IMG/VR virus record: IMGVR_UViG_2537562223_000006
Reading direction: 5' to 3' (one strand)
Length of the DNA stretch: 46,570 nt
Origin: a virus
Taxonomy: Duplodnaviria; Heunggongvirae; Uroviricota; Caudoviricetes
Shown here: positions 1 through 46,570 of the stretch, piece by piece
Position numbering within the stretch: the stretch's first letter is position 1
How the letters are laid out: every line of letters starts with the position of its first letter
Notes under the pieces: model-generated
Databases searched by the model: none
What the model was told of the DNA's origin: nothing
What the model saw: only the letters and a program-made list of their open reading frames with translations
Translations under genes and position numbers: made by a program

Positions 1-1284
1 TTACTTCTTCGCCTCTGCAACCACTTTACTACCCACGCCGCGGTTATTGTATTCCCACATGCGGTTGTAGTTAGTGTCATTCAGATTGCGCTGTATTTCG
101 TCGTTATCATCTACGCTGCCGGTATTACCCGCAAACGGACGATTAGAGATCACCGCATCGGCCCACGGTTTAGCCGTGTTAAAACCTTCGTTGATGGCGC
201 TATCACGGATCACCACCTGACCGTTGGTATTGGCATCAACATCCAGCGAGCGGCCCAGTTGCGCCACACCATCACCGAAAGCATTGAAACGGCTGTTTAC
301 GGCGAGGAAACCGTAGTAAATGTTGGACAGCGTAGCCGGTGCAAACACATACGCTTCTTGCTGAGTACGTGAGTTCACCACGCGGAATTCGGTGTTATCG
401 AACACCACTGCGCCGCGACCAGAAACGATATCCACATCCCCTTCAATGTAGCTGTTGGTCACCAGCGTACGCGGCTGACGGTTGGTTTCCAGACGGTTCT
501 GCACACCGCTGTTGGTGACAAAGAAGGTGTTCTGACGACCGAGAATGTTAACGTTGTTAATCTGTACCTGGTCACCATCAGTACGCAGTGCCACCGCCGG
601 ATGGTTACCTGCATCTACGCTATCGCCCAGCGTGTTTTCGATGGTCAGATTTTGCAGTTGCAGGCCATTGTTTTGTGACCAGAAGACCGCAGAGCAGAGA
701 ACACCGATACTGTCGCTGCGTTTGCTCTGGCAGCTATCGTACATATACCACGCTGGTTTACCTGGCATATATTTGCCGCGCGGGTTGACGTCGTGACGCC
801 AGTCGGCAGGGCTCATGCCACCATCAAGGGAAAGCCCAATCTTCACATCAATCGGTTTTTCACCTGTACCGTACAGAGTAATTCCACCCGGAGCGGCAGG
901 GACATATACCGTTCCCTGATACTCACCAGGCATCACGGCAATATACTGGCGCTTGTTGGTACGCTTGATAATTGCCGCATCTACCGCCGCCTGAATCGTG
1001 GTATGCGTTACACCTTGAGTGCCCGCCGGGCCGACAACAAAGTCAGGTTGCGCAGGCAGGGTAATCGGGGAAGGATTCCACGCTGCAGCACCTGGTGTCA
1101 GGGATGCAAAATAGTGTTGAGCATCGAAATTCTGCGCTTCTTTTGCCGACAGAATCGGGCGAGAAGAGGTACCAGGCGCGGTTTGATCAGAAGGACGTTG
1201 ATCGGGCGGGGTTGAGCTACAGGCGGTCAGCGTCACGCCAAAAGCCAATGCCAGCGCCAGACGGGAAACTGAAAATGTGTTCAC
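1..1284 (-). CDS. ybhC: Host outer-membrane lipoprotein YbhC (pectinesterase-family acyl-CoA thioesterase), complete
   Basis: 427-aa ORF with lipoprotein signal (LTACSS); recalled as E. coli YbhC, the gene flanking lambda attB. Stop at 1-3. Confidence 0.9.
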   Translation of the reverse strand: MNTFSVSRLALALAFGVTLTACSSTPPDQRPSDQTAPGTSSRPILSAKEAQNFDAQHYFASLTPGAAAWNPSPITLPAQPDFVVGPAGTQGVTHTTIQAAVDAAIIKRTNKRQYIAVMPGEYQGTVYVPAAPGGITLYGTGEKPIDVKIGLSLDGGMSPADWRHDVNPRGKYMPGKPAWYMYDSCQSKRSDSIGVLCSAVFWSQNNGLQLQNLTIENTLGDSVDAGNHPAVALRTDGDQVQINNVNILGRQNTFFVTNSGVQNRLETNRQPRTLVTNSYIEGDVDIVSGRGAVVFDNTEFRVVNSRTQQEAYVFAPATLSNIYYGFLAVNSRFNAFGDGVAQLGRSLDVDANTNGQVVIRDSAINEGFNTAKPWADAVISNRPFAGNTGSVDDNDEIQRNLNDTNYNRMWEYNNRGVGSKVVAEAKK

Positions 1285-1315
1285 AGGTTGCTCCGGGCTA
1301 TGAAATAGAAAAATG

Positions 1316-1430
1316 AATCCGTTGAAGCCTGCTTTTTTATACTAAGTTGGCATTATAAAAAAGCATTGCTTATCAATTTGTTGCAACGAACAGGTCACTA
1401 TCAGTCAAAATAAAATCATTATTTGATTTC
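1316..1430. other. attL: attL (host arm, 15-bp lambda core at 1331-1345, phage P' arm)
   Basis: Core GCTTTTTTATACTAA at 1331-1345 followed by sequence recalled as the lambda attP P' arm (..ACAGGTCACTATCAGTCAAAATAAAATCATTATTTGATTTC..), directly abutting int. Confidence 0.9.
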
Positions 1431-2489
1431 AATTTTGTCCCACTCCCTGCCTCTGTCATCACGATACTGTGATGCCATGGTGTCCGACTTATGCCCGAGA
1501 AGATGTTGAGCAAACTTATCGCTTATCTGCTTCTCATAGAGTCTTGCAGACAAACTGCGCAACTCGTGAAAGGTAGGCGGATCCCCTTCGAAGGAAAGAC
1601 CTGATGCTTTTCGTGCGCGCATAAAATACCTTGATACTGTGCCGGATGAAAGCGGTTCGCGACGAGTAGATGCAATTATGGTTTCTCCGCCAAGAATCTC
1701 TTTGCATTTATCAAGTGTTTCCTTCATTGATATTCCGAGAGCATCAACATGCAATGCTGTTGGGATGGCAATTTTTACGCCTGTTTTGCTTTGCTCGACA
1801 TAAAGATATCCATCTACGATATCAGACCACTTCATTTCGCATAAATCACCAACTCGTTGCCCGGTAACAACAGCCAGTTCCATTGCAAGTCTGAGCCAAC
1901 ATGGTGATGATTCTGCTGCTTGATAAATTTTCAGGTATTCGTCAGCCGTAAGTCTTGATCTCCTTACCTCTGATTTTGCTGCGCGAGTGGCAGCGACAGG
2001 GTTTGTTGTTATATGGCCTTCAGCTATTGCCTCTCGGAATGCATCGCTCAGTGTTGATCTGATTAACTTGGCTGACGCCGCCTTGCCCTCGTCTATGTAT
2101 CCATTGAGCATTGCCGCAATTTCTTTTGTGGTGATGTCTTCAAGTGGAGCATCAGGCAGACCCCTCCTTATTGCTTTAATTTTGCTCATGTAATTTATGA
2201 GTGTCTTCTGCTTGATTCCTCTGCTGGCCAGGATTTTTTCGTAGCGATCAAGCCATGAATGTAACGTAACGGAATTATCACTGTTGATTCTCGCTGTCAG
2301 AGGCTTGTGTTTGTGTCCTGAAAATAACTCAATGTTGGCCTGTATAGCTTCAGTGATTGCGATTCGCCTGTCTCGGCCTAATCCAAACTCTTTACCCGTC
2401 CTTGGGTCCCTGTAGCAGTAATATCCATTGTTTCTTATATAAAGGTTAGGGGGTAAATCCCGGCGCTCATGACTTCGCCTTCTTCCCAT
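1419..2489 (-). CDS. int: Lambda-type integrase (tyrosine recombinase)
   Basis: 356-aa ORF starting MGRRRSHERRDLPPNLYIRNNGYYCYRDPRTGKEF; near-identical to lambda Int by recall; ATG at 2489. Confidence 0.97.
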   Translation of the reverse strand: MGRRRSHERRDLPPNLYIRNNGYYCYRDPRTGKEFGLGRDRRIAITEAIQANIELFSGHKHKPLTARINSDNSVTLHSWLDRYEKILASRGIKQKTLINYMSKIKAIRRGLPDAPLEDITTKEIAAMLNGYIDEGKAASAKLIRSTLSDAFREAIAEGHITTNPVAATRAAKSEVRRSRLTADEYLKIYQAAESSPCWLRLAMELAVVTGQRVGDLCEMKWSDIVDGYLYVEQSKTGVKIAIPTALHVDALGISMKETLDKCKEILGGETIIASTRREPLSSGTVSRYFMRARKASGLSFEGDPPTFHELRSLSARLYEKQISDKFAQHLLGHKSDTMASQYRDDRGREWDKIEIK

Positions 2490-2599
2490 TTCTGATCCTC
2501 TTCAAAAGGCTACCTGTTACTGGTCGATTTAAGTCAACCTTTACCGCTGATTCGTGGAACAGATATTCTCTTCCATCCTTAACCGGAGGAGGGAATATC
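2467..2599 (-). pseudogene. xis: Excisionase xis, 3' fragment (codons ~31-72), separated from its 5' part by the IS insertion
   Basis: Reverse strand translates ..IFPPPVKDGREYLFHESAVKVDLNRPVTGSLLKRIRNGKKAKS*, stop overlapping int start as in lambda. Confidence 0.9.
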
Positions 2600-2671
2600 T
2601 GAAGTGGTTTACTGAATTTGGCCACCTGAACAAAGGTGATATGCTCACCTCAGAACAACACAGGTGTCATA

Positions 2672-3840
<1,169 letters not shown>

Positions 3841-3848
3841 CCACTTCA

Positions 3849-3937
3849 ATCCTGCATTCGCGCACCCATCGACGAACTGTTTCAAGGCTTCTTGGGCGTC
3901 GCTGGCGAGCGTTCCACTCCTGAAGTGTCAAGTACAT
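3849..3937 (-). pseudogene. xis: Excisionase xis, 5' fragment (codons 1-30), interrupted by the IS insertion
   Basis: Reverse strand from ATG at 3937 translates MYLTLQEWNARQRRPRSLETVRRWVRECRI, the lambda Xis N-terminus; the two fragments plus one copy of the 3-bp duplication sum to 219 nt (72 codons + stop). Confidence 0.9.
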
Positions 3938-3976
3938 CGCAAAGTCTCCGCAATTACACGCAAGAAAAAACCGCCA

Positions 3977-4144
3977 TCAGGCGGCTTGGTGTTCTTTCAG
4001 TTCTTCAATTCGAATATTGGTTACGTCTGCATGTGCTATCTGCGCCCACAGCATCCAGTGGTCATAGCAGTCGCTGATGTTCTCGGCTTCGATAACTCTG
4101 TTGAATGGTTCTCCATTCCATTCACCTGTGACTCGGAAGTGCAT
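3977..4144 (-). CDS. Small hypothetical phage protein (55 aa), orf55-like, upstream of xis
   Basis: ATG at 4144 preceded by GGAG; MHFRVTGEWNGEPFNRVIEAENISDCYDHWMLWAQIAHADVTNIRIEELKEHQAA; below the 60-aa cutoff of the ORF track. Confidence 0.6.
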   Translation of the reverse strand: MHFRVTGEWNGEPFNRVIEAENISDCYDHWMLWAQIAHADVTNIRIEELKEHQAA

Positions 4145-4458
4145 TTATCATCTCCATAAAACAAAACCCGCCGTAGCGAGTTCAGATAAAAGAAATCCTC
4201 GTCAGTGCGAGGATGCTGTTCATTGCTGCTATACACTTTTTTGCTCTCAACGTAAGCGGTAGCCCATTCTGTTGGGTTGGTGCAGTTGCTTTTAGGAAAT
4301 GCTATTTACCCCTTAAATGTCGGCTGAAAGAGCTAAAATCCATGCAAAAAATTTACGCAATTTTGTGTATTATTGTGCAGTAAGTAATGAGCTATTTTCT
4401 GCGCAAAAAATGGATGGTAAATTTGTCCGGGTCAGGAAAAATTTTATGGGCGCTAAAC

Positions 4459-4989
4459 ATGAAAAAAGATTCGTATCCTTATTTGATTTGCATGACAGTT
4501 TCAGGGCTGATCTTTATTTTCCTTTTCTTCTGGTGGCGGGCAGATATCTACAGGGTCACGTTTCTTAATCAGAGTATATCCCACTATTACATTCTGTTTA
4601 GCATGGGAATAGCTTTTCTGTTATCTCTGTTTTGGGTTAAGAAGGGGATAGTAAAACAAAGCGGCTGGAAGAGTCTGTCAGCATACCTTAAGGTTTATGC
4701 AGGGATGTGCATATTTGCTGGATTTTTTCTGATTATACCCCTTACGACACTAACTTATTTTTTGCCTGGAGAGACATCGTCTTATGTTGCACCGTATCGG
4801 TATACTTCCGGTAGTTCAAAAAGTTGTTCTGGAGCTGAGGTGGATGACCCCGATCTACATGAGAATATTCGCATTTGCTATCCGTATGGCAATTATGAGT
4901 ACGATAATATTATCTATGTTGAAAAGAAAATTAATATATTAGGTGCGGTAGTGACATATGCACAGACCGCGCGTGATGATACTGAATGA
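4459..4989 (+). CDS. Hypothetical integral membrane protein (~4 predicted TM helices plus ~70-aa C-terminal soluble tail); AT-rich moron
   Basis: Long ORF (track 4387-4989); ATG at 4459 gives MKKDSYPYLICMTVSGLIFIFLFFWW..; hydrophobic segments; opposite strand to surrounding early genes; low GC by eye. Confidence 0.6.
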   Translation: MKKDSYPYLICMTVSGLIFIFLFFWWRADIYRVTFLNQSISHYYILFSMGIAFLLSLFWVKKGIVKQSGWKSLSAYLKVYAGMCIFAGFFLIIPLTTLTYFLPGETSSYVAPYRYTSGSSKSCSGAEVDDPDLHENIRICYPYGNYEYDNIIYVEKKINILGAVVTYAQTARDDTE

Positions 4990-5023
4990 TATAGTATATA
5001 GCGGGCAAGTTTTAGTTAATTTA

Positions 5024-5048
5024 TCGAGGTAATATAATTTACCTCGAC
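5024..5048. terminator. Perfect 9-bp stem hairpin (TCGAGGTAA / TTACCTCGA) between convergent genes; possible bidirectional terminator
   Basis: tcgaggtaatataatttacctcga followed by T-containing tract; lies between the ends of the membrane-protein gene and the TraR-like gene. Confidence 0.4.
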
Positions 5049-5199
5049 TCGTTTGTTCTGGTATTAATATTTCGCTTTACGACCGATTTTTATCTGATGA
5101 TATCATGCGGTTTTCATATACTGACTTACTGTCTTTTCTCCGTTAGCGATTTTCTCCTGCTCAGCGATGATTTTATCTTTGGCTTCTAGTTAATTTCGC

Positions 5200-5421
5200 T
5201 CACTTCGAACCTCTCTGTTTACTGATAAGCTCCAGATCTTGCTGGCAACTGGCACAAGTCCGACAACCCTGAACGGCCAGTCGTCTTCGTTCATCTATCG
5301 GATCGCCACACTCACAACAATGAGTGGCAGATATAGCCTGGTGGTTCAGGCGGCGCATTTTTATTGCTGTGTTGCGCTGTAATTCTTCAATTTCTGATGC
5401 TGAATCAATTATGTCTGCCAT
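5200..5421 (-). CDS. TraR/DksA-family C4 zinc-finger protein
   Basis: 73 aa; CxxC..(17)..CxxC motif (CCECGDPIDERRRLAVQGCRTCASC), typical of phage TraR-like proteins. Confidence 0.8.
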   Translation of the reverse strand: MADIIDSASEIEELQRNTAIKMRRLNHQAISATHCCECGDPIDERRRLAVQGCRTCASCQQDLELISKQRGSK

Positions 5422-5519
5422 CTTTCATTAATCCCTGAATTGTTGGTTAATACGCTTGAGGGTGAATGCGAATAATAAAAAAGGAGCCTGTAGCTCCCTG
5501 ATGATTTTGCTTTTCATGT

Positions 5520-5735
5520 TCACCGTTCCTTAAAGACGCCGTTTAACATACCGATTGCCAGACTTAAGTGAGTCGGTGTGAATCCCATCAGCGTTACCGT
5601 TTCGCGGTGCTTCTTTAGTACGCTACGGCAAATGTCATTGACGTTTTTATCCGGAAACTGCTGTCTGGCTTTTTTGATTTCATAATTAGCCTGACGGGCA
5701 ATGCTGCGAAGGGCGTTATTATGTTCTATTGTCAT
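5520..5735 (-). CDS. Small conserved early protein, lambda orf60a-like
   Basis: ATG at 5735 with GAGG RBS, coupled to the upstream gene stop; MTIEHNNALRSIARQANYEIKKARQQFPDKNVNDICRSVLKKHRETVTLMGFTPTHLSLAIGMLNGVFKER. Confidence 0.6.
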   Translation of the reverse strand: MTIEHNNALRSIARQANYEIKKARQQFPDKNVNDICRSVLKKHRETVTLMGFTPTHLSLAIGMLNGVFKER

Positions 5736-5742
5736 ATTGGCC

Positions 5743-6495
5743 TCACACTTCGAATGCCAGTTGAGGGGTAAAGACGTCCCGTTCAGCGTTGTAATTAAGT
5801 GAACTGGCACTGTTGAATGATTCAATGCGTTCCACAAGAACTTGCGTACGGGTTTCTTTACTTGCGGGAGCATATGGCGAACCTACCCAGGATTTGTCGA
5901 TGCCTATATTTCTTGCGACGTTCGTGCTGTCTGCAGACGAAAGCGGTACATGAGTAAAAATGTCTTTATTTAACATCCGTAACCCATGAATCTTGGTGAT
6001 TGGGTAGCCGTACTGATCTACAACATGACGTATAAGATCGCGTAGTTTAGCCCGACACGCTCTCGGTCGTTTTGCATCGTATTCCCCCATCGAGCCGATG
6101 CAGACGCGGGGAAACTCATGGCACAGACGAATAAATCGCTCATCTGGTTCGTTCATGTGCCACACCGGAGCACCAATAAATTTACCGTGAGGCCATGCCG
6201 CAATCAGGGCGTCATTCTCTTCACTGGTTCCGCCGATAACATCCGGGATAACCGCGAATGAGAAACGAGGGTGATTGCCCCAGCGTTCAACAAATCTGTA
6301 ATATTCATTCCAGTCTACGGCCTTGTTTTTTGTCCAGAATGTGAATGCACCATTATCAAGAGCAAATGATTGGGTGACTTCGGAAGCCAGATCAATCTGA
6401 GCTGGATTAGCAAAACTGATGAATGCGTGTCTGCCTTTCCAGGCTTTCAACGCACAGGTATCGGGAGTTATTGGACCACCGTGAAAATGAATCAT
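5743..6495 (-). CDS. Hypothetical early protein, 250 aa, unknown function
   Basis: Uninterrupted ORF (MIHFHGGPITPDTCALKAW..) in the leftward operon directly downstream of exo; no family confidently recognised. Confidence 0.6.
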   Translation of the reverse strand: MIHFHGGPITPDTCALKAWKGRHAFISFANPAQIDLASEVTQSFALDNGAFTFWTKNKAVDWNEYYRFVERWGNHPRFSFAVIPDVIGGTSEENDALIAAWPHGKFIGAPVWHMNEPDERFIRLCHEFPRVCIGSMGEYDAKRPRACRAKLRDLIRHVVDQYGYPITKIHGLRMLNKDIFTHVPLSSADSTNVARNIGIDKSWVGSPYAPASKETRTQVLVERIESFNSASSLNYNAERDVFTPQLAFEV

Positions 6496-6646
6496 ACACT
6501 CTCCCGTTTATTATTTATCTCCTCAGCCAGCCGCTGGGCTTTCAGCGGATTTCGGATAACAGAAAGGCCGGGAAATACCCAGCCTCGCTTTGTAACGGAG
6601 TAGACGAAAGTGATCGCGCCTACCCGGATATTATCGTGAGGATGCG

Positions 6647-7327
6647 TCATCGCCATTGCTCCCCAAATACAAAACCAATTTCAGCCAGTGCCTCGTCCAT
6701 TTTTTCGATGAACTCCGGCACCATCTCGTCAAAACTCGCTATGTACTTTTCATCCCGCTCAACCACGACATAATGCAGGCCTTCACGCTTCATACGCGGG
6801 TCATAGTTGGCAAAGTGCCAGGCATCTTTTCGCGTCACCCACATGCTGTACTGCACCTGGGCCATGTAAGCCGACTTTATGGCCTCGAAACCACCGAGCC
6901 GGAACTTCATGAAATCCCGGGAGGTAAACGGGCATTTCAGCTCAAGACCATTGCCGTCACTGCATAAACCATCGGGAGAGCAGGCGGTGCGCATACTTTC
7001 GTCGCGATAGATGATCGGGGATTCAGTAACATTCACGCCGGAAGTGAATTCAAACAGGGTTCTGGCGTCGTTCTCGTACTGTTTTCCCCAGGCCAGCGCC
7101 TTAGCATTAACTTCCGGAGCCACACCGGTGCAAACCTCAGCCAGCAGGGTGTGGAAGTAGGACATTTTCATGTCAGGCCACTTCTTTCCTGATCGGGGCT
7201 TTGCTATCACGTTGTGAACTTCTGAAGCGGTGATGACGCCGAGCCGTAATTTGTGCCATGCATCATCCCCCTGTTCGACAGCTCTCACGTCGATCCCGGT
7301 ACGCTGCAGGATAATGTCCGGTGTCAT
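6647..7327 (-). CDS. exo: Lambda exonuclease (Red-alpha)
   Basis: 226 aa, [65 protein letters not shown]..; near-identical to lambda Exo by recall. Confidence 0.97.
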
Positions 7328-8109
7328 GCTGCCACCTTCTGCTCAGTGGCTTTCTGTTTCAGGAATCCAAGAGCTTTCACTGCTTCGGCCTGTGTCAGTT
7401 CTGACGATGCGCGAATGTCGCGGCGAAATATCTGGGAACAGAGCGGCAATAAGTCGTCATCCCATGTTTTATCCAGGGCGATCAGCAGAGTGTTAATCTC
7501 CTGCATGGTTTCATCGTTAACCGGAGTGATGTCGCGTTCTGGCTGACGTTCTGCAGTGTATGCAGTATTTTCGACAATGCGCTCGGCTTCATCCTTGTCA
7601 TAGATACCAGCAAATCCGAAGGCCAGACGGGCACACTGAATCATGGCTTTATGCCGTAACATCCGTTTGGGATGCGACTGCCACGGCCCCGTGATTTCTC
7701 TGCCTTCGCGGGTTTTGAATGGTTCGCGGCGGCATTCATCCATCCATTCGGTAACGCAGATCGGATGATTACGGTCCTTGCGGTAAATCCGGCATGTACA
7801 GGATTCATTGTCCTGCTCAAAGTCCATGCCATCAAACTGCTGGTTTTCATTGATGATGCGGGACCAGCCATCAACGCCCACCACCGGAACAATGCCGTTC
7901 TGCTTATCAGGGAAGGCGTAAATTTCTTTCGTCCACGGATTAAGGCCGTACTGGTTGGCGACGATCAACAATGCGATGAACTGCGCATCGCTGGCATCAC
8001 CTTTAAATGCCGTCTGGCGAAGAGTGGTGATCAGTTCCTGTGGGTCGACAGAATCCATGCCGACACGTTCAGCCAGCTTCCCTGCCAGCGTTGCGAGTGC
8101 TGTACTCAT
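7324..8109 (-). CDS. bet: Lambda Bet (Red-beta single-strand annealing protein)
   Basis: 261 aa, [66 protein letters not shown]..; 4-nt overlap with exo as in lambda. Confidence 0.97.
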
Positions 8110-8114
8110 CCGTT

Positions 8115-8411
8115 TTATACCTCTGAATCAATATCAAACTGGTGGTGAGCAATGGTTTCAACCATGTACCGGATGTGTTCTGCCATGCGCTCCTGAAACT
8201 CAACATCGTCATCAAACGCACGGGTAATGGCTTTTTTGCTGGCCCCGTGGCGTTGCAAATGATCGATGCATAGCGATTCAAACAGGTGCTGGGGCAGGCC
8301 TTTTTCCATGTCGTCTGCCAGTTCTGCCTCTTTCTCTTCACGGGCGATCTGCTGGTAGTGACGTGCCCAGCTCTGAGCCTCAAGACGATCCTGAATGTAA
8401 TAAGCGTTCAT
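8115..8411 (-). CDS. gam: Gam (RecBCD inhibitor), short GamS-length form
   Basis: 98 aa [60 protein letters not shown]..; the upstream frame hits a TAA with no start codon, so no long-form N-terminus. Confidence 0.93.
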
Positions 8412-8486
8412 GGCTGAACTCCTGAAAATGGCTGTGAAAATATCGCCCGCGAAATGCCAGGCTGATTAGGAAAACAGGAAAGGGGA

Positions 8487-8777
8487 TTAGTGATTGAGGC
8501 CGTTACCGCGTCCGTCGAGAAAAACTTCCACGAGCAAATCACGGGTATAAGTGCGCTCGATGCCGCGATGCAGATAAAGCCGTCCGCGTAAATTAGCTGA
8601 TGCAGTCCAGGTACCATCTTTGTGTTTGACCAGCATTCCTGGCATGACCGCACCGCGATTAACGGTCTGCGTTCCGTAATGTTGATGAACCATAAAAACT
8701 CCTGCCCGTAAGCTGGGCTGCTGAACATATAGAGACTTCTGCGCGTATTCAGGCGGTGGATGGCCGCCGGTTGTCAT
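8487..8777 (-). CDS. Hypothetical early protein in the kil/cIII position (96 aa from ATG 8777; frame stays open to a TTG at 8897)
   Basis: ATG at 8777 with GAGG RBS; [35 protein letters not shown]..; first gene downstream of the putative PL. Confidence 0.5.
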
Positions 8778-8939
8778 AACTAAGCCGCCTCGTTGAAGCG
8801 ACTGAGGTATAAAGTGTTGTGTTGATTTCAGCTGGTCACACCGACGTTCACGCGTCCGTTTCACCCCTCGCACTCCCCGAAGCCTGCTGAAATTCAAACT
8901 GCGGATCTAAGCGGTCATCGCAACGGTGAAACAGGTGGT

Positions 8940-9060
8940 TACCGTATCGTTGTGTCGTTGCGATGAATTTATTTAAAACTATAGTTGTTTTATCGTCAAC
9001 AACAAAAGTTGTTTTGTCGGTTGTTCTAAATATAACTGGTTGTATTTAGGATGGATTTAT
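8940..9060 (-). promoter_or_regulatory. Putative OL/PL: leftward promoter (-35 TTGACG at 8994-8999, -10 TTAAAT at 8971-8976, 17-bp spacer) embedded in GTTGTT/AACAAC operator palindromes
   Basis: gtcAACAACaaaaGTTGTTttgtcgGTTGTTc repeats; architecture mirrors the OR/PR region (TTGTTGAC..AACAAC.ATAGTTTT). Confidence 0.55.
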
Positions 9061-9124
9061 TTTGTGACTTGCATCGCATAGCGATAACTGAAGTGAGGTG
9101 TGGTGGTTTTTTGGACGGTATGAG

Positions 9125-9165
9125 TTATGAGGGGGAGGAAAAGAAAACCCGGCGCGGTTGCCGGG
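9125..9165 (-). terminator. Rho-independent terminator downstream of the lipoprotein gene (end of cI-lipoprotein transcription unit)
   Basis: Hairpin CCCGGCGCGGTTGCCGGG (9148-9165); on the reverse strand it is followed by TTTTCTTTTCC. Confidence 0.7.
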
Positions 9166-9173
9166 TATGATTA

Positions 9174-9554
9174 TCAGTCAGCCCAACCTGATTTCGAGTT
9201 TATTTGGGTTTCTGACATTGTGTATTTCTTAATCGTGTCATCGTTAAAAAGAATAGTAAGTTCTTTTTTCGTACCGTTCGTTCCATTATGGAATAATCCA
9301 TAGAATGGAATAAAAGTGGTGCCATTAACTTTTACTTTTGCAAAGGCGTACTTCCAGATCTCGTTTCCACTGTCAGTATATGAAACAGCATCAGGAGAAC
9401 CAAAGTAAGATTTAACCTCATTCTTGGTTGTTTTACCTTCCTGAAGTTTAGACTGGACACTAATTTCAGTTTCATTTTTGAGTTGCTGGTTGCCTGAAGA
9501 AGCACACCCAGCCAATACAGATGCCATCATGGCAGCGATTAGGATTTTTCTCAT
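9174..9554 (-). CDS. Lipoprotein (BamE/SmpA-OmlA-like fold suspected), AT-rich moron downstream of cI in the rexAB position
   Basis: Signal peptide with lipobox (MRKILIAAMMASVLAGCASS); 126 aa; same strand as cI and downstream of it; low GC by eye. Confidence 0.75.
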   Translation of the reverse strand: MRKILIAAMMASVLAGCASSGNQQLKNETEISVQSKLQEGKTTKNEVKSYFGSPDAVSYTDSGNEIWKYAFAKVKVNGTTFIPFYGLFHNGTNGTKKELTILFNDDTIKKYTMSETQINSKSGWAD

Positions 9555-9783
9555 TTTATGTTTCCATTCATTATAATCAGAAACATCTTAACATAATGAT
9601 TCGAAATAAAAACCGCTACGAGATAGGGGGACATTTTGCTGACAGTAGCAACAAATCTCAGCTAACAACGAGAATATTTACTGAAATATGCAAACAGATT
9701 TGGCGTTCTTATAGAGAATTTAGTGCAATATCTAATCCGAGTGGTATAAACCTTAACCTTCGCTCCCTTAAGTCGTAGATAAA

Positions 9784-10473
9784 TTAACCATGCTTCCTGT
9801 ACGTCTGCGGCATGCTTCCAATGACCTTACCGAATATGAACACCCGGTTCATCTCGTCTTTCCCGATCGGGTCCCACGGCGAGTAGCTCTTGTTATCAGA
9901 GATAACCAGCAGCTTATCCTTCATCATTTGAAGACGTTTTACATGGGCAGTGTCGTCGTACAGAAACGCATAGATGCCATCACCGTCGAAAGATTTAACA
10001 GTGATATCAACGAACAGCAGGTCACCTGGTTCGATCGTCCCTGACATGCTGTCACCTCGCACGTTAATGATGCGGATATTTTCCGCCTTCCTGCCATCGA
10101 ACATGTGACGAGCATCGTCAAACGAGTACTCAACCGAGCGTAGAACTTCTACAAACTCACGGTTGATTACACCTGGCCCGGCACTGACTTCTATATCAAG
10201 AACGTCAATTTTGAAGTATTTGGAATGGCTGACAGTTGATTGTATTGGTTGCACTGTACTGTCTGACATATTTCCAACGCCAGAAGATAACCATTCTGCG
10301 CGCACACCCAAAGCGTTCGCGATCTCCACGATTTTAGTTGTTTGGTTAGCTTTCCCTGTTTCGATTTTCTGAATAGCAGCCTGGCTAACCCCGACCAAAT
10401 CCCCAAGCGCCTTTTGTGTAAGGCCTCGCGCTAATCTGGCTTCTTTAAGTCTTTCTGAGAGTGTTGTTTTCAT
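9784..10473 (-). CDS. cI: CI-type prophage repressor (N-terminal XRE HTH + C-terminal S24 LexA-like autopeptidase domain)
   Basis: 229 aa; HTH (LTQKALGDLVGVSQAAIQKIETGK); peptidase motifs GDSM and KR; divergent from cro across an operator/promoter region; leaderless-type start. Confidence 0.9.
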   Translation of the reverse strand: MKTTLSERLKEARLARGLTQKALGDLVGVSQAAIQKIETGKANQTTKIVEIANALGVRAEWLSSGVGNMSDSTVQPIQSTVSHSKYFKIDVLDIEVSAGPGVINREFVEVLRSVEYSFDDARHMFDGRKAENIRIINVRGDSMSGTIEPGDLLFVDITVKSFDGDGIYAFLYDDTAHVKRLQMMKDKLLVISDNKSYSPWDPIGKDEMNRVFIFGKVIGSMPQTYRKHG

Positions 10474-10577
10474 AGATCAAATGTACAACCAAGGTTTTAT
10501 TTCATCAAACGAAAATGGTTGTTGACTAAAAACAACCATAGTTTTAATCTTGATTCGGATTAACCACGGAGGTTGTT
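10474..10577. promoter_or_regulatory. OR region: PR (-35 TTGACT 10522-10527, -10 TAATCT 10545-10550), candidate PRM on reverse strand (-35 10503-10508, -10 10480-10485), operator palindrome ATGGTTGTTgactaaaAACAACCAT (10515-10539)
   Basis: Perfect 9-bp-arm inverted repeat overlapping the -35; 17-bp spacers; GGAGG RBS before cro ATG; near-leaderless cI start on the reverse strand. Confidence 0.65.
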
Positions 10578-10808
10578 ATGAACCCAGCAATCAAAACAGC
10601 GATCAATATCGTTGGTTCACAAAAGAAACTAGGCGATGCCTGCGAAGTTTCACAGCAGGCCGTCTATAAGTGGCTTCACAACAAAGCAAAGGTATCCCCT
10701 GAACATGTCGGCAGCATTGTTACGGCTACTGGTGGAGTTGTGAAGGCATACCAGATTCGCCCGGATCTTCCGAAGTTGTTTCCACACACCGAAAAGAACG
10801 CAGCTTAA
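10578..10808 (+). CDS. cro: Cro-like HTH repressor (YdaS/DUF1019-type)
   Basis: 76 aa; HTH (LGDACEVSQQAVYKWLH); divergent from cI across the operators. Confidence 0.8.
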   Translation: MNPAIKTAINIVGSQKKLGDACEVSQQAVYKWLHNKAKVSPEHVGSIVTATGGVVKAYQIRPDLPKLFPHTEKNAA

Positions 10809-10820
10809 ATTTCCATTTCA

Positions 10821-10834
10821 CGCTCTTTAACAAT
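10821..10834 (+). promoter_or_regulatory. boxA-like element (CGCTCTTTAACAAT) downstream of cro; possible nutR-type antitermination site
   Basis: Matches the rrn/lambda boxA consensus (GCTCTTTAACAA) by recall; no obvious boxB hairpin follows. Confidence 0.4.
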
Positions 10835-10877
10835 AAGCAATCAACTTAACAGTCAATTCAAACTAAAGGAGTCAATT

Positions 10878-11417
10878 ATGCAACCACTTACATACCAACA
10901 GACTAGCGGATTTATTCCGACTGCGGTGATAAATCGTTCTCAAACAAAACAAGCTCCAGGCCACGAAAAAATCCGTGATGCCGTCCGCGCCTGGTCGGCT
11001 GTAGATAATCAGGATGTCGTTGCCGCACTCATTGTGAATGAGTATCGGGAGCAGGGCGACGGCATCATCGATTTCCCTGATGATGTCAGCCGTGCACGCC
11101 AGAAGCTGTTCCGCTTCCTCGATAACAAATTCGATTCTGAAAAATACCGAAATAACGTGCGTGAACTGACCCCGGCAATTCTGGCGGTACTACCGCTGGA
11201 ATATCGCGGTTACCTGGTTGAGCAGGATAGCTTCATGACTCGGTTGGCTGAAATGGAAAAGGAACTCAGTGAGGCAAAACAGGCTGTCATTCTCAACGCA
11301 CCACGCCACCAGAAACTGAAGGAAATGAGTGAAGGTATTGTGTCGATGTTTCGTGTGGACCCGGATCTGGCTGGTCCATTAATGGCGATGGTGACCACCA
11401 TGCTGGGGGCAATATGA
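10878..11417 (+). CDS. Regulatory protein in the cII position (YdaT/CII-like family suspected)
   Basis: 179 aa; AGGAG RBS; motif LTPAILAVLPLEYRGYL resembles YdaT-like proteins by recall; sits between cro and O. Confidence 0.5.
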   Translation: MQPLTYQQTSGFIPTAVINRSQTKQAPGHEKIRDAVRAWSAVDNQDVVAALIVNEYREQGDGIIDFPDDVSRARQKLFRFLDNKFDSEKYRNNVRELTPAILAVLPLEYRGYLVEQDSFMTRLAEMEKELSEAKQAVILNAPRHQKLKEMSEGIVSMFRVDPDLAGPLMAMVTTMLGAI

Positions 11418-11503
11418 CAGGTTCAGAAATGGCGAAAGTCGGTCTGCGGGAACAGAACCGACTTTCAGGTGCAAATCGTAACACACTCATTGCGGGAGGA
11501 ATT

Positions 11504-12433
11504 ATGGCAAACACTGCTGAGATATTCAATTTTCCAGTGCCGGATGCGGCACAAAAGGAGCCGCGCGTGGCAGATCTCGATGATGGTTATACGCGCATTG
11601 CAAATGAGTTGCTGGAAGCTGTGATGCTGGCCGGATTAACACAGCACCAGCTTCTGGTCTTCCTGGCTGTCATGCGCAAAACATATGGCTTTAATAAAAA
11701 ACTGGATTGGGTGAGCAACGAGCAACTTTCCGAGTTGACCGGGATATTGCCGCACAAGTGTTCTGCTGCAAAAAGTGTTCTGGTAAAGCGTGGGATTTTT
11801 ATTCAGAGCGGGCGGAATATCGGCATTAATAATGTGGTCAGTGAATGGTCAACATTACCCGAATCAGGTAAGAAAAATAAAGTTTACCTGAAAGAGGTAA
11901 ATTTACCTGAATCAGGTAAGAAAAGTTTACCCAAATCAGGTAAAGGCACTTACCCGAATCAGGTAAACACAAAAGACAAACTAACAAAAGACAATATAAA
12001 ACCTTATTCGTCCGAGAATTCTGGCGAATACTCTGACCAGCCAGAAAACGACCTTCCTGTGGTGAAACCGGATGCTGCGATTCAGAGCGGCAGCAAGTGG
12101 GGGACAGCAGAAGACCTGACCGCCGCAGAGTGGATGTTTGACATGGTGAAGACCATCGCGCCATCAGCCAGAAAACCGAATTTTGCAGGGTGGGCCAACG
12201 ACATCCGCCTGATGCGTGAGCGTGACGGGCGTAACCATCGCGACATGTGCGTTCTGTTCCGCTGGGCCTGCCAGGACAACTTTTGGTCTGGTAACGTGCT
12301 GAGCCCGGCCAAACTTCGCGACAAATGGACCCAACTCGAAATCAACCGTAACAAACAACAGGCTGGCGTGACAGCCGGAAAACCAAAACTCGACCTGACA
12401 AACACAGACTGGATTTACGGGGTGGATCTATGA
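11504..12433 (+). CDS. O: Replication initiator O (lambda O family)
   Basis: Start MANTAEIFNFPVPDAAQKEPRVADLDDGYTRIANELLEAV.. parallels lambda O; internal ori iterons; GGAGG-like RBS; 4-nt overlap with P. Confidence 0.9.
   Translation: MANTAEIFNFPVPDAAQKEPRVADLDDGYTRIANELLEAVMLAGLTQHQLLVFLAVMRKTYGFNKKLDWVSNEQLSELTGILPHKCSAAKSVLVKRGIFIQSGRNIGINNVVSEWSTLPESGKKNKVYLKEVNLPESGKKSLPKSGKGTYPNQVNTKDKLTKDNIKPYSSENSGEYSDQPENDLPVVKPDAAIQSGSKWGTAEDLTAAEWMFDMVKTIAPSARKPNFAGWANDIRLMRERDGRNHRDMCVLFRWACQDNFWSGNVLSPAKLRDKWTQLEINRNKQQAGVTAGKPKLDLTNTDWIYGVDL
11860..11970 (+). repeat. ori iterons: five ~18-bp direct repeats (TTACCCGAATCAGGTAAG type) inside O, followed by an AT-rich tract
   Basis: ttacccgaatcaggtaag / ttacctgaaagaggtaaa / ttacctgaatcaggtaag / ttacccaaatcaggtaaa / ttacccgaatcaggtaaa, then acaaaagacaaactaacaaaagacaatataaaa. 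Confidence 0.85.
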
Positions 12434-13116
12434 AAAACATCGCCGCACAGATGATTAACTTTGACCGTGAGCAGATGCGTCGGATCGCCAACAACATGCC
12501 GGAACAGTACGACGAAAAGCCGCAGGTACAGCAGGTAGCGCAGATCATCAACGGTGTATTCAGCCAGTTGCTGGCAACTTTCCCTGCGAGCCTCGCGAAC
12601 CGTGACCAGAACGAGCTGAACGAAATCCGCCGTCAGTGGGTTATGGCTTTCCGTGAAAATGGAATTACCACTATGGAGCAGGTTAACGCCGGAATGCGCG
12701 TGGCCCGCCGACAGGAGCGACCATTCCTGCCGTCGCCCGGCCAGTTCGTAGCGTGGTGTAAGCAGAGTGGCGGGGCGTTAGGTATCACTGTTGACCAAGT
12801 CATAACCGAATACTGGGATTGGCGTAATCGTTCCTTCGAATTCACTTCCAGCGAGCATTTCCCGTGGTCACAGCCTGTCATGTACCACATCTGCGTCGAA
12901 CTGCGCCACCGTAGCATTGAGCGCCAGTTAACGCATGGCGAGCTGGCATGCGAGGCTGGTGACCTGCTGGACATGTGGGAGAAGCGCGTCAGTGAGGGCA
13001 AACCAATCCCTCCGGTCAGAAAACAAATCTCGGCTCCGCGCCACGTGCCCGGGCCGACTCCCGCTCAGCTTTTGCTTGAGCAATACAAAGCGCGTAAAGC
13101 AGTCGGATTTATTTAA
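12430..13116 (+). CDS. P: Replication protein P (helicase loader), lambda P family with divergent C-terminal half
   Basis: 228 aa; N-terminal ~110 aa recalled as near-identical to lambda P (MKNIAAQMINFDREQMRRIANNMPEQYDEKPQVQQVAQIINGVFSQLLATF..). Confidence 0.9.
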   Translation: MKNIAAQMINFDREQMRRIANNMPEQYDEKPQVQQVAQIINGVFSQLLATFPASLANRDQNELNEIRRQWVMAFRENGITTMEQVNAGMRVARRQERPFLPSPGQFVAWCKQSGGALGITVDQVITEYWDWRNRSFEFTSSEHFPWSQPVMYHICVELRHRSIERQLTHGELACEAGDLLDMWEKRVSEGKPIPPVRKQISAPRHVPGPTPAQLLLEQYKARKAVGFI

Positions 13117-13118
13117 CC

Positions 13119-13703
13119 ATGAACAAGAAATACACGTTGATCTAAGCGGATCCGCCCTGGACGTACGAGGATAAATGCAATTCTGGTAAGCGTGGCACCG
13201 GGCATAAATACTTGGTTATGACGGTGCAGGATATCTGCTGGCTGCCAGTAAGGGAGCGGGTTGCAGAAAGCTGCCAGCTGGCGATGTGGTGGTTGCCAAC
13301 TCAACCGTTCGAGGCGATGAAAGTCGTCGATGCCTGGGGATTTCGCCTGATCACAATGAAAGGTTTCACTTGGGATAAAACCTACCCGAAGCAAACTGAC
13401 AAATCGGCGATGGGAATGGGACACCTGATCCGGGCGAACCGTGAAGATTGTCTTTTCGCGGTAAAGGGTAAGCGGGCACCACAGCAGGACGCCTCGATCA
13501 TCCAGCACTTCACCTCGCCGCGACATGAGCACTCACGTAAACCAGACTGCGTGCGTGAAATGCTGGTTCGGTTGCTGGGTAATCTTCCACGTATTGAGCT
13601 CTTTGCGCGTAAATCCTCCCACGGTTTCGACGTATGGGGAAACAAGTGTGATTCGCCAACCGTATCATTAAGCCCGGCCCGAGTTACTGATGTTTATTCT
13701 TAA
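13119..13703 (+). pseudogene. MT-A70-like N6-adenine DNA methyltransferase with in-frame TAA at codon 9 (13143-13145), just before the DPPW catalytic motif
   Basis: Frame reads MNKKYTLI*ADPPWTYEDKCNSGKRGTGHKYLVMTVQDICWLPV..; ATG 13119 is coupled to the P stop; the track ORF 13212-13703 is the remainder, starting after DPPW. Confidence 0.6.
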
Positions 13704-13914
13704 AAGAATTAACTGAAAAGAGGAAGGTTTGATGAGTTTTTTTACGTGAATTAACACGTAAGACTGCTGGTTATTAAACCATCACATTAGATATCTAAAA
13801 ATTGTGATCGGTATCTCCCTACTATAAAAAATAGTAGTTGAATATACGGTCTATACTTGAAATAAATAAAAGTATTCTTATTTTTTAGATGCTGTGTTGT
13901 GAAAAGGAATTTTT

Positions 13915-14946
13915 ATGTCCTCGAATATTTTACCTGATGAAAAAGTAATCAATAAAATTGCTGAAAAGTTGAGCGATTATAAATATCCTCCGGCTGAAGG
14001 TATGAACTCTGAACATGTCAGCAAATGGATTAAGCAATTTGCAGTGGAGGATAGACGATTTATCTTAGATGAAACGCTTTATCTACTTAATGCAGGTTAC
14101 CTGTCCGAAAGTCAATATCAACGAAAAATAAAAGCCATTGCAAGAAGTGAAAAGAACGCGAAATTGTTCAGATATGCAGGTTTTTTAGATATTCAAAAAA
14201 AAGGTTCTAGTCAGAAGGAATTGCTTAAATCTCTTTATGAAACAGTAGGGATCAAATTTAACATCGTTACTGAATCATCAACTCAAGATGAAGTAAATAA
14301 ATTTGATACATTTGTATATATTGATGATGTGTCGTTTTCAGGAGAAAAGGCCATCAAATCGATAAGTAATTTTGTTATAAAATTTAATTTAAGAGATATT
14401 AAAGTCAATGTATATTTTTTTTCATCTCATACGTTATCTGACTATAATATAAAAAGACGATTAGAATATATTTTTAAGGATAGAAATATTTTTGTACACG
14501 TGAAGAATGGTGGTATGCGTGAGGTTGAAAACCGAAAAAGTCGTTCTGCTCAATCAGGTGTTTTCTGGCCAAGGAAATATAGTGTAGATACTCCCGAGAA
14601 ATTCGAGGAGTGTGAGCTTTACAAAGGCGTATTCAGAGATGGATATGCCTCTTCTGATAGTTTTAGAAATGAAGCCTCAAGGGATCGTTTCGAATCTATC
14701 CTTACTAAAGTCGGCTTTAATATCTTGCTGCACAGGAAAACCCCTAGTGAGGTGCTCAAACCTCTAGGTTTTTCTACTTTTGACGGTTTGGGTTTTGGGG
14801 GAACAACATTTACTTATCGAAATTGCCCGAATAATGTGCCGCTGGCTTTTTGGTGGGGAGATTATGAACCAACAGGTGCTCCCGCATTGGACTGCTGGTA
14901 TCCACTAATGAAGCGGAATGGGTATAATGAGTGGTATGAGCTATAG
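13915..14946 (+). CDS. Hypothetical 343-aa protein with a possible phosphoribosyltransferase-like PRPP-binding motif (FVYIDDVSFSGEKA); AT-rich moron, gene 1 of a two-gene cassette
   Basis: Long ORF in low-GC DNA; AGGA RBS; motif is a partial match to the hhhhDD..(S/T)G.(S/T) PRTase signature; C-terminal half unassigned. Confidence 0.55.
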   Translation: MSSNILPDEKVINKIAEKLSDYKYPPAEGMNSEHVSKWIKQFAVEDRRFILDETLYLLNAGYLSESQYQRKIKAIARSEKNAKLFRYAGFLDIQKKGSSQKELLKSLYETVGIKFNIVTESSTQDEVNKFDTFVYIDDVSFSGEKAIKSISNFVIKFNLRDIKVNVYFFSSHTLSDYNIKRRLEYIFKDRNIFVHVKNGGMREVENRKSRSAQSGVFWPRKYSVDTPEKFEECELYKGVFRDGYASSDSFRNEASRDRFESILTKVGFNILLHRKTPSEVLKPLGFSTFDGLGFGGTTFTYRNCPNNVPLAFWWGDYEPTGAPALDCWYPLMKRNGYNEWYEL

Positions 14947-15547
14947 ATTATATCCGCTACAGAACACAGTTTCCTTCAGGAAAACCACCGAAAAATGGGG
15001 GGGGCTTTCCAACATGGCTAAAGGGTATCCATTGTTAATCAATGGGTTGCCTATTCAATCAAGTGAAATCCTTTACCAAGCATGCCGATATCCAGACTAT
15101 CCGGATATACAAAAGGCCATCATTACTCAAGGAAACCCCTATGAAGCCAAGCAGACCGCAAGATCGTTTGAATCCAAAACTCGCGCAGGATGGGATAAGA
15201 ATCGAGTTTCGATTATGAAGTGGTGTGTATGCGTAAAATTATGCCAGAACTGGGATACGTTCTTTGCGCTGTTAGACAGTACAGGCGACCATTTCATCGT
15301 GGAACACTCAGAGAAGGACCAATTCTGGGGTGCCAGTAAAGACCCAGAAGGTAACTATTATGGTATGAACGTATTAGGGCGAATTCTCATGGACGTGAGA
15401 GGGGTTGCTAGGAAAAAGGGGGCTGATGGGTTTGCAACAATACCATCGCTATCTTTGGACAAATTTTTTCTCCTAGGCGAGAGAATTAAAGATGTAACAT
15501 TTGTAGAGCCAACGCCTGGAGCAGGGCAAAGTTTATCCTTGTTTTAG
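14927..15547 (+). CDS. NADAR-family protein (YbiA-like, DUF1768; N-glycosidase / ADP-ribose-processing fold), gene 2 of the cassette
   Basis: GGLSNMAKGYPLLINGLPIQSSEILYQACRY and IVEHSEKDQFWGASKDPEGNYYGMNVLGRILMDVR parallel the recalled E. coli YbiA motifs; start overlaps the upstream gene stop. Confidence 0.75.
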   Translation: MSGMSYRLYPLQNTVSFRKTTEKWGGLSNMAKGYPLLINGLPIQSSEILYQACRYPDYPDIQKAIITQGNPYEAKQTARSFESKTRAGWDKNRVSIMKWCVCVKLCQNWDTFFALLDSTGDHFIVEHSEKDQFWGASKDPEGNYYGMNVLGRILMDVRGVARKKGADGFATIPSLSLDKFFLLGERIKDVTFVEPTPGAGQSLSLF

Positions 15548-15807
15548 CGTTCCATCTGGGGCATTTTCTTCCATAAATTAACTGGCGTACCTCCCTCGGC
15601 GTTTTTTTGTTGCCATAAAAGGTTTTTGATTTTCTATAATCAACCAGCCATAATCATGTCACCGGAGCCTGAACAACTCCGGTGACTTCTGCGCTAAACG
15701 GGGACGTTTATGCGCACATACAATCTAAACTCTCTTCTCCCGCCACAGATGCAGAAATGCACCTGCGATTTTTTGCATCCAGCGTTTGACCTCTGCGGAG
15801 GTGAAGC

Positions 15808-16263
15808 GTGAACCTCCCACAAGACGGCATCAAACTTCATCGCGGTAACTTCACCGCTATCGGTCGGCAGATCCAGCCTTATCTGGAGGAGGGCAAATGC
15901 TTTCGCATGGTGCTTAAACCGTGGCGTGAGAAACGCAGTCTTTCCCAGAATGCACTCAGCCACATGTGGTACAGCGAAATCAGTGAATACCTCATCAGCA
16001 GGGGTAAAACGTTCGCCACTCCAGCTTGGGTAAAAGATGCTCTCAAACACACATATCTCGGTTATGAAACCAAAGACCTGGTTGATGTCGTAACCGGTGA
16101 GATCACCACTATTCAGTCGTTACGCCATACCTCCGATCTTGATACCGGAGAGATGTATATCTTCCTGTGTAAGGTTGAAGCCTGGGCGGTGAATATTGGC
16201 TGCCACCTGACTATTCCGCAGAGCTGCGAGTTCCAGCTGCTCCGCGACAAGCAGGAGGCGTAA
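15808..16263 (+). CDS. ninB: NinB-family recombination protein (Orf-like)
   Basis: 151 aa, GTG start after GGAGG; ..[17 protein letters not shown].. parallels lambda NinB ..RSLDQNRKLWACLGDVS.. Confidence 0.8.
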
Positions 16264-16433
16264 TGGCTACACCGCTTATTCGTGTCATGAACGGACACAT
16301 CTACAAAGTACCAAATCGTCGTAAGCGTAAACCTGAGCTGAAGCCATCCGAAATACCAACACTGCTCGGATATACCGCCAGCCTGGTTGATAAAAAATGG
16401 TTGCGACTGGCAGCAAGGAGGAATCATGGCTGA
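16263..16433 (+). CDS. ninE: NinE-like small protein (56 aa)
   Basis: [56 protein letters not shown]; basic; ATG overlaps ninB stop; below the ORF-track size cutoff. Confidence 0.55.
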   Translation: MATPLIRVMNGHIYKVPNRRKRKPELKPSEIPTLLGYTASLVDKKWLRLAARRNHG

Positions 16434-16716
16434 TTTGAGAAAAGCAGCGCGTGGTCGGGAATGCCAGGTAAGAATCCCTGGCGTATGTAATGGCAATTCT
16501 GATACGTCTGTACTGGCACATATCCGGCTGGCTGGATTGTGCGGCACCGGTATCAAACCGCCAGACCTGATTGCCACCATTGCATGTTCTGCCTGTCACG
16601 ACGAAATCGACCGCCGCACACATTTTGTCGATGCTGAGTATGCAAAAGAATGCGCGCTGGAAGGTATGGCGAGAACGCAGGTTATCTGGCTGAAAGAGGG
16701 GGTAATCAAGGCGTGA
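16426..16716 (+). CDS. ybcO: DUF1364-family protein (YbcO-like, Cys-rich)
   Basis: [53 protein letters not shown]..; recalled as DLP12 YbcO. Confidence 0.8.
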
Positions 16717-17075
16717 ATACTTACTACATCACACTACCCTGGCCGCCGAGCAATAACCGCTACTACCGCCATAATCGCGGGCGCACGCACATCAGCGCAG
16801 AGGGGCAGGTATACCGCGATAACGTCGCCCGAATCATCAAAGGCTCCATGCTGGATATCGGCCTGGCTATGCCAGTGAAAATCCGTATTGAGTGCCACAT
16901 GCCGGATCGCCGTCGCCGTGACCTGGATAATCTGCAAAAAGCCGCTTTTGACGCACTCACCAAGGCAGGTTTCTGGCTGGATGATGCTCAGGTCGTTGAT
17001 TATCGCGTTGTGAAGATGCCCGTTACCAAAGGTGGGAAGCTGGAGCTGACCATCACTGAACTGGGAGATGAATGA
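16713..17075 (+). CDS. rusA: RusA Holliday-junction resolvase
   Basis: GTG start overlapping ybcO stop; [72 protein letters not shown]; recalled as E. coli RusA. Confidence 0.93.
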
Positions 17076-17212
17076 TGTTTGAGTCTTATATGGCAGAACT
17101 TCTTCGCCACCGTTGGATGCGCCTGCGCTTATATCGTTTCCCCGGTTCTGTTTTGACCGATTACCGAATACTGAAGAATTACGCCAAAACCCTGACAGGA
17201 GCAGGAGTATGA
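17072..17212 (+). CDS. ylcG: Small ORF, ylcG-like (46 aa)
   Basis: [46 protein letters not shown]; ATG overlaps rusA stop; the same rusA - small ORF - Q order as recalled for DLP12. Confidence 0.45.
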
Positions 17213-17297
17213 AGTCAGAGATAACAATCAACTAATACTGTTTTGTTGATTTTTGCTTGTAATTGGCGTTCTGGTCTGATTTTTGTGGAGTAAGTTG

Positions 17298-17681
17298 ATG
17301 CGTGATATTCAGATGGTTCTTGAGCGTTGGGGAGCGTGGGCGGCTAATAATCATGAAGATGTGACCTGGTCGTCCATTGCCGCCGGTTTTAAGGGATTAA
17401 TTACTTCAAAAGTAAAATCTCGCCCGCAATGTTGTGACGATGACGCGATGATCATTTGCGGGTGCATGGCCCGTCTGAAAAAGAACAACAGCGATTTGCA
17501 CGATTTATTAGTAGATTATTATGTAGTCGGTATGACATTCATGTCACTGGCAGGTAAGCATTGCTGCTCTGATGGTTATATCGGGAAAAGGTTACAGAAG
17601 GCTGAGGGCATAATTGAAGGGATGTTAATGGCATTAGATATCCGGTTAGAGATGGATATCGTTGTTAATAACTCTAATTAA
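17298..17681 (+). CDS. Q: Late-gene antiterminator Q, small Q21/QuuD-type
   Basis: 127 aa from [33 protein letters not shown]..; Cys-rich ([12 protein letters not shown]); last gene before the late regulatory region. Confidence 0.8.
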
Positions 17682-17699
17682 TATGCCAATTGTTTACTA

Positions 17700-17860
17700 A
17701 AAATTATTAAAAATGGGGCGTTGAGACGCCCCCAAAAATAAAGGGTAATATATAACAGAAGGTTTATATAGTTAGAAGCAAGGTTGTGCTTCTAAAGGAA
17801 GTGGCTTGAGGGAGCCACTTATATGTTGGGGAGGCAACGCCTCCCGCAACATATCTTTTT
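17700..17860 (+). promoter_or_regulatory. Late regulatory region downstream of Q: candidate PR' (TTGAGA .. TAATAT, 19-bp spacer), several hairpins, and a strong terminator (17821-17860), putative tR'
   Basis: Hairpins GGGGCGTtgagACGCCCC, GAAGCAaggttgTGCTTC, GTGGCTtgaggAGCCAC, then ATATGTTGGGGAGGCaacgCCTCCCGCAACATAT + CTTTTT. Confidence 0.5.
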
Positions 17861-17870
17861 CGTAATCAGA

Positions 17871-18968
17871 TTAGAACTGGTAAACCAGACCTACAGCAAC
17901 GATGTCATCAGTGCTTACACCGAGTGCTTTAGTGAAGTCATTTTTGTCAAGCAGGTTGATTTTGTAATCAACGAAAGTAGACATATTTTTGTTGAAGTAA
18001 TAGGTTGCACCTACATCAACATATTTGACTAAGTCCTGATCGCCCCATACTCCAAGATCCTTACCTTTAGATTGCAGGTAAGCAACGGACGGACGCAGAC
18101 CGAAATCGAACTGATATTGTGCAACAGCTTCGAAGTTTTGGGCTTTATTAGCAACGAAGTGATCAGCAAATACAGTCATATTCTGGGTTTCAGAATAGGT
18201 AGTGGCCAGGTAAATGTTGTTAGCGTCATATTTCAGACCTGCGGCCCAAACTTCTGCATTTTTACCGGAAGCAAATACTTCAGGAAGAACTTTCCCTGCA
18301 TTAACTTGAGTGTCGGTACGATCAGATTTCGCATAAGTTGCACCGATACCGAATCCTTCGTATTCATAGGTAGCAGAGAAACCGAAGCCATCACCGTTAC
18401 CTTCAGTGTAGTTATCGAAATCGCTACGATCGTTTTTGCCTTGGTACTGAGCAGCAAAGTTCAGACCATCAACCAGACCAAAGAAGTCGTTGTTACGATA
18501 GGTTGCAACACCAGTGGTGCGACCAGTCATGAACACATCTGTTTGGGTCCAGGTATCGCCACCGAATTCTGGCAGAACGTCAGTCCACGCACCGATGTCG
18601 TATGCTACACCGTAGTTACGGCCGTAATCGATTGAGCCGTAGTCACCGAATTTCAGGCCTGCAAATGCAAGACGGGTTTTGTCTTTGGAGGAACCTTGAG
18701 ATTCAGCGCGGTTGCCTTTGAATTCATATTCCCACTGACCGAAACCAGTCAGTTGATCGTTGATTTGGGTTTCACCTTTGAAGCCAAGACGGGCATAAGT
18801 AGTATCACCATCATCTGCATCATTAGAGGAGAAGTAGTGCTTAGCATTAACTTTCCCGTACAGATCCAGCTTGTTACTGTCTTTATTATAAATTTCAGCT
18901 GCCTGAGCAGACATCGCCATCAGTACTGATGCAGCTACAGCAGAAATTGCCACTGTTAATTTTTTCAT
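17871..18968 (-). CDS. OmpC-family general porin (NmpC/Lc-like), lysogenic-conversion moron
   Basis: 365 aa; signal peptide [23 protein letters not shown]; C-terminal ..VGLVYQF; antisense to late transcription between Q and the lysis cassette. Confidence 0.93.
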
Positions 18969-19396
18969 CGTGAGCCCTTTTTTTTGAACTATTATTAAAA
19001 AATGATGTCACTGCGCGATAAATATTCATCTAATCAATGTGATTATTTCAAGATGTAAGTTTTGGTTTCTCGTTTGATTTGTGAAGTAGATCTCTATTTT
19101 TATCTGAACTTTTTTCTATCGAATCCTATTTATAGCTCTTGGCTGAATAAAAATAAATCTATTAGCCAATTTATATTAACGGCTGTTATTTATAAGTGCT
19201 CTATAATTTGAAGGTTCAATTTAAATCGGCTAAAAATAACACTGGAAATTATTTGTTGGTTATTTGTTGAGATTTGCTTATGTATTTGTAGTGGTGTTTT
19301 CAATACTCGGTAGCATTCTCGCAAATATCATTTAGTGGTTTACGTACGTAAAAAATTGGTTATGCTGTTAAGAGTGGTTACTTCGTCACACAGCTT

Positions 19397-19430
19397 AAAC
19401 CCGCCGTCGAGCGGGTTTTTCCATTTTTTG
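19397..19430 (+). terminator. Rho-independent terminator-like hairpin + T-run in the AT-rich porin upstream region, ~110 bp before the holin
   Basis: AAACCCGCcgtcgaGCGGGTTT followed by TTCCATTTTTTG. Confidence 0.6.
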
Positions 19431-19541
19431 AGTCTCGATATTAGCTGATAACCCAATACCTGAGTTATTCACTGACTCCGAGTCTGTTACGTTTCGTAGT
19501 ATTCCCTCAATTTACACCCGCTTTGTCTGCGAGGTGGGGTT

Positions 19542-19757
19542 ATGAAATCCATGGATAAGTTAACAACGGGTGTCGCCTATGGCACCTCAGCAGGTAGTGC
19601 CGGGTACTGGTTTTTACAGCTGCTAGATAAAGTCACGCCCTCACAGTGGGCGGCAATTGGAGTGCTGGGTAGCCTGGTATTTGGCCTGCTGACGTACCTG
19701 ACAAACCTTTATTTCAAGATTAAAGAAGATAAGCGTAAGGCTGCGAGAGGTGAATAA
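19542..19757 (+). CDS. S: Class II holin, S21-type pinholin (dual-start motif MKSMDK)
   Basis: 71 aa, two TM segments, charged C-terminus; recalled as near-identical to phage 21 S / DLP12 EssD. Confidence 0.93.
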
Positions 19758-20254
19758 TGTCGCCATCATTACGCAAGGCTGTAGCAGCTGCTATTGGTGG
19801 TGGGGCTGTTGCCATAGCGTCTGTGCTCATCACTGGTCCGAGTGGTGACGATGGTCTGGAAGGTGTCAGCTACATACCATATAAAGATATTGTTGGTGTA
19901 TGGACTGTATGTCACGGGCATACAGGAAAAGACATCATGCTCGGTAAAACGTATACCAAAGCAGAATGCAAAGCACTCTTGAATAAAGACCTTGCCACTG
20001 TCGCCAGACAAATTAACCCGTACATCAAAGTCGATATACCGGAAACAACGCGCGGCGCTCTTTACTCATTCGTTTACAACGTGGGTGCTGGCAATTTCAG
20101 AACATCGACGCTTCTTCGCAAAATAAACCAGGGCGATATCAAAGGCGCATGTGATCAGCTACGTCGCTGGACATATGCTGGCGGTAAGCAATGGAAAGGT
20201 CTCATGACTCGTCGTGAGATTGAGCGTGAAATCTGTTTGTGGGGTCAGCAATGA
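19757..20254 (+). CDS. R: SAR endolysin (lysozyme with N-terminal signal-anchor-release domain), R21-type
   Basis: 165 aa; Gly/Ala-rich N-terminal SAR segment ([20 protein letters not shown]). Confidence 0.9.
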
Positions 20255-20709
20255 ACAGAGTAACCGCGATTATCTCCGCTCTGATAATCTGCATCATCGT
20301 CTGCCTGTCATGGGCTGTTAATCATTACCGTGATAACGCAATCGCCTACAAGGAGCAGCGCGATAACAAGGCCAGTGAACTGGAGAAGGCGAACGCCACC
20401 ATCGCTGACATGCGGAAGCGTCAACGTGATGTAGCAGAACTCGACGCAAGATACACAAAGGAGCTTGCTGATGCTAACGCGACTATCGAAAGTCTCCGTG
20501 CTGATGTTTCTGCTGGGCGTAAGCGCCTGCAAGTCGCCGCCACCTGTGCAAAGTCAACGACCGGAGCCAGCGGCATGGGCGATGGAGAAAGCCCAGGACT
20601 TACAGCAGATGCTGAACTCAATTATTACCGTCTCCGAAGTGGAATCGACAAGATAACCGCGCAGGTTAACTACCTGCAGGAATACATCAGGACGCAATGC
20701 CTGAAATAA
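20251..20709 (+). CDS. Rz: Rz i-spanin
   Basis: N-terminal TM ([23 protein letters not shown]) then coiled-coil-like region; ATG overlaps endolysin stop. Confidence 0.9.
20471..20656 (+). CDS. Rz1: Rz1 o-spanin (lipoprotein) embedded in the +1 frame of Rz
   Basis: [33 protein letters not shown]..: lipobox LLGVSAC, Pro-rich; wholly nested in Rz. Confidence 0.85.
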
Positions 20710-20740
20710 TTTTTTTGCAAATCACAAAGTCCATTTAATG

Positions 20741-20795
20741 AGCCTCGCGATGCGGGGCTTTTTGCAATAAATGCGTACCGCAACGCATGTTTTTT
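20741..20795 (+). terminator. Two tandem rho-independent terminators after the lysis cassette
   Basis: AGCCTCGCgatgCGGGGCT + TTTTT (20741-20764); ATGCGTaccgcaACGCAT + GTTTTTT (20771-20795). Confidence 0.75.
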
Positions 20796-20910
20796 ACACC
20801 GAACCTGCCCCTTTGGAATGGGCCTTTGAGGATACCAGTTAGTGCTGGCGAGCCTCGGTGGGCTGGTTTCCTGTGCGGCAAAGGTTCATTTCAAAGAGTA
20901 GGTACACGCT

Positions 20911-21408
20911 ATGAAATCATTAACCCTCTTCAATCAACCAATTCGTATCGGTGAAGATGGCATGATCTGCCTCACTGATATGTGGAAAGCCAGTGGTAAA
21001 AGTGAATCTGAATCGCCTTACCACTACCTGCGAAACAAGCAGACCAAAGAGTTCTTAGCCGAGCTGGAGAAAAACCACGAATCTGTGGTTTTTACTGAGC
21101 GCGGTGTACACGGTGGAACATATGGCGGGAAGTTTGTTGCTTACGATTATGCGGCTTGGTTAAACCCCGGATTTAAATATGCAGCCTATAAAGTTCTGGA
21201 TGACTACTTCACCGGAGAACTTCAGCATCGCAACAGCTTAAGTGCACAGCTCAATATGAAGTGTCATGAGTTTGATCAGAAAAAAGATATGGCGAGCTTC
21301 TGCGGACAAGGGCTGGCGGCATGGCGCTATACGAAGCCAGTGTTGGTCGCTGAGATTAACTCCCTGGCTAACCAGCTGCAGATTACGATCCCCGGGCTTC
21401 CGGGATGA
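20911..21408 (+). CDS. KilA-N domain protein
   Basis: 165 aa; N-terminus ..IRIGEDGMICLTDMWKASGK.. typical of KilA-N domains. Confidence 0.7.
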   Translation: MKSLTLFNQPIRIGEDGMICLTDMWKASGKSESESPYHYLRNKQTKEFLAELEKNHESVVFTERGVHGGTYGGKFVAYDYAAWLNPGFKYAAYKVLDDYFTGELQHRNSLSAQLNMKCHEFDQKKDMASFCGQGLAAWRYTKPVLVAEINSLANQLQITIPGLPG

Positions 21409-21662
21409 GTGATCGTGTCATTGAATGCGCCTCCAGAGCGGGGCGTGACTTCTCAGAGTTCATGAAAGGTGAGAAGGGCATGATGGAAGCATTGTCCTCG
21501 GTGGATGAGTTTGGCGAGCAGCTGCGCCTCAACGGCTGTGTCAATCATCACTTTGTTAGCTACATGATGCGGAACTCGATCATGCAGGCATTCATGGACA
21601 TGGCAAAAGCCGAGAGGAAAGAAGAGCGCCGGCGTAAGCGAGCAGAAGCAAAAGCGAAGTAG
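21405..21662 (+). CDS. Hypothetical small protein with a basic C-terminus
   Basis: 85 aa; ATG overlaps the KilA-N stop; C-terminal KAERKEERRRKRAEAKAK. Confidence 0.5.
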   Translation: MSDRVIECASRAGRDFSEFMKGEKGMMEALSSVDEFGEQLRLNGCVNHHFVSYMMRNSIMQAFMDMAKAERKEERRRKRAEAKAK

Positions 21663-21948
21663 CCATTACAAAGCCTATCTACGGGTGGGCTTGATAATGG
21701 CTTATACCCTACACGGGATAACTTAACTGATATCCCTTTTAAAGGATAAAGGTATTCAAGCCTGACACATCATGCGCTGTATCGTCGCCGTATTCCCGTA
21801 TTAACAGAGACCGTAGCCCGACGGGGAACTCCTTCTGCGCGAGTGTGTGGGAATAATCAAAAACGATGCACACCGGGGTTACCGGGTACACATATTTCAT
21901 CATGTCAGCGAGTCCGGTTCTGGCACGGAAGAAACCGGACGTTATGAT

Positions 21949-22359
21949 TTAGTGCGGAAATATTTGTGTAGTGTTCTGAATGTTCTCAGTAAAGAGTAAT
22001 GAATTATCAAAGGTATAGTAATACCTTTTGTTTTCGTGGATATTTGTAATCCATCTGAAAACCCCTGCAGTAGCAAGATTTTTCCTGTATTCGTAAAATG
22101 ATAACTCTCCTGATTTGAATCCTTTTAAGGTGGCTTCTATAAGGCATTTATTTTTTGAAAATCTTACATTTACAACCTTACCCTGTCCTTTTATTAAAAC
22201 CGTATTATCGTTTTCAAGAACAAGATGAATATTCTCTGTAGCTAAATAGTAAATGTAATGTGAGACATTGTGACGTTTTAGTTCAGAATAAAACCAGTGA
22301 TAGTTTAAATTATTTCGCACTTTATCGAATATTTGTTTAAAAATGGCAACCTGAGCCAT
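21949..22359 (-). CDS. DUF1398-like protein (YbcV/YdfO-like), AT-rich
   Basis: 136 aa from ATG 22359 (GGAAGG RBS); [45 protein letters not shown]..; recalled as YbcV-like. Confidence 0.55.
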
Positions 22360-22415
22360 TGTAGTACCTTCCATGTGATATGAGGGGCGTAGTCTGCACG
22401 ATTATCTAAATTGCT

Positions 22416-22649
22416 TCAATCTGGTCTGATCTGTTTTCTGAGCAATTCAGTAATATCACTCTTTTCTTTGTTTGCTTCAGGAGAAACTCTTTTTTCTGAG
22501 CACAGTCTCCGGCGGCAGGCTTCAATGACCCAGGCTGAGAAATTCCCGGACCCTTTTTGATCAAGAGCGATGTTAATTTGTTCAATCATTTGGTTAGGAA
22601 AGCGGATGTTGCGGATTGTTGTTCTGCGGGTTCTGTTCTTCGTTGACAT
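22416..22649 (-). CDS. Small DUF3950-like protein (YlcI-like), possible ribbon-helix-helix DNA-binding fold
   Basis: 77 aa MSTKNRTRRTTIRNIRFPNQMIEQINIALDQKGSGNFSAWVIEACRRRL..; directly upstream of the DUF1398 gene on the same strand. Confidence 0.5.
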   Translation of the reverse strand: MSTKNRTRRTTIRNIRFPNQMIEQINIALDQKGSGNFSAWVIEACRRRLCSEKRVSPEANKEKSDITELLRKQIRPD

Positions 22650-22789
22650 GAGGTTGTCCCGTATTCAGTGTCGCTGATTTGTATTGTCTGAAGTTGTTTT
22701 TACGTTAAGTTGATGCAGATCAATTAATATGATACCTGCGTCATAATTGATTATTTGACGTGGTTTGATGGCGTAGATGCACGTTGTGA

Positions 22790-23037
22790 CATGCAGATGA
22801 TAATTATTATCATTTTGCGGGTCCTTTCCGGCGATCCGACAGGTTACGGGGCGGCGACCTCGCGGGTTTTCGCTATTTATGAAAATTTTCCGGTTTAAGG
22901 TGTTTCCGTTCTTCTTCGTCGTAACTTAATGTTTTTATTTAAAATACCCCCTGAAAAGAAAGGAAACGACAGGTGCTGAAAGCGAGCTTTTTGGCCTCTG
23001 TCGTTTCCTTTCTCTGTTTTTGTCCGTGGAATGAACA
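22790..23037 (+). other. cos: cos site (cosQ-cosN-cosB); 12-nt cohesive end GGGCGGCGACCT at 22849-22860
   Basis: ..CAGGTTACGGGGCGGCGACCTCGCGGGTTTTCGCTATTTATGAAAATTTTCCGGTTTAAGG.. recalled as near-identical to the lambda cos region. Confidence 0.93.
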
Positions 23038-23557
23038 ATGGAAGTCAACAAAAAGCAGCTGGCTGACATTTTCGGTGCGAGTATCCGTACCATTCAGAAC
23101 TGGCAGGAACAGGGAATGCCCGTTCTGCGAGGCGGTGGCAAGGGTAATGAGGTGCTTTATGACTCTGCCGCCGTTATAAGATGGTATGCCGAAAGGGATG
23201 CTGAAATTGAGAACGAAAAGCTGCGCCGGGAAGTTGAAGAACTGCGGCAGGCCAGCGAGACAGATCTCCAGCCAGGGACTATTGAGTACGAACGCCATCG
23301 ACTTACGCGTGCGCAGGCCGACGCACAGGAGCTGAAAAATGCCAGAGACTCCGCTGAAGTGGTGGAAACCGCATTCTGTACTTTCGTGCTGTCGCGGATC
23401 GCAGGTGAAATTGCCAGTATTCTCGACGGGATCCCCCTGTCGGTGCAGCGGCGTTTTCCGGAACTGGAAAACCGACATGTTGATTTCCTGAAACGGGATA
23501 TCATCAAAGCCATGAACAAAGCAGCCGCGCTGGATGAACTGATACCGGGGTTGCTGA

Positions 23558-23583
<26 letters not shown>
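23038..23583 (+). CDS. Nu1: Terminase small subunit Nu1
   Basis: 181 aa MEVNKKQLADIFGASIRTIQNWQEQGMPVLRGGGKGNEVLYDSAAVIRWYAERDAEIENEKLRREVEELRQ..; recalled as lambda Nu1. Confidence 0.97.
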
Positions 23584-27264
<3,681 letters not shown>

Positions 27265-27284
<20 letters not shown>

Positions 27285-28584
27285 TCTCCCGCATATTGCC
27301 AGCATGGCCTTTAATGAGCCGCTGATGCTTGAACCCGCCTATGCGCGGGTTTTCTTTTGTGCGCTTGCAGGCCAGCTTGGGATCAGCCGCCTGACGGATG
27401 CGGTGTCCGGTGACAGCCTGGCTGCCGGAGAGGCACCCGCGACGCTGGCGTTATCCGGTGATGATGACGGACCACGACAGGCCCGCAGTTATCAGGTCAT
27501 GAACGGCATCGCCGTGCTGCCGGTGTCCGGCACGCTGGTCAGCCGGACGCGGGCGCTGCAGCCGTATTCGGGGATGACCGGTTACAACGGCATTATCGCC
27601 CGTCTGCAACAGGCTGCCAGCGACCCGATGGTGGACGGCATTCTGCTCGATATGGACACGCCAGGCGGAATGGTGGCGGGGGCATTTGACTGCGCTGACA
27701 TCATCGCCCGTGTGCGTGACATAAAACCGGTATGGGCGCTGGCCAACGACATGAACTGCAGTGCAGGTCAGCTGCTTGCCAGTGCCGCCTCCCGGCGTCT
27801 GGTCACGCAGACCGCCCGGACAGGCTCCATCGGCGTCATGATGGCTCACAGTAATTACGGTGCTGCCCTGGAGAAACAGGGCGTGGAAATCACGCTGATT
27901 TACAGCGGCAGCCATAAGGTGGATGGCAATCCTTACAGCCATCTTCCGGATGACGTCCGGGAGACACTGCAGTCCCGGATGGACGCAACCCGCCAGATGT
28001 TTGCGCAGAAGGTGTCGGCATATACCGGCCTGTCTGTGCAGGCTGTGCTGGATACCGAGGCTGCAGTGTACAGCGGTCAGGAGGCCATTGATGCCGGACT
28101 GGCTGATGAACTTGTCAACAGCACCGATGCGATCACCGTTATGCGTGATGCACTGGATGCACGTAAATCCCGTCTCTCAGGAGGGCGAATGACCAAAGAG
28201 ACTCAATCAACAACTGTTTCAGCCACTGCTTCGCAGGCTGACGTTACTGGCGTGGTGCAAGCGACGGAGGGCGAAAACGCCAGCGCGGCGCAGCCGGACG
28301 TGAACGCGCAGATCACCGCAGCGGTTGCGGCAGAAAACAGTCGCATTATGGGGATCCTCAACTGTGAGGAGGCTCACGGACGCGAAGAACAGGCACGCGT
28401 GCTGGCCGAAACCCCCGGTATGACCGTGGAAACGGCCCGCCGTATTCTGGCCGCAGCACCACAGAGTGCACAGACGCGCAGTGACACTGCGCTGGATCGT
28501 CTGATGCAGGGGGCACCGGCACCGCTGGCTGCAGGTAACCCGGCATCTGATGCCGTTAACGATTTGCTGAACACACCAGTGTAA
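27265..28584 (+). CDS. C: Head protease / scaffold C (439 aa, GTG start, 20-nt overlap with B as in lambda)
   Basis: (V)TAELRNLPHIASMAFNEPLMLEPAYARVFFCALAGQLGIS..; track ORF 27151-28584 trimmed to the lambda-equivalent start. Confidence 0.9.
27979..28584 (+). CDS. Nu3: Scaffolding protein Nu3, nested in-frame in the 3' third of C
   Basis: Internal ATG at 27979 in the C frame (MDATRQMFAQKVSAYTG..) at the position and length (606 nt) of lambda Nu3. Confidence 0.75.
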   Translation: MDATRQMFAQKVSAYTGLSVQAVLDTEAAVYSGQEAIDAGLADELVNSTDAITVMRDALDARKSRLSGGRMTKETQSTTVSATASQADVTGVVQATEGENASAAQPDVNAQITAAVAAENSRIMGILNCEEAHGREEQARVLAETPGMTVETARRILAAAPQSAQTRSDTALDRLMQGAPAPLAAGNPASDAVNDLLNTPV

Positions 28585-28593
28585 GGGATGTTT

Positions 28594-28926
28594 ATGACGA
28601 GCAAAGAAACCTTTACCCATTACCAGCCGCTGGGCAATAGTGACCCGGCTCATACCGCAACCGCGCCCGGCGGATTGAGTGCGAAAGCGCCTGCAATGAC
28701 CCCGCTGATGCTGGACACCTCCACCCGTAAGCTGGTTGCGTGGGATGGCACCACCGACGGTGCTGCCGTTGGCATTCTTGCGGTTGCTGCTGACCAGACC
28801 AGCACCACACTGACGTTCTACAAGTCCGGCACGTTCCGTTATGAGGATGTGCTCTGGCCGGAGGCTGCCAGCGACGAGACGAAAAAACGGACCGCGTTTG
28901 CCGGAACGGCAATCAGCATCGTTTAA
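28594..28926 (+). CDS. D: Head decoration protein D
   Basis: 110 aa [43 protein letters not shown].. Confidence 0.97.
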
Positions 28927-28943
28927 CTTTACCCTTCATCACT

Positions 28944-28968
28944 AAAGGCCGCCTGTGCGGCTTTTTTT
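28944..28968 (+). terminator. Hairpin + T7 run between D and E (partial terminator / RNA stability element)
   Basis: AAAGGCCGCctgtGCGGCTTTTTTT. Confidence 0.5.
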
Positions 28969-28981
28969 ACGGGATTTTTTT

Positions 28982-30007
28982 ATGTCGATGTACACAACCG
29001 CCCAGCTGCTGGCGGCAAATGAGCAGAAATTTAAGTTTGATCCGCTGTTTCTGCGTCTCTTTTTCCGTGAGAGCTATCCCTTCACTACGGAGAAAGTCTA
29101 TCTCTCACAAATTCCGGGACTGGTAAACATGGCGCTGTACGTTTCGCCGATTGTTTCCGGTGAGGTTATCCGTTCCCGTGGCGGCTCCACCTCTGAATTT
29201 ACGCCGGGATATGTCAAACCCAAGCATGAGGTGAATCCGCAGATGACCCTGCGTCGCCTGCCGGATGAAGATCCGCAGAATCTGGCGGACCCGGCTTACC
29301 GCCGCCGTCGCATCATTATGCAGAACATGCGTGACGAAGAGCTGGCCATTGCTCAGGTCGAAGAGATGCAGGCAGTTTCTGCCGTGCTCAAGGGCAAATA
29401 CACCATGACCGGTGAAGCCTTCGATCCGGTTGAGGTGGATATGGGCCGCAGTGCGGCGAACAACATCACACAGTCCGGCGTCACGGAGTGGAGCAAGCGT
29501 GACAAGTCCACGTATGACCCGACCGACGATATCGAAGCCTACGCGCTGAACGCCAGCGGTGTGGTGAATATCATCGTGTTTGACCCGAAAGGCTGGGCGC
29601 TGTTCCGTTCCTTCAAAGCCGTCAAGGAGAAGCTGGATACCCGTCGCGGCTCTCATTCCGAGCTGGAGACAGCGGTAAAAGACCTGGGCAAAGCGGTGTC
29701 CTATAAGGGAATGTATGGCGATGTGGCCATCGTCGTGTATTCCGGACAGTACGTGGAAAACGGCGTCAAAAAGAACTTCTTGCCGGACAACACGATGGTG
29801 CTGGGGAACACTCAGGCTCGCGGTCTGCGCACCTATGGCTGCATTCAGGATGCGGACGCACAGCGCGAAGGCATTAACGCCTCTGCCCGTTACCCGAAAA
29901 ACTGGGTGACCACCGGCGATCCGGCGCGTGAGTTCACCATGATTCAGTCAGCACCGCTGATGCTGCTGGCTGATCCTGATGAGTTCGTGTCCGTTCAACT
30001 GGCGTAA
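28982..30007 (+). CDS. E: Major capsid protein E
   Basis: 341 aa MSMYTTAQLLAANEQKFKFDPLFLRLFFRESYPFTTEKVYLSQIPGLVNMALYVSPIVSGEVIRSRGG.. Confidence 0.97.
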   Translation: MSMYTTAQLLAANEQKFKFDPLFLRLFFRESYPFTTEKVYLSQIPGLVNMALYVSPIVSGEVIRSRGGSTSEFTPGYVKPKHEVNPQMTLRRLPDEDPQNLADPAYRRRRIIMQNMRDEELAIAQVEEMQAVSAVLKGKYTMTGEAFDPVEVDMGRSAANNITQSGVTEWSKRDKSTYDPTDDIEAYALNASGVVNIIVFDPKGWALFRSFKAVKEKLDTRRGSHSELETAVKDLGKAVSYKGMYGDVAIVVYSGQYVENGVKKNFLPDNTMVLGNTQARGLRTYGCIQDADAQREGINASARYPKNWVTTGDPAREFTMIQSAPLMLLADPDEFVSVQLA

Positions 30008-30048
30008 TCATGGCCCTTAGGGGCCATTTTCTCTCTGTGGAGGAGTTC

Positions 30049-30447
30049 ATGACGAAAGATGAACTGATTGCCCGTCTTCAGGAGCTGGGTGAGCAATTGA
30101 ACCGCGATGTCAGTTTGACGGGAACGAAAGAAGAACTGGCGCTTCGTGTGGCAGAGCTGGAAGAAGAGCTTGATGACACGGATGAAACTGCCGGTCAGGA
30201 CACCCCTCTCAGCCGGGAAAATGTGCTGACCGGGCATGAAAATGAGGTGGTATCAGCGCAGCCGGATACCGTGATTCAGGATACGGCTGCTCTGGTCACG
30301 GTTGTGGCACTGGTGACGCTGCATACTGATGCACTTCACGCCACGCGGGATGAGGCTGTGGCATTTGTGCTGCCGGGAACGGCGTTCCGTGTCTCTGCCG
30401 GTGTGGCAGCTGAAATGACAGAGCGCGGCCTGGCCAGAATGCAATAA
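30049..30447 (+). CDS. FI: DNA packaging protein FI
   Basis: 132 aa MTKDELIARLQELGEQLNRDVSLTGTKEELALRVAELEEELDDTDETAGQ.. Confidence 0.95.
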   Translation: MTKDELIARLQELGEQLNRDVSLTGTKEELALRVAELEEELDDTDETAGQDTPLSRENVLTGHENEVVSAQPDTVIQDTAALVTVVALVTLHTDALHATRDEAVAFVLPGTAFRVSAGVAAEMTERGLARMQ

Positions 30448-30458
30448 CGGGAGGCGCT

Positions 30459-30812
30459 GTGGCTGATTTCGATAACCTGTTCGATGCTGCCATTGCCCGC
30501 GCCGATGAAACGATACGCGGGTACATGGGAACGTCAGCCACCATGACATCCGGTGAGCAGTCAGGTGCGGTGATACGTGGTGTTTTTGATGACCCTGAAA
30601 ATATCAGCTATGCCGGACAGGGCGTGCGCGTTGAAGGCTCCAGCCCGTCCCTGTTTGTCCGGACTGATGATGTGCGGCAGCTGCGGCGCGGCGACACGCT
30701 GACCATCGGTGAGGAAAACTTCTGGATAGACCGGATTTCGCCGGATGATGGCGGAAGCTGTCATCTCTGGCTTGGGCGGGGCGTACCGCCTGCCGTTAAC
30801 CGTCGCCGCTGA
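30459..30812 (+). CDS. FII: Head-tail connector protein FII
   Basis: 117 aa MADFDNLFDAAIARADETIRGYMGTSATMTSGEQSGAVIRG.. Confidence 0.95.
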   Translation: MADFDNLFDAAIARADETIRGYMGTSATMTSGEQSGAVIRGVFDDPENISYAGQGVRVEGSSPSLFVRTDDVRQLRRGDTLTIGEENFWIDRISPDDGGSCHLWLGRGVPPAVNRRR

Positions 30813-30823
30813 AAGGGGGATGT

Positions 30824-31402
30824 ATGGCCATAAAAGGTCTTGAGCAGGCCGTTGAAAACCTCAGCCGTATCAGCAGAACGGCGGTGCCCGGTGCCGCCGC
30901 AATGGCCATTAACCGCGTTGCTTCATCCGCGATATCGCAGTCGGCGTCACAGGTTGCCCGTGAGACAAAGGTACGCCGGAAACTGGTAAAGGAAAGGGCC
31001 AGGCTGAAAAGGGCCACGGTCAAAAATCCGCAGGCCAGAATCAAAGTTAACCGGGGGGATTTGCCCGTAATCAAGCTGGGTAATGCGCGGATTGTCCTTT
31101 CGCGCCGCAGGCGTCGTAAAAAGGGGCAGCGTTCATCCCTGAAAGGTGGCGGCAGCGTGCTTGTGGTGGGAAACCGTCGTATTCCCGGCGCGTTTATTCA
31201 GCAACTGAAAAATGGCCGGTGGCATGTTATGCAGCGTGTGGCCGGGAAAAACCGTTACCCCATTGATGTGGTGAAAATCCCGATGGCGGTGCCGCTGACC
31301 ACGGCGTTTAAACAGAATATTGAACGGATACGGCGTGAACGTCTTCCGAAAGAGCTGGGCTATGCGCTGCAGCATCAACTGAGGATGGTAATAAAGCGAT
31401 GA
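30824..31402 (+). CDS. Z: Tail completion protein Z
   Basis: 192 aa MAIKGLEQAVENLSRISRTAVPGAAAMAINRVASSAISQ.. Confidence 0.95.
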   Translation: MAIKGLEQAVENLSRISRTAVPGAAAMAINRVASSAISQSASQVARETKVRRKLVKERARLKRATVKNPQARIKVNRGDLPVIKLGNARIVLSRRRRRKKGQRSSLKGGGSVLVVGNRRIPGAFIQQLKNGRWHVMQRVAGKNRYPIDVVKIPMAVPLTTAFKQNIERIRRERLPKELGYALQHQLRMVIKR

Positions 31403-31794
31403 AACATACTGAACTCCGTGCAGCCGTACTGGATGCACTGGAGAAGCATGACACCGGGGCGACGCTTTTTGATGGTCGCCCCGCTGTTTTTGATGAGGAA
31501 GATTTTCCGGCAATTGCCGTTTATCTCACCGGCGCTGAATACACGGGCGAAGAGCTGGACAGCGATACCTGGCAGGCGGAGCTGCATATTGAAGTTTTCC
31601 TGCCTGCTCAGGTGCCGGATTCAGAGCTGGATGCGTGGATGGAGTCCCGGATTTATCCGGTGATGAGCGATATCCCGGCACTGTCAGATTTGATCACCAG
31701 TATGGTGGCCAGTGGCTATGACTACCGGCGCGACGATGATGCGGGCCTGTGGAGTTCAGCCGATCTGACTTATGTCATTACCTATGAAATGTGA
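31399..31794 (+). CDS. U: Tail terminator protein U
   Basis: 131 aa [53 protein letters not shown].. Confidence 0.95.
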
Positions 31795-31801
31795 GGACGC
31801 T

Positions 31802-32542
31802 ATGCCTGTACCAAATCCTACAATGCCGGTGAAAGGTGCCGGGACCACCCTGTGGGTTTATAAGGGGAGCGGTGACCCTTATGCGAACCCGCTTTCAGAC
31901 GTTGACTGGTCGCGTCTGGCAAAAGTTAAAGACCTGACGCCCGGCGAACTGACCGCTGAGTCCTATGACGACAGCTATCTCGATGATAAAGATGCAGACT
32001 GGACTGCGACCGGGCAGGGGCAGAAATCTGCCGGAGATACCAGCTTCACGCTGGCGTGGATGCCCGGAGAGCAGGGGCAGCAGGCGCTGCTGGCGTGGTT
32101 TAATGAAGGTGATACCCGTGCCTATAAAATCCGCTTCCCGAACGGCACGGTCGATGTGTTCCGTGGCTGGGTCAGCAGTATCGGTAAGGCGGTGACGGCG
32201 AAGGAAGTGATTACCCGCACGGTGAAGGTCACCAATGTGGGACGTCCGTCGATGGCAGAAGAGCGCAGCACGGTGACGGCGACAACCGGCATGACGGTGA
32301 CACCCGCCAGTGCTTCCGTAGTGAAAGGGCAGAGCACCACGCTGACCGTGGCATTCCAGCCGGAGGGCGCAACCGACAAGAGCTTCCGTGCGGTGTCTGC
32401 GGATAAAACAAAAGCCACCGTGTCGGTCAGTGGTATGACCATCACCGTGAAAGGTGTTGCTGCAGGCAAGGTCAACATTCCGGTCGTATCCGGTAATGGT
32501 GAGTTTGCTGCGGTTGCAGAAATCAACGTCACCGCCAGTTAA
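31802..32542 (+). CDS. V: Major tail tube protein V (C-terminal Ig-like domain)
   Basis: 246 aa from [42 protein letters not shown].. Confidence 0.97.
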
Positions 32543-32557
32543 TCCGGAGAGTCAGCG

Positions 32558-32980
32558 ATGTTCCTGAAAACCGAATCATTTGAACATAACGGTGTGACCG
32601 TCACGCTTTCTGAACTGTCAGCCCTGCAGCGTATTGAGCATCTCGCCCTGATGAAACGGCAGGCAGAACAGGCGGAGTCAGACAGCAACCGGAAGTTTAC
32701 TGTGGAAGACGCCATCAGAACCGGCGCGTTTCTGGTGGCGATGTCCCTGTGGCATAACCATCCGCAGAAGACGCAGATGCCGTCCATGAATGAAGCCGTT
32801 AAACAGATTGAGCAGGAAGTGCTTACCACCTGGCCCACGGAGGCAATTTCTCATGCTGAAAACGTGGTGTACCGGCTGTCTGGTATGTATGAGTTTGTGG
32901 TGAATAATGCCCCTGAACAGACAGAGGACGCCGGGCCCGCAGAGCCTGTTTCTGCGGGAAAGTGTTCGACGGTGAGCTGA
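32558..32980 (+). CDS. G: Tail assembly chaperone G
   Basis: 140 aa MFLKTESFEHNGVTVTLSELSALQRIEHLALMKRQAEQAESDS.. Confidence 0.95.
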   Translation: MFLKTESFEHNGVTVTLSELSALQRIEHLALMKRQAEQAESDSNRKFTVEDAIRTGAFLVAMSLWHNHPQKTQMPSMNEAVKQIEQEVLTTWPTEAISHAENVVYRLSGMYEFVVNNAPEQTEDAGPAEPVSAGKCSTVS

Positions 32981-33396
32981 GTTTTGCCCTGAAACTGGCG
33001 CGTGAGATGGGGCGACCCGACTGGCGTGCCATGCTTGCCGGGATGTCATCCACGGAGTATGCCGACTGGCACCGCTTTTACAGTACCCATTATTTTCATG
33101 ATGTTCTGCTGGATATGCACTTTTCCGGGCTGACGTACACCGTGCTCAGCCTGTTTTTCAGCGATCCGGATATGCATCCGCTGGATTTCAGTTTGCTGAA
33201 CCGGCGTGAGGCTGACGAAGAGCCTGAAGATGATGTGCTGATGCAGAAAGCGGCAGGGCTTGCCGGAGGTGTCCGCTTTGGCCCGGACGGGAATGAAGTT
33301 ATCCCTACTTCCCCGGATGTGGCGGACATGACGGAGGATGACGTAATGCTGATGACAGTATCAGAAGGGATCGCAGGAGGAGTCCGGTATGGCTGA
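32558..33396 (+). CDS. T: Tail assembly chaperone G-T fusion via programmed -1 frameshift at GGGAAAG (32956-32962)
   Basis: Slippery heptamer G_GGA_AAG near the 3' end of G; -1 frame continues as the T ORF (..FDGELSFALKLAREMGRPDWRAMLAGMSSTEYADWHRFYS..) to 33396. Confidence 0.9.
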
Positions 33397-35950
33397 ACCG
33401 GTAGGCGATCTGGTCGTTGATTTGAGTCTGGATGCGGCCAGATTTGACGAGCAGATGGCCAGAGTCAGGCGTCATTTTTCCGGTACGGAAAGTGATGCGA
33501 AAAAAACAGCGGCAGTCGTTGAACAGTCGATGAACCGGCAGGCGCTGGCTGCACAGAAAGCGGGAATTTCCGTCGGGCAGTATAAAGCCGCCATGCGTAT
33601 GCTGCCTGCGCAGTTCACTGACGTGGCCACGCAGCTTGCAGGCGGGCAAAGTCCGTGGCTGATCCTGCTGCAACAGGGGGGTCAGGTGAAGGACTCCTTC
33701 GGCGGGATGATCCCCATGTTCCGGGGGCTTGCCGGTGCGATCACCCTGCCGATGGTGGGGGCCACCTCGCTGGCGGTGGCGACCGGTGCGCTGGCGTATG
33801 CCTGGTATCAGGGCAACTCAACCCTGTCCGATTTCAACAAAACGCTGGTCCTTTCCGGCAATCAGGCCGGGCTGACGGCAGATCGTATGCTGGTCCTGTC
33901 CAGAGCCGGGCAGGCGGCAGGGCTGACGTTTAACCAGACCAGCGAGTCACTCAGCGCACTGGTTAAGGCGGGGGTAAGCGGTGAGGCTCAGATTGCGTCC
34001 ATCAGCCAGAGTGTGGCGCGTTTCTCCTCTGCATCCGGCGTGGAGGTGGACAAGGTCGCTGAAGCCTTCGGGAAGCTGACCACTGACCCGACGTCGGGGC
34101 TGACAGCGATGGCGCGCCAGTTCCATAACGTGACGGCGGAGCAGATTGCGTATGTTGCTCAGTTGCAGCGTTCCGGCGAAGAAGCCGGGGCATTGCAGGC
34201 GGCGAACGAGGCCGCGACGAAAGGGTTTGATGACCAGACCCGCCGCCTGAAAGAGAACATGGGCACGCTGGAAACCTGGGCAGACAGGACAGCACGGGCA
34301 TTCAAATCCATGTGGGATGCGGTGCTGGATATTGGTCGTCCTGATACCGCGCAGGAGATGCTGATTAAGGCAGAGGCCGCGTTTAAGAAAGCGGACGATA
34401 TCTGGAATCTGCGCAAGGATGATTATTTTGTTAACGATGAAGCGCGGGCGCGTTACTGGGATGATCGTGAAAAGGCCCGTCTTGCGCTTGAAGTCGCCCG
34501 AAAGAAGGCTGAGCAGCAGAGTCAACAGGACAAAAATGCGCAGCAGCAGAGCGATACCGAAGCGTCACGGCTGAAATATACCGAAGAGGCGCAGAAGGCT
34601 TACGAACGGCTGCAGACGCCGCTGGAGAAATATACCGCCCGTCAGGAAGAACTGAACAAGGCACTGAAAGACGGGAAAATCCTGCAGGCGGATTACAACA
34701 CGCTGATGGCGGCGGCGAAAAAGGATTATGAAGCGACGCTGAAAAAGCCGAAACAGTCCGGCGTGAAGGTGTCTGCGGGCGATCGTCAGGAAGACAGTGC
34801 TCATGCTGCCCTGCTGACGCTTCAGGCAGAACTCCGGACGCTGGAGAAGCATGCCGGAGCAAATGAGAAAATCAGCCAGCAGCGCCGGGATTTGTGGAAG
34901 GCGGAGAGTCAGTTCGCGGTACTGGAGGAGGCGGCGCAACGTCGCCAGCTGTCTGCACAGGAGAAATCCCTGCTGGCGCATAAAGATGAGACGCTGGAGT
35001 ACAAACGCCAGCTGGCTGCACTTGGCGACAAGGTTACGTATCAGGAGCGCCTGAACGCGCTGGCGCAGCAGGCGGATAAATTCGCACAGCAGCAACGGGC
35101 AAAACGGGCCGCCATTGATGCGAAAAGCCGGGGGCTGACTGACCGGCAGGCAGAACGGGAAGCCACGGAACAGCGCCTGAAGGAACAGTATGGCGATAAT
35201 CCGCTGGCGCTGAATAACGTCATGTCAGAGCAGAAAAAGACCTGGGCGGCTGAAGACCAGCTTCGCGGGAGCTGGATGGCAGGCCTGAAGTCCGGCTGGA
35301 GTGAGTGGGAAGAGAGCGCCACGGACAGTATGTCGCAGGTAAAAAGTGCAGCCACGCAGACCTTTGATGGTATTGCACAGAATATGGCGGCGATGCTGAC
35401 CGGCAGTGAGCAGAACTGGCGCAGCTTCACCCGTTCCGTGCTGTCCATGATGACAGAAATTCTGCTTAAGCAGGCAATGGTGGGGATTGTCGGGAGTATC
35501 GGCAGCGCCATTGGCGGGGCTGTTGGTGGCGGCGCATCCGCGTCAGGCGGTACAGCCATTCAGGCCGCTGCGGCGAAATTCCATTTTGCAACCGGAGGAT
35601 TTACGGGAACCGGCGGCAAATATGAGCCAGCGGGGATTGTTCACCGTGGTGAATTTGTCTTCACGAAGGAGGCAACCAGCCGGATTGGCGTGGGGAATCT
35701 TTACCGGCTGATGCGCGGCTATGCCACCGGCGGTTATGTCGGTACACCGGGCAGCATGGCAGACAGCCGGTCGCAGGCGTCCGGGACGTTTGAGCAGAAT
35801 AACCATGTGGTGATTAACAACGACGGCACGAACGGGCAGATAGGTCCGGCTGCTCTGAAGGCGGTGTATGACATGGCCCGCAAGGGTGCCCGTGATGAAA
35901 TTCAGACACAGATGCGTGATGGTGGCCTGTTCTCCGGAGGTGGACGATGA
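33389..35950 (+). CDS. H: Tape measure protein H
   Basis: 853 aa MAEPVGDLVVDLSLDAARFDEQMARVRRHFSGTESDAKKTAAVVEQ..; same length as lambda H. Confidence 0.97.
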   Translation: MAEPVGDLVVDLSLDAARFDEQMARVRRHFSGTESDAKKTAAVVEQSMNRQALAAQKAGISVGQYKAAMRMLPAQFTDVATQLAGGQSPWLILLQQGGQVKDSFGGMIPMFRGLAGAITLPMVGATSLAVATGALAYAWYQGNSTLSDFNKTLVLSGNQAGLTADRMLVLSRAGQAAGLTFNQTSESLSALVKAGVSGEAQIASISQSVARFSSASGVEVDKVAEAFGKLTTDPTSGLTAMARQFHNVTAEQIAYVAQLQRSGEEAGALQAANEAATKGFDDQTRRLKENMGTLETWADRTARAFKSMWDAVLDIGRPDTAQEMLIKAEAAFKKADDIWNLRKDDYFVNDEARARYWDDREKARLALEVARKKAEQQSQQDKNAQQQSDTEASRLKYTEEAQKAYERLQTPLEKYTARQEELNKALKDGKILQADYNTLMAAAKKDYEATLKKPKQSGVKVSAGDRQEDSAHAALLTLQAELRTLEKHAGANEKISQQRRDLWKAESQFAVLEEAAQRRQLSAQEKSLLAHKDETLEYKRQLAALGDKVTYQERLNALAQQADKFAQQQRAKRAAIDAKSRGLTDRQAEREATEQRLKEQYGDNPLALNNVMSEQKKTWAAEDQLRGSWMAGLKSGWSEWEESATDSMSQVKSAATQTFDGIAQNMAAMLTGSEQNWRSFTRSVLSMMTEILLKQAMVGIVGSIGSAIGGAVGGGASASGGTAIQAAAAKFHFATGGFTGTGGKYEPAGIVHRGEFVFTKEATSRIGVGNLYRLMRGYATGGYVGTPGSMADSRSQASGTFEQNNHVVINNDGTNGQIGPAALKAVYDMARKGARDEIQTQMRDGGLFSGGGR

Positions 35951-36276
35951 AGACCTTCCGCTGGAAAGTGAAACCCGGTATGGATGTGGCTTCGGTCCCT
36001 TCTGTAAGAAAGGTGCGCTTTGGTGATGGCTATTCTCAGCGAGCGCCTGCCGGGCTGAATGCCAACCTGAAAACGTACAGCGTGACGCTTTCTGTCCCCC
36101 GTGAGGAGGCCACGGTACTGGAGTCGTTTCTGGAAGAGCACGGGGGCTGGAAATCCTTTCTGTGGACGCCGCCTTATGAGTGGCGGCAGATAAAGGTGAC
36201 CTGCGCAAAATGGTCGTCGCGGGTCAGTATGTTGCGTGTTGAGTTCAGCGCAGAGTTTGAACAGGTGGTGAACTGA
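35947..36276 (+). CDS. M: Tail tip protein M
   Basis: 109 aa MKTFRWKVKPGMDVASVPSVRKVRFGDGYSQRAPAGLNANLKTYSVTLSVPREEATVLESFLEEHGGWKSF.. Confidence 0.95.
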   Translation: MKTFRWKVKPGMDVASVPSVRKVRFGDGYSQRAPAGLNANLKTYSVTLSVPREEATVLESFLEEHGGWKSFLWTPPYEWRQIKVTCAKWSSRVSMLRVEFSAEFEQVVN

Positions 36277-36974
36277 TGCAGGATATCCGGCAGGAAACAC
36301 TGAATGAATGCACCCGTGCGGAGCAGTCGGCCAGCGTGGTGCTCTGGGAAATCGACCTGACAGAGGTCGGTGGAGAACGTTATTTTTTCTGTAATGAGCA
36401 GAACGAAAAAGGTGAGCCGGTCACCTGGCAGGGGCGACAGTATCAGCCGTATCCCATTCAGGGGAGCGGTTTTGAACTGAATGGCAAAGGCACCAGTACG
36501 CGCCCCACGCTGACGGTTTCTAACCTGTACGGTATGGTCACCGGGATGGCGGAAGATATGCAGAGTCTGGTCGGCGGAACGGTGGTCCGGCGTAAGGTTT
36601 ACGCCCGTTTTCTGGATGCGGTGAACTTCGTCAACGGAAACAGTTACGCCGATCCGGAGCAGGAGGTGATCAGCCGCTGGCGCATTGAGCAGTGCAGCGA
36701 ACTGAGCGCGGTGAGTGCCTCCTTTGTACTGTCCACGCCGACGGAAACGGATGGCGCTGTTTTTCCGGGACGTATCATGCTGGCCAACACCTGCACCTGG
36801 ACCTATCGCGGTGACGAGTGCGGTTATAGCGGTCCGGCTGTCGCGGATGAATATGACCAGCCAACGTCCGATATCACGAAGGATAAATGCAGCAAATGCC
36901 TGAGCGGTTGTAAGTTCCGCAATAACGTCGGCAACTTTGGCGGCTTCCTTTCCATTAACAAACTTTCGCAGTAA
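36276..36974 (+). CDS. L: Tail tip protein L
   Basis: 232 aa MQDIRQETLNECTRAEQSASVVLWEIDLTEVGGERYFFCNEQNEKGEPVTWQGRQYQPYPIQ.. Confidence 0.95.
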   Translation: MQDIRQETLNECTRAEQSASVVLWEIDLTEVGGERYFFCNEQNEKGEPVTWQGRQYQPYPIQGSGFELNGKGTSTRPTLTVSNLYGMVTGMAEDMQSLVGGTVVRRKVYARFLDAVNFVNGNSYADPEQEVISRWRIEQCSELSAVSASFVLSTPTETDGAVFPGRIMLANTCTWTYRGDECGYSGPAVADEYDQPTSDITKDKCSKCLSGCKFRNNVGNFGGFLSINKLSQ

Positions 36975-36979
36975 ATCCC

Positions 36980-37723
36980 ATGACACAGACAGAATCAGCG
37001 ATTCTGGCGCACGCCCGGCGATGTGCGCCAGCGGAGTCGTGCGGCTTCGTGGTAAGCACGCCGGAGGGGGAAAGATATTTTCCCTGCGTGAATATCTCCG
37101 GTGAGCCGGAGGCGTATTTCCGTATGTCGCCGGAAGACTGGCTGCAGGCAGAAATGCAGGGTGAGATTGTGGCGCTGGTCCACAGCCACCCCGGTGGTCT
37201 GCCCTGGCTGAGTGAGGCCGACCGGCGGCTGCAGGTGCAGAGTGATTTGCCGTGGTGGCTGGTCTGCCGGGGGACGATTCATAAGTTCCGCTGTGTGCCG
37301 CATCTCACCGGGCGGCGCTTTGAGCACGGTGTGACGGACTGTTACACACTGTTCCGGGATGCTTATCATCTGGCGGGGATTGAGATGCCGGACTTTTATC
37401 GTGAGGATGACTGGTGGCGTAACGGCCAGAATCTCTATCTGGATAATCTGGAGGCGACGGGGCTGTATCAGGTGCCGTTGTCAGCGGCACAGCCGGGCGA
37501 TGTGCTGCTGTGCTGTTTTGGTTCATCAGTGCCGAATCACGCCGCAATTTACTGCGGCGACGGCGAGCTGCTGCACCATATTCCTGAACAACTGAGCAAA
37601 CGAGAGAGGTACACCGACAAATGGCAGCGACGCACACACTCCCTCTGGCGTCACCGGGCATGGCGCGCATCTGCCTTTACGGGGATTTACAACGATTTGG
37701 TCGCCGCATCGACCTTCGTGTGA
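36980..37723 (+). CDS. K: Tail tip assembly protein K (MPN/JAB + NlpC/P60 domains); full ORF from ATG 36980, classical 199-aa start would be ATG 37124
   Basis: In-frame 48-codon N-terminal extension (MTQTESAILAHARRCAPAESCGFVVSTPEGERYF..) before MSPEDWLQAEMQGEIVALVHSHPGG.. Confidence 0.85.
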   Translation: MTQTESAILAHARRCAPAESCGFVVSTPEGERYFPCVNISGEPEAYFRMSPEDWLQAEMQGEIVALVHSHPGGLPWLSEADRRLQVQSDLPWWLVCRGTIHKFRCVPHLTGRRFEHGVTDCYTLFRDAYHLAGIEMPDFYREDDWWRNGQNLYLDNLEATGLYQVPLSAAQPGDVLLCCFGSSVPNHAAIYCGDGELLHHIPEQLSKRERYTDKWQRRTHSLWRHRAWRASAFTGIYNDLVAASTFV

Positions 37724-38292
37724 AAACGGGGGCTGAAGCCATCCGGGCACTGGCCACACAGCTCCCGGCGTTTCGTCAGAAACTGAGCGACGGCTGGTAT
37801 CAGGTACGGATTGCCGGGCGGGACGTCAGCACGTCCGGGTTAACGGCGCAGTTACATGAGACTCTGCCTGATGGCGCTGTGATTCATATTGTTCCCAGAG
37901 TCGCCGGGGCCAAGTCAGGTGGCGTATTCCAGATTGTCCTGGGGGCTGCCGCCATTGCCGGATCATTCTTTACCGCCGGAGCCACCCTTGCAGCATGGGG
38001 GGCAGCCATTGGGACCGGTGGTATGACCGGCATCCTGTTTTCTCTCGGTGCCAGTATGGTGCTCGGTGGTGTGGCGCAGATGCTGGCACCGAAAGCCAGA
38101 ACTCCCCGTACACAGACAACGGATAACGGTAAGCAGAACACCTATTTCTCCTCACTGGATAACATGGTTGCCCAGGGCAATGTTCTGCCTGTTCTGTACG
38201 GGGAAATGCGCGTGGGGTCTCGCGTGGTTTCTCAGGAGATCAGCACGGCAGACGAAGGGGACGGTGGTCAGGTTGTGGTGATTGGTCGCTGA
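37621..38292 (+). CDS. I: Tail tip assembly protein I
   Basis: 223 aa MAATHTLPLASPGMARICLYGDLQRFGRRIDLRVKTGAEAIRALATQLPAFRQKLSDGWYQVRIAGRD.. Confidence 0.95.
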   Translation: MAATHTLPLASPGMARICLYGDLQRFGRRIDLRVKTGAEAIRALATQLPAFRQKLSDGWYQVRIAGRDVSTSGLTAQLHETLPDGAVIHIVPRVAGAKSGGVFQIVLGAAAIAGSFFTAGATLAAWGAAIGTGGMTGILFSLGASMVLGGVAQMLAPKARTPRTQTTDNGKQNTYFSSLDNMVAQGNVLPVLYGEMRVGSRVVSQEISTADEGDGGQVVVIGR

Positions 38293-38352
38293 TGCAAAAT
38301 GTTTTATGTGAAACCGCCTGCGGGCGGTTTTGTCATTTATGGAGCGTGAGGA

Positions 38353-41300
38353 ATGGGTAAAGGCAGCAGTAAGGGGCATACCCCGCGCGAAGCGAAGGAC
38401 AACCTGAAGTCCACGCAGCTGCTGAGTGTGATCGATGCCATCAGCGAAGGGCCGGTTGAAGGTCCGGTGGATGGATTAAAAAGCGTGCTGCTGAACAGTA
38501 CGCCGGTGCTGGACACTGAGGGGAATACCAACATCTCCGGTGTCACGGTGGTGTTCCGTGCCGGTGAGCAGGAGCAGACACCGCCGGAGGGGTTTGAATC
38601 CTCCGGCTCCGAGACGGTGCTGGGTACGGAAGTGAAATATGACACGCCGATCACCCGCACCATTACGTCTGCAAACATCGACCGTCTGCGCTTTACCTTC
38701 GGCGTGCAGGCACTGGTGGAAACCACCTCAAAGGGGGACCGGAATCCGTCGGAAGTCCGCCTGCTGGTTCAGATCCAGCGTAATGGTGGCTGGGTGACGG
38801 AAAAAGACATCACCATTAAGGGCAAAACCACCTCGCAGTATCTGGCCTCGGTGGTGGTGGGTAACCTACCGCCGCGCCCGTTCAATATACGGATGCGCAG
38901 GATGACGCCGGACAGCACCACAGACCAGCTGCAGAACAAAACGCTCTGGTCGTCATACACCGAAATCATCGATGTGAAACAGTGCTACCCGAACACGGCA
39001 CTGGTCGGCGTGCAGGTGGATTCGGAGCAGTTCGGCAGCCAGCAGGTGAGCCGTAATTATCATCTGCGCGGGCGCATTCTGCAGGTGCCGTCGAACTATA
39101 ACCCGCAGACGCGGCAATACAGCGGTATCTGGGACGGAACGTTTAAGCCAGCATACAGCAACAACATGGCCTGGTGTCTGTGGGATATGCTGACCCATCC
39201 GCGCTACGGCATGGGGAAACGTCTTGGTGCGGCGGATGTGGACAAATGGGCGCTGTATGTCATCGGCCAGCATTGCGATCAGTCGGTGCCGGACGGTTTT
39301 GGCGGCACGGAGCCGCGCATCACCTGTAATGCGTACCTGACCACACAGCGCAAGGCGTGGGATGTGCTCAGTGATTTCTGCTCTGCGATGCGCTGTATGC
39401 CGGTATGGAACGGGCAGACGCTGACGTTCGTGCAGGACCGACCGTCGGATAAGGTGTGGACCTATAACCGCAGTAATGTGGTGATGCCGGATGATGGTGC
39501 GCCGTTCCGCTACAGCTTCAGCGCCCTGAAGGACCGCCATAATGCCGTTGAGGTGAACTGGATTGACCCGAATAACGGCTGGGAGACGGCGACAGAGCTT
39601 GTGGAGGACACGCAGGCCATTGCCCGTTACGGTCGTAACGTCACGAAGATGGATGCTTTTGGCTGTACCAGCCGGGGGCAGGCACACCGCGCCGGGCTGT
39701 GGCTGATTAAAACAGAACTGCTGGAAACGCAGACCGTGGACTTCAGCGTGGGTGCCGAAGGGCTTCGCCATGTACCGGGCGATGTCATTGAAATCTGCGA
39801 TGATGACTATGCCGGTATCCGCACCGGCGGGCGCGTGCTGGCGGTAAACAGCCAGACCCGGACGCTGACGCTCGACCGTGAAATCACGCTGCCATCTTCC
39901 GGCACCACGCTGATAAGCCTGGTTGACGGGCAGGGGAGTCCGGTCAGCGTGGAGGTTCAGTCCGTCACCGACGGCGTGAAGGTGAAAGTGAGCCGTGTTC
40001 CTGACGGCGTTGCTGAATACAGCGTATGGGGGCTGAAGCTGCCGACGTTGCGCCAGCGCCTGTTCCGCTGCGTGAGTATCCGTGAGAACGACGACGGCAC
40101 GTATGCCATCACCGCCGTGCAGCATGTACCGGAAAAAGAGGCCATCGTGGATAACGGGGCGCACTTTGACGGCGACCAGAGCGGCACGGTAAATGGTGTC
40201 ACGCCGCCAGCGGTGCAGCACCTGACCGCAGAAGTCACCGCAGACAGCGGGGAATACCAGGTGCTGGCGCGCTGGGACACGCCGAAGGTGGTGAAGGGCG
40301 TGAGCTTCCTGCTTCGCCTGACCGTGGCAGCGGATGACGGCCGTGAGCGGCTGGTCAGCACGGCCCGGACGACGGAAACCACTTACCGCTTCACACAACT
40401 GGCTCTGGGGAACTACAGGCTGACAGTCCGGGCAGTAAATGCGTGGGGGCAGCAGGGCGATCCGGCGTCGGTATCGTTCCGGATTGCCGCACCGGCAGCG
40501 CCGTCGCGGATTGAGCTGACGCCGGGCTATTTTCAGATAACCGCCACGCCGCATCTTGCGGTTTATGACCCGACGGTACAGTTTGAGTTCTGGTTCTCGG
40601 AAAAACGGATTGCGGATATCAGGCAGGTTGAAACCAGCGCGCGTTATCTTGGTACGGCACTGTACTGGATAGCTGCCAGTATCAATATCAAACCGGGCCA
40701 TGATTATTATTTTTACGTTCGCAGTGTGAACACCGTTGGCAAATCGGCATTCGTGGAGGCTGTCGGTCAGCCGAGTGATGATGCATCAGGCTATCTGGAT
40801 TTTTTCAAAGGCGAGATAGGGAAAACCCATCTGGCTCAGGAGCTGTGGACGCAGATTGATAACGGTCAGCTTGCGCCTGACCTGACTGAAATCAGGACGT
40901 CCATAACGGATGTCAGCAATGAAATAACACAGACCGTCAATAAGAAACTGGAAGACCAGAGTGCAGCGATCCAGCAGATACAGAAGGTTCAGGTTGATAC
41001 AAATAATAACCTGAACAGCATGTGGGCAGTGAAGCTGCAGCAGATGCAGGACGGACGCCTTTATATTGCGGGTATCGGTGCCGGTATTGAGAACACCCCT
41101 GACGGCATGCAGAGTCAGGTGCTGCTGGCAGCAGACAGGATTGCGATGATTAATCCTGCGAATGGCAACACAAAGCCGATGTTTGTTGGTCAGGGCGATC
41201 AGATATTCATGAATGAAGTGTTCCTGAAACGCCTGACGGCTCCCACCATTACCAGCGGTGGAAATCCGCCGGCATTTTCCCTGACACCGGACGGAAAGCT

Positions 41301-41850
41301 GACCGCTAAAAATGCGGATATCAGTGGCAGTGTGAATGCGAACGCCGGGACGCTCAACAATGTCACGGTAAATGAAAACTGTACGATTAAGGGCATGCTG
41401 GAGGCGACTCAGGTCAGAGGTGACTTCGTTAAAGCTGTATCCAAATCATTCCCGAAACAGGCTGGTACGTGGGGTAATACGGAAACACCAAACGGGACGG
41501 TTACAGTCACCATCAGCGATGATCATAACTTTGACCGTCAAATCATTATTCCGCCCATTATCTTTAACGGAATAGCGTATAGCGATCCGGGAAGTGGTAA
41601 TAACCCGGGAGGTACAAGATACACGGGTTATGGTTTTGAAGTTCGCAAAAACGGCGTATTAATCGCATCCAGAGAAACTAAAGGGGCCATTCCCGGTAGT
41701 TACAGTGCAGTTATTGATATGCCGAGTGGCAGGGGAAGCGTCACTCTGGAGTTTAAGATTTTCCAGAAAGGCAATCAGGGGGCAGGCAATATCACCGACT
41801 GTACGGTGATTGTGACCAAAAAAGCCGCTTCCGGCATCAGTATTCGTTGA
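38353..41850 (+). CDS. J: Central tail fibre / host-specificity protein J (1165 aa; C-terminal receptor-binding region appears divergent from lambda)
   Basis: [58 protein letters not shown]..; collinear with lambda J (1132 aa); last ~150 aa differ from what I recall of lambda. Confidence 0.95.
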
Positions 41851-41872
41851 AATATTTATAACCCCAATAAAG

Positions 41873-41896
41873 GGCGTCAGGAATGACGCCTTTTTT
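41873..41896 (+). terminator. Rho-independent terminator after J
   Basis: GGCGTCAggaaTGACGCC + TTTTTT. Confidence 0.8.
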
Positions 41897-41920
41897 ATTG
41901 CAGAAAAGCGAGAGGTAATT

Positions 41921-42520
41921 ATGCGTAAAGTTTGTGCAGCAATTTTATCCGCAGCCATTTGTCTGGCCGTATCCGGTGCGCCTGCATGGGCGTCTGAACA
42001 TCAGTCCACGCTGAGCGCGGGGTATCTTCATACCTCGACGAACGTCCCCGGCAGTGATGATCTGAACGGGATTAACGTGAAATACCGTTATGAGTTTACG
42101 GACACACTGGGGCTGGTGACGTCATTCAGCTATGCAGGAGACAAGAATCGCCAGCTTACCCGTTACAGCGATACCCGCTGGCATGAAGATTCCGTGCGTA
42201 ACCGCTGGTTCAGCATGATGGTGGGGCCGTCTGTGCGCGTGAATGAATGGTTCAGCGCGTATGCGATGGCGGGTGTAGCTTACAGCCGTGTGTCGACTTT
42301 CTCCGGGGATTATCTTCGCGTAACTGACAACAAGGGGAAAAAGCACGATGTGCTGACCGGAAGTGATGACGGTCGCCACAGCAACACGTCTCTGGCGTGG
42401 GGGGCTGGCGTGCAGTTTAACCCGACCGAATCCGTGGCCATTGATATTGCTTATGAAGGCTCCGGCAGTGGTGACTGGCGCACTGACGGTTTCATCGTGG
42501 GTGTCGGTTATAAATTCTGA
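41921..42520 (+). CDS. lom: Lom/Ail-family outer-membrane beta-barrel protein (lysogenic conversion)
   Basis: 199 aa; signal peptide [24 protein letters not shown]; C-terminal ..[15 protein letters not shown] as in lambda Lom. Confidence 0.93.
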
Positions 42521-42546
42521 TTAGCCAGGTAACACAGTGTTATGAC

Positions 42547-42573
42547 AGCCCGCCGGTTCAGGCGGGCTTTTTT
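42547..42573 (+). terminator. Rho-independent terminator after lom
   Basis: AGCCCGCCggttcagGCGGGCT + TTTTT. Confidence 0.8.
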
Positions 42574-42584
42574 GTGGGGTGAAT

Positions 42585-45500
42585 ATGGCAGTAAAGATTT
42601 CAGGTGTACTGAAAGACGGCACAGGAAAACCGGTACAGAACTGCACAATCCAGCTGAAAGCAAAACGTAACAGCACCACGGTGGTGGTGAACACGCTGGC
42701 CTCAGAAAATCCGGATGAAGCCGGGCGTTACAGCATGGACGTTGAGTACGGGCAGTACAGCGTTATTCTGTTGGTGGAGGGATTCCCGCCGTCACATGCC
42801 GGGACCATCACCGTGTATGAAGATTCCCGACCCGGTACGCTGAATGATTTTCTCGGTGCCATGACGGAGGATGATGCCCGTCCTGAGGCACTGCGCCGTT
42901 TTGAACTGATGGTGGAAGAGGTGGCGCGTAACGCGTCCGCGGTGGCACAGAACACGGCAGCCGCGAAGAAGTCAGCCAGCGATGCCGGCACATCAGCACG
43001 TGAGGCGGCAACCCATGCGACTGATGCTGCAGGCTCAGCACGCGCAGCCAGCACGTCAGCCGGACAGGCCGCGTCGTCGGCTCAGTCAGCATCTTCCAGC
43101 GCAGGAACGGCATCAACAAAGGCCAGTGAAGCATCGAAAAGTGCTGCTGCTGCAGAGTCCTCAAAAAGCGCGGCAGCTACCAGTGCCGCTGCGGCGAAAA
43201 CGTCAGAAACGAATGCGGCAGCGTCACAACAATCAGCAGCCACTTCTGCATCCGCCGCGACCACGAAGGCGTCAGAAGCAGCCACCTCAGCCCGGGATGC
43301 GGCGGCCTCAAAAGAGGCAGCGAAATCATCAGAAACGAACGCATCATCAAGCGCCAGTAGTGCCGCTTCCTCGGCAACGGCGGCAGGCAATTCCGCGAAG
43401 GCGGCAAAGACGTCTGAGACAAACGCCAGGTCTTCTGAAACGGCAGCGGGACAGAGCGCCTCGGCTGCGGCAGGCTCAAAAACAGCGGCTGCGTCGTCTG
43501 CCAGTGCCGCGTCAACAAGTGCCGGGCAGGCCTCAGCCAGTGCCACCGCCGCCGGAAAATCGGCAGAAAGTGCCGCATCGTCTGCTTCAACAGCCACAAC
43601 GAAGGCTGGCGAAGCCACTGAACAGGCCAGCGCAGCAGCGAGGTCTGCTTCCGCAGCGAAGACATCCGAGACGAACGCGAAAGCGTCGGAAACCAGCGCA
43701 GAATCCTCAAAAACGGCTGCCGCATCGTCCGCCAGTTCGGCGGCGTCATCGGCATCATCGGCGTCTGCTTCAAAAGATGAGGCGACCAGACAAGCGTCCG
43801 CAGCGAAGGGCAGCGCCACGACAGCATCCACGAAGGCGACAGAGGCAGCTGGCAGTGCGACGGCGGCAGCACAGAGCAAAAGTACGGCGGAATCCGCGGC
43901 AACGCGCGCCGAGACAGCGGCAAAACGGGCAGAGGATATTGCATCCGCCGTGGCGCTTGAGGATGCAAGTACGACGAAAAAGGGGATAGTACAGCTCAGC
44001 AGTGCGACCAACAGTACGTCTGAAACGCTGGCGGCAACGCCAAAGGCAGTAAAATCAGCCTATGACAATGCAGAGAAACGTCTGCAGAAAGACCAGAACG
44101 GCGCTGATATACCCGATAAGGGACGCTTCCTGAACAACATTAACGCGGTCAGTAAAACAGACTTTGCTGATAAGCGTGGTATGCGTTATGTGCGGGTTAA
44201 CGCTCCTGCAGGTGCAACATCTGGAAAATATTACCCTGTTGTTGTTATGCGTTCTGCTGGCTCAGTAAGCGAACTGGCATCAAGGGTCATTATCACCACG
44301 GCAACGCGAACCGCAGGCGATCCGATGAATAACTGCGAGTTTAACGGATTTGTTATGCCTGGTGGCTGGACTGACAGGGGGCGTTATGCTTATGGAATGT
44401 TCTGGCAATATCAAAACAATGAACGAGCCATCCACTCAATAATGATGAGTAATAAGGGCGATGATTTGCGCTCTGTGTTCTATGTTGATGGCGCTGCTTT
44501 CCCTGTTTTTGCGTTTATCGAAGATGGCCTGTCAATATCCGCACCTGGTGCTGATCTCGTTGTTAATGATACGACCTATAAGTTTGGGGCAACAAATCCG
44601 GCGACTGAATGTATCGCGGCAGACGTTATCCTTGATTTTAAGAGTGGGCGTGGTTTTTATGAGTCTCATTCGTTAATCGTTAACGATAACTTGTCGTGCA
44701 AAAAACTTTTTGCCACAGACGAAATTGTAGCGCGTGGTGGTAATCAGATTCGAATGATAGGTGGGGAGTATGGTGCATTATGGCGTAATGATGGCGCTAA
44801 AACTTACCTGCTGCTTACCAATCAAGGTGATGTTTATGGTGGCTGGAATACATTAAGACCGTTTGCTATTGATAACGCAACCGGCGAACTGGTTATTGGA
44901 ACCAAACTGTCCGCAAGTCTGAACGGTAATGCATTAACAGCAACAAAGCTGCAAACGCCAAGACTGGTTTCTGGTGTTGAGTTTGATGGTTCCAAAGATA
45001 TTACTTTAACCGCCGCGCATGTGGCTGCTTTTGCCAGAAGGGCAACGGATACATATGCCGATGCGGATGGTGGCGTTCCATGGAATGCCGAATCAGGCGC
45101 TTACAATGTCACCCGCTCTGGCGACAGCTATATTCTGGTTAACTTCTATACCGGAGTCGGAAGTTGCCGGACCCTGCAGATGAAGGCGCATTACAGAAAT
45201 GGTGGTCTGTTCTACCGTTCTTCAAGAGACAGTTATGGTTTTGAGGAAGACTGGGCAGAAGTTTATACCTCGAAAAATCTTCCACCAGAAAGCTACCCAG
45301 TCGGCGCACCAATCCCGTGGCCATCAGATACCGTTCCGTCTGGTTATGCCCTGATGCAGGGGCAGACTTTTGACAAATCTGCCTACCCGAAACTTGCAGC
45401 CGCTTATCCGTCAGGCGTGATCCCTGATATGCGTGGCTGGACGATTAAGGGCAAACCTGCCAGTGGTCGCGCCGTATTGTCTCAGGAACAGGACGGCATT

Positions 45501-45986
45501 AAATCGCACACCCACAGCGCCAGCGCATCCAGTACGGATTTGGGGACGAAAACCACATCGTCGTTTGATTACGGAACCAAATCCACGAATAACACCGGGG
45601 CGCATACCCATAGTATTAGCGGGACCGCAAATAGTGCCGGTGCGCACCAACACAAGAGTTCCGGTGCATTTGGTGGCACGAACACGAGCATTTTCCCTAA
45701 TGGTTATACCGCGATTTCAAATCCAAGCGCGGGGATTATGAGCACAACAAGCGGTAGTGGCCAGACTCGTAATGCAGGGAAGACATCATCAGATGGTGCT
45801 CATACCCACTCGCTGTCCGGCACTGCTGCAAGCGCAGGCGCACATGCACATACTGTCGGTATTGGTGCTCATACGCACTCCGTTGCGATTGGTTCACATG
45901 GACACACCATCACCGTTAACGCTGCTGGTAACGCGGAAAACACCGTCAAAAACATCGCATTTAACTATATTGTGAGGCTTGCATAA
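42585..45986 (+). CDS. stf: Side tail fibre protein Stf (1133 aa), with long Ala/Ser-rich low-complexity region and His-rich C-terminal repeats
   Basis: [69 protein letters not shown].. as lambda Stf; C-terminal GAHTHS-type repeats. Confidence 0.95.
43000..43990 (+). repeat. Low-complexity Ala/Ser/Thr-rich repeat region inside stf (imperfect SAAA..SETNA.. units)
   Basis: Repetitive GCx/TCx codon runs; produces long spurious ORFs in other frames on both strands. Confidence 0.8.
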
Positions 45987-46570
45987 TGGCATTCAGAATG
46001 AGTGAACAACCACGGACCATAAAAATTTATAATCTGCTGGCCGGAACTAATGAATTTATTGGTGAAGGTGATGCATATATTCCGCCTCATACAGGTCTGC
46101 CAGCAAACAGTACCGATATTGCACCGCCAGATATTCCGGCTGGCTTCGTGGCTGTTTTCAACAGTGATGAGTCATCGTGGCATCTCGTTGAAGATCATCG
46201 GGGTAAAACGGTTTATGACGTGGCTTCCGGCGACGCGTTATTTATTTCTGAACTCGGTCCGTTACCGGAAAATGTTACCTGGTTATCGCCGGAAGGGGAG
46301 TTTCAGAAGTGGAACGGCACAGCCTGGGTGAAGGATACGGAAGCAGAAAAACTGTTCCGGATCCGGGAGGCGGAAGAAACAAAAAACAGCCTGATGCAGG
46401 TAGCCAGTGAGCATATTGCGCCGCTTCAGGATGCTGCAGATCTGGAAATTGCAACGGAGGAAGAAATCTCGTTGCTGGAAGCATGGAAAAAGTATCGGGT
46501 ATTGCTGAACCGTGTTAATACAACAACTGCACCGGATATTGAATGGCCAACAGGACCCATTATCGAATAG
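45986..46570 (+). CDS. tfa: Tail fibre assembly protein Tfa
   Basis: 194 aa [62 protein letters not shown]..; stop at the last bases of the window. Confidence 0.95.

Follow-up and report, generated by a model that had tools for sequence, protein, structure and literature searches.

What does a lone AT-rich gene, read against all of its neighbors, do in the early-left region of a lambdoid phage? We followed up such a gene in a virus record assigned to the Caudoviricetes (IMG/VR IMGVR_UViG_2537562223_000006), whose full length of 46,570 nucleotides is the window referred to below. An initial annotation, made without database searches, had described the locus as a moron that encodes a four-helix membrane protein and that might serve in abortive infection or exclusion.

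The inserted block and its control region

The gene lies in a low-GC block (GC 0.36-0.41 versus 0.44-0.57 in the flanks) between the xis-proximal ORF55 and a TraR/DksA zinc-finger gene (Table 1). The one long ORF of the block is on the plus strand, opposite to int, ORF55, the TraR gene, exo, bet, and gam. Both features are as the initial annotation had described them, and the peptide quoted there is present in the sequence. Comparison with phage records sets the edges of the block: the left flank, common to 214 records, ends at query position ~91 (window ~4240), and the right flank, common to 182 records, starts at query position 7 (window 5187). Among phage records, the block itself occurs only in 434, mEp332, and 2B8. 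It is also present in 905 of 5,426 complete E. coli genomes (about 17%), including the ybhC-site prophage of O157:H7.

Just left of the block, the leftward (pL) operon has two intrinsic terminators in tandem, where the phage 434 record M60848 annotates t-L4. These tL4 terminators belong to the lambdoid backbone and lie in the flank common to the 214 records. A 56-aa ORF at 4213-4383, which the 434 annotation calls a "putative membrane protein," was excluded from the module because it overlaps the tL4 terminators and lies mostly beyond the unit shared with P2-like prophages. An Rfam search over positions 3900-5500 found no RNA family.

Downstream, the gene is followed by its own intrinsic terminator, located on the gene's strand. 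The perfect 9-bp hairpin described initially is present, with arms at 5024-5032 and 5039-5047 around a 6-nt loop, and it ends at 5047 rather than 5048; CTCGTTTGTT comes directly after it. The hairpin has a folding energy of -12.9 kcal/mol (z = -2.6) and was also picked up by a terminator scan. It is kept in the P2-type E. coli copy, where alignment with the stem in the window reveals one A-U pair changed to G-C, a compensatory substitution, one C-G pair changed to U-G, and one pair lost.

Three features in the Juhala/Hendrix definition of morons, as summarized in PMC3594210, are seen in the block: it is extra DNA relative to related phage genomes, its composition differs from that of the surrounding genes, and it carries its own terminator. 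The definition also calls for a promoter, for which the block has a candidate element (described below), and for expression from the repressed prophage, which is presumed here. The earlier reading of a moron in a variable accessory region is further borne out by the inversion relative to the pL operon, by a conserved promoter-like element, and by the presence of the same cassette in an unrelated phage family. The block is a textbook moron, with a putative promoter region, one gene, and a terminator, set in a lambda-type prophage against the direction of its early-left operon.

The region upstream of the gene contains three direct repeats phased at 10 bp (TTACGCA at 4353, TTGTGTA at 4363, and TTGTGCA at 4373) and, closer to the start codon, a candidate extended -10 element, TGGTAAATT. 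The conserved form of this element, TGnTAAnTT, lies 44 to 48 nt ahead of the start codon in six lineages (the lambda-type copy, the KplE1-remnant copy, three P2-type lineages, and a Cedecea chromosomal copy). A generic sigma-70 promoter scan upstream of the gene found none. TGnTAAnTT may function as a promoter element, with transcription predicted to start near 4430, some 30 nt upstream of the ATG.

In the CPT annotation of phage 434, the equivalent of 4363-4376 is labeled as a CII consensus, the "CII box." Together with the orientation of the cassette, antisense to the pL operon, this favors another reading of the locus, in which a TTGT-N6-TTGT lysogeny-establishment promoter would be activated by CII and would have a mainly antisense or regulatory function like that of paQ, with the ORF being secondary. 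We consider this extremely improbable, and a CII promoter was rejected as the main explanation because the box belongs to a repeat array that P2-type phages also keep. It consists of the last two units of the 10-bp array, whose copy number varies, and the P2-type prophages that conserve it lack a lambda-type early region, their early genes being P2-type Cox and gpA. CII-dependent promoters (pRE, pI, and paQ type) are characterized by TTGC-N6-TTGC spanning the -35 region and a suitably placed weak -10, and they are specific to phages that encode CII; only TTGT-N6-TTGT is present here, and conservation is lacking where a CII-type promoter would have its -10, whereas TGnTAAnTT is conserved. The window contains 8 occurrences of the loose CII consensus versus 10.3 expected, which is chance frequency; the genuine pI box is located at 3950-3963. 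Further, the terminator at 5024-5047 would end such a transcript short of any pL gene, and the protein is under strong purifying selection.

Table 1. Positions of the inserted block, its parts, and its neighbors in the window (residues refer to the 176-aa form)
Feature	Position	Strand	Basis or remark
ORF55, xis-proximal	3977-4144	-	
Two tandem intrinsic terminators of the leftward (pL) operon, tL4	4164..4214	-	Terminator scan; fold z = -2.56
AT-rich inserted block (moron in the broad sense, extra DNA between backbone flanks)	~4241..5186	+	GC and flank sharing
Core mobile unit (upstream control region, gene, and terminator), 758 bp	4322..5079	+	blastn against P2-like prophages
Three 10-bp-phased direct repeats, TTGTGCA type	4353..4379	+	1-3 phased copies in lambda-type and P2-type modules
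Candidate extended -10 element	4415..4423	+	Conserved TGnTAAnTT
CDS, 176-aa predicted inner-membrane protein (stop codon included)	4459..4989	+	Met25 start, hydropathy, AF2, dN/dS
TM1, residues 5-29	4471-4545	+	Hydropathy, AF2
Loop 1, predicted periplasmic	4546-4569	+	
TM2, residues 38-61	4570-4641	+	Hydropathy, AF2
Loop 2, Lys-rich, predicted cytoplasmic	4642-4668	+	
TM3, residues 71-101	4669-4761	+	Hydropathy, AF2
C-terminal domain, five-stranded OB-like beta-barrel, residues 102-171	4762..4971	+	
Intrinsic terminator of the moron (9-bp stem, 6-nt loop, T-rich tail)	5024..5059	+	Terminator scan, folding
TraR/DksA zinc-finger gene	5200-5421	-	Pfam PF01258, E 5e-9

The gene and its predicted membrane protein

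PGAP and GenBank give the product as 200 aa (ATG at 4387) or 188 aa (ATG at 4423). Met25 of the 200-aa ORF is the invariant first residue in all homologs, and the frame of the N-terminal extension is interrupted by stop codons at two related loci (L013 and L015). For these reasons the two longer starts were ruled out in favor of the 176-aa form, the length that the initial annotation had estimated. Searches returned 74 close homologs and 61 homologous clusters, and the full-length homologs are all about 166-190 aa, which argues against the possibility, raised at the outset, that the ORF is a remnant of a larger disrupted gene. A giant repeat protein (P0122) was judged to be a repeat-amplified weak match. 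Between diverged copies dN/dS is 0.10-0.16, and by this measure the gene is shown to be real and under purifying selection.

Where four helices and a polar ~70-aa tail had been described, hydropathy and a full-length AlphaFold2 (AF2) model (pLDDT 85.4, pTM 0.70) give three transmembrane (TM) helices. The C-terminal segment of ~70 aa is indeed there, but it is not a mere tail; a further AF2 model (pLDDT 89) predicts a folded five-stranded beta-barrel that is conserved among homologs. Lys and Arg are enriched at the N terminus and in loop 2, and we infer a topology with a cytoplasmic N terminus, three TM helices, and the C terminus outside.

Residues 34 to 36 of loop 1 are modeled as a beta-strand beside the C-terminal beta-domain. 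Cys123 and Cys140, invariant in 36 of 36 sequences, lie on either side of the beta2-beta3 hairpin in the model, and a disulfide between them is geometrically plausible. Conservation is highest in loop 1 (0.61) and the C-terminal domain (0.58) and lowest in TM2, loop 2, and TM3 (0.30-0.37). The prediction puts the C-terminal domain, which together with loop 1 shows the strongest conservation, on the periplasmic side. Structural neighbors are small membrane-associated or periplasmic OB-like domains, including DUF1093 (3npp), YhhM/DUF2500 (3q6c), and CusF; the likeness to the first two, and to BcR97A (2k5q), is that of membrane-anchored or secreted small OB-like domains.

Remote homology searches, proposed in the initial annotation, place the protein in none of the Pfam, NCBIfam, PADLOC, or PDB families. 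Pfam and NCBIfam gave no family match, the PADLOC-DB 2.0 defense HMMs gave no match at E <= 1 for the window protein and three homologs, and a PDB sequence-profile search found nothing below E = 0.4. PHROGs provided no function, with PHROG 1416 (unknown function) matching the C-terminal half only. A Foldseek search with the full-length model found nothing significant in BFVD or the PDB, and a literature search on the phage name, accession, and keywords found no functional report on the protein, nor any paper that mentions it. By these comparisons, the protein family is uncharacterized and belongs to no known family.

Distribution among lambda-like phages, P2-like phages, and chromosomes

The core mobile unit aligns by blastn with an E. 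coli P2-like prophage (L015) at 76% identity over 761 nt and with Salmonella P2-like loci at 71% identity. A similarity of window positions 5100-5190 to L015, past the terminator, is unsupported, as the blastn HSP ends at 5079. Four independent homolog lineages (E. coli, two Salmonella, and Klebsiella) lie beside varying cargo in the P2 gpA-gpQ locus, where P2 has old and tin and which has been documented as a hotspot for anti-phage systems (PMC9122126). In many P2 hotspots all of the genes are of unknown function, and for a fraction of these an antiviral role is predicted (PMC13586616). Non-defense genes, such as those for toxin-antitoxin systems and partition, are likewise part of P2 and lambda cargo regions, an observation that weighs against an exclusion role.

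At three P2-type loci (L004, L015, and L016) the GC content of the gene is 0.38-0.42 versus 0.54 in the flanks; the exception is a Klebsiella P2-type locus (L019), with 0.44 versus 0.42. The alignments between the two phage groups show that the cassette was moved horizontally by phages between lambda-like and P2-like genomes.

All members of this small family are from Enterobacterales. Chromosomal members, GC-ameliorated and syntenic, are present in six Enterobacter species, and further members occur in Klebsiella, Pseudescherichia/Cedecea, and Serratia and on Pantoea megaplasmids. Judged by their matched GC content, the chromosomal copies in Enterobacter and Klebsiella are older. The Serratia and Klebsiella chromosomal copies adjoin ptsG and a bgl-type PTS gene. 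A GTDB peptide-pattern scan used strict patterns and returned only 10 loci, so the context statistics are small-sample. The chromosomal and megaplasmid members are equally compatible with a housekeeping envelope role, which counts against the exclusion reading.

The protein might be an envelope or host-fitness factor unrelated to phages, encoded by a lysogenic-conversion gene that benefits the host. Its membrane-anchored periplasmic OB-like domain would then bind a small ligand, a metal, an envelope polymer, or a host protein and have a stress, antimicrobial-peptide, or colonization role. A cellular role of long standing is suggested by the GC-matched, syntenic copies in Klebsiella and the six Enterobacter species; the copies on Pantoea megaplasmids and the OB-like structural neighbors point the same way, and morons often code for non-defense fitness factors (PMC3594210). 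However, the chromosomal neighbors are unrelated between genera and so provide no pathway context, the mobile AT-rich lineage is found repeatedly in phage cargo and defense slots, and the family is limited in size and taxonomic range. We regard this explanation as rather unlikely.

Possible roles of the protein

The role that we consider most likely, and favor tentatively, is superinfection exclusion at the stage of DNA entry. Support for an abortive-infection or exclusion effector, as suggested in the initial annotation, is circumstantial and comes from the four lineages in the P2 old/tin hotspot; no known defense family matches. In the exclusion model, the cassette would be expressed from the prophage in lysogens to yield a 176-aa inner-membrane protein, in which the short TM1-TM2 loop and the OB-like beta-barrel, probably disulfide bonded, would form one conserved periplasmic surface, with the TM helices serving chiefly as an anchor. 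This surface could bind the tail-tip or ejection proteins of an incoming phage or a host inner-membrane entry portal. Genome translocation would be blocked and adsorption unaffected, as with P22 SieA and HK97 gp15.

P22 SieA is likewise the product of a small, separately transcribed, prophage-borne gene (162-164 aa), with three predicted TM helices and an exclusively inner-membrane location; it acts on the ejection-protein conduit and thereby blocks DNA delivery. The moron protein shares the small size and, by hydropathy and AF2, the three helices, with a probable location in the inner membrane. An hhalign comparison of the family profile with P22 SieA gave a probability of 0.2% (E = 0.28), placing the protein outside SieA types A to C, and homology was rejected on this basis. 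The layouts differ as well: SieA has TM1, a soluble loop of ~55 aa, and a C-terminal TM2-TM3 pair, without a C-terminal beta-domain or a conserved Cys pair, whereas in the moron protein three TM helices are followed by a 70-aa beta-barrel. The SieA locus is found in P22-like podoviruses, adjoining the ejection-protein genes, and not in the xis-exo region or the P2 hotspot.

HK97 gp15 is the product of an archetypal moron with deviant GC and its own promoter and terminator; expressed from the prophage, it inserts in the inner membrane and blocks genome entry, leaving the outer-membrane receptor untouched (PMC3594210). Its homologs are mostly chromosomal, non-prophage genes of Enterobacteriaceae (PMC3594210), which parallels the Enterobacter, Klebsiella, and Serratia copies of the present family. 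gp15 is termed a "small protein," is related to YebO, and has its gene within the tail operon (PMC3594210), whereas the moron protein is larger, combines three TM helices with a folded domain, and is encoded in the early-left accessory region. The present family is set apart from gp15/YebO by this description, and Pfam gives no significant match.

Old is a cytoplasmic ATPase-TOPRIM nuclease and Tin targets the T-even single-stranded-DNA-binding protein; neither is a membrane protein. PADLOC gives no sign of a sequence relationship between them and the moron protein. The likeness is one of position, as the four homolog lineages sit in the cos-proximal slot that old and tin take in P2, convergent with gpA and with transcription signals of their own (PMC9122126).

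TM proteins of phage hotspots are often suicide effectors (PMC9122126), and the gene occupies such defense-hotspot positions. An abortive-infection (Abi) effector would sense infection, permeabilize or depolarize the inner membrane, and cause death before phage release, following a RexB-like logic within a single gene. We consider this very unlikely. No conserved sensor partner adjoins the gene in about ten contexts, so that a RexB-like pairing is absent from them, and the protein matches none of the PADLOC effector models. Conservation is weakest in TM2 and TM3 and the strongest constraint is extracytoplasmic, which would be unexpected for a channel triggered from the cytoplasm. Conservation on the predicted periplasmic face thus favors exclusion by binding over a pore-forming Abi effector, and the prominence of loop 1 and the C-terminal domain points to a binding surface rather than a channel.

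A conserved exposed domain on a small, stand-alone multi-TM protein would also suit an orphan immunity protein, whose periplasmic domain would shield lysogens from competitors by neutralizing a bacteriocin, CDI toxin, or T6SS effector whose site of action is the periplasm or the inner membrane. The gene is a singleton in variable contexts across Enterobacterales, and dispersed singletons of this kind resemble the distribution of orphan immunity genes. Such a role nevertheless appears quite unlikely: no toxin gene adjoins in any of roughly ten contexts examined, and 19 members have no match to a Pfam colicin or immunity family, even at E < 0.5. Pore-former immunity proteins are not known to have a folded periplasmic domain of ~70 aa.

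Superinfection exclusion can also be framed as a broader joint claim, that a previously unrecognized single-gene, envelope-level phage exclusion is shared by the cargo hotspots of two unrelated temperate phage lineages (the lambda-like xis-exo and P2-like old/tin slots), is domesticated in Enterobacter, occurs in roughly every sixth E. coli genome (O157:H7 among them), and blocks DNA entry at a host-side step through a periplasmic OB-like domain held by a disulfide bond. Taken jointly, these points are doubtful. One possibility for the host-side entry target is a PTS-permease portal, because chromosomal copies adjoin PTS genes, and a host-side target would explain the use of the same protein by siphovirus and myovirus prophages.

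Although phage 434 is among the classic model phages, no function was ever assigned to this gene, and the cassette is found again in the P2 hotspot, which has yielded many anti-phage systems. The analysis corrects the gene model from 200 or 188 aa to 176 aa, as well as the CII-site annotation in the 434 genome record. If the protein excludes phages, it would represent a new, structurally distinct family beside SieA, gp15, and Imm, the very few inner-membrane DNA-entry blockers, and a one-gene system that is easy to dissect and bears on phage-therapy host range. If it does not, the block would still be a clean case of one moron moving among lambda-like phages, P2-like phages, and the chromosome.

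Setting and mobility of the AT-rich block

The prophage is lambdoid and occupies the lambda attachment site, with the block lying in its early-left accessory region. IS911 splits xis, which probably leaves the prophage defective in excision; in E. coli 120899, xis is intact in a sister prophage at this site. Within the early-left operon, a DpdA/tgt-like gene matches PHROG 887, "queuine tRNA-ribosyltransferase" (E 4e-99); it is shared with Shigella phage SfI and absent at this position from phages 434 and mEp332. This gene suggests 7-deazaguanine DNA modification by the prophage.

Features of the block and its surroundings
Feature	Coordinates	Strand	Remark
ybhC	1-1284	-	first gene of the window
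lambda-type int	1419-2489	-	next to ybhC
xis	2467-3937	-	after int; C-terminal part 2467-2598, N-terminal 30 codons 3848-3937
IS911	~2599-3848		1250 bp, interrupts xis; orfA 2636-2974, orfB 3001-3840
pI box	3950-3963		true pI box
ORF55	3977-4144	-	left neighbor of block
56-aa ORF	4213-4383	+	probably no gene
Direct repeat	4327-4352 / 4386-4411		26 nt, imperfect
TAAAAT	4334-4339		alternative -10
TTGTGCA array	4353-4379		10-bp phased
TTGTGTATTATTGT	4363-4376		CII site in phage 434 record
Long ORF	4387-4989	+	sole long ORF of block
Hairpin	5024-5032 / 5039-5047	+	putative terminator
TraR/DksA zinc-finger gene	5200-5421	-	right neighbor of block
Overlapping ORF	5520-5873	-	overlaps DpdA/tgt-like gene
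DpdA/tgt-like gene	5743-6495	-	right of TraR/DksA gene
exo, bet, gam		-	after DpdA/tgt-like gene

As the initial annotation had noticed, GC content falls to 0.36 to 0.41 in the block (~4200-5250) from 0.44 to 0.57 on either side, and its gene is read against int, ORF55, TraR, exo, bet, and gam. The block is 98.9 to 99.9% identical among phages 434, mEp332, and 2B8, and tblastn of 50,697 phage records found no further carriers, whereas the left flank (to ~4240) occurs in 214 records and the right flank (from ~5187) in 182. Among 5,426 complete E. coli genomes, 905 carry it; the carriers include O157:H7 strains, where it sits in a prophage likewise located at ybhC, and a decayed remnant of the KplE1-like type. 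A different lambdoid prophage at ybhC has an identical copy. The core at 4322-5079, which spans ~137 nt of upstream sequence, the coding sequence, and the hairpin, shares 76% nucleotide identity with the cassette of a P2-like prophage from E. coli and 71% with Salmonella cassettes. The restriction of the block to three phages with common flanks, together with the same unit in P2-like prophages, upholds its first description as a moron; the cassette is horizontally mobile and probably autonomous. A 99%-identical gene copy also lies beside lambda exo on a 3.5-kb contig (L028) assigned to a Candidatus Nanosynbacter MAG; the contig almost certainly reflects contamination of the metagenome bin with E. 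coli prophage DNA.

Gene model and control region

Gene models differ among GenBank/PGAP records of 434, 2B8, and E. coli (200, 188, or 176 aa), the longer calls starting at ATG 4387 (200 aa; RefSeq/GenBank) or ATG 4423 (188 aa; phage 434 record). Three results point to ATG 4459 as the start, in agreement with the ~176-aa product originally estimated. The equivalent of Met25 of the longest call is the first residue in every one of 18 aligned homologues (identity down to 42%); the upstream frame is broken by stop codons in the KplE1-remnant copy (L013) and in a P2-type copy (L015), both of which keep the 176-aa frame intact; and the PGAP call in L013 is 176 aa. On the homologue starts and upstream stops, we rejected the two longer models. 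The PHROG 1416 profile is 90 aa long and spans the C-terminal half only; some truncated calls probably went into building this family. The 56-aa ORF, which the records of phages 434 and mEp332 label a "putative membrane protein," overlaps the hairpins of the tL4 terminators and lies mostly outside the unit common to P2-type phages.

Downstream, the perfect 9-bp hairpin is followed by a T-rich stretch and scores as a plus-strand terminator; its pairing was correctly described at the outset, with an end at 5048 that the stem does not reach. The hairpin is kept in a P2-type copy, where an alignment shows one stem pair changed from A-U to G-C.

A generic sigma-70 scan upstream of the gene found no full promoter. 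In the lambda-type, KplE1, three P2-type, and Cedecea chromosomal copies, the start codon is preceded at a distance of 44 to 48 nt by the motif TGnTAAnTT, a candidate extended -10 that would place the transcription start near 4430. The array is bracketed by the imperfect direct repeat, and use of the alternative -10 would render the repeats operator-like. In the Salmonella copy, the first repeat is presumably the complement of a DnaA-box consensus. The CII site marked in the phage 434 record would make the cassette a CII-driven regulatory unit, which we consider very improbable: the marked TTGTGTATTATTGT is two units of the TTGTGCA array (1 to 3 copies, plus one distal), an array conserved across P2-type modules; matches to the loose consensus TTGYN6TTGY number 8 in the window, versus 10.3 expected; and the true pI box lies elsewhere.

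Protein architecture and constraint

The gene is real and constrained, and its 176-aa product is conserved (dN/dS 0.10 to 0.16 with dS >1, Nei-Gojobori, window copy versus P2-type copies). When 1.84 billion representatives were searched exhaustively with a profile, only 61 clusters emerged, nearly all of 165 to 190 aa with the same architecture and none a longer parent protein; the gene is therefore not a remnant of a larger one, a possibility raised with the initial annotation. Hydropathy identifies three hydrophobic segments. An AlphaFold2 model from 19 homologues (pLDDT 85.4, pTM 0.70) has helices at residues 5-29, 38-61, and 71-101, a short strand within the TM1-TM2 loop (34-36), and a five-stranded beta domain (105-171). 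The predicted architecture is thus three TM helices, rather than the four first proposed, followed by an OB-like domain.

Among 36 family members, mean top-residue frequency is highest in loop 1 (0.61) and the C-terminal domain (0.58) and lowest in TM2, loop 2, and TM3 (0.30 to 0.37). Lys and Arg are concentrated in the N terminus and loop 2, from which the positive-inside rule predicts an N-in, C-out topology. Cys123 and Cys140, present in 36/36 members, flank the beta2-beta3 hairpin in the domain model, a placement favorable for a disulfide; such a bond would require the domain to be periplasmic. We infer a protein with a disulfide-bonded periplasmic face. A 3,074-aa giant Ig-like repeat protein (P0122) has nine matches to the Cys-containing core of the C-terminal domain (E 4e-8 overall), probably a repeat-amplified weak match and no true relative.

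Database searches returned no match to Pfam, NCBIfam, or PADLOC models, no PDB sequence relative, and no significant Foldseek match in BFVD or PDB. P22 SieA is of similar size and has three TM helices (PMC10883804), but its domain order differs and hhalign finds no homology (probability 0.2%), and we rejected SieA family membership.

Genomic contexts and possible role

In four P2-like lineages, the gene lies between the portal gene gpQ and the replication gene gpA and is convergent with the latter: in E. coli (P0039, 78% identity), Salmonella (P0043, 71%; P0048, 59%), and Klebsiella michiganensis (P0054, 56%). The adjoining cargo varies and includes a YafO toxin, ParM/StbB-like genes, small ORFs, and, in Klebsiella (L019-L021, 2281-5623), a two-gene unit of a 790-aa AAA_16-like protein and a 279-aa partner lacking any Pfam match, which may be a separate candidate defense system. 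In P2, old and tin occupy the gpA-gpQ locus, which is documented as a hotspot of anti-phage systems (PMC9122126); in a 2026 survey, it holds only unknown-function genes in 19% of P2 elements, a fraction of which is predicted to be antiviral (PMC13586616). A single-gene Abi effector, one of the two roles first suggested, is quite unlikely, and orphan immunity against toxins that act in the periplasm or on the membrane is also unlikely.

Outside P2-like prophages, a chromosomal copy is syntenic in six Enterobacter species, adjoining GGDEF and AI-2E genes, and the family is further represented in Klebsiella sp. R390, Pseudescherichia/Cedecea, and Serratia (right after ptsG) and on Pantoea megaplasmids. 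GC content is lower than in the surrounding DNA (0.38 to 0.44 versus 0.50 to 0.60) for the Serratia, Cedecea, and phage-borne copies, apart from the Klebsiella P2-type locus, where the flanking DNA is just as AT-rich; the copies in Enterobacter and R390 are GC-matched. An envelope fitness function unrelated to phages is a less probable but credible alternative. PTS permease genes adjoin homologues in 2 of ~6 independent non-phage contexts, ptsG in Serratia (L025, 4333-6510) and a bgl-type EIIBCA gene in R390 (L010/L036). DNA entry by lambda and HK97 makes use of ManYZ and PtsG, and this adjacency could be a lead on DNA entry or a coincidence.

Tentatively, the most likely role is exclusion of superinfecting phages at the step of genome entry, because the cassette recurrently occupies phage cargo and defense slots, because constraint falls on the predicted extracytoplasmic surface rather than the helices, and because SieA and gp15 provide precedents. 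Homologues of gp15 are mostly chromosomal (PMC3594210), and the family studied here likewise has chromosomal members. The protein would be expressed constitutively from the prophage and would act at the envelope.

The phage 434 record already lists the cassette, with the product called a "putative membrane protein," and as a moron it is ordinary; we rate its product among moron-encoded small, predicted inner-membrane proteins. The family has no representation in domain and structure databases, and we found no literature on it. The cassette is noteworthy in being widespread, in occupying two independent phage hotspots, and in being testable by challenging a single clone with a panel of phages.

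Follow-up and report, generated by a model that had tools for sequence, protein, structure and literature searches.

A candidate cis-acting RNA cassette in the putL slot of a common lambda-like Escherichia coli prophage lineage without N

The interval 8778-9060 of the window, i.e., of the whole analysed stretch of 46,570 nucleotides (IMG/VR record IMGVR_UViG_2537562223_000006), is the OL/PL control region together with the 5' part of the leader of the early-left operon kil-gam-bet-exo; it comprises OL/PL and most of the untranslated leader of about 270 nt that precedes kil. The prophage lineage to which it belongs is lambda-like, resides in E. coli and lacks an N gene, nutL and a put RNA. Of 5426 complete E. 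coli genomes, 2210 contain the leader, among them O104:H4 2011C-3493 and strain 536, and it is matched by the named phage records PhiR26_1, Perceval, 4A7, Turner and others. This lineage is viable as well as common. The organization of the PL leader is modular and consists of M1, a cassette of about 125 nt and M3, the latter composed of hairpin P3, a UUAUGA motif and hairpin P4 (Table 1). All ORF, start-codon and inverted-repeat coordinates and sequences of the initial annotation proved correct on rechecking. Its designation as a structured leader holds for parts of the sequence: RNA folding of the whole leader is about as stable as that of shuffles (z -0.27 and -0.25), and the only sub-elements that stand out are the 5' hairpin, a 75-nt segment (8822-8896, z -2.05) and, due to its covariation, hairpin P3. 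The best-supported features are the conserved core of the cassette and P3, not the hairpin and the boxA-like sequence originally highlighted. A second copy of the leader or of the core was found neither in the window nor in about 1 Mb of other lambdoid loci, and the region harbors no convincing antisense promoter or terminator. Rfam covariance models gave no relevant match to positions 8000-12000 at E values up to 10 or, at gathering thresholds, to 18 related loci, but as Rfam does not report the put element of HK022 either, this result is uninformative on put-like elements.

Table 1. Features of the early control region and their positions in the window
Feature	Position	Strand	Basis or description
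Perfect boxA CGCTCTTTAACAA	10821-10833	+	Only exact match in the window
OL operators and PL	8971-9049	-	Sequence, inverted repeat, alignment with PL of HK639 and of sister phages
5'-terminal hairpin of the PL transcript	8916-8964	-	Arms 8956-8964 and 8916-8924, 30-nt loop
Module M1, first 20 nt of the transcript (AUCGCAACGACACAACGAUA)	8945-8964	-	Local alignments
Cassette in the putL slot, flanked by M1 and the CAUACC-P3 module	8816-8944	-	Four-way alignment, flank-anchored scan
Initially reported boxA-like CGCUUAGA	8906-8913	-	Not considered a boxA
Arg-rich open frame upstream of ATG 8777	8778-8897	-	Translation, polymorphism by codon position
Conserved core	8825-8893	-	Polymorphism in 97 loci, fold z, model R2
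Hairpin P3, CUCAGUCGCUUC-AAC-GAGGCGGCUUAG, one conserved mismatch	8780-8806	-	Covariation
UUAUGA (ATG 8775-8777; its first two U, 8778-8779, outside the range) and hairpin P4	8752-8777	-	Nucleotide conservation
Pre-kil hairpin GCCC-AGCUUAC-GGGC (8704-8718) and Shine-Dalgarno AGGAG (8699-8703)	8699-8718	-	
kil, 68-aa core, FtsZ-inhibitor family	8487-8693	-	PHROG 294, E 2.4e-38
Terminator-like site in the orf60a homologue, early-left operon	6564-6586	-	Terminator scan
Terminator-like site, early-left operon, 8 pairs and T-run	5481-5499	-	Terminator scan

PL was placed by analogy, namely by alignment with the annotated PL of HK639 and with sister phages, which yields TTGACG (8994-8999) as -35 element, TTAAAT (8971-8976) as -10 element and a transcription start at about A8964. 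It was not listed by a consensus promoter scan because its -10 element lacks the A at position 2. The OL block contains palindromes of the AACAAC/GTTGTT type and an inverted repeat (9026-9036 and 9039-9049). The homology between immunity types A and B begins at about +1, and M1 is homologous to the 5' ends of the PL transcripts of phi80, HK225 and HK639; the score of its local alignment with HK639 was reached by none of 300 shuffles. In the window lineage M1 is predicted to pair with 8916-8924, thereby forming a 5'-terminal hairpin. The underlying repeat, reported with 10 bp (CATCGCAACG, 8916-8925; CGTTGCGATG, 8956-8965), is indeed present and extends to 11 perfect base pairs with a gap of 30 nt; among 500 dinucleotide shuffles of 8778-9060, a repeat of 11 bp was reached once and one of 10 bp four times. 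The tenth pair of the hairpin is restored as A-U in four loci, and relatives of type C lack its 5' arm. The hairpin would probably shield the message from 5'-end-dependent decay.

The first gene of the operon was initially taken for a 96-aa gene that starts at ATG 8777, but its homologues in phi80, HK225, HK639, RCIP0034 and SEN34 have only 68-73 aa and this ATG is located inside a nucleotide-conserved RNA motif. The match to PHROG 294 spans residues 60-136 of the 136-aa ORF, the alignment with six Kil homologues begins at M8693, and AGGAG is located 5 nt upstream of ATG 8693. Kil is the 68-aa core that starts at this codon; the Kil profile search was based on four Kil sequences. By eye, many prophages of Enterobacteriaceae have motifs related to the pre-kil hairpin (GUUCCG..GCC-loop-GGC..GAGG) directly 5' of their kil or first early-left gene. 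The kil frame is part of an ORF (8487-8897, minus strand) that opens, as described, at TTG 8897, contains ATG 8777 in frame and encodes the Arg-rich stretch ..SRLRGVRGVKRTRERR.. in its upstream extension. The codons of KRTRERR are invariant, and their third positions and the 10 nt upstream are equally so. Within this frame a possible micro-ORF starts at GTG 8864 ((M)KRTRERRCDQLK..); other plausible small ORFs are missing on both strands of the leader, and the upstream extension of the kil frame is the only ORF of at least 30 aa between PL and kil.

The reported absence of an N-like gene after PL was corroborated by PHROG scans of ten ORFs of the early region including all those of the left operon, which detected Kil, CI, Cro, Q, a DksA/TraR-like protein and a CII-like protein, whereas no N was among the hits. 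Given the great diversity of N families, such profile searches are of limited sensitivity. PhiR26_1, a phage with 99.8% identity, is annotated without N. A remnant of N was considered and rejected, as the N-termini of phi80 N and of the first-gene product of HK225 are unrelated to the Arg-rich peptide. The leader contains neither a boxA within two mismatches nor a short boxB-type hairpin in the predicted folds. The sequence CGCTTAGA, which had been described as weakly boxA-like, agrees with the consensus YGCTCTTTAACAA in its first four bases only and is missed at up to two mismatches. The perfect boxA is located in the right operon, 13 nt after the cro stop codon and thus at the nutR position; no boxB-like hairpin or boxB/boxC partner was seen after it. 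The same right boxA is followed by the hairpin GGCTGAATTATCAGCC in put-type relatives. In Perceval-type relatives the gap between cro and cII comprises only 24 nt, thus leaving no room for nutR and tR1. The terminator scan detected no intrinsic terminator between PL and kil, and the two terminator-like sites of the operon are located farther downstream, one of them (6564-6586) in the orf60a homologue, which is the location of tL3 in lambda. Kil-first prophages of Citrobacter, Kluyvera, Enterobacter, Leclercia and Raoultella have leaders of about 80 nt. They harbor no N gene between promoter-like sequences and kil (about 330 nt upstream of kil were read), and model searches of their loci of about 6 kb found neither put nor the cassette, thus indicating that early-left antitermination is not obligatory in this phage group.

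The structural context of the cassette was established with a four-way alignment of two immunity types and two leader types. In contig L122, which has the same operator/promoter block (TTGTTGTTGACGATAAAACAACTATAGTTTT) as the window, and in contig L079, whose operators are of type B, putL is placed between M1 and CATACC-P3. A flank-anchored scan retrieved 111 window-type and nine put-type loci and, with gaps of 75-165 nt, no third allele of this slot, whose length is 129 nt with the cassette and 122 nt with put. The genes of the put-type sister loci are only 70-78% identical to those of the window lineage, which suggests that the replacement is old. The comparison with HK022-type put elements that had been proposed shows that the element is not put, yet it occupies the putL slot of the sister phages. 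The covariance model R1, built from 18 put sequences, did not exceed 10.4 bits in the window and gave no match in the leader with filters off, compared to 98 bits for putL and 75.5 bits for putR of HK022, 90 bits for HK639, 97 bits for CobraSix and 99.7 bits for the loci L222 and L228; a pattern search for put was likewise negative. The diversity of the cassette is 0.031 versus 0.047-0.053 at the third codon positions of kil and gam; outside the core its rate amounts to about 60% of the third-codon-position rate, and indels of 1 nt and 5 nt are tolerated. Distant homologues of the cassette were detected neither by blastn in Kil loci of diverse genera and phage records nor by flank-anchored scans, and what is shared outside the Escherichia lineage is limited to M3 and the transcript's first 20 nt.

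Within the cassette, the core corresponds to +72 to +140 of the PL transcript. Across 97 loci, about 50 nt of it (8825-8874) contain a single common polymorphism, whereas the flanks on both sides vary, and this substitution, A8859G, replaces A-U by G.U and retains the predicted pair. The predicted fold consists of an outer stem (8886-8893 with 8825-8832) and an irregular inner hairpin (8833-8865) with the loop CGUGAA; seven of 200 shuffles of 8822-8896 folded equally well. Rare changes at the outer stem (A8888G, A8885T, C8824T) preserve or add pairs, and the common U8880C breaks a predicted small hairpin (8866-8882). RNAalifold found no two-sided compensatory change in the core pairs of 34 leader variants, because all copies are at least 94% identical. 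The RNAalifold consensus fold of the whole cassette differs from the single-sequence MFE structure. With model R2, derived from the core, other lambdoid loci of about 1 Mb in total yielded no hit, and the window yielded a single one. The invariant core overlaps the possible Arg-rich micro-ORF, and the constraint could thus be on the peptide.

Module M3 has a wider distribution than the cassette. In 22 diverse sequences both sides of P3 have changed in eight of its 11 pairs; 92.9% of the P3 cells pair compared to 77.5% in shuffles (reached by 0 of 500), and the covariation score is 0.478 versus 0.183 in shuffles and at most 0.111 with slid partners. The UUAUGA motif is invariant. P4 (GGCGG, 8764-8768; loop CCAUCCA, 8757-8763; CCGCC, 8752-8756) shows nucleotide conservation in three different frames with respect to the ATG, with its outer pair being A-U in one sequence and G.U in two. 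Its homologue in HK639 is annotated as a terminator; all statements about HK639 made here rest on the GenBank annotation. M3 lies shortly downstream of the tL1 terminator, both in N-type and in put-type phages. In HK225, phi80 and HK639 a terminator that the window lineage lacks precedes M3. The M3 homologue of phi80 lies within the feature "t-L1 regulatory signal terminator" of GenBank M11919; in JX871397 its place is between tL1A and tL1B, the latter being rho-dependent. M3 and the pre-kil hairpin are also present in phages whose next gene is not kil. The segment 8744-8834 is rich in C relative to G (C/G about 1.6) and resembles a Rho-loading site. P3 and P4 represent a new candidate RNA family that is supported by covariation.

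The most likely explanation for the cassette, which we put forward tentatively, is that its core is a non-homologous cis-acting RNA substituting for put, as putL occupies the space between these flanks in sister phages whose PL operators are the same. HK022 has its putL element a short distance downstream of PL, and this element by itself acts on RNA polymerase (PMC9378689). Transcription from PL would reach the core first, and the core RNA would act on RNA polymerase during elongation or on the access of Rho, so that elongation could continue across M3 and the terminator-like sites farther downstream with no phage protein involved. Possible barriers are M3, whose phi80 homologue belongs to the tL1 region, and the sites at 6564-6586 and 5481-5499. 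Position by itself is no proof of function, and the cassette may have adopted a new role after a loss of function.

Several alternatives invoke a protein or peptide, or put itself. A divergent N that is fused to or overlaps Kil (from TTG 8897 or GTG 8864 to the kil stop), as considered in the initial annotation, would agree with the frame being uninterrupted in the window as well as in 49 of 81 related loci and with 125-139-aa "Kil" proteins in some GenBank records. However, the link to ATG 8777 is broken in 31 of the 81 loci (26 with a TAG stop, four with a 5-nt insertion, one without the leader), an N profile match is missing, Kil homologues elsewhere are short, and the conservation of P4 in three reading frames argues for a linker that is RNA and not protein; the comparative data contradict the fusion, which is extremely improbable. 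A micro-ORF from GTG 8864 (M-KRTRERRCDQLK...) could encode a short Arg-rich peptide, i.e., an N-like RNA-binding motif without the rest of N, so that the core would be conserved as peptide. GGAG is located 8 nt upstream of the GTG, which is replaced by ATG in three loci; all stop and frameshift variants lie at least 13 codons downstream and spare the Arg-rich start; the four commonest polymorphisms in codons 1-18 affect third positions (8859, 8820, 8814, 8811); and RTRERRCDQ resembles RRRERRAEKQ of lambda N. But only one of 13 third positions varies in the invariant stretch compared to about 29% in kil, which fits better with an RNA constraint; GGAG is weakened (G8875A) in 17 of 97 loci, the start codon is lost in one, and the C-terminus is 20 aa long, frameshifted or fused to Kil depending on the locus. 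With neither a boxB-like hairpin nor an N profile match, and with unrelated N-termini in phi80 N and the first-gene product of HK225, the peptide appears improbable. Descent of the cassette from a true but highly diverged put, to which the shared slot, the similar length and by-eye resemblances of AGAUCCGCAGU to AGAUUCGGUCAGU and of UCGGGGAGUGCGAGGGGU to UCGGGAGCGCGGCGGGU might point, is highly improbable: the global alignment scores like shuffles (z -0.4 to 0.15), the score of the local match is reached by 180 of 300 shuffles and hence not significant, the covariance model finds no match even with filters off, and put is near-invariant across genera.

Two further explanations need no antiterminator. 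In a passive leader without processive antitermination, the segment nutL-N-tL1 would be missing and transcription from PL would run directly into kil-gam-bet-exo, with the 5' hairpin only stabilising the message, the cassette being a leftover spacer and the core being kept for a minor reason. The lack of an intrinsic terminator between PL and kil, the absence of the one that precedes M3 in HK225, phi80 and HK639, the short-leader Kil-first prophages without put, cassette or an N gene between promoter and kil, the narrow cro-cII gap of Perceval-type relatives and the unremarkable fold of the whole leader are all consistent with this scenario. It does not explain the near-invariance of 8825-8874 amid variable flanks, nor why put has been kept near-unchanged in the same architecture of the sisters (PL-put-M3, with no terminator in between), and terminator-like sites do exist farther down the operon; we regard it as possible but not very likely. 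Alternatively, the core and the M3 hairpins might constitute a regulatory 5' UTR that sets translation, RNase processing or Rho-dependent attenuation of the toxic Kil. Kil is the first gene behind a long leader, 8744-8834 is Rho-loading-like, ATG 8777 is placed between the conserved hairpins P3 and P4, and a small conserved hairpin adjoins the kil Shine-Dalgarno sequence. However, the presence of M3 and the pre-kil hairpin extends to phages in which another gene than kil comes next, the cassette is distant from the kil ribosome-binding site, and the slot of the sisters holds an antiterminator rather than a translational element, which makes this role unlikely.

The substitution of put by the core is accordingly our preferred reading, and its implications reach beyond the window. 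It is conceivable, albeit doubtful, that the core (8825-8893) is a second class of protein-independent cis-acting antiterminator RNA, unrelated to put, that replaces putL in a prophage of about 40% of the sequenced E. coli, and that P3-UUAUGA-P4 is a previously undescribed RNA signal at the start of the delayed-early left operon in N-, put- and cassette-type phages. To our knowledge, N with nut and the put RNA are the only established solutions for early antitermination in lambdoid phages. For N-less phages put has simply been assumed (e.g., PMC12315714). The lineage without N and put is extremely common. If the core modifies RNA polymerase, it would provide a second natural RNA for comparison with the put-polymerase complex structure obtained by cryo-EM; if not, the lineage shows a lambda-like early programme without processive antitermination in the left arm.

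Among the known systems, put acts in cis on RNA polymerase via the zinc-binding domain of the beta' subunit and suppresses terminators without protein factors. The cassette resembles the put elements of HK022 and HK639 in its location immediately 3' of PL in a lambdoid phage without N, and the putL of the HK639 type in its flanks, M1 and CAUACC-P3, and its approximate length. Only the left operon carries it, in one copy, as is the case for put in the HK639 annotation, and it has a conserved core that is, by prediction, an irregular stem-loop like put. It differs from put by the absence of any similarity in sequence or to the covariance model, and by its restriction to one Escherichia lineage, whereas put is near-invariant across genera.

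The lambda N/nut systems of lambda, phi80 and HK225 share with the window the layout of cI, moron, OL/PL and early-left recombination genes and, with respect to lambda-type nut sites, the perfect boxA at the nutR position. The first 20 nt of the PL transcript and M3 in the post-tL1 region are common to phi80, HK225 and the window, which in contrast to the N/nut systems lacks an N ORF, boxB, a left boxA and the tL1 hairpin. With rrn-type boxA/Nus antitermination the right operon shares CGCTCTTTAACAAT, 13 of 14 bases of which (GCTCTTTAACAAT) match the rrn boxA, whereas the PL leader contains nothing comparable. The closest counterpart of M3 is the tL1 region of phi80, where P3-UUAUGA-P4 is homologous: the two sequences are identical over 28 nt that span UUAUGA and P4, and the substitutions in the P3 stem are compensated. 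In phi80 the module is preceded by N and an intrinsic terminator, with a rho-dependent terminator downstream of it, whereas in the window it is located directly after the cassette and before kil.

The window represents a lambdoid prophage (Table below), and an 801-bp query (8400-9200) is 99.8% identical to Escherichia phage PhiR26_1. The 193-nt leader of the early-left operon is present in 2210 of 5426 complete E. coli genomes with an identity of 90-100%, nearly always as a single copy and with no PGAP annotation at this place. The cargo of the moron slot varies among relatives; Perceval, for example, harbors a transmembrane protein and a 340-aa protein. The early-left operon contains a queuine tRNA-ribosyltransferase-like gene (250 aa, 5743-6495, minus; PHROG 887, E 4e-99), at whose place PhiR26_1 carries orf61/orf63 homologues. 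Within the nin region, promoter-like and terminator-like sites flank two large ORFs of 343 and 209 aa (13915-15547, plus), and the equivalent region of PhiR26_1 contains the defence gene PD-lambda-1; the two ORFs may form an island of defence or moron genes through which transcripts from PR have to pass before Q (17283-17681).

Features of the early region and the PL leader
Feature	Coordinates	Strand	Remarks
cro	10578-10808	rightward	
179-aa CII-like gene, O, P		rightward	
boxA	10821-10833	plus	perfect 13/13 consensus CGCTCTTTAACAA, 13 nt after cro stop, nutR position
CI-like repressor	9784-10473	minus	
Lipoprotein moron	9174-9554	minus	signal peptide then Cys; between cI and OL, position of lambda rex/rexAB
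Intrinsic terminator of moron	9147-9166		
Operator/promoter block	about 8971-9049		followed by gene-free stretch before kil
PL	-35 TTGACG 8994-8999; -10 TTAAAT 8971-8976	minus	from sequence and alignment to annotated PL of HK639 and sister contigs
M1	8945-8964		AUCGCAACGACACAACGAUA; homologous to first 20 nt of phi80, HK225 and HK639 PL transcripts
Middle cassette	8816-8944	minus	between M1 and M3
Outer stem of core, 8 bp	8886-8893 with 8825-8832	minus	predicted fold of 8822-8896
Irregular inner hairpin	8833-8865		predicted; ten pairs, three 1x1 mismatches; enclosed by outer stem
M3 start	about 8810		CAUACC
Hairpin P3	8780-8806	minus	12 bp
UUAUGA			invariant; its AUG is ATG 8777
Hairpin P4	8752-8768	minus	invariant loop CCAUCCA
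kil, gam, bet, exo, more genes as far as int	gam 8115-8411	minus	early-left genes
Terminator-like hairpin	6564-6586	minus	in orf60a homologue, early-left operon; position of lambda tL3
Strong terminator-like hairpin with T-run	5481-5499	minus	before DksA/TraR-like gene and int

The initial annotation was largely correct in what it observed, and no N-like gene follows PL, but its suggestion that a divergent N might be joined to the gene behind it is wrong. PHROG profiles of ten early-region ORFs, left operon included, match Kil, DksA/TraR-like, queuine tRNA-ribosyltransferase-like, CI, Cro, CII-like and Q proteins and no N, and neither strand between PL and kil contains an ORF of at least 30 aa besides the extension of the kil frame. 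The Kil homologues of phi80, HK225, HK639, Klebsiella phage RCIP0034 and Salmonella phage SEN34 comprise 68-73 aa, and their alignment begins at the internal ATG 8693 with AGGAG five bases upstream. The arginine-rich frame does not run on into Kil as one conserved protein: of 81 viral contigs anchored on Kil, 26 are interrupted by a TAG eight codons ahead of ATG 8777, a 5-nt duplication occurs in four, and the leader is missing from one. Since no N was found and the frame is cut off from Kil in these contigs, we reject the fusion as extremely improbable. The kil annotation in GenBank records varies between 68, 125 and 139 aa, once as ‘membrane carboxypeptidase’ (window 8487-8906; 4088-4465 and 4088-4507 in L001 and L002), and the long versions are translations through the conserved RNA leader. 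Enterobacteriaceae-type prophage kil regions are also found in a ‘Bacillota bacterium’ MAG (L211) and an ‘Atopobium sp.’ MAG (L220) with Kil identities of 100% and 85%, a filing that probably reflects binning contamination. Downstream of kil, in opposite orientation to the early-left genes, the Hfq-binding sRNA isrB (Rfam) scores just above the gathering threshold in HK225 (L126, 4376-4473, minus) and a Kluyvera prophage (L218, 3388-3485, minus).

For N-less lambdoid phages, a put mechanism is assumed in the literature (PMC12315714). Rfam has no put family and HK022 itself returns nothing, so we built our own covariance model from 18 of the put elements that were gathered from viral contigs by pattern. 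The controls scored 98 and 75.5 bits (HK022 putL and putR), 90 bits (HK639 putL), 97 bits (Enterobacter phage CobraSix) and 99.7 bits (two Siccibacter prophages). Over the window, with filters off, the top score was 10.4 bits (E 0.58) inside a structural gene and the leader was empty; PhiR26_1 and Perceval were likewise negative. The put assumption can be excluded in this very common lineage. Upstream of kil, the loci L219 and L220 have operators that are HK022-like by eye (TGTACTATTGGTACTTTAC...) and a short leader of ~80 nt without putL; if they are indeed alike, immunity of the HK022 type does not depend on the presence of put.

The placement of PL sets +1 at about A8964, and the leader thus spans from 8964 to the kil start. 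All sequences quoted in the initial annotation were recovered at their positions, and its inverted repeat exists with 11 perfect bp, rarer than chance (reached by one of 500 dinucleotide shuffles), its hairpin beginning at the first transcribed base. A generally structured leader was not supported by the folds of 280 and 150 nt (z -0.27 and -0.25), and the supposed boxA CGCTTAGA matches only the four leading consensus bases and is missed by a search with up to two mismatches. The 10-bp repeat and this boxA are the wrong features to test; the right ones are the core of the cassette (8825-8893) and the P3/P4 motif.

Comparison with relatives divides the leader into the modules M1, cassette and M3. 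Locus L122 has the operator/promoter block of the window and L079 the second operator type of the window lineage, and both carry an HK639-type putL between M1 and CAUACC-P3, so that each of the two operator types is found with each of the two leader types. Scanning with the flanks as the only anchors recovered at least 111 loci with the cassette and at least nine with putL in the same slot; gaps of 75-104 nt yielded nothing and gaps of 136-165 nt the 5-nt-duplication variant only. The genes of the put-type loci are just 70-78% identical to those of the window, which indicates relatives from other hosts rather than recent recombinants. The cassette and putL are alike in length (129 versus 122 nt) but without any similarity that could be detected (z -0.4 to 0.15). 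That the cassette is a diverged put homologue is very improbable.

The core occupies the slot of put and is conserved far beyond its surroundings. Among 97 loci, nucleotide diversity is 0.031 in the cassette, 0.047 and 0.053 at third codon positions of kil and gam, and 0.004-0.005 at first and second positions of kil. The stretch 8825-8874 has one common polymorphism (A8859G), compared with ~15 non-singleton polymorphic sites in the 90 nt upstream and nine in the 45 nt downstream, a sharp contrast that the cassette average conceals and that recurs in the Kil-anchored sample. In the predicted fold of 8822-8896 (z -2.05), A8859G turns A-U into G.U, and the rare A8888G, A8885T and C8824T preserve or add pairs; the prediction includes a third hairpin (8866-8882), which is probably not real, since the common U8880C disrupts it. 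The core model finds a single copy in the window and no copy in other loci of the N, put and short-leader types that together amount to about 1 Mb. All known copies are at least 94% identical, which leaves no two-sided covariation, and the fold stays a prediction.

Covariation gives P3 strong support. Among 22 diverse sequences both sides changed in eight of 11 pairs, 92.9% of the cells are paired versus 77.5% in column shuffles (reached by none of 500), and the covariation score is 0.478 versus 0.183 shuffled and at most 0.111 with partners slid. P4 is conserved at the nucleotide level while the AUG reads it in three frames across phages, so that what is conserved is a signal in the RNA or DNA rather than a peptide. 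ATG 8777, the gene start of the initial annotation, is the AUG of UUAUGA and hence belongs to M3; it chances to be in frame with kil in the window lineage. The conserved RNA motif P3-UUAUGA-P4 (window 8752-8806, minus) matches no Rfam family and recurs in L126 (3465-3526), L127 (3524-3551), L004 (33109-33155) and more than 60 viral contigs, just after the tL1-type terminators of N-type and put-type lambdoid phages. Another recurrent motif, (A)ACGUUCCG..GCC-loop-GGC..A-rich..GAGG, immediately precedes kil, or whichever early-left gene comes first, in prophages from many genera of Enterobacteriaceae (window 8699-8727, minus; L212-L227, L208, L126) and includes the small hairpin beside the Shine-Dalgarno sequence.

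The lineage has neither N nor a nut-type boxB site nor put. An unusual early antitermination device, as proposed initially, is plausible, and we tentatively suggest that the core may substitute for put and do its job. Four points underlie this reading: lambdoid mosaics usually hold functional analogues at fixed positions, other phages with the PL-cassette-M3 architecture keep put there, a mapped terminator region includes a homologue of M3, and the operon has terminator-like sites farther downstream. Against it, leaders of only ~80 nt, with neither put nor cassette and no N gene upstream of kil, are found in many Kil-first prophages from other genera, and the Perceval-type cro-cII interval is too small for nutR plus tR1. 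A passive leader is unlikely, and kil-specific control by the 5' UTR, where a small hairpin adjoins the kil Shine-Dalgarno sequence, appears rather improbable. A further point against put substitution is that a possible micro-ORF (GTG 8864, GGAG 8 nt upstream), which would encode M-KRTRERRCDQLK, lies across the conserved core. All stop and frameshift variants spare its arginine-rich start and the common polymorphisms are mostly at third positions; however, third positions in the invariant stretch are frozen like the others, which favours constraint on the RNA. The micro-ORF is quite improbable.

In the right operon, no boxB-like hairpin was seen after the boxA of the window, and in the put-type relatives L346, L091 and L104 boxB-like GGCTGAATTATCAGCC-type hairpins come after an identical boxA. 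This perfect boxA and its counterparts suggest that Nus factors have a role in the right arm. On the left, M3 directly follows the intrinsic terminator that closes the first PL transcription unit in phi80, HK225, HK639 and CobraSix, and likewise in dozens of contigs that bear put. For phi80, record M11919 has a ‘t-L1 regulatory signal terminator’ that begins inside P4, and JX871397 places the rho-dependent tL1B slightly beyond the M3 homologue. The HK639 annotation shows the P4 portion only as a terminator.

Follow-up and report, generated by a model that had tools for sequence, protein, structure and literature searches.

The stretch of DNA analysed here (hereafter the window, 46,570 nucleotides in full) was shown to come from a lambda-like prophage of E. 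coli and to be in essence Escherichia phage PhiR26_1, to which it is 99.9% identical. Its minus strand carries a gene for a cI-type repressor (Table 1), annotated as cI in PhiR26_1, whose product matched HTH_3 (5e-13) and Peptidase_S24 (3e-18) in Pfam and PHROG 4, 'transcriptional repressor' (2e-72). Downstream on the same strand, after a gap of 229 nt between cI and the ATG, lies a gene for a lipoprotein precursor. Operator-like repeats are common to the cI-cro region and to ~8971-9049, the segment 8973-8991 being 95% complementary to 10529-10547, and the lipoprotein gene thus sits between cI and OL/PL. A candidate PL, TTGACG (8999-8994) -17- TTAAAT (8976-8971), was read from the sequence. 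An Rfam scan of 8400-10900 gave no credible match.

Table 1. Features of the immunity region around the lipoprotein gene (positions in the window)
Feature	Position	Strand	Remarks
OL/PL region, operator-like repeats in common with OR	8971..9049	-	repeats D1, D4, I2, I3, I10, I11
Intrinsic terminator, stem 9166-9147 and T-run	9138..9166	-	ends the cI-cargo transcription unit
Replaceable low-GC cargo cassette, 617 bp	9167..9783	.	homology loss against phages with the same cI
CDS, 126-aa lipoprotein precursor, stop codon included	9174..9554	-	PHROG 3135; 'SEN1984 family lipoprotein'; BamE-like fold
Lipobox codons L14-A15-G16-C17	9504..9515	-	translation; Cys17 = predicted lipidated mature N-terminus
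Conserved ~45-nt leader 5' of the ATG, TGTTAAGATGTTTCTGATTATAATGAATGGAAACATAAA	9555..9599	-	alignment A1 and upstream sequences
Shine-Dalgarno-like GGAAAC	9560..9565	-	conserved in leaders as (A/T)GGAAAC
TATAAT, variant of the palindrome centre	9570..9575	-	window-specific; TGCAAT in homologues; 3' end 15 nt from the ATG
Candidate extended -10 element TG-T-TAAGAT (TGTTAAGAT)	9585..9593	-	-35 (TTGACC in homologues) missing in the window
AT-rich spacer, non-conserved, cI stop to conserved leader	9600..9783	-	PhiR26_1 is the sole phage match
cI-type repressor, 229 aa, HTH_3 and Peptidase_S24	9784..10473	-	gene immediately upstream of the lipoprotein cargo
OR operator repeats between cI and cro	10485..10547	.	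repeat D6 and hairpin 10515-10539

The limits of the cassette that holds the gene were set by blastn against three phages that share the cI allele of the window, Turner, PhiR5_1 and Perceval, in which homology was found only over 8000-9165/9166 and 9784/9785-10600. Between these limits there are 122 nt and no cargo in Turner, a HipA-like pair in PhiR5_1, and in Perceval the genes for a 340-aa protein and a transmembrane protein. The interval from cI to OL/PL is a variable cargo slot, equivalent to that of rexAB. The cassette has the extra DNA of deviant composition that is expected of a moron (617 bp against Turner's 122 nt, and a GC content of 36% against 51%); in finer figures, GC is 36.3% in the cassette, 38% in the lipoprotein gene, 47% in cI and 51.3% in the window. 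A preliminary description made from the sequence alone had placed a 126-aa lipoprotein with the lipobox LAGC in low-GC DNA, downstream of cI on the same strand and in the rexAB position, and all of this was borne out. Repressor-adjacent genes are among the few prophage genes expressed in lysogens and repeatedly have defence or conversion functions. Lambda rexAB, which is co-transcribed with cI and is the textbook anti-phage cargo of this slot, likewise lies on the cI strand, with cI on one side and the terminator that precedes OL/PL on the other, in a place of variable cargo. RexAB, however, is a two-protein abortive-infection system, cytoplasmic and inner-membrane, whereas the window encodes a single secreted lipoprotein, for which no similarity to RexA or RexB was found in Pfam, PHROGs or PADLOC.

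The stem of the terminator has 7 pairs, 6 of them GC, and is followed by TTTTCTTTTC at 9147-9138. Its folding energy was -14.1 kcal/mol (z = -2.7), and only 1 of 200 shuffled sequences folded as well. In Turner, which has no lipoprotein gene, cI is followed by the same hairpin, and this terminator thus appears to belong to the phage backbone and not to the cargo, although a similar hairpin was also present in Enterobacter cassettes. The preliminary description had located it closely (9125-9165), as a clean terminator after the lipoprotein gene.

The precursor begins with MRKILIAAMMASVLAGC, and its signal peptide, MRK-ILIAAMMASV-LAGC, combines a positively charged n-region and a hydrophobic core with a lipobox that fits the pattern [LVI][ASTVI][GAS]C. 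Cys17 is invariant across 86 family members, and the match to LPAM_1 was weak. The mature protein would have 110 residues and start with C-A-S-S. In E. coli, the +2 rule of Lol sorting directs lipoproteins without Asp at +2 to the outer membrane. As the +2 residue here is Ala and not Asp, outer-membrane sorting is predicted. Compared with nine homologues, the gene showed pN of 0.09-0.20 and pS of 0.72-1.0 (saturated), with dN/dS of ~0.06 where it could be calculated. With synonymous sites saturated, this ratio indicates that the gene is real and under strong purifying selection. An undisrupted ORF of the same or almost the same sequence was present in 23 viral contigs and in 78 genomes of E. 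coli, with ETEC and MS 85-1 genomes as examples of strains that have the identical cassette; these 78 are ~1.4% of the 5426 complete E. coli genomes that were searched.

The protein matched the PHROG 3135 profile at an E-value of 2.9e-48, with residues 1-124 aligned to profile positions 1-114 of 114. The family is proteobacterial and has 1332 cluster representatives. WP_001226568.1, encoded at the corresponding cI-lipoprotein locus of an E. coli genome with newer RefSeq annotation and thus linked to our protein by locus, is named 'SEN1984 family lipoprotein', whereas older RefSeq records name the lipoprotein BamE; a scan with NCBIfam release 20.0 returned no SEN1984 family model. SEN1984, a 378-bp lipoprotein gene with a predicted BamE-like product, is of the same family. 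It lies in the excisable and mobilisable pathogenicity island ROD21 of Salmonella Enteritidis, whereas the gene in the window lies in a phage immunity region. In the literature we found no experiment on any member of the PHROG 3135/SEN1984 family, and no paper that names PhiR26_1 or describes the lipoprotein. A paper on the sRNA svsR concerns the 3' end of cI in a different prophage and does not mention the gene.

The preliminary description had also guessed at a likeness to BamE (SmpA/OmlA), and HMM and fold searches proved this right at the level of domain and fold. With hhalign, the lipoprotein aligned to E. coli BamE at a probability of 92.9% (E 3.6e-7). Its AF2 model (pLDDT 88.5) has an alpha-alpha-beta-beta-beta, BamE/BLIP-like arrangement that starts ~3 residues past the lipidated Cys17, and the top seven Foldseek matches were all BamE within BAM complexes. 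Pfam BamE (PF04355) scored 21.8 bits, below its gathering cut-off of 23.2, and was matched by 73 of the 86 relatives at E<=0.01. A PDB sequence search with the single protein returned nothing meaningful; with the family profile it gave marginal BamE matches only (E ~0.02). In the viral fold collection BFVD, there were only weak matches to SmpA/OmlA proteins of Pseudomonas phages, none of known function. Matches in NCBIfam (Ag473, TrsH and others) covered just the signal peptide, far below cut-offs, and were rejected. A scan against PADLOC-DB 2.0 gave 0 families at E<=0.1.

These comparisons show that the domain is homologous to that of BamE and that the lipoprotein is not a BamE orthologue. 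Both are outer-membrane lipoproteins (predicted to be so in the case of the window) with an alpha-alpha-beta-beta-beta domain, and the BamE motifs G-x-T-x-x-x-V...G-x-P...W-x-Y are present in the window as well. However, the window lipoprotein has longer strands, a family-specific 13-residue insertion with a conserved FIPFYGLF loop that is absent from BamE, and a very short tether: the alignment has a 7-residue gap at E. coli residues ~22-37, and only ~3 residues lie between Cys17 and the conserved G21-N22. Furthermore, it is prophage cargo in a small fraction of E. coli genomes and not, as BamE is, a single-copy core chromosomal gene. RefSeq probably misleads where it labels the gene 'outer membrane protein assembly factor BamE'.

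The same observations bear on whether the protein, as a BamE paralogue, takes the place of BamE on BamA/BamD or binds there next to it and changes the assembly of outer-membrane proteins, for instance with lower porin/receptor levels or altered RcsF signalling, so that phage or stress phenotypes would be indirect. An effect on BAM or on envelope robustness would mean that a virus has put a barrel-assembly subunit to new use. The true homology to BamE, the uniform Foldseek result and the BamE name in RefSeq all agree with such a role. It is nevertheless quite unlikely in our view: most of the BamE N-terminal segment, which contributes to the BamD/BamA contact, is missing from the alignment, the insertion has no counterpart in BamE, the Pfam score falls below the gathering cut-off, and the host has its own bamE while so few E. 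coli genomes carry the phage gene.

How the gene is expressed was considered from its upstream region. The leader consensus occurred on at least 120 viral contigs, and in all 80 of those fetched it was followed by a lipoprotein ORF. In homologues, the leader includes an intact promoter-like element, TTGA(C/T)C-16-TG-n-TA(A/G)GAT; the form TTGACC-16-TAAGAT/TAGGAT with TG was flagged in L005 and L104. Among the 80 leaders, 74 had T at -15 (giving TG, the G at -14 being fixed by the search pattern), and in 38 the -35 matched at 4 or more of its 6 positions. In the window, the -35 of this element was lost through a 7-nt deletion and TG-n-TAAGAT was kept. Further upstream, homologous cassettes could be aligned only as far as 9594-9607, and, compared with homologues, the cassette's upstream terminator hairpin is degraded in the window.

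The TATAAT that the preliminary description had put ~25 nt upstream of the ATG is indeed there (9575-9570), although only 15 nt from the start codon. Its proposed role as the gene's own promoter did not hold up: it has no -35 partner, it was not flagged by a promoter scan, and homologues have TGCAAT in its place. As it is window-specific and leaves no room for a Shine-Dalgarno sequence before the ATG, it is unsupported as a promoter of this gene. It is part of a palindrome whose conserved form is GATTGCAATC; in the window, ATTATAAT is its own reverse complement, and on the plus strand a promoter-like TTCTCA-18-TATAAT was seen at 9548-9577. A leader RNA hairpin that hides the Shine-Dalgarno was also considered and rejected, its energies being no better than those of shuffles (z of -0.02 to -1.6). 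A longer, window-specific leader fold gave a z of -2.1, and in a Citrobacter variant, compared by eye, both hairpin arms were changed without compensation.

No terminator-like site was found in the 229-nt gap between cI and the lipoprotein gene, which suggests that in the lysogen the gene would be transcribed by read-through from the cI promoter. In other relatives, the upstream terminator would block this read-through. Expression in the lysogen is therefore a plausible prediction for the window, to which the residual extended -10 may add; with both the -35 and the upstream terminator decayed, it is less certain than it would otherwise be. The same decay might mean that the promoter is gone and that the cassette is a silent remnant, an unexpressed passenger, and the promoter scan was blank on the gene's strand, the extended -10 included. 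Such a state is highly improbable, however, given the intact and nearly invariant ORF in bacterial and viral sequences, the strong purifying selection, the retained Shine-Dalgarno and extended -10, and the fact that, with the upstream terminator gone, transcription from cI could run on into the gene.

To see where relatives of the gene are located, we based the locus search on a closer alignment (A3), alignment A2 being too diverse. Among 80 close viral relatives, 51 followed a same-strand S24 repressor gene and 18 were just upstream of a tape-measure-sized ORF. In 14 of these 51 contigs the repressor-to-gene gap was only 48-49 nt, a closeness that adds to the plausibility of expression in the lysogen. 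In phage HK97, the slot before the tape measure is occupied by gene 15, a superinfection-exclusion moron (PMC3594210). Its product resembles the window lipoprotein in being an envelope protein recruited from a bacterial family (it is YebO-derived), but it is a small inner-membrane protein, whereas ours is a predicted outer-membrane lipoprotein and sits in the cI slot and not the tail slot. Cargo in the neighbourhood is toxin- or defence-like (HipA-like, SocA_Panacea, YafO, KilA-N). Members of the family were found in two moron slots of temperate phages that are expressed in lysogens, on conjugative plasmids, on the excisable island and in chromosomes. Outside Enterobacterales most of them have housekeeping genes as neighbours, and in Moraxella the gene is part of the atp operon. 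The ancestral role of the family is therefore cellular and not anti-phage, which argues against exclusion as its function.

Also against exclusion, the phage copies have 70-100% identity across genera in which phages use different receptors. The C-terminus of the tail protein J is 434-like in the window, and Perceval has the same J C-terminus and other cargo. Masking of the phage's own receptor was considered and is disfavoured: as judged from the J C-termini, the cassette is not linked to receptor-binding type, and the gene is present in a myovirus-like element as well.

Several of these observations would also suit a host-fitness or lysogenic-conversion factor, akin to lambda Bor or the BamE-fold protein OsmE, that strengthens or remodels the envelope, with effects on tolerance (osmotic, bile, serum or antibiotic) or virulence, and brings a benefit independent of other phages. 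In its favour are the wide spread of the family in chromosomes with housekeeping neighbours, the location of SEN1984 in a pathogenicity island, the strong conservation across genera and the lack of a link to the tail receptor-binding type. On the other hand, the two phage slots in which the gene recurs are known above all for anti-phage cargo (rexAB and HK97 gene 15), the neighbouring cargo is toxin- or defence-like, and Pfam gave no match of the lipoprotein to Bor/Iss or other known fitness lipoproteins. We regard a fitness factor as somewhat unlikely.

Our tentative proposal, a real possibility though short of probable, is that the lipoprotein excludes incoming phages by altering the envelope of the lysogen via an outer-membrane beta-barrel target. 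The protein would be held tight against the membrane and would bind the periplasmic face of a beta-barrel, either a phage receptor/porin or the BAM complex; binding would change the cell surface or envelope, and incoming phages, possibly also other mobile elements, would be excluded. Two of its fold relatives, BamE and TpgA, belong to outer-membrane beta-barrel complexes. The logic would resemble that of T5 Llp and Cor, which block FhuA from the periplasmic side, with an unrelated fold. All are small phage-encoded lipoproteins of the outer membrane, actual or predicted, and anchoring in the inner leaflet with periplasmic action on a beta-barrel is the analogy that we propose. However, Llp is a protein of 7.09 kDa with an essential internal disulfide, and the window lipoprotein has neither the Llp/Cor fold nor their small mature size nor the Llp disulfide. 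Exclusion of phages has been demonstrated for Lpp021 and Lpp010 of mEp phages, outer-membrane lipoproteins whose genes occupy structural-gene slots (PMC11893012).

A superinfection-exclusion or envelope role is thus plausible but unproven, and exclusion is suggested by position only. The interpretation given in the preliminary description, in which a moron with such a role is expressed in the lysogen, is partly supported: the slot, the foreign-looking low-GC DNA and the fold agree with it, whereas a promoter role of the TATAAT and a terminator belonging to the cargo are not supported. The cassette offers a compact, testable candidate, with one highly conserved 110-aa lipoprotein found across many Enterobacterales, where phages, plasmids and an excisable island carry it. 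If it does exclude phages, it would be a new structural class, probably with a new envelope target, and would bear on host range in phage therapy.

Because the fold is also BLIP-like, the lipoprotein might instead be a periplasmic inhibitor or immunity protein, comparable to BLIP (a beta-lactamase inhibitor) or BtiO (T6SS immunity), that neutralises the peptidoglycan hydrolase of a phage tail, a colicin or a T6SS effector. Tape-measure genes lie next to the lipoprotein gene in several phages, and one of them has a lytic transglycosylase domain, as would fit such a function. But the likeness to BLIP/BLP, BtiO, OsmE, the TpgA N-domain and YjgB (DUF4309) is at the level of fold, with 11-22% identity and other domain architectures; BLIP is a tandem two-domain protein, whereas the lipoprotein consists of one domain with a direct tether to the membrane, and no cognate effector gene was seen nearby. 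To our knowledge, none of these proteins is known from a phage immunity region. We consider inhibition of this kind very unlikely.

Exclusion via a beta-barrel may, finally, be one instance of something more general. The conserved leader stands in front of no fewer than three or four unrelated families of phage lipoproteins: the set that shares it includes the BamE-like family, PHROG 7441, a 227-aa family and one ORF on a single contig. No mEp phage was among the PHROG 7441 matches when these lipoproteins were compared with the tested mEp Lpp exclusion proteins. It is conceivable, though rather doubtful, that enterobacterial temperate phages have in common a portable lipoprotein module, in which a sigma-70 promoter, TTGA(C/T)C-16-TGnTA(A/G)GAT, and a palindromic leader, possibly with the signal peptide, are joined to interchangeable outer-membrane exclusion factors in the post-cI and pre-tape-measure slots, both expressed in lysogens, and that the BamE-like member clamps a beta-barrel or BAM from the periplasm. 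The fold, and perhaps the target as well, would then be new to superinfection exclusion. In any case, the shared leader is a simple sequence handle for finding further prophage envelope factors.

The lipoprotein gene of this lambda-like temperate phage is preceded on the same strand by a repressor gene, divergent from which are a YdaS-type cro gene and then a YdaT-type cII gene. Escherichia phage PhiR26_1 (PV340555.1) is 99.9% identical to window 9100-10500 and its annotation calls the gene product 'putative lipoprotein'. The energy of the hairpin downstream was equalled by 1 of 200 shuffled sequences, and the repeats beyond it recur inverted between cI and cro (I2, I3, I10, I11). In lambda, rexAB are located between cI and OL/PL. 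Because the repressor lies upstream and the terminator and operator-like repeats lie downstream, the gene occupies the same slot, as the preliminary description had proposed. An N-like antiterminator ORF was not evident in the stretch from the candidate PL to the first leftward gene (window 8487-8971 (-)), which is Kil by the PhiR26_1 annotation; kil itself opens the leftward early region and is followed by gam, bet and exo.

Coordinates of features at the lipoprotein locus and at related loci (window positions unless a locus is named)
Feature	Position	Strand	Remarks
OL/PL region	~8971-9049		beyond terminator; operator-like repeats and plausible PL
Terminator hairpin and T-run	stem 9166-9147		downstream of lipoprotein stop codon; -14.1 kcal/mol
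Replaceable cassette	9167-9783
Lipoprotein ORF	9174..9554	-	126 aa; N-terminus MRKILIAAMMASVLAGC
Plus-strand promoter-like site at self-complementary segment ATTATAAT	9548-9577
Leader element	9555-9599; L104 2488-2545; L105 2501-2541; L189-L268 (loci of other genomes)	- (window)
TATAAT	9575-9570
Extended -10	9593-9585	-	TGTTAAGAT; sole remnant of promoter in window
Spacer	9600-9783		AT-rich, ~180 nt, between cI stop and conserved leader
Repressor, HTH and S24 peptidase	9784..10473	-	next gene upstream of lipoprotein gene, same strand
Perceval cI-slot pair	L103 (phage Perceval) 1827-3377	-	340 aa, PHROG 3482; 168-aa transmembrane, PHROG 16807
Burkholderia glumae plasmid p82s4p member	L187 5986-6384		46% identity

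The protein begins with a lipoprotein signal made up of a positively charged n-region, hydrophobic core and L-A-G-C lipobox. In E. coli, Ala following the lipobox Cys directs lipoproteins to the outer membrane (+2 rule); since this residue is Ala here, outer-membrane sorting is predicted. The low GC content noted earlier was borne out (gene, 38%; cassette around it, 36.3%; window, 51.3%). Comparison with 9 homologues (Salmonella, Citrobacter, Enterobacter, Serratia and others) gave 0.09-0.20 non-synonymous differences per site and saturated synonymous sites (0.72-1.0), with dN/dS of ~0.06 where calculable; thus, this is a real gene. A 90%-cluster database held 228 relatives, mostly of 126 aa and 70-100% identical, in many Enterobacterales, and an exhaustive search gave 1332 representatives (50% identity clusters, E<=1e-3). 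Cys17 and Gly52 are invariant in the family alignment, and G21-N22, P54, W67, Y69, P83 and F103 nearly so. The protein matches PHROG 3135 (3e-48). RefSeq mostly names members 'outer membrane protein assembly factor BamE', with one recent record named 'SEN1984 family lipoprotein'; SEN1984 is a lipoprotein gene in the excisable Salmonella Enteritidis island ROD21, predicted to be BamE-like (PMC10655114, PMC3198454). The gene and its family are already in databases, with BamE as a domain-level annotation.

A BamE-like fold, raised as a question in the preliminary description, was found by both profile and structure searches. Against E. coli BamE, profile comparison gave 92.9% probability (E 3.6e-7); Pfam BamE was matched by 73 of 86 relatives, and the window's protein scored just below the cut-off (21.8 versus 23.2 bits). 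The AlphaFold model (pLDDT 88.5) packs two helices against a sheet of long strands, and the best Foldseek matches were all BamE chains within BAM complexes. In contrast to BamE, the domain starts ~3 residues past the lipid anchor, most of the N-terminal segment of BamE is absent, and a 13-residue insertion with a conserved FIPFYGLF motif (low model confidence) is added between strands. In addition, the gene is cargo, present in 78 of 5426 complete E. coli genomes, and the host keeps its own bamE. Thus, the protein is homologous to BamE in fold without being its orthologue, and the RefSeq name is therefore probably misleading. Modulation of BAM appears improbable as its function, and an inhibitor of the BLIP/BtiO type or an immunity role quite improbable. 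Prophage lipoprotein morons are already known; this one differs in fold from Cor/Llp, Bor and TraT. Identity with Cor/Llp was ruled out, as the protein has no second cysteine, differs in size and gave no structural match to them.

The position of the gene proved to be a replaceable cassette. In phages Turner, PhiR5_1 and Perceval, which carry a nearly identical cI allele, alignment to the window ends at 9165/9166 and resumes at 9784/9785 with none between, and these breaks define the cassette. In this interval Turner has 122 nt, PhiR5_1 a HipA/'HipD' pair, and Perceval two genes whose products recall RexA/RexB in size and architecture. Turner carries an identical hairpin directly 3' of its short spacer. 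The terminator described earlier as clean is indeed strong and is the predicted terminator of the immunity operon, but it belongs to the shared backbone and not to the cargo. The spacer matched no other phage except PhiR26_1, and contained no convincing ORF and no Rfam family. A convergent ORF of 68-76 aa (PHROG 3975), ~30-130 nt past the lipoprotein stop on the opposite strand, is conserved in Citrobacter and Enterobacter prophages (L004-L013, L021-L023 and L029 among the retrieved loci) and absent from the window.

In the Citrobacter and Enterobacter prophages, the lipoprotein gene always follows a same-strand S24 repressor gene, in some cases after 1-2 uncharacterized genes. IMG/VR contained 156 viral contigs with relatives; in the best 80 of these (all >=79% identity), 51 genes were downstream of an S24 repressor (23 with the 230-nt arrangement of the window and 14 with an operon-like gap of only 48-49 nt), 18 were directly upstream of an ORF of >600 aa (tape-measure size) and 11 were assigned to neither slot. 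Relatives in prophages of Serratia (71% identity), in Klebsiella phage RAH1 (47%) and on a myovirus-like E. coli plasmid of 48 kb likewise have the pre-tape-measure position; this is also the slot of HK97 gene 15, the prototype moron, which encodes a superinfection-exclusion protein (PMC3594210). Further members occur in ROD21, on a metagenomic contig near parAB, and near traG on conjugative plasmids of Burkholderia glumae. More than 100 plasmid records from Burkholderia, mostly of conjugative plasmids, carry this last member, which shares a block with traG and with genes for a zeta toxin, phospholipase D and DsbD-N proteins and a YadA-like adhesin. Outside Enterobacterales, neighbors are mostly housekeeping genes. 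Thus, mobile elements have repeatedly captured members of what is an old cellular family of lipoproteins. In species of Moraxella and in one Limibaculum MAG (L076, L077, L079, L087 and L098, each ~6000-6380), the member is placed, oddly for a lipoprotein gene, within the ATP synthase operon, flanked by the genes for subunits gamma and beta.

Upstream of the ATG, only 45 nt are conserved among cassettes, with the consensus TGTTA(A/G)GATGTTTC(C/T)GATTGCAATCAA(A/T)GGAAAC. Many homologues have a terminator hairpin and, after it, TTGACC or TTGATC, 16 nt and TG-n-TA(A/G)GAT, a promoter flagged by a promoter scan in two retrieved loci (L005 and L104). The full element, TTGA(C/T)C-16-TGTTA(A/G)GAT-GTTTCCGATTGCAATCAA(A/T)GGAAAC-ATG, occurs in temperate enterobacterial phages, and at least 120 viral contigs matched the leader in a pattern scan. 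Of these, 80 were retrieved, and every one had a lipoprotein ORF within ~20 nt downstream of the leader: 11 were BamE-like, ~60 belonged to PHROG 7441, 6 to a 227-aa family, and 1 was another single ORF. T at -15 was present in 74 of the 80 leaders and forms TG with G at -14, which was fixed by the search pattern; 38 of 80 had a -35 with at least 4/6 matches. PHROG 7441, an unrelated 118-aa lipoprotein, follows the leader in the pre-tape-measure region of Salmonella phage S107, which has two leader-lipoprotein cassettes, and of Cronobacter phages, and lies downstream of an S24 repressor in 11 of the 80 contigs. Signal peptides of leader-linked lipoproteins look alike. Among the matches listed for complete E. 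coli genomes (30 of 69), the leader was always at the BamE-like gene. The occurrence of at least 3-4 unrelated families behind one leader suggests that prophage lipoprotein cargo shares a regulatory module, and the leader offers a handle for finding related cargo.

In the window, the -35 has been lost through a 7-nt deletion and the upstream hairpin has decayed. TATAAT, previously considered a possible promoter of the gene, reflects three substitutions within the palindrome GATTGCAATC. Homologues do not have it, it lacks a -35, and it would place the start inside or after the Shine-Dalgarno sequence; it is therefore not taken as the gene's promoter. No terminator-like site was found between cI and the lipoprotein gene, so read-through from the cI promoter is structurally possible. 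Judged from sequence, expression most likely depends on this read-through, possibly aided by the extended -10; that the gene is a silent remnant is very improbable. An RNA hairpin sequestering the Shine-Dalgarno sequence did not stand out against shuffled sequences. As ATTATAAT is its own reverse complement, it also presents a plus-strand promoter-like site (TTCTCA-18-TATAAT, 10/12 matches), which is directed away from the lipoprotein gene, across the unique spacer and into the 3' end of cI in antisense orientation. An sRNA, svsR, was described at the cI 3' end in another lambdoid prophage (PMC12803456).

It is possible, and we propose it tentatively, that the lipoprotein is involved in phage exclusion. 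Anchored in the inner leaflet of the outer membrane and held close to it, the protein would bind BAM or a beta-barrel protein from the periplasmic side, and the altered surface or envelope would exclude incoming phages. What the analysis shows is a lipoprotein signal, a fold like that of BamE, the association with mobile elements, the slot and the selection on the gene; the model itself is inferred. It is favored by the record of both slots for exclusion or abortive-infection cargo, by toxin- or defence-like cargo neighbors, by BamE and TpgA, which share the fold and are members of barrel complexes, and by Llp/Cor and mEp Lpp021/Lpp010, phage lipoproteins that exclude phages via outer-membrane receptors. 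Against it, PADLOC gave no match for the lipoprotein, the family background is chromosomal and conservation is high across genera. Also against exclusion, the cargo is unlinked to the receptor-binding protein: the J C-terminus in the window is 89% identical to J of phage 434, which is OmpC-dependent, and 53% to lambda J, and Perceval has the same J type yet different cargo. The leading alternative, somewhat unlikely, is a phage-independent role in envelope fitness or virulence. As a candidate, the lipoprotein is compact and widespread and can be tested directly.

The window probably contains a second defence cargo site at 13915-15547 (+), where adjacent ORFs of 343 and 209 aa, downstream of replication/ren genes, gave PADLOC matches to PRTase_III-A (1e-10) and PDC-M42C (1.5e-8). 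Near the equivalent position, the PhiR26_1 annotation reads 'PD-lambda-1'.

Follow-up and report, generated by a model that had tools for sequence, protein, structure and literature searches.

The reading frame that begins at ATG 13119 of the analysed DNA is very probably an ordinary pseudogene, i.e., a dead phage MT-A70 N6-adenine methyltransferase gene that drifts and persists by linkage to its neighbours. The whole stretch of DNA that was analysed (46,570 nucleotides, called the window below) appears to be a complete lambda-like prophage that adjoins a ybhC-like host gene. In the window, codon 9 of the methyltransferase frame is a TAA, which stands in front of the codons for the catalytic DPPW motif. 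The locus is already flagged as an internal-stop pseudogene in RefSeq, and it is of little importance in itself, as a point-mutated accessory prophage gene is routine. The positions of the features are collected in Table 1.

Table 1. Features of the methyltransferase locus and its neighbours, in window positions.
Feature	Position	Strand	Remarks
Replication gene P	12430..13116	+	Intact neighbour used for comparison; left edge of the shared block at ~12616
Probable MT-A70-family adenine methyltransferase pseudogene	13119..13703	+	194 codons and terminal stop, interrupted at codon 9
Premature TAA (ochre) at codon 9	13143..13145	+	In place of the Tyr of the family
Catalytic DPPW codons (motif IV)	13149..13160	+	Stranded 3' of the stop
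Residual ORF without DPPW	13212..13703	+	From TTG 13212 (163 aa) or ATG 13218 (161 aa)
DS-32 anti-phage pair	13915..15547	+	PRTase-like gene 13915-14946; NADAR gene from 14918 or 14936 to 15547

Reading frame and family assignment

From ATG 13119-13121, the frame reads ATG AAC AAG AAA TAC ACG TTG ATC TAA, which corresponds to MNKKYTLI and a stop. Past this TAA, it stays open without a shift for 185 more codons, beginning with ADPPWTYEDK..., up to the terminal TAA at 13701-13703. The start codon follows 2 nt after the stop codon of the replication gene P (TAA, 13114-13116). This course of the frame had been put forward in the original prediction, and it was confirmed by the sequence and its translation. 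The claim that the frame encodes an adenine methyltransferase of the MT-A70 type was likewise borne out by the repaired translation, in which codon 9 is read as Tyr: it matched the Pfam profile MT-A70 (PF05063, gathering score 23.9) nearly end to end (profile positions 1-171 of 172, E 1.3e-22, 80.9 bits). The repaired protein also matched PHROG 359 'DNA methyltransferase' (E 4.9e-93) and the PADLOC type II methyltransferase model MTase_II (E 1.2e-67), and NCBIfam held no model specific to this methyltransferase.

The DPPW codons align with the near-invariant columns D11, P12, P13 and W14 of the family (alignment A1, 19 relatives). The eight codons before the stop are part of the ancestral gene, since MNKKYTLIYADPPW is identical to the exact N-terminus of the intact relative P0004. 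To judge by these sequences, the 13119 frame is a real interrupted gene and no chance ORF. As regards membership in the MT-A70 family, DPPW is encoded in frame in the DNA but, given the upstream stop, is absent from the product, and an uninterrupted frame able to yield the catalytic domain was found in no copy, as every one carries the TAA.

The stop codon in independent sequences

The stop is real and inherited. A search of 5426 complete E. coli genomes found the allele, at an identity of at least 99%, in 19 of them; over 13105-13185 (an 81-base query centred on the stop), each of these has 100% identity with the window. Twenty loci were fetched, from all 19 complete genomes and one draft genome, and each showed the TAA on direct reading. 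The TAA is also carried at codon 9 by ten of ten metagenomic or viral contigs (4 metagenomic, 6 from IMG/VR), which were found with a DNA pattern across codon 9 whose third base was left free; the same pattern gave 0 matches in the GTDB species representatives. Thus, the same TAA occurs in 30 independent public sequences besides the window, and a sense codon at 13143-13145 was found in none. The carriers of the fetched loci derive from humans, cattle, birds, a mouse and a frog, cover four continents and were sequenced by many different groups. For each of the 19 complete genomes, the PGAP annotation of the same interval is that of a pseudogene with the note 'MT-A70 family methyltransferase, internal stop'.

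The original prediction had also considered a sequencing error, and a single base change would indeed restore the frame, so that with a true codon TAT or TAC the gene would be intact. An error of sequencing or assembly is nevertheless next to impossible: the identical TAA was obtained in the complete genomes by different laboratories, in different countries and from different hosts, as well as in the draft genome and the ten contigs, the annotation already reads 'internal stop', and the stop lies outside any homopolymer (TTGATCTAAGCGG).

Two loci that might have represented further disruptions of the pseudogene were discarded. One of them (L031) is a contig of 1.5x coverage riddled with indels. 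The other (L028, QZME01014045.1) is probably a chimeric assembly; it matches the window up to 13467, and from locus position 967 it consists of unrelated DNA with a Gram-positive-type LPXTG-like anchor protein.

Ancestral codon and search for intact copies

Of 109 full-length relatives, 105 have Tyr at position 9 and four have Leu, and the Tyr9 codon of the three closest relatives is TAT or TAC. Since the relatives use TAT or TAC at codon 9, one third-position transversion accounts for the stop. The inactivation by a single substitution that had been proposed, probably TAT to TAA, is supported by this codon and by the relaxed constraint downstream that is described below.

No intact copy of the allele was found in the complete E. 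coli genomes (near and distant search modes), GenBank phages, protein clusters, GTDB, metagenomes or IMG/VR. The other homologues in E. coli have about 70% DNA identity, and the GenBank phages gave no near DNA match and protein matches of at most 71%. The best full-length relative among 5.8 billion protein clusters is P0001, which is 80% identical, while P0002 (98% identical, 161 aa) is the truncated remnant of the same allele, called from ATG 13218. The best 120 relatives are full-length except for a few short ones, of which one is a truncated call of the same allele and two are labelled as partial by their source. Homologues that naturally start after the DPPW position, which would have spoken against the original prediction, were not found among the relatives; every full-length relative that was aligned begins upstream of the motif.

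Relaxed constraint and decay

The comparison of copies and relatives indicates that constraint on the methyltransferase gene is relaxed, with an excess of nonsynonymous change. When the window and the 20 fetched loci are compared, six sites of the pseudogene are polymorphic, five nonsynonymous (P63T, H102Y, F131Y, T132P and S183A) and one synonymous, versus one nonsynonymous and 24 synonymous differences in the adjacent P gene of the same carriers (Fisher p = 2e-4), a contrast that is based on 6 pseudogene sites only, with recent polymorphism always enriched in nonsynonymous changes and the P differences largely reflecting older recombined alleles. Across the family, P63 and H102 hardly vary; P63T is present in 19 of the 20 fetched loci and H102Y in one. 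The ancestral P63 and F131 are kept in the window and in strain 23CRST001, and the derived T63 and Y131 are common to the other carriers; this split between the carriers shows that decay went on after the shared stop.

The lineage of the window was also compared with that of P0001 as its sister, with P0003 and P0004 as outgroups, a topology backed by the four-point condition. Private amino-acid changes number 22 in the window lineage versus 7 in P0001 (relative-rate chi-square 7.8, p = 0.005), and the private synonymous changes are similar (14 and 12, respectively). Distance-based branch dN is 0.068 for the window and 0.037 for the sister, i.e., 1.8 times as high in the window lineage. Moreover, at the 83 columns that are at least 95% conserved in 109 relatives, the window deviates ten times (R41W, L47R, A48V, L53Q, V59L, L67M, T104I, L119R, P120A and R122Q), as against a mean of 1.2 (SD 1.6) in the others and two departures in P0001, and only one of the 109 relatives reaches ten. 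The radical changes among the ten are R41W, L47R, L53Q, P120A and R122Q. With 10 of 83 replaced, the family-invariant residues outside DPPW that go with MT-A70 membership have not been retained.

The neutral phase was estimated at about 0.024 (roughly 0.02-0.03) substitutions per site, which amounts to roughly 14 substitutions and takes up about 4% of the branch. About 0.65 stops are expected from this number of neutral substitutions, and so the presence of one stop and no indels fits a short neutral phase. The TAA may be one of the approximately 14 substitutions that followed the loss of constraint and was not necessarily the first lesion. Against a loss of function it can be said that the frame is open over all 194 codons bar the one stop, is free of indels and looks well preserved; an open frame without indels should, however, be the expected look of a young pseudogene. 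Branch-wide omega is 0.107 for the window lineage versus 0.072 for the sister, the former being only this high because most of the long branch predates the loss of constraint. A parsimony-based estimate had put the neutral share of the branch at about 29%; it was dropped because it reflected the saturation of synonymous sites.

One other relative recorded as 'full-length' departs from the conserved residues equally often (12 of 83 and 17 of 103 columns), and it may be another copy that evolves without constraint.

Possible products of the interrupted frame

In the proposed mechanism, a transversion from TAT or TAC to TAA would have replaced the Tyr9 codon by an ochre stop, two codons ahead of DPPW, and ribosomes starting at ATG 13119 would release a peptide of eight residues. 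There is no in-frame ATG, GTG or TTG between the stop and DPPW, so that no catalytically competent protein would arise, and DPPW is not regained by shifting the frame by +1 or -1 at the stop. The motif cannot be translated without readthrough. From these features of the frame, we infer that no functional protein would be made from the locus, the sequence of which would drift neutrally once constraint was lost.

UAA is the least leaky stop codon in E. coli, and UAA followed by G is a context of efficient termination. ARAGORN found no tRNA gene in the 46.6-kb window; therefore, no suppressor is supplied by the phage. A phage-borne ochre suppressor was rejected as a candidate on this ground, with the IS009 motif as the only Rfam match in the window. 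These observations bear on the alternative that the stop is leaky, and that ochre readthrough or a host suppressor gives trace amounts of full-length enzyme, by which the dose of a potentially toxic or induction-promoting activity would be kept very low. The remainder of the frame is open, as such an explanation would demand, and for relatives from the same clade, weak or absent expression and harmful effects of overproduction were reported (PMC10810198; PMC7736820). However, in addition to the missing tRNA gene and the efficient UAA-G context, the changes downstream of the stop are of the neutral type (e.g., R41W, L53Q, L47R, P120A and R122Q in the window and P63T and H102Y in the carriers). 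The radical changes at near-invariant residues speak against selection on a full-length product, and the pattern of decay suggests that no sequence downstream of the stop is under selection, which counts against a useful trace of readthrough. We consider a leaky stop very improbable.

The next ATG downstream of the stop, and with it a possible restart, had been placed at 13212. The residual ORF does lack DPPW, as predicted, but the codon at 13212 is TTG, and the first ATG is found at 13218 (Met34). The truncated ORF is long and still matches MT-A70 (E 3.5e-18), and it is called 'MT-A70 family protein' in some annotations (P0002), so a product of 161-163 aa might be made and serve a non-catalytic role, such as the binding of AdoMet, nucleic acid or a partner protein. 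This is highly unlikely, as neither TTG 13212 nor ATG 13218 is preceded within 20 nt by a core resembling a Shine-Dalgarno sequence, the ratio of five nonsynonymous to one synonymous polymorphism applies to exactly this stretch, in which family-invariant residues are replaced, and the aligned full-length relatives, as stated above, all start upstream of DPPW. Homologues of PNB-2, the ParB-like protein and PerC, which accompany the relatives described below, are also missing from the window (tblastn E > 0.4). A scan of 12900-14100 for promoters and terminators gave nothing above the shuffled expectation. The remnant of 161-163 aa should not be annotated as an active "MT-A70 family protein", and in methylome studies of the lysogen no phage-specific m6A motif is to be expected from the pseudogene.

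Former function and known relatives

The closest characterised relative is M.EcoPA8orf6770P (gp5 of the Stx2a phage phiPA8), which is about 64% identical to the repaired window protein and highly similar to M.EcoGV of an E. coli O104:H4 Stx phage (PMC10810198). Like both of these, the repaired protein is a small MT-A70 enzyme from a temperate coliphage, about 200 aa long, and bears the ...KKYTLIYADPPW motif at its N-terminus. The copy in phiON-2011 (O104:H4) is 63.5% identical to the repaired protein over 189 residues, and the alignment covers residues 1-189 only. M.EcoPA8orf6770P forms a 1:1 complex with the product of its upstream gene, PNB-2; in vitro, it prefers 16S rRNA in 30S subunits over DNA, and it methylates DNA weakly or when overproduced, while overproduced M.EcoGV methylated GATC in DNA (PMC10810198). 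The replacement of DPPW by APPA abolishes complementation by M.EcoPA8orf6770P, which makes the motif essential, and the enzyme raises spontaneous prophage induction (PMC10810198). For the window gene, 'adenine methyltransferase' is a safe label; the target in this clade may have been DNA or RNA.

In the Stx phages, the gene is located in the early-left region near int/xis with the PNB-2 gene upstream, whereas the window copy follows the replication gene P. A tblastn search of the window with ORF08, the PNB-2 equivalent of phiON-2011, gave no match (best E = 1.0). The C-terminal extension of about 27 residues that is linked to PNB-2 is also absent, the window protein having 194 aa versus the 208 aa of phiON-2011. 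Shorter methyltransferase variants are described as lacking PNB-2 (PMC10810198).

The commonest intact relatives in E. coli, with about 70% DNA identity, are the adenine methylases of phiV10/epsilon15-like phages (Uetakevirus) and of related enterobacterial prophages. The methylase of phiV10 belongs to the same PHROG 359, and the repaired window protein is 65.6% identical to it over 192 residues. Unlike the window gene, the genes of this group are intact, lie beside a PerC-type activator near the integrase and have a longer C-terminal tail. P0001, which comes from a metagenomic lambdoid prophage (loci L005 and L006), is closer to the window copy, as it is 80% identical, occupies the same position in the replication module and has TAT as codon 9; it differs in being intact and in overlapping an upstream ParB-like gene of 273 aa. 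Neither this ParB-like neighbour nor the PerC of phiV10 has a tblastn match in the window. Solved structures that are detectable by sequence are those of eukaryotic MT-A70 proteins only (7f4r, E 2.6e-10; METTL3, E ~2e-5). The eukaryotic proteins (METTL3 and the Tetrahymena MTA1 complex) share the fold family and a DPPW-type catalytic motif with the window protein, but they are distant, multi-subunit and directed at eukaryotic RNA or DNA, and they are relevant to the role of the motif only.

Linkage to the DS-32 genes

Just 3' of the pseudogene, the G+C content drops to 0.27-0.33 over a pair of genes encoding a PRTase-like protein of 343 aa and a NADAR protein of 203-209 aa. The pair matches the Pfam families PRTase-CE and NADAR and the NCBIfam equivalogs DS32_1 (E 2.5e-93) and DS32_2 (E 4.2e-77). 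DS-32 is an experimentally validated defence system from the DefensePredictor study (bioRxiv 10.1101/2025.01.08.631726). At an identity of at least 99%, the genomes with the pair coincide exactly with the 19 that carry the pseudogene. Between the PRTase gene of the window and those of the other carriers, six nonsynonymous and six synonymous sites were counted.

The left border of the shared DNA was located in gene P, where the 25 differences among the carriers (24 of them synonymous) all lie in the first 186 nt (12430-12616) and none beyond, so that a recombination boundary is placed inside P. A block of about 3 kb (~12616 to ~15700) is thereby common to prophages that differ in the immunity region and in the downstream genes. 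The pseudogene is a handy marker of this block, from the middle of P to DS-32, which travels between lambdoid prophages of E. coli that differ in their immunity regions.

According to the proposed mechanism, the block would have spread among E. coli lambdoid prophages, and the dead gene would persist in it by physical linkage to useful genes. Hitch-hiking with the DS-32 cargo appears to be the simplest reason for its persistence.

The prophages that share the block are mosaic and belong to at least two immunity types (S24 cI and XRE). In strain 23CRST001 (L001, NZ_AP045758.1), the pseudogene is 100% identical to that of the window, and ISVsa5 (IS4-like) is inserted in the DS-32 PRTase gene at locus positions 3866-5390; the window copy of the PRTase gene is uninterrupted.

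Possible selection for loss of the methyltransferase

A further explanation is compatible with that of a pseudogene and addresses why the dead allele became fixed, namely that the loss itself was selected, because lower spontaneous induction or the absence of toxic or restriction-provoking methylation favoured lysogens carrying the block. The Stx phage phiPA2, likewise a resident prophage, offers a parallel, as its gene of this family is a natural loss-of-function allele. The lesion in phiPA2 is an IS629 insertion with a measured phenotype, whereas that of the window is a point nonsense mutation; the IS629-disrupted allele lowers induction and virulence (PMC10810198). By analogy with the Stx-phage homologue, which raises spontaneous induction with its DPPW motif and lowers it when disrupted by IS629 (PMC10810198), loss in the window prophage could have been of advantage. 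The nonsense allele is, moreover, the sole form of the allele found. In several records of Stx2a-converting phages (H226-H230 and H198), the match to the methyltransferase is confined to residues 89-189 or 30-189, which fits a recurrent disruption of the gene family, e.g., by IS629 as in phiPA2. On the other hand, selection cannot be told apart from hitch-hiking on the linked DS-32 genes, the window is devoid of PNB-2, which is needed for the described rRNA activity and the induction effect, and the allele is rare (19 of 5426 genomes). Selected loss is rated as unlikely. If true, it would strengthen the case, made recently, for a tuning of prophage induction by phage MT-A70 enzymes. It is slightly more doubtful that, on the same analogy, the loss 'tamed' the prophage and helped the DS-32 cargo to persist or spread, as a second, independent silencing by point mutation that would be convergent with the IS629 case.

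Prophage context

Apart from the genes described above, the prophage carries genes for a lambda-type integrase, an S24 cI repressor, O, P, Q, a porin moron, terminase, the major capsid protein and a tail fibre. Window positions 1-2489 (minus strand) hold the ybhC-like host gene (pectinesterase-family, 427 aa), followed by the lambda-type integrase with its arm-binding domain, an arrangement that suggests integration of the prophage at the classical lambda attachment site or close to it. A full-length Gram-negative porin (Porin_1, E 1e-156) is encoded on the minus strand at 17871-18968, just 3' of the antiterminator gene Q (17283-17681), and it is a moron of the NmpC/Lc type, as in DLP12-like prophages. 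Near that end of the prophage where the tail fibre is encoded, the Rfam motif IS009 (RF02111) was detected at full length on the plus strand (46329-46527, 224.6 bits).

Follow-up and report, generated by a model that had tools for sequence, protein, structure and literature searches.

The two-gene cassette at positions 13915..15547 of the window (the whole 46,570-nt stretch of DNA analyzed) is, with near certainty, the DS-32 anti-phage system, the same system in another strain. Gene 1 (DS-32A; 13915..14946, + strand) encodes a 343-aa PRTase-CE (phosphoribosyltransferase-like) protein, the presumed effector, and gene 2 (DS-32B; 14936..15547, + strand) encodes a 203-aa YbiA-type NADAR N-glycosidase, the presumed neutralizer. 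We put the probability at about 0.5 that the PRTase makes a toxic N-phosphoribosyl adduct from PRPP, possibly on DNA, and that the NADAR removes this adduct. The comparative sequence data are compatible with such a writer/eraser (toxin-antitoxin-like) mechanism, and they make the question of mechanism directly testable.

Gene 1 scored 312.8 bits against the NCBIfam equivalog NF053875 (DS32_1_antiphage; cut-off 250), with residues 12-334 covering the whole model, and gene 2 scored 257.4 bits against the equivalog NF053876 (DS32_2_antiphage; cut-off 240) over the full model length. The tested DS-32 clone, described by DeWeirdt et al. (DefensePredictor, bioRxiv 10.1101/2025.01.08.631726 [2025] and Science 2026 [PMC13092281]), has the same gene order (PRTase first), the same strand, and the same 1,633-bp span as the cassette described here. 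Its proteins, WP_000097610.1 and WP_032260665.1, match gene 1 at 338/343 residues (98.5% identity) and gene 2 at 202/203 residues (99.5% identity), and none of the six substitutions, five in DS-32A (P7, D8, L84, I155, and V164) and one in DS-32B (E191), falls on a conserved position. Some RefSeq records already label both proteins “anti-phage protein.” The cassette is another copy of a published, validated system that the NCBI annotation pipeline already names; the first-pass annotation had put the pair forward as a candidate novel system, a view that cannot stand beside the report of DeWeirdt et al. and the existence of NCBIfam equivalog HMMs for both proteins. Its proposal that the pair is a defense module is upheld by the published plaque assays on the 99% identical clone, and the phenotype is that of the clone, expressed from its native promoter. 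In part of Table S7 of DeWeirdt et al., cloned DS-32 restricted phages, with the strongest effect against the T5-like Markadamsvirinae phage Bas26; the –log10 EOP values there are 3.7 for Bas26, 1.6 for RB69, 0.9 for SECphi18, and 0.6 for T5, and the spectrum taken from this part of the table may be incomplete.

ORF calling placed both ORFs on the + strand at the positions first proposed and returned the same 343-aa length for gene 1. For gene 2, which had been put at ~206 aa, the longest ORF (14918..15547) encodes 209 aa and offers in-frame alternative starts at 14918 and 14927, and the likely length is 203 aa. We consider ATG 14936 the likely start because MSYRLY is the N terminus in RefSeq as well as in the E. 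coli variant-2 homologue. With this choice of start, the end of gene 1 and the beginning of gene 2 overlap by 11 nt (14936..14946, + strand); the overlap would be 20 or 29 nt if the earlier ATGs were used. At other loci, the spacing between the PRTase and NADAR genes ranges from a 14-nt overlap to a 43-nt gap. Close linkage of the two genes is general, and overlap is not.

With near certainty, the cassette is an accessory insert in a lambdoid prophage, where it lies between ybcN and the replication gene P. GC content is 0.25-0.35 over 13600-14650 and 0.43-0.46 in the remainder of the cassette, compared to 0.50-0.59 in the flanks, so the low-GC block seen at first reading is real (0.25-0.46 in the cassette), as is the AT-rich region upstream of it (13704..13914, + strand; GC 0.31-0.35). 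This upstream region is the presumed promoter region and has a presumed ribosome binding site, AAAGGAA, before ATG 13915. It includes one weak sigma-70-like site (13857-13884). No promoter was assigned because promoter-like sites in the upstream DNA did not exceed the shuffled background (8 versus 6.0 ± 2.3 expected in shuffled sequence). In the clone of DeWeirdt et al., ≤200 bp of the native DNA ahead of gene 1 was included, and the system defended.

The locus had been described as lying between a broken methyltransferase and ninB. The left-hand neighbor is indeed an MT-A70 DNA methyltransferase pseudogene at the edge of the insert (13119..13703, + strand; Pfam MT-A70, 3.5e-18), with a stop at codon 9, directly ahead of the DPPW motif; elsewhere, the MT-A70 gene in the same prophage carries the RefSeq flag “internal stop,” and the pseudogene is missing from the E. 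coli variant-2 loci. The right-hand gene is ybcN (15808-16263), which occupies the position expected for ninB; ninB was rejected as its identity, the Pfam NinB score being 22.7 bits against a cut-off of 23.8. The conserved phage backbone, comprising the region 5′ of ybcN, a 33-aa ORF, and ybcN itself, resumes at 15624..16263 (+ strand), and in ~2,890 of 5,426 E. coli genomes, as well as in phage 82-like phages, the match starts only at about 15624. Sixty-two of the 5,426 complete E. coli genomes (1.1%) carry the cassette. No R-M genes adjoin the E. coli cassette, whose flanks are P, the MT-A70 pseudogene, and ybcN. In one strain, an IS interrupts gene 1 and not gene 2.

The motifs initially quoted for the two proteins are genuine and far beyond chance, with matches of gene 1 to Pfam PRTase-CE at 3e-38 and of gene 2 to Pfam NADAR at 6e-23. 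Gene 1 also matched PADLOC PRTase_III-A (1e-10, residues 11-334) and no other PADLOC family at E ≤ 1; searches of Pfam, PADLOC, and NCBIfam gave it no match to an ART or DarT, and Pfam gave no wHTH match. A sequence search against PDB chains gave only a chance-level match (E 0.16), and the fold of gene 1 was therefore taken from a predicted model (AF2; pLDDT, 92.8). Type I PRTases ranked top in both fold searches with this model, whose predicted core is a five-stranded parallel sheet superposable on solved PRTases; ShosT and the retron effectors were absent among the matches listed in both searches. The PRPP-binding loop, FVYIDDVSFSGEK (residues 133-145; 14311..14349, + strand), was located in the alignment of homologues and fits the type I PRTase pattern of four hydrophobic residues, two acidic residues, and a small-residue phosphate-binding turn. 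Across 75 homologues, D137 and D138 never vary, and F141 and G143 hardly do. The counterpart of this loop in the Retron-Eco11 effector is VVILTDTIGSGNQ, and mutation of that motif abolishes Retron-Eco11 defense (PMC12746101).

Near its C terminus, gene 1 carries a signature, G291-x13-P305-N-N-x-P309 ... W313-W314-G315 (14785..14862, + strand), that is common to retron type III-A PRTase effectors, in which the motif has been given as Gx14PNNxP (PMC12746101). This is the best-conserved part of the protein (40-69% identity versus 18-51% elsewhere) and is visible even as DNA similarity to Vibrio and Myxococcota loci; R302, N303, P305, N306, P309, L310, W313, W314, and G315 are invariant in the 75 homologues, and the PADLOC PRTase_III-A models match at this signature. 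From sequence and model, the predicted core of gene 1 is that of a type I PRTase, and the protein bears the retron type III-A effector signature. A search of the literature for the origin of the Pfam family found nothing under the name PRTase-CE, and the publications consulted on retron type III-A, ShosT, Ophion OpnC, and DS-32A report no acceptor substrate.

Gene 2 had been assigned to the NADAR family at the outset, and that assignment holds: it scored 82.4 bits against Pfam PF08719 (gathering score 35.1), it matched E. coli YbiA by sequence (phmmer, 2e-11), and a Foldseek search of the PDB with its AF2 model (pLDDT, 93.6) gave significant matches only to YbiA (2b3w; TM 0.74, normalized to target) and the P. 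nicotianae NADAR (8bau). The catalytic-site glutamate, E44 of the SSE motif (codon at 15065..15067, + strand), pairs with the SE of YbiA in the alignment, and a description of what the corresponding residue does is available (PMC11543638). NADAR subfamilies are set by a Glu, Asp, or His at a position in the last β-strand, with Asp in DarT1-linked NADARs and His in phage gp30.3 (PMC11125620). At this position gene 2 has E123 (IVEHS; codon at 15302..15304, + strand), which aligns with LVEHT of YbiA. Fifty homologues show no variation at E44, E123, D128, or W131. With both catalytic glutamates in place, gene 2 is predicted to be a NADAR of the YbiA type. The nearly invariant R51 stands where characterized NADARs have a phosphate-coordinating Lys (K50 in P. 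nicotianae and K95 in the E. coli C7 NADAR); as judged from the alignment, this Lys-to-Arg change would be conservative, and it counts against the explanation that we favor. Past the NADAR domain, residues 156-203 (15401..15544, + strand) form an extension ending in the peptide QSLSLF (15527-15544), and model confidence is good as far as residue 192, with disorder across 193-203. PRTase-linked NADARs share a tail of the type Q-x-x-[LM]-[FL], which also occurs in two aligned NADAR::HsdS fusions (L009 and L013); it is missing from YbiA and from a group of 198-aa NADARs, of which the one member inspected is an orphan. Between E. coli variants, the NADAR domain is 90% identical, compared to 45-51% for most of the PRTase.

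The two genes do co-occur in other genomes. In all 79 assessable related loci, from diverse bacteria, the PRTase and NADAR genes are paired with the PRTase first, with no orphan PRTase among them, and 10 of 11 further loci inspected by hand also have the pair; the pairing is essentially obligate. At one locus, a contig encoding a NADAR-HhH protein (P0207) begins 133 nt upstream of the gene, and these 133 nt translate to the C terminus of a PRTase-CE. Fusion to a DNA-reading module is seen in 27 of the 79 partner NADARs (22 with HsdS, 4 with DUF1156, and 1 with HhH), and one of the four DUF1156 fusions also matches DNA-methylase families. The NADAR::HsdS fusions often have hsdM upstream and hsdR downstream, and the pair lies inside hsdM...hsdR in roughly one-quarter to one-third of the related loci. 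PRTase-CE domains are likewise found in fusions, one with an HRDC domain, others with sensor-like LRR and FGE-sulfatase domains, and one (P0322) in a single polypeptide with a NADAR domain. Related pairs occur in mobile or defense-island contexts, with GmrSD, RES, KwaB, Schlafen, and R-M genes nearby.

Two large phages, Dolichospermum phage Dfl-JY45 (XAI97231.1) and an uncultured phage (LR745208.1, 156932-157486), carry orphan NADARs of the DS-32B clade, as does a run of small genes on one strand that resembles a portion of a mobile element; a 198-aa orphan NADAR lies at locus L014. DNA and protein searches of 50,697 phage records revealed no PRTase-CE/DS-32A homologue, and we accordingly abandoned the notion of its circulation on sequenced virions. 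A full-length DS-32A family is present in PHROGs, presumably from prophage-derived entries. The use of orphan antitoxins as counter-defense is a described pattern (PMC11825919), which phage-borne NADARs lacking a PRTase would match by analogy. The HsdS and other DNA-module fusions, the PRTase-NADAR fusion, the orphan NADARs, and the conserved C-terminal peptide go beyond the DS-32 paper.

In the writer/eraser mechanism that we favor, DS-32A would be the effector, a type I PRTase of a “conflict-effector” clade that also supplies the retron type III-A effectors. It would move the 5-phosphoribosyl group from PRPP onto a cellular or phage target via an N-glycosidic bond, and the resulting adduct would block replication or growth. 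DS-32B would restrain DS-32A in uninfected cells by hydrolyzing the N-glycosidic bond of the adduct, and its conserved C-terminal peptide may dock on the PRTase. Phages listed as sensitive in the part of Table S7 used here (T5-like Bas26 and, more weakly, RB69) would shift the balance toward modification. On the comparative data, a nucleobase in DNA would be the most likely target, with a nucleotide or free base as the alternative. The first-pass annotation had put forward this kind of mechanism, and the DS-32 authors suggest the same writer/eraser idea under the term “TA partner swapping” (DeWeirdt et al.).

The role of effector is assigned to gene 1 because of its PRTase fold, PRPP loop, retron-effector signature, and PADLOC PRTase_III-A match, because PRTase-CE is fused to sensor-like domains, and because the PRTase is the toxic arm of Retron-Eco11, where its activation lowers PRPP by about 50% (PMC12746101). 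Gene 2 is read as the neutralizer because its catalytic residues are invariant, its pairing with the PRTase is obligate, orphan NADARs occur in phages and PRTase-CE is absent from the phage records searched, and NADARs are antitoxins elsewhere: they are proven antitoxins of DarT1 and YarT, YbiA cleaves N-glycosidic bonds, and NADAR chemistry acts on ADP-ribosyl-guanine and phosphoribosylamino-pyrimidines (PMC11543638, PMC11125620). Indirectly, the lack of an orphan PRTase in 79 loci, the orphan NADARs, and the strain with an IS in gene 1 but not gene 2 would also fit toxicity of gene 1 and its neutralization by gene 2. DNA is suggested as the target by the HsdS, DUF1156, and HhH fusions, the hsdM and hsdR neighbors, the HRDC fusion, and the phenotype of ShosT, which binds PRPP, showed neither binding nor PRTase activity with the common purines tested, and gives a DNA-damage phenotype (PMC11961720, PMC12961424). 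Against a DNA target, the HsdS fusion could serve regulation, as a tether to the restriction complex, rather than substrate targeting, and the E. coli NADAR has no recognizable DNA-binding domain. By analogy, a nucleic-acid adduct is also disfavored by the outcome measured in Retron-Eco11, namely PRPP depletion.

That outcome would be expected if the two enzymes instead cooperated, the PRTase joining PRPP to a base or nucleotide and the NADAR cleaving the product to base and ribose 5-phosphate, so that the acceptor is recycled, PRPP is destroyed catalytically, and the phage is starved of nucleotides. We regard such a cycle as unlikely, although several observations speak for it. The P0322 fusion would suit two enzymatic steps in cooperation no less than it suits a toxin-antitoxin pair; conservation extends to both active sites, and the genes are co-translated or tightly linked and always together; the ShosT PRTase is coupled to a pyrophosphatase, which pulls the reaction forward (PMC11961720, PMC12961424); the PRPP drop of about 50% was measured on activation of the related Retron-Eco11 PRTase (PMC12746101); and known YbiA substrates are small-molecule phosphoribosyl compounds (PMC11543638, PMC11125620). 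The cycle leaves unexplained the HsdS, DNA-methylase, and HhH fusions in one-third of NADAR partners and the orphan NADARs in phages and in the array resembling a mobile element. It also requires a separate off-switch in uninfected cells, and the retron PRTase effectors function without a NADAR (PMC12746101). The fusions to HsdS would instead be at the center of a scheme in which the NADAR guards a restriction or DNA-surveillance complex, using its C-terminal peptide to bind the PRTase and keep it inactive, with reversal of the modification secondary. In restriction-embedded forms, this hold would be tied to the integrity of the type I R-M complex, and the PRTase would be set free by phage anti-restriction factors or by other triggers, as with PrrC-EcoprrI. 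The operon hsdM - PRTase-CE - NADAR::hsdS - hsdR recurs, one example being Myxococcota JAKLKB010000060.1; the tail is conserved in linked NADARs and in the two aligned HsdS fusions, is disordered in the monomer model, and is missing from the 198-aa group with its one inspected orphan; and DarG likewise binds DarT directly (PMC11125620). The NADAR catalytic residues are nevertheless invariant across the family, so catalysis matters, and the E. coli cassette has no adjoining R-M genes; we think this scheme quite improbable as the primary mechanism.

The roles might also be reversed: the NADAR would then be the N-glycosidase effector, acting on nucleotides or nucleic acids, and the PRTase-like protein would be a sensor or regulator without transferase activity. 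N-glycosidase effectors occur in other defense systems, which we count in favor of this reading, and the NADAR is far better conserved than the PRTase (90% for the domain versus 45-51% between E. coli variants). ShosT, too, lacked transferase activity on the common purines tested (PMC11961720, PMC12961424). The PRPP-loop aspartates and clade signature of gene 1 are, however, invariant; in retrons, this PRTase clade supplies the catalytic toxic arm, and PRPP-motif mutants there lose defense (PMC12746101); NADARs are the antitoxins in both characterized pairs (PMC11125620); and phage-borne orphan NADARs would harm their own phage. Reversed roles are accordingly a poor prospect. Poorer still is a reading of the genes as ordinary metabolic or phage-benefit cargo, for nucleotide salvage and riboflavin damage control, with no part in conflict. 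In its favor, YbiA has a housekeeping role as an N-glycosidase and type I PRTases serve in salvage, but a defense phenotype is published for the 99% identical clone, the genes are low-GC, accessory, and limited to 62 of 5,426 complete E. coli genomes, and relatives sit beside GmrSD, RES, KwaB, Schlafen, and R-M genes; we give this reading hardly any credence.

The writer/eraser mechanism can be extended to the claim that DS-32A and its family of 1,244 clusters are DNA or RNA base phosphoribosyltransferases (acting, for example, on the guanine exocyclic amine), that the NADAR is a dedicated eraser, fused to HsdS or DNA methylase in ~1/3 of lineages, and that orphan phage erasers act in counter-defense. 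We offer this extension tentatively and consider it rather doubtful as a whole. If it is true, a phosphoribosylated nucleobase would be a nucleic-acid modification not described before, and an eraser fused to HsdS or DNA methylase would direct erasure to particular DNA or tie it to the integrity of the restriction complex. A DNA-base product would represent a new way to couple an abortive effector to type I restriction. Of the defense PRTases of retron type III-A, ShosT, Ophion OpnC, and DS-32, only that of DS-32 is paired with an enzyme whose own reaction, N-glycosidic bond hydrolysis, hints at the product.

Several known systems share parts of this arrangement. The retron type III-A effectors, as in Retron-Eco11, belong to the same PRTase clade and have the same PRPP loop and G-x13/14-PNNxP signature as gene 1, and in the parts of the published spectra used here, both Retron-Eco11 and DS-32 defend against T5-like and T-even-like phages (PMC12746101). 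In the retrons the partner is RT-msDNA, whereas DS-32A has a NADAR enzyme in that place; comparison of ORFs and Pfam matches, including the flanking genes, noted no reverse transcriptase, ncRNA/msDNA, or winged-helix domain in the window, the ncRNA part of this comparison resting on annotation. Retron-Eco11 is triggered by the helicases D10/UvsW. In DarT1-NADAR (DarTG1) and YarT-YbiA, a NADAR likewise adjoins an enzyme that makes N-glycosidic ribosyl adducts, and the NADAR antitoxin hydrolyzes guanine-N2-ADP-ribose on DNA (PMC11543638, PMC11125620). The catalytic residues of DS-32B are the same as in these NADARs. However, DarT1 and YarT are NAD+-using ADP-ribosyltransferases, whereas DS-32A is a predicted PRPP-using PRTase; DS-32B has the YbiA-type Glu where DarT1-linked NADARs have Asp (PMC11125620); and DS-32B has a C-terminal extension and tail, in contrast to the N-terminal extension of DarT1-linked NADARs (PMC11543638). 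A DarTG reading was rejected, as ART features are missing from gene 1 and the partner NADAR belongs to the Glu type (YbiA) rather than the Asp type (DarT1-linked). ShosTA is also a two-gene anti-phage system with a PRTase toxin, the PRPP-binding ShosT (PMC11961720, PMC12961424). It differs in that the toxin bears a pyrophosphatase domain at its N terminus and the antitoxin, ShosA, is a DprA-like DNA-binding protein, whereas in DS-32 the partner is a NADAR and gene 1 matches only PRTase_III-A. YbiA (PDB 2b3w), an N-glycosidase acting on riboflavin intermediates, is closest to gene 2 in solved structure and in sequence and belongs to the same Glu-type subfamily, but it lacks the 48-residue C-terminal extension and tail of DS-32B and is chromosomal, with no PRTase-CE gene as a partner. 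PrrC is a suicide effector, an anticodon nuclease, that is embedded in and silenced by the type I R-M system EcoprrI. Those related PRTase-NADAR pairs that lie inside hsdM...hsdR occupy the position of PrrC, although the effector chemistry differs (PRTase versus anticodon nuclease) and the NADAR there is covalently fused to HsdS.

The first-pass annotation had read this locus as a phosphoribosyltransferase (PRTase)-like gene followed by a NADAR gene and had proposed a defence module of a kind not previously described. The domain reading was correct: the Pfam matches are PRTase-CE for gene 1 (3e-38) and NADAR for gene 2 (6e-23). The claim to novelty did not hold: both proteins are those of DS-32 and pass the corresponding NCBIfam equivalog models, DS32_1_antiphage for gene 1 (312.8 bits vs. 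250) and DS32_2_antiphage for gene 2 (257.4 bits vs. 240). Compared to the cloned DS-32 proteins in the published supplement, gene 1 is identical at 338 of 343 residues and gene 2 at 202 of 203, the window pair and the clone span the same 1,633 bp, and the six substitutions all lie outside the conserved positions. On these sequence comparisons, we identify the window pair as DS-32 (gene 1, DS-32A; gene 2, DS-32B), an already known system. DS-32 is among the systems validated by DeWeirdt et al. (DefensePredictor; bioRxiv 2025, Science 2026), who describe a PRTase plus a NADAR protein, possibly a case of toxin-antitoxin partner swapping when set against DarTG (PMC13092281). Their clone was carried on a low-copy plasmid in MG1655 with ≤200 bp of native upstream DNA. 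The Table S7 entries for four phages give –log10 EOP values of 3.7 for Bas26 (a T5-like Markadamsvirinae phage), 1.6 for RB69, 0.9 for SECphi18, and 0.6 for T5, and smaller plaques are recorded for these four alike (PMC13092281). The guess of a defence function was therefore right, insofar as a near-identical clone reduced phage plating.

The window carries a lambdoid prophage, with a ybhC-like pectinesterase ORF and a lambda-type integrase gene at its left end, genes for a cI-like repressor, YdaT, O, and P between the integrase and the cassette, and ybcN, ninE, ybcO, rusA, Q, and a porin gene to the right of the cassette. Our analysis confirmed the two plus-strand ORFs where they had been placed, between P and ybcN, with gene 1 at 13915-14946 (343 aa) and the longest ORF for gene 2 at 14918-15547 (209 aa). 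RefSeq and a second E. coli variant both begin gene 2 at MSYRLY, so its probable start is 14936; the product is then 203 aa long, and the gene overlaps gene 1 by 11 nt. GC content is 0.25-0.35 across 13600-14650, 0.43-0.46 in the remaining cassette, and 0.50-0.59 in the flanks. Upstream of the cassette is a broken MT-A70 family DNA methyltransferase gene (13119-13703), with a stop at codon 9, shortly before the DPPW motif; RefSeq flags the same MT-A70 "internal stop" in the two other inspected annotated genomes with this cassette. The downstream gene, ybcN, is a marginal NinB relative (22.7 bits vs. a cut-off of 23.8).

Several other prophage genes were recorded. The left arm contains, at 3001-3840, an ORF for an IS3-family transposase (rve integrase core, 1e-31), and the prophage may therefore be damaged there. 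Between the Q antiterminator gene and the lysis genes, in opposite orientation, is a full-length OmpC/NmpC-type porin gene (17871-18968, minus strand; Porin_1, 1e-156), cargo of a type known from lambdoid phages. A YdaT toxin-domain protein (10878-11417) is encoded beside the replication genes, a lipoprotein-like small ORF (9174-9554, minus strand; sub-threshold BamE match) adjoins the repressor gene, and a DUF1398 protein (21949-22374, minus strand) is a further accessory gene.

The cassette is present at ≥99% identity in 19 of 5,426 complete E. coli genomes, and a variant ~77% identical at the DNA level occurs in 43 further genomes of this set. The variant is without the methylase pseudogene, and its genes are 2 nt apart, not overlapping. 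In all three inspected E. coli genomes, the pair lies after P and before ybcN; from ~15624 onward, the backbone again resembles thousands of genomes as well as phage 82-like phages. DNA and protein searches of 50,697 records found no gene 1 homologue in any deposited phage genome. In E. coli 23CRST001 (NZ_AP045758.1; locus L018, 16212-18581), whose allele is 100% identical to the window, ISVsa5 (IS4-like) splits the PRTase gene near codon 53 and the NADAR gene is intact, a single case that fits a costly or toxic gene 1.

PRTase-CE was followed directly by NADAR in 10 of 11 hand-inspected loci (Serratia, Klebsiella, Vibrio, Enterobacter, Myxococcota, and metagenomes). A species scan with one genome per species covered 80 loci from many phyla, and a NADAR ORF was immediately downstream on the same strand in 79 of them; in the single exception, only 84 nt of contig remained. 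We conclude that the pairing is essentially obligate. The NADAR is far better conserved than the PRTase; between the E. coli variants, the NADAR domain is 90% identical, vs. 45-51% for most of the PRTase.

The structural model of gene 1 has a PRTase fold with a PRPP loop. Conservation in gene 1 covers D137 and D138, the aspartates of the PRPP loop, and a C-terminal block, R302-N-C-P-N-N-x-P-L-x-x-W-W-G, and both elements have been described for retron type III-A PRTase effectors (PMC12746101). In Retron-Eco11, mutation of the PRPP loop abolishes defence, and activation cuts PRPP by about half (PMC12746101). Based on the loop, the C-terminal block, and a match to the PADLOC PRTase_III-A model (1e-10), we place gene 1 in the clade of effector PRTases that retrons use. 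One stretch of gene 1 (14780-14862, 83 nt) displays ~80% DNA identity with Vibrio loci (83 nt aligned) and with a Myxococcota locus (51 nt aligned). Since this stretch encodes the invariant RNCPNNxPLAFWWG block, we attribute the similarity to extreme conservation of the protein and not to recent transfer. When 1.84 billion representative proteins were searched with a profile, 1,244 clusters of the gene 1 family were recovered. Among the homologues P0259, P0345, and P0348, LRR or FGE-sulfatase domains are found at the N terminus of some PRTase-CE proteins and an HRDC domain at the C terminus of one, the pattern expected if an effector module is coupled to sensors. In P0322 (540 aa), PRTase-CE and NADAR domains occupy a single chain.

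The closest solved structure to gene 2 was E. coli YbiA (phmmer 2e-11; Foldseek TM 0.74) and the second structural match was the P. nicotianae NADAR bound to ADP-ribose; phmmer and Foldseek gave no significant structure match beyond these two. E44, E123, D128, and W131, which are important in NADARs, are present and invariant, and an Arg replaces the phosphate-binding Lys of NADARs. Gene 2 is a NADAR with its active site intact. A 48-residue extension follows the NADAR domain; the model is confident to residue 192, and the terminal peptide QSLSLF (15527-15544) is disordered in the monomer model. Similar tails (QISLL, TMELF, SLFDV, and others) end most PRTase-linked NADARs, with a short hydrophobic consensus Q-x-x-[LM]-[FL], sometimes then D-V (the window plus homologues P0121-P0232), and the tail is kept in both aligned NADAR::HsdS fusions (L009 and L013). 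In the alignment, the peptide is absent from YbiA and from a 198-aa NADAR group, the one inspected member of which is an orphan. The NADAR may dock on the PRTase through this motif. The ybiA gene of E. coli K-12 shares an operon under LexA control with dinG and ybiB, and YbiB is a predicted DNA-binding, PRTase-like protein (PMC11125620); ybiA-ybiB offers a lead to a second, unrelated NADAR beside a PRTase-like gene, in a DNA-damage context.

At least 100 residues lie beyond the NADAR domain in 29 of 79 partners. Of these, 22 carry a type I restriction specificity subunit (Methylase_S) there, four carry DUF1156, with one of the four also matching DNA-methylase families, and one carries a helix-hairpin-helix (HhH) domain (HHH_3, 70 bits), the fused NADAR being preceded by a PRTase-CE C-terminus (DUF1156 or HhH fusions: L043, L085, L098, and one further locus; L017, a TARA scaffold; P0207). 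Pfam counts were per family; judged by extension lengths of ~475-565 aa, the HsdS-fused loci are probably L009 (1698-9020), L013, L029, L031, L055-L059, L062, L064, L067, L072, L073, L077, L080, L082-L084, L086, L087, L090, L092, L094, L095, and L097. Of the 52 loci with an upstream same-strand ORF of ≥150 aa, 17 encode an HsdM methylase (N6_Mtase) as the immediate upstream neighbour, and an HsdR N-terminus (HSDR_N) lies downstream in at least 10 loci. Together with the HsdS fusions, these neighbours define a recurrent operon, hsdM - PRTase-CE - NADAR::hsdS - hsdR; about a quarter to a third of the loci sampled at species level have the DS-32-type pair inside such a type I restriction operon.

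Orphan NADARs of the DS-32B clade, scoring 208-281 bits on the family profile with catalytic motifs intact, were found in Dolichospermum phage Dfl-JY45 (XAI97231.1; L099, 2483-3121), in uncultured phage LR745208.1 (L100, 2447-3088), and at L014 (3501-4097), with no PRTase-CE within 2.5-3.5 kb on each side. The phages are a 209-kb cyanophage and a 485-kb uncultured phage. Around the L014 gene, small genes are arrayed on one strand, among them ThiF, DUF2958, and a group II intron RT, and the array resembles a portion of a mobile element. The orphans are candidate counter-defence genes. The DNA-module fusions, the hsdM/hsdR embedding, and the orphan NADARs are absent from the DS-32 paper's account, and such family-wide features supply concrete experiments on DS-32 mechanism.

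Type I PRTases form N-glycosidic ribose-5-phosphate bonds from PRPP, and the riboflavin-pathway intermediates used by YbiA are phosphoribosylamino-pyrimidines. YbiA cleaves N-glycosidic bonds of these intermediates, and in DNA, NADARs act on guanine N2, hydrolysing its N-glycosidic bonds to ribose (PMC11125620, PMC11543638); NADARs are also the antitoxins of DarT1 and YarT (PMC11125620). We propose that DS-32A would be the toxic arm, making an N-phosphoribosyl adduct that DS-32B would strip, perhaps also docking on DS-32A via its tail, and that infection would tip the balance toward modification. The most attractive hypothesis for the target is a nucleobase in DNA, given the DNA-module fusions, the HRDC fusion, and the precedent of ShosT, which has a DNA-damage phenotype and no acceptor among tested purines (PMC11961720, PMC12961424). 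In the chief alternative, DS-32A and DS-32B would jointly burn PRPP in a cooperative cycle; the PRPP drop with Retron-Eco11 and the single-chain PRTase-CE/NADAR fusion fit such a cycle, but it leaves the HsdS fusions and the orphan phage NADARs unexplained. As a third option, the NADAR may tether the PRTase to a restriction complex in a guard arrangement, which is compatible with enzymatic reversal.

Gene 1 shares its PRTase clade with retron type III-A but is without the RT, ncRNA, and winged-helix domain. Gene 2 is assigned by E123, under the subfamily criterion of PMC11125620, to the YbiA subfamily (Glu), whereas DarT1-linked NADARs belong to the Asp-type subfamily.
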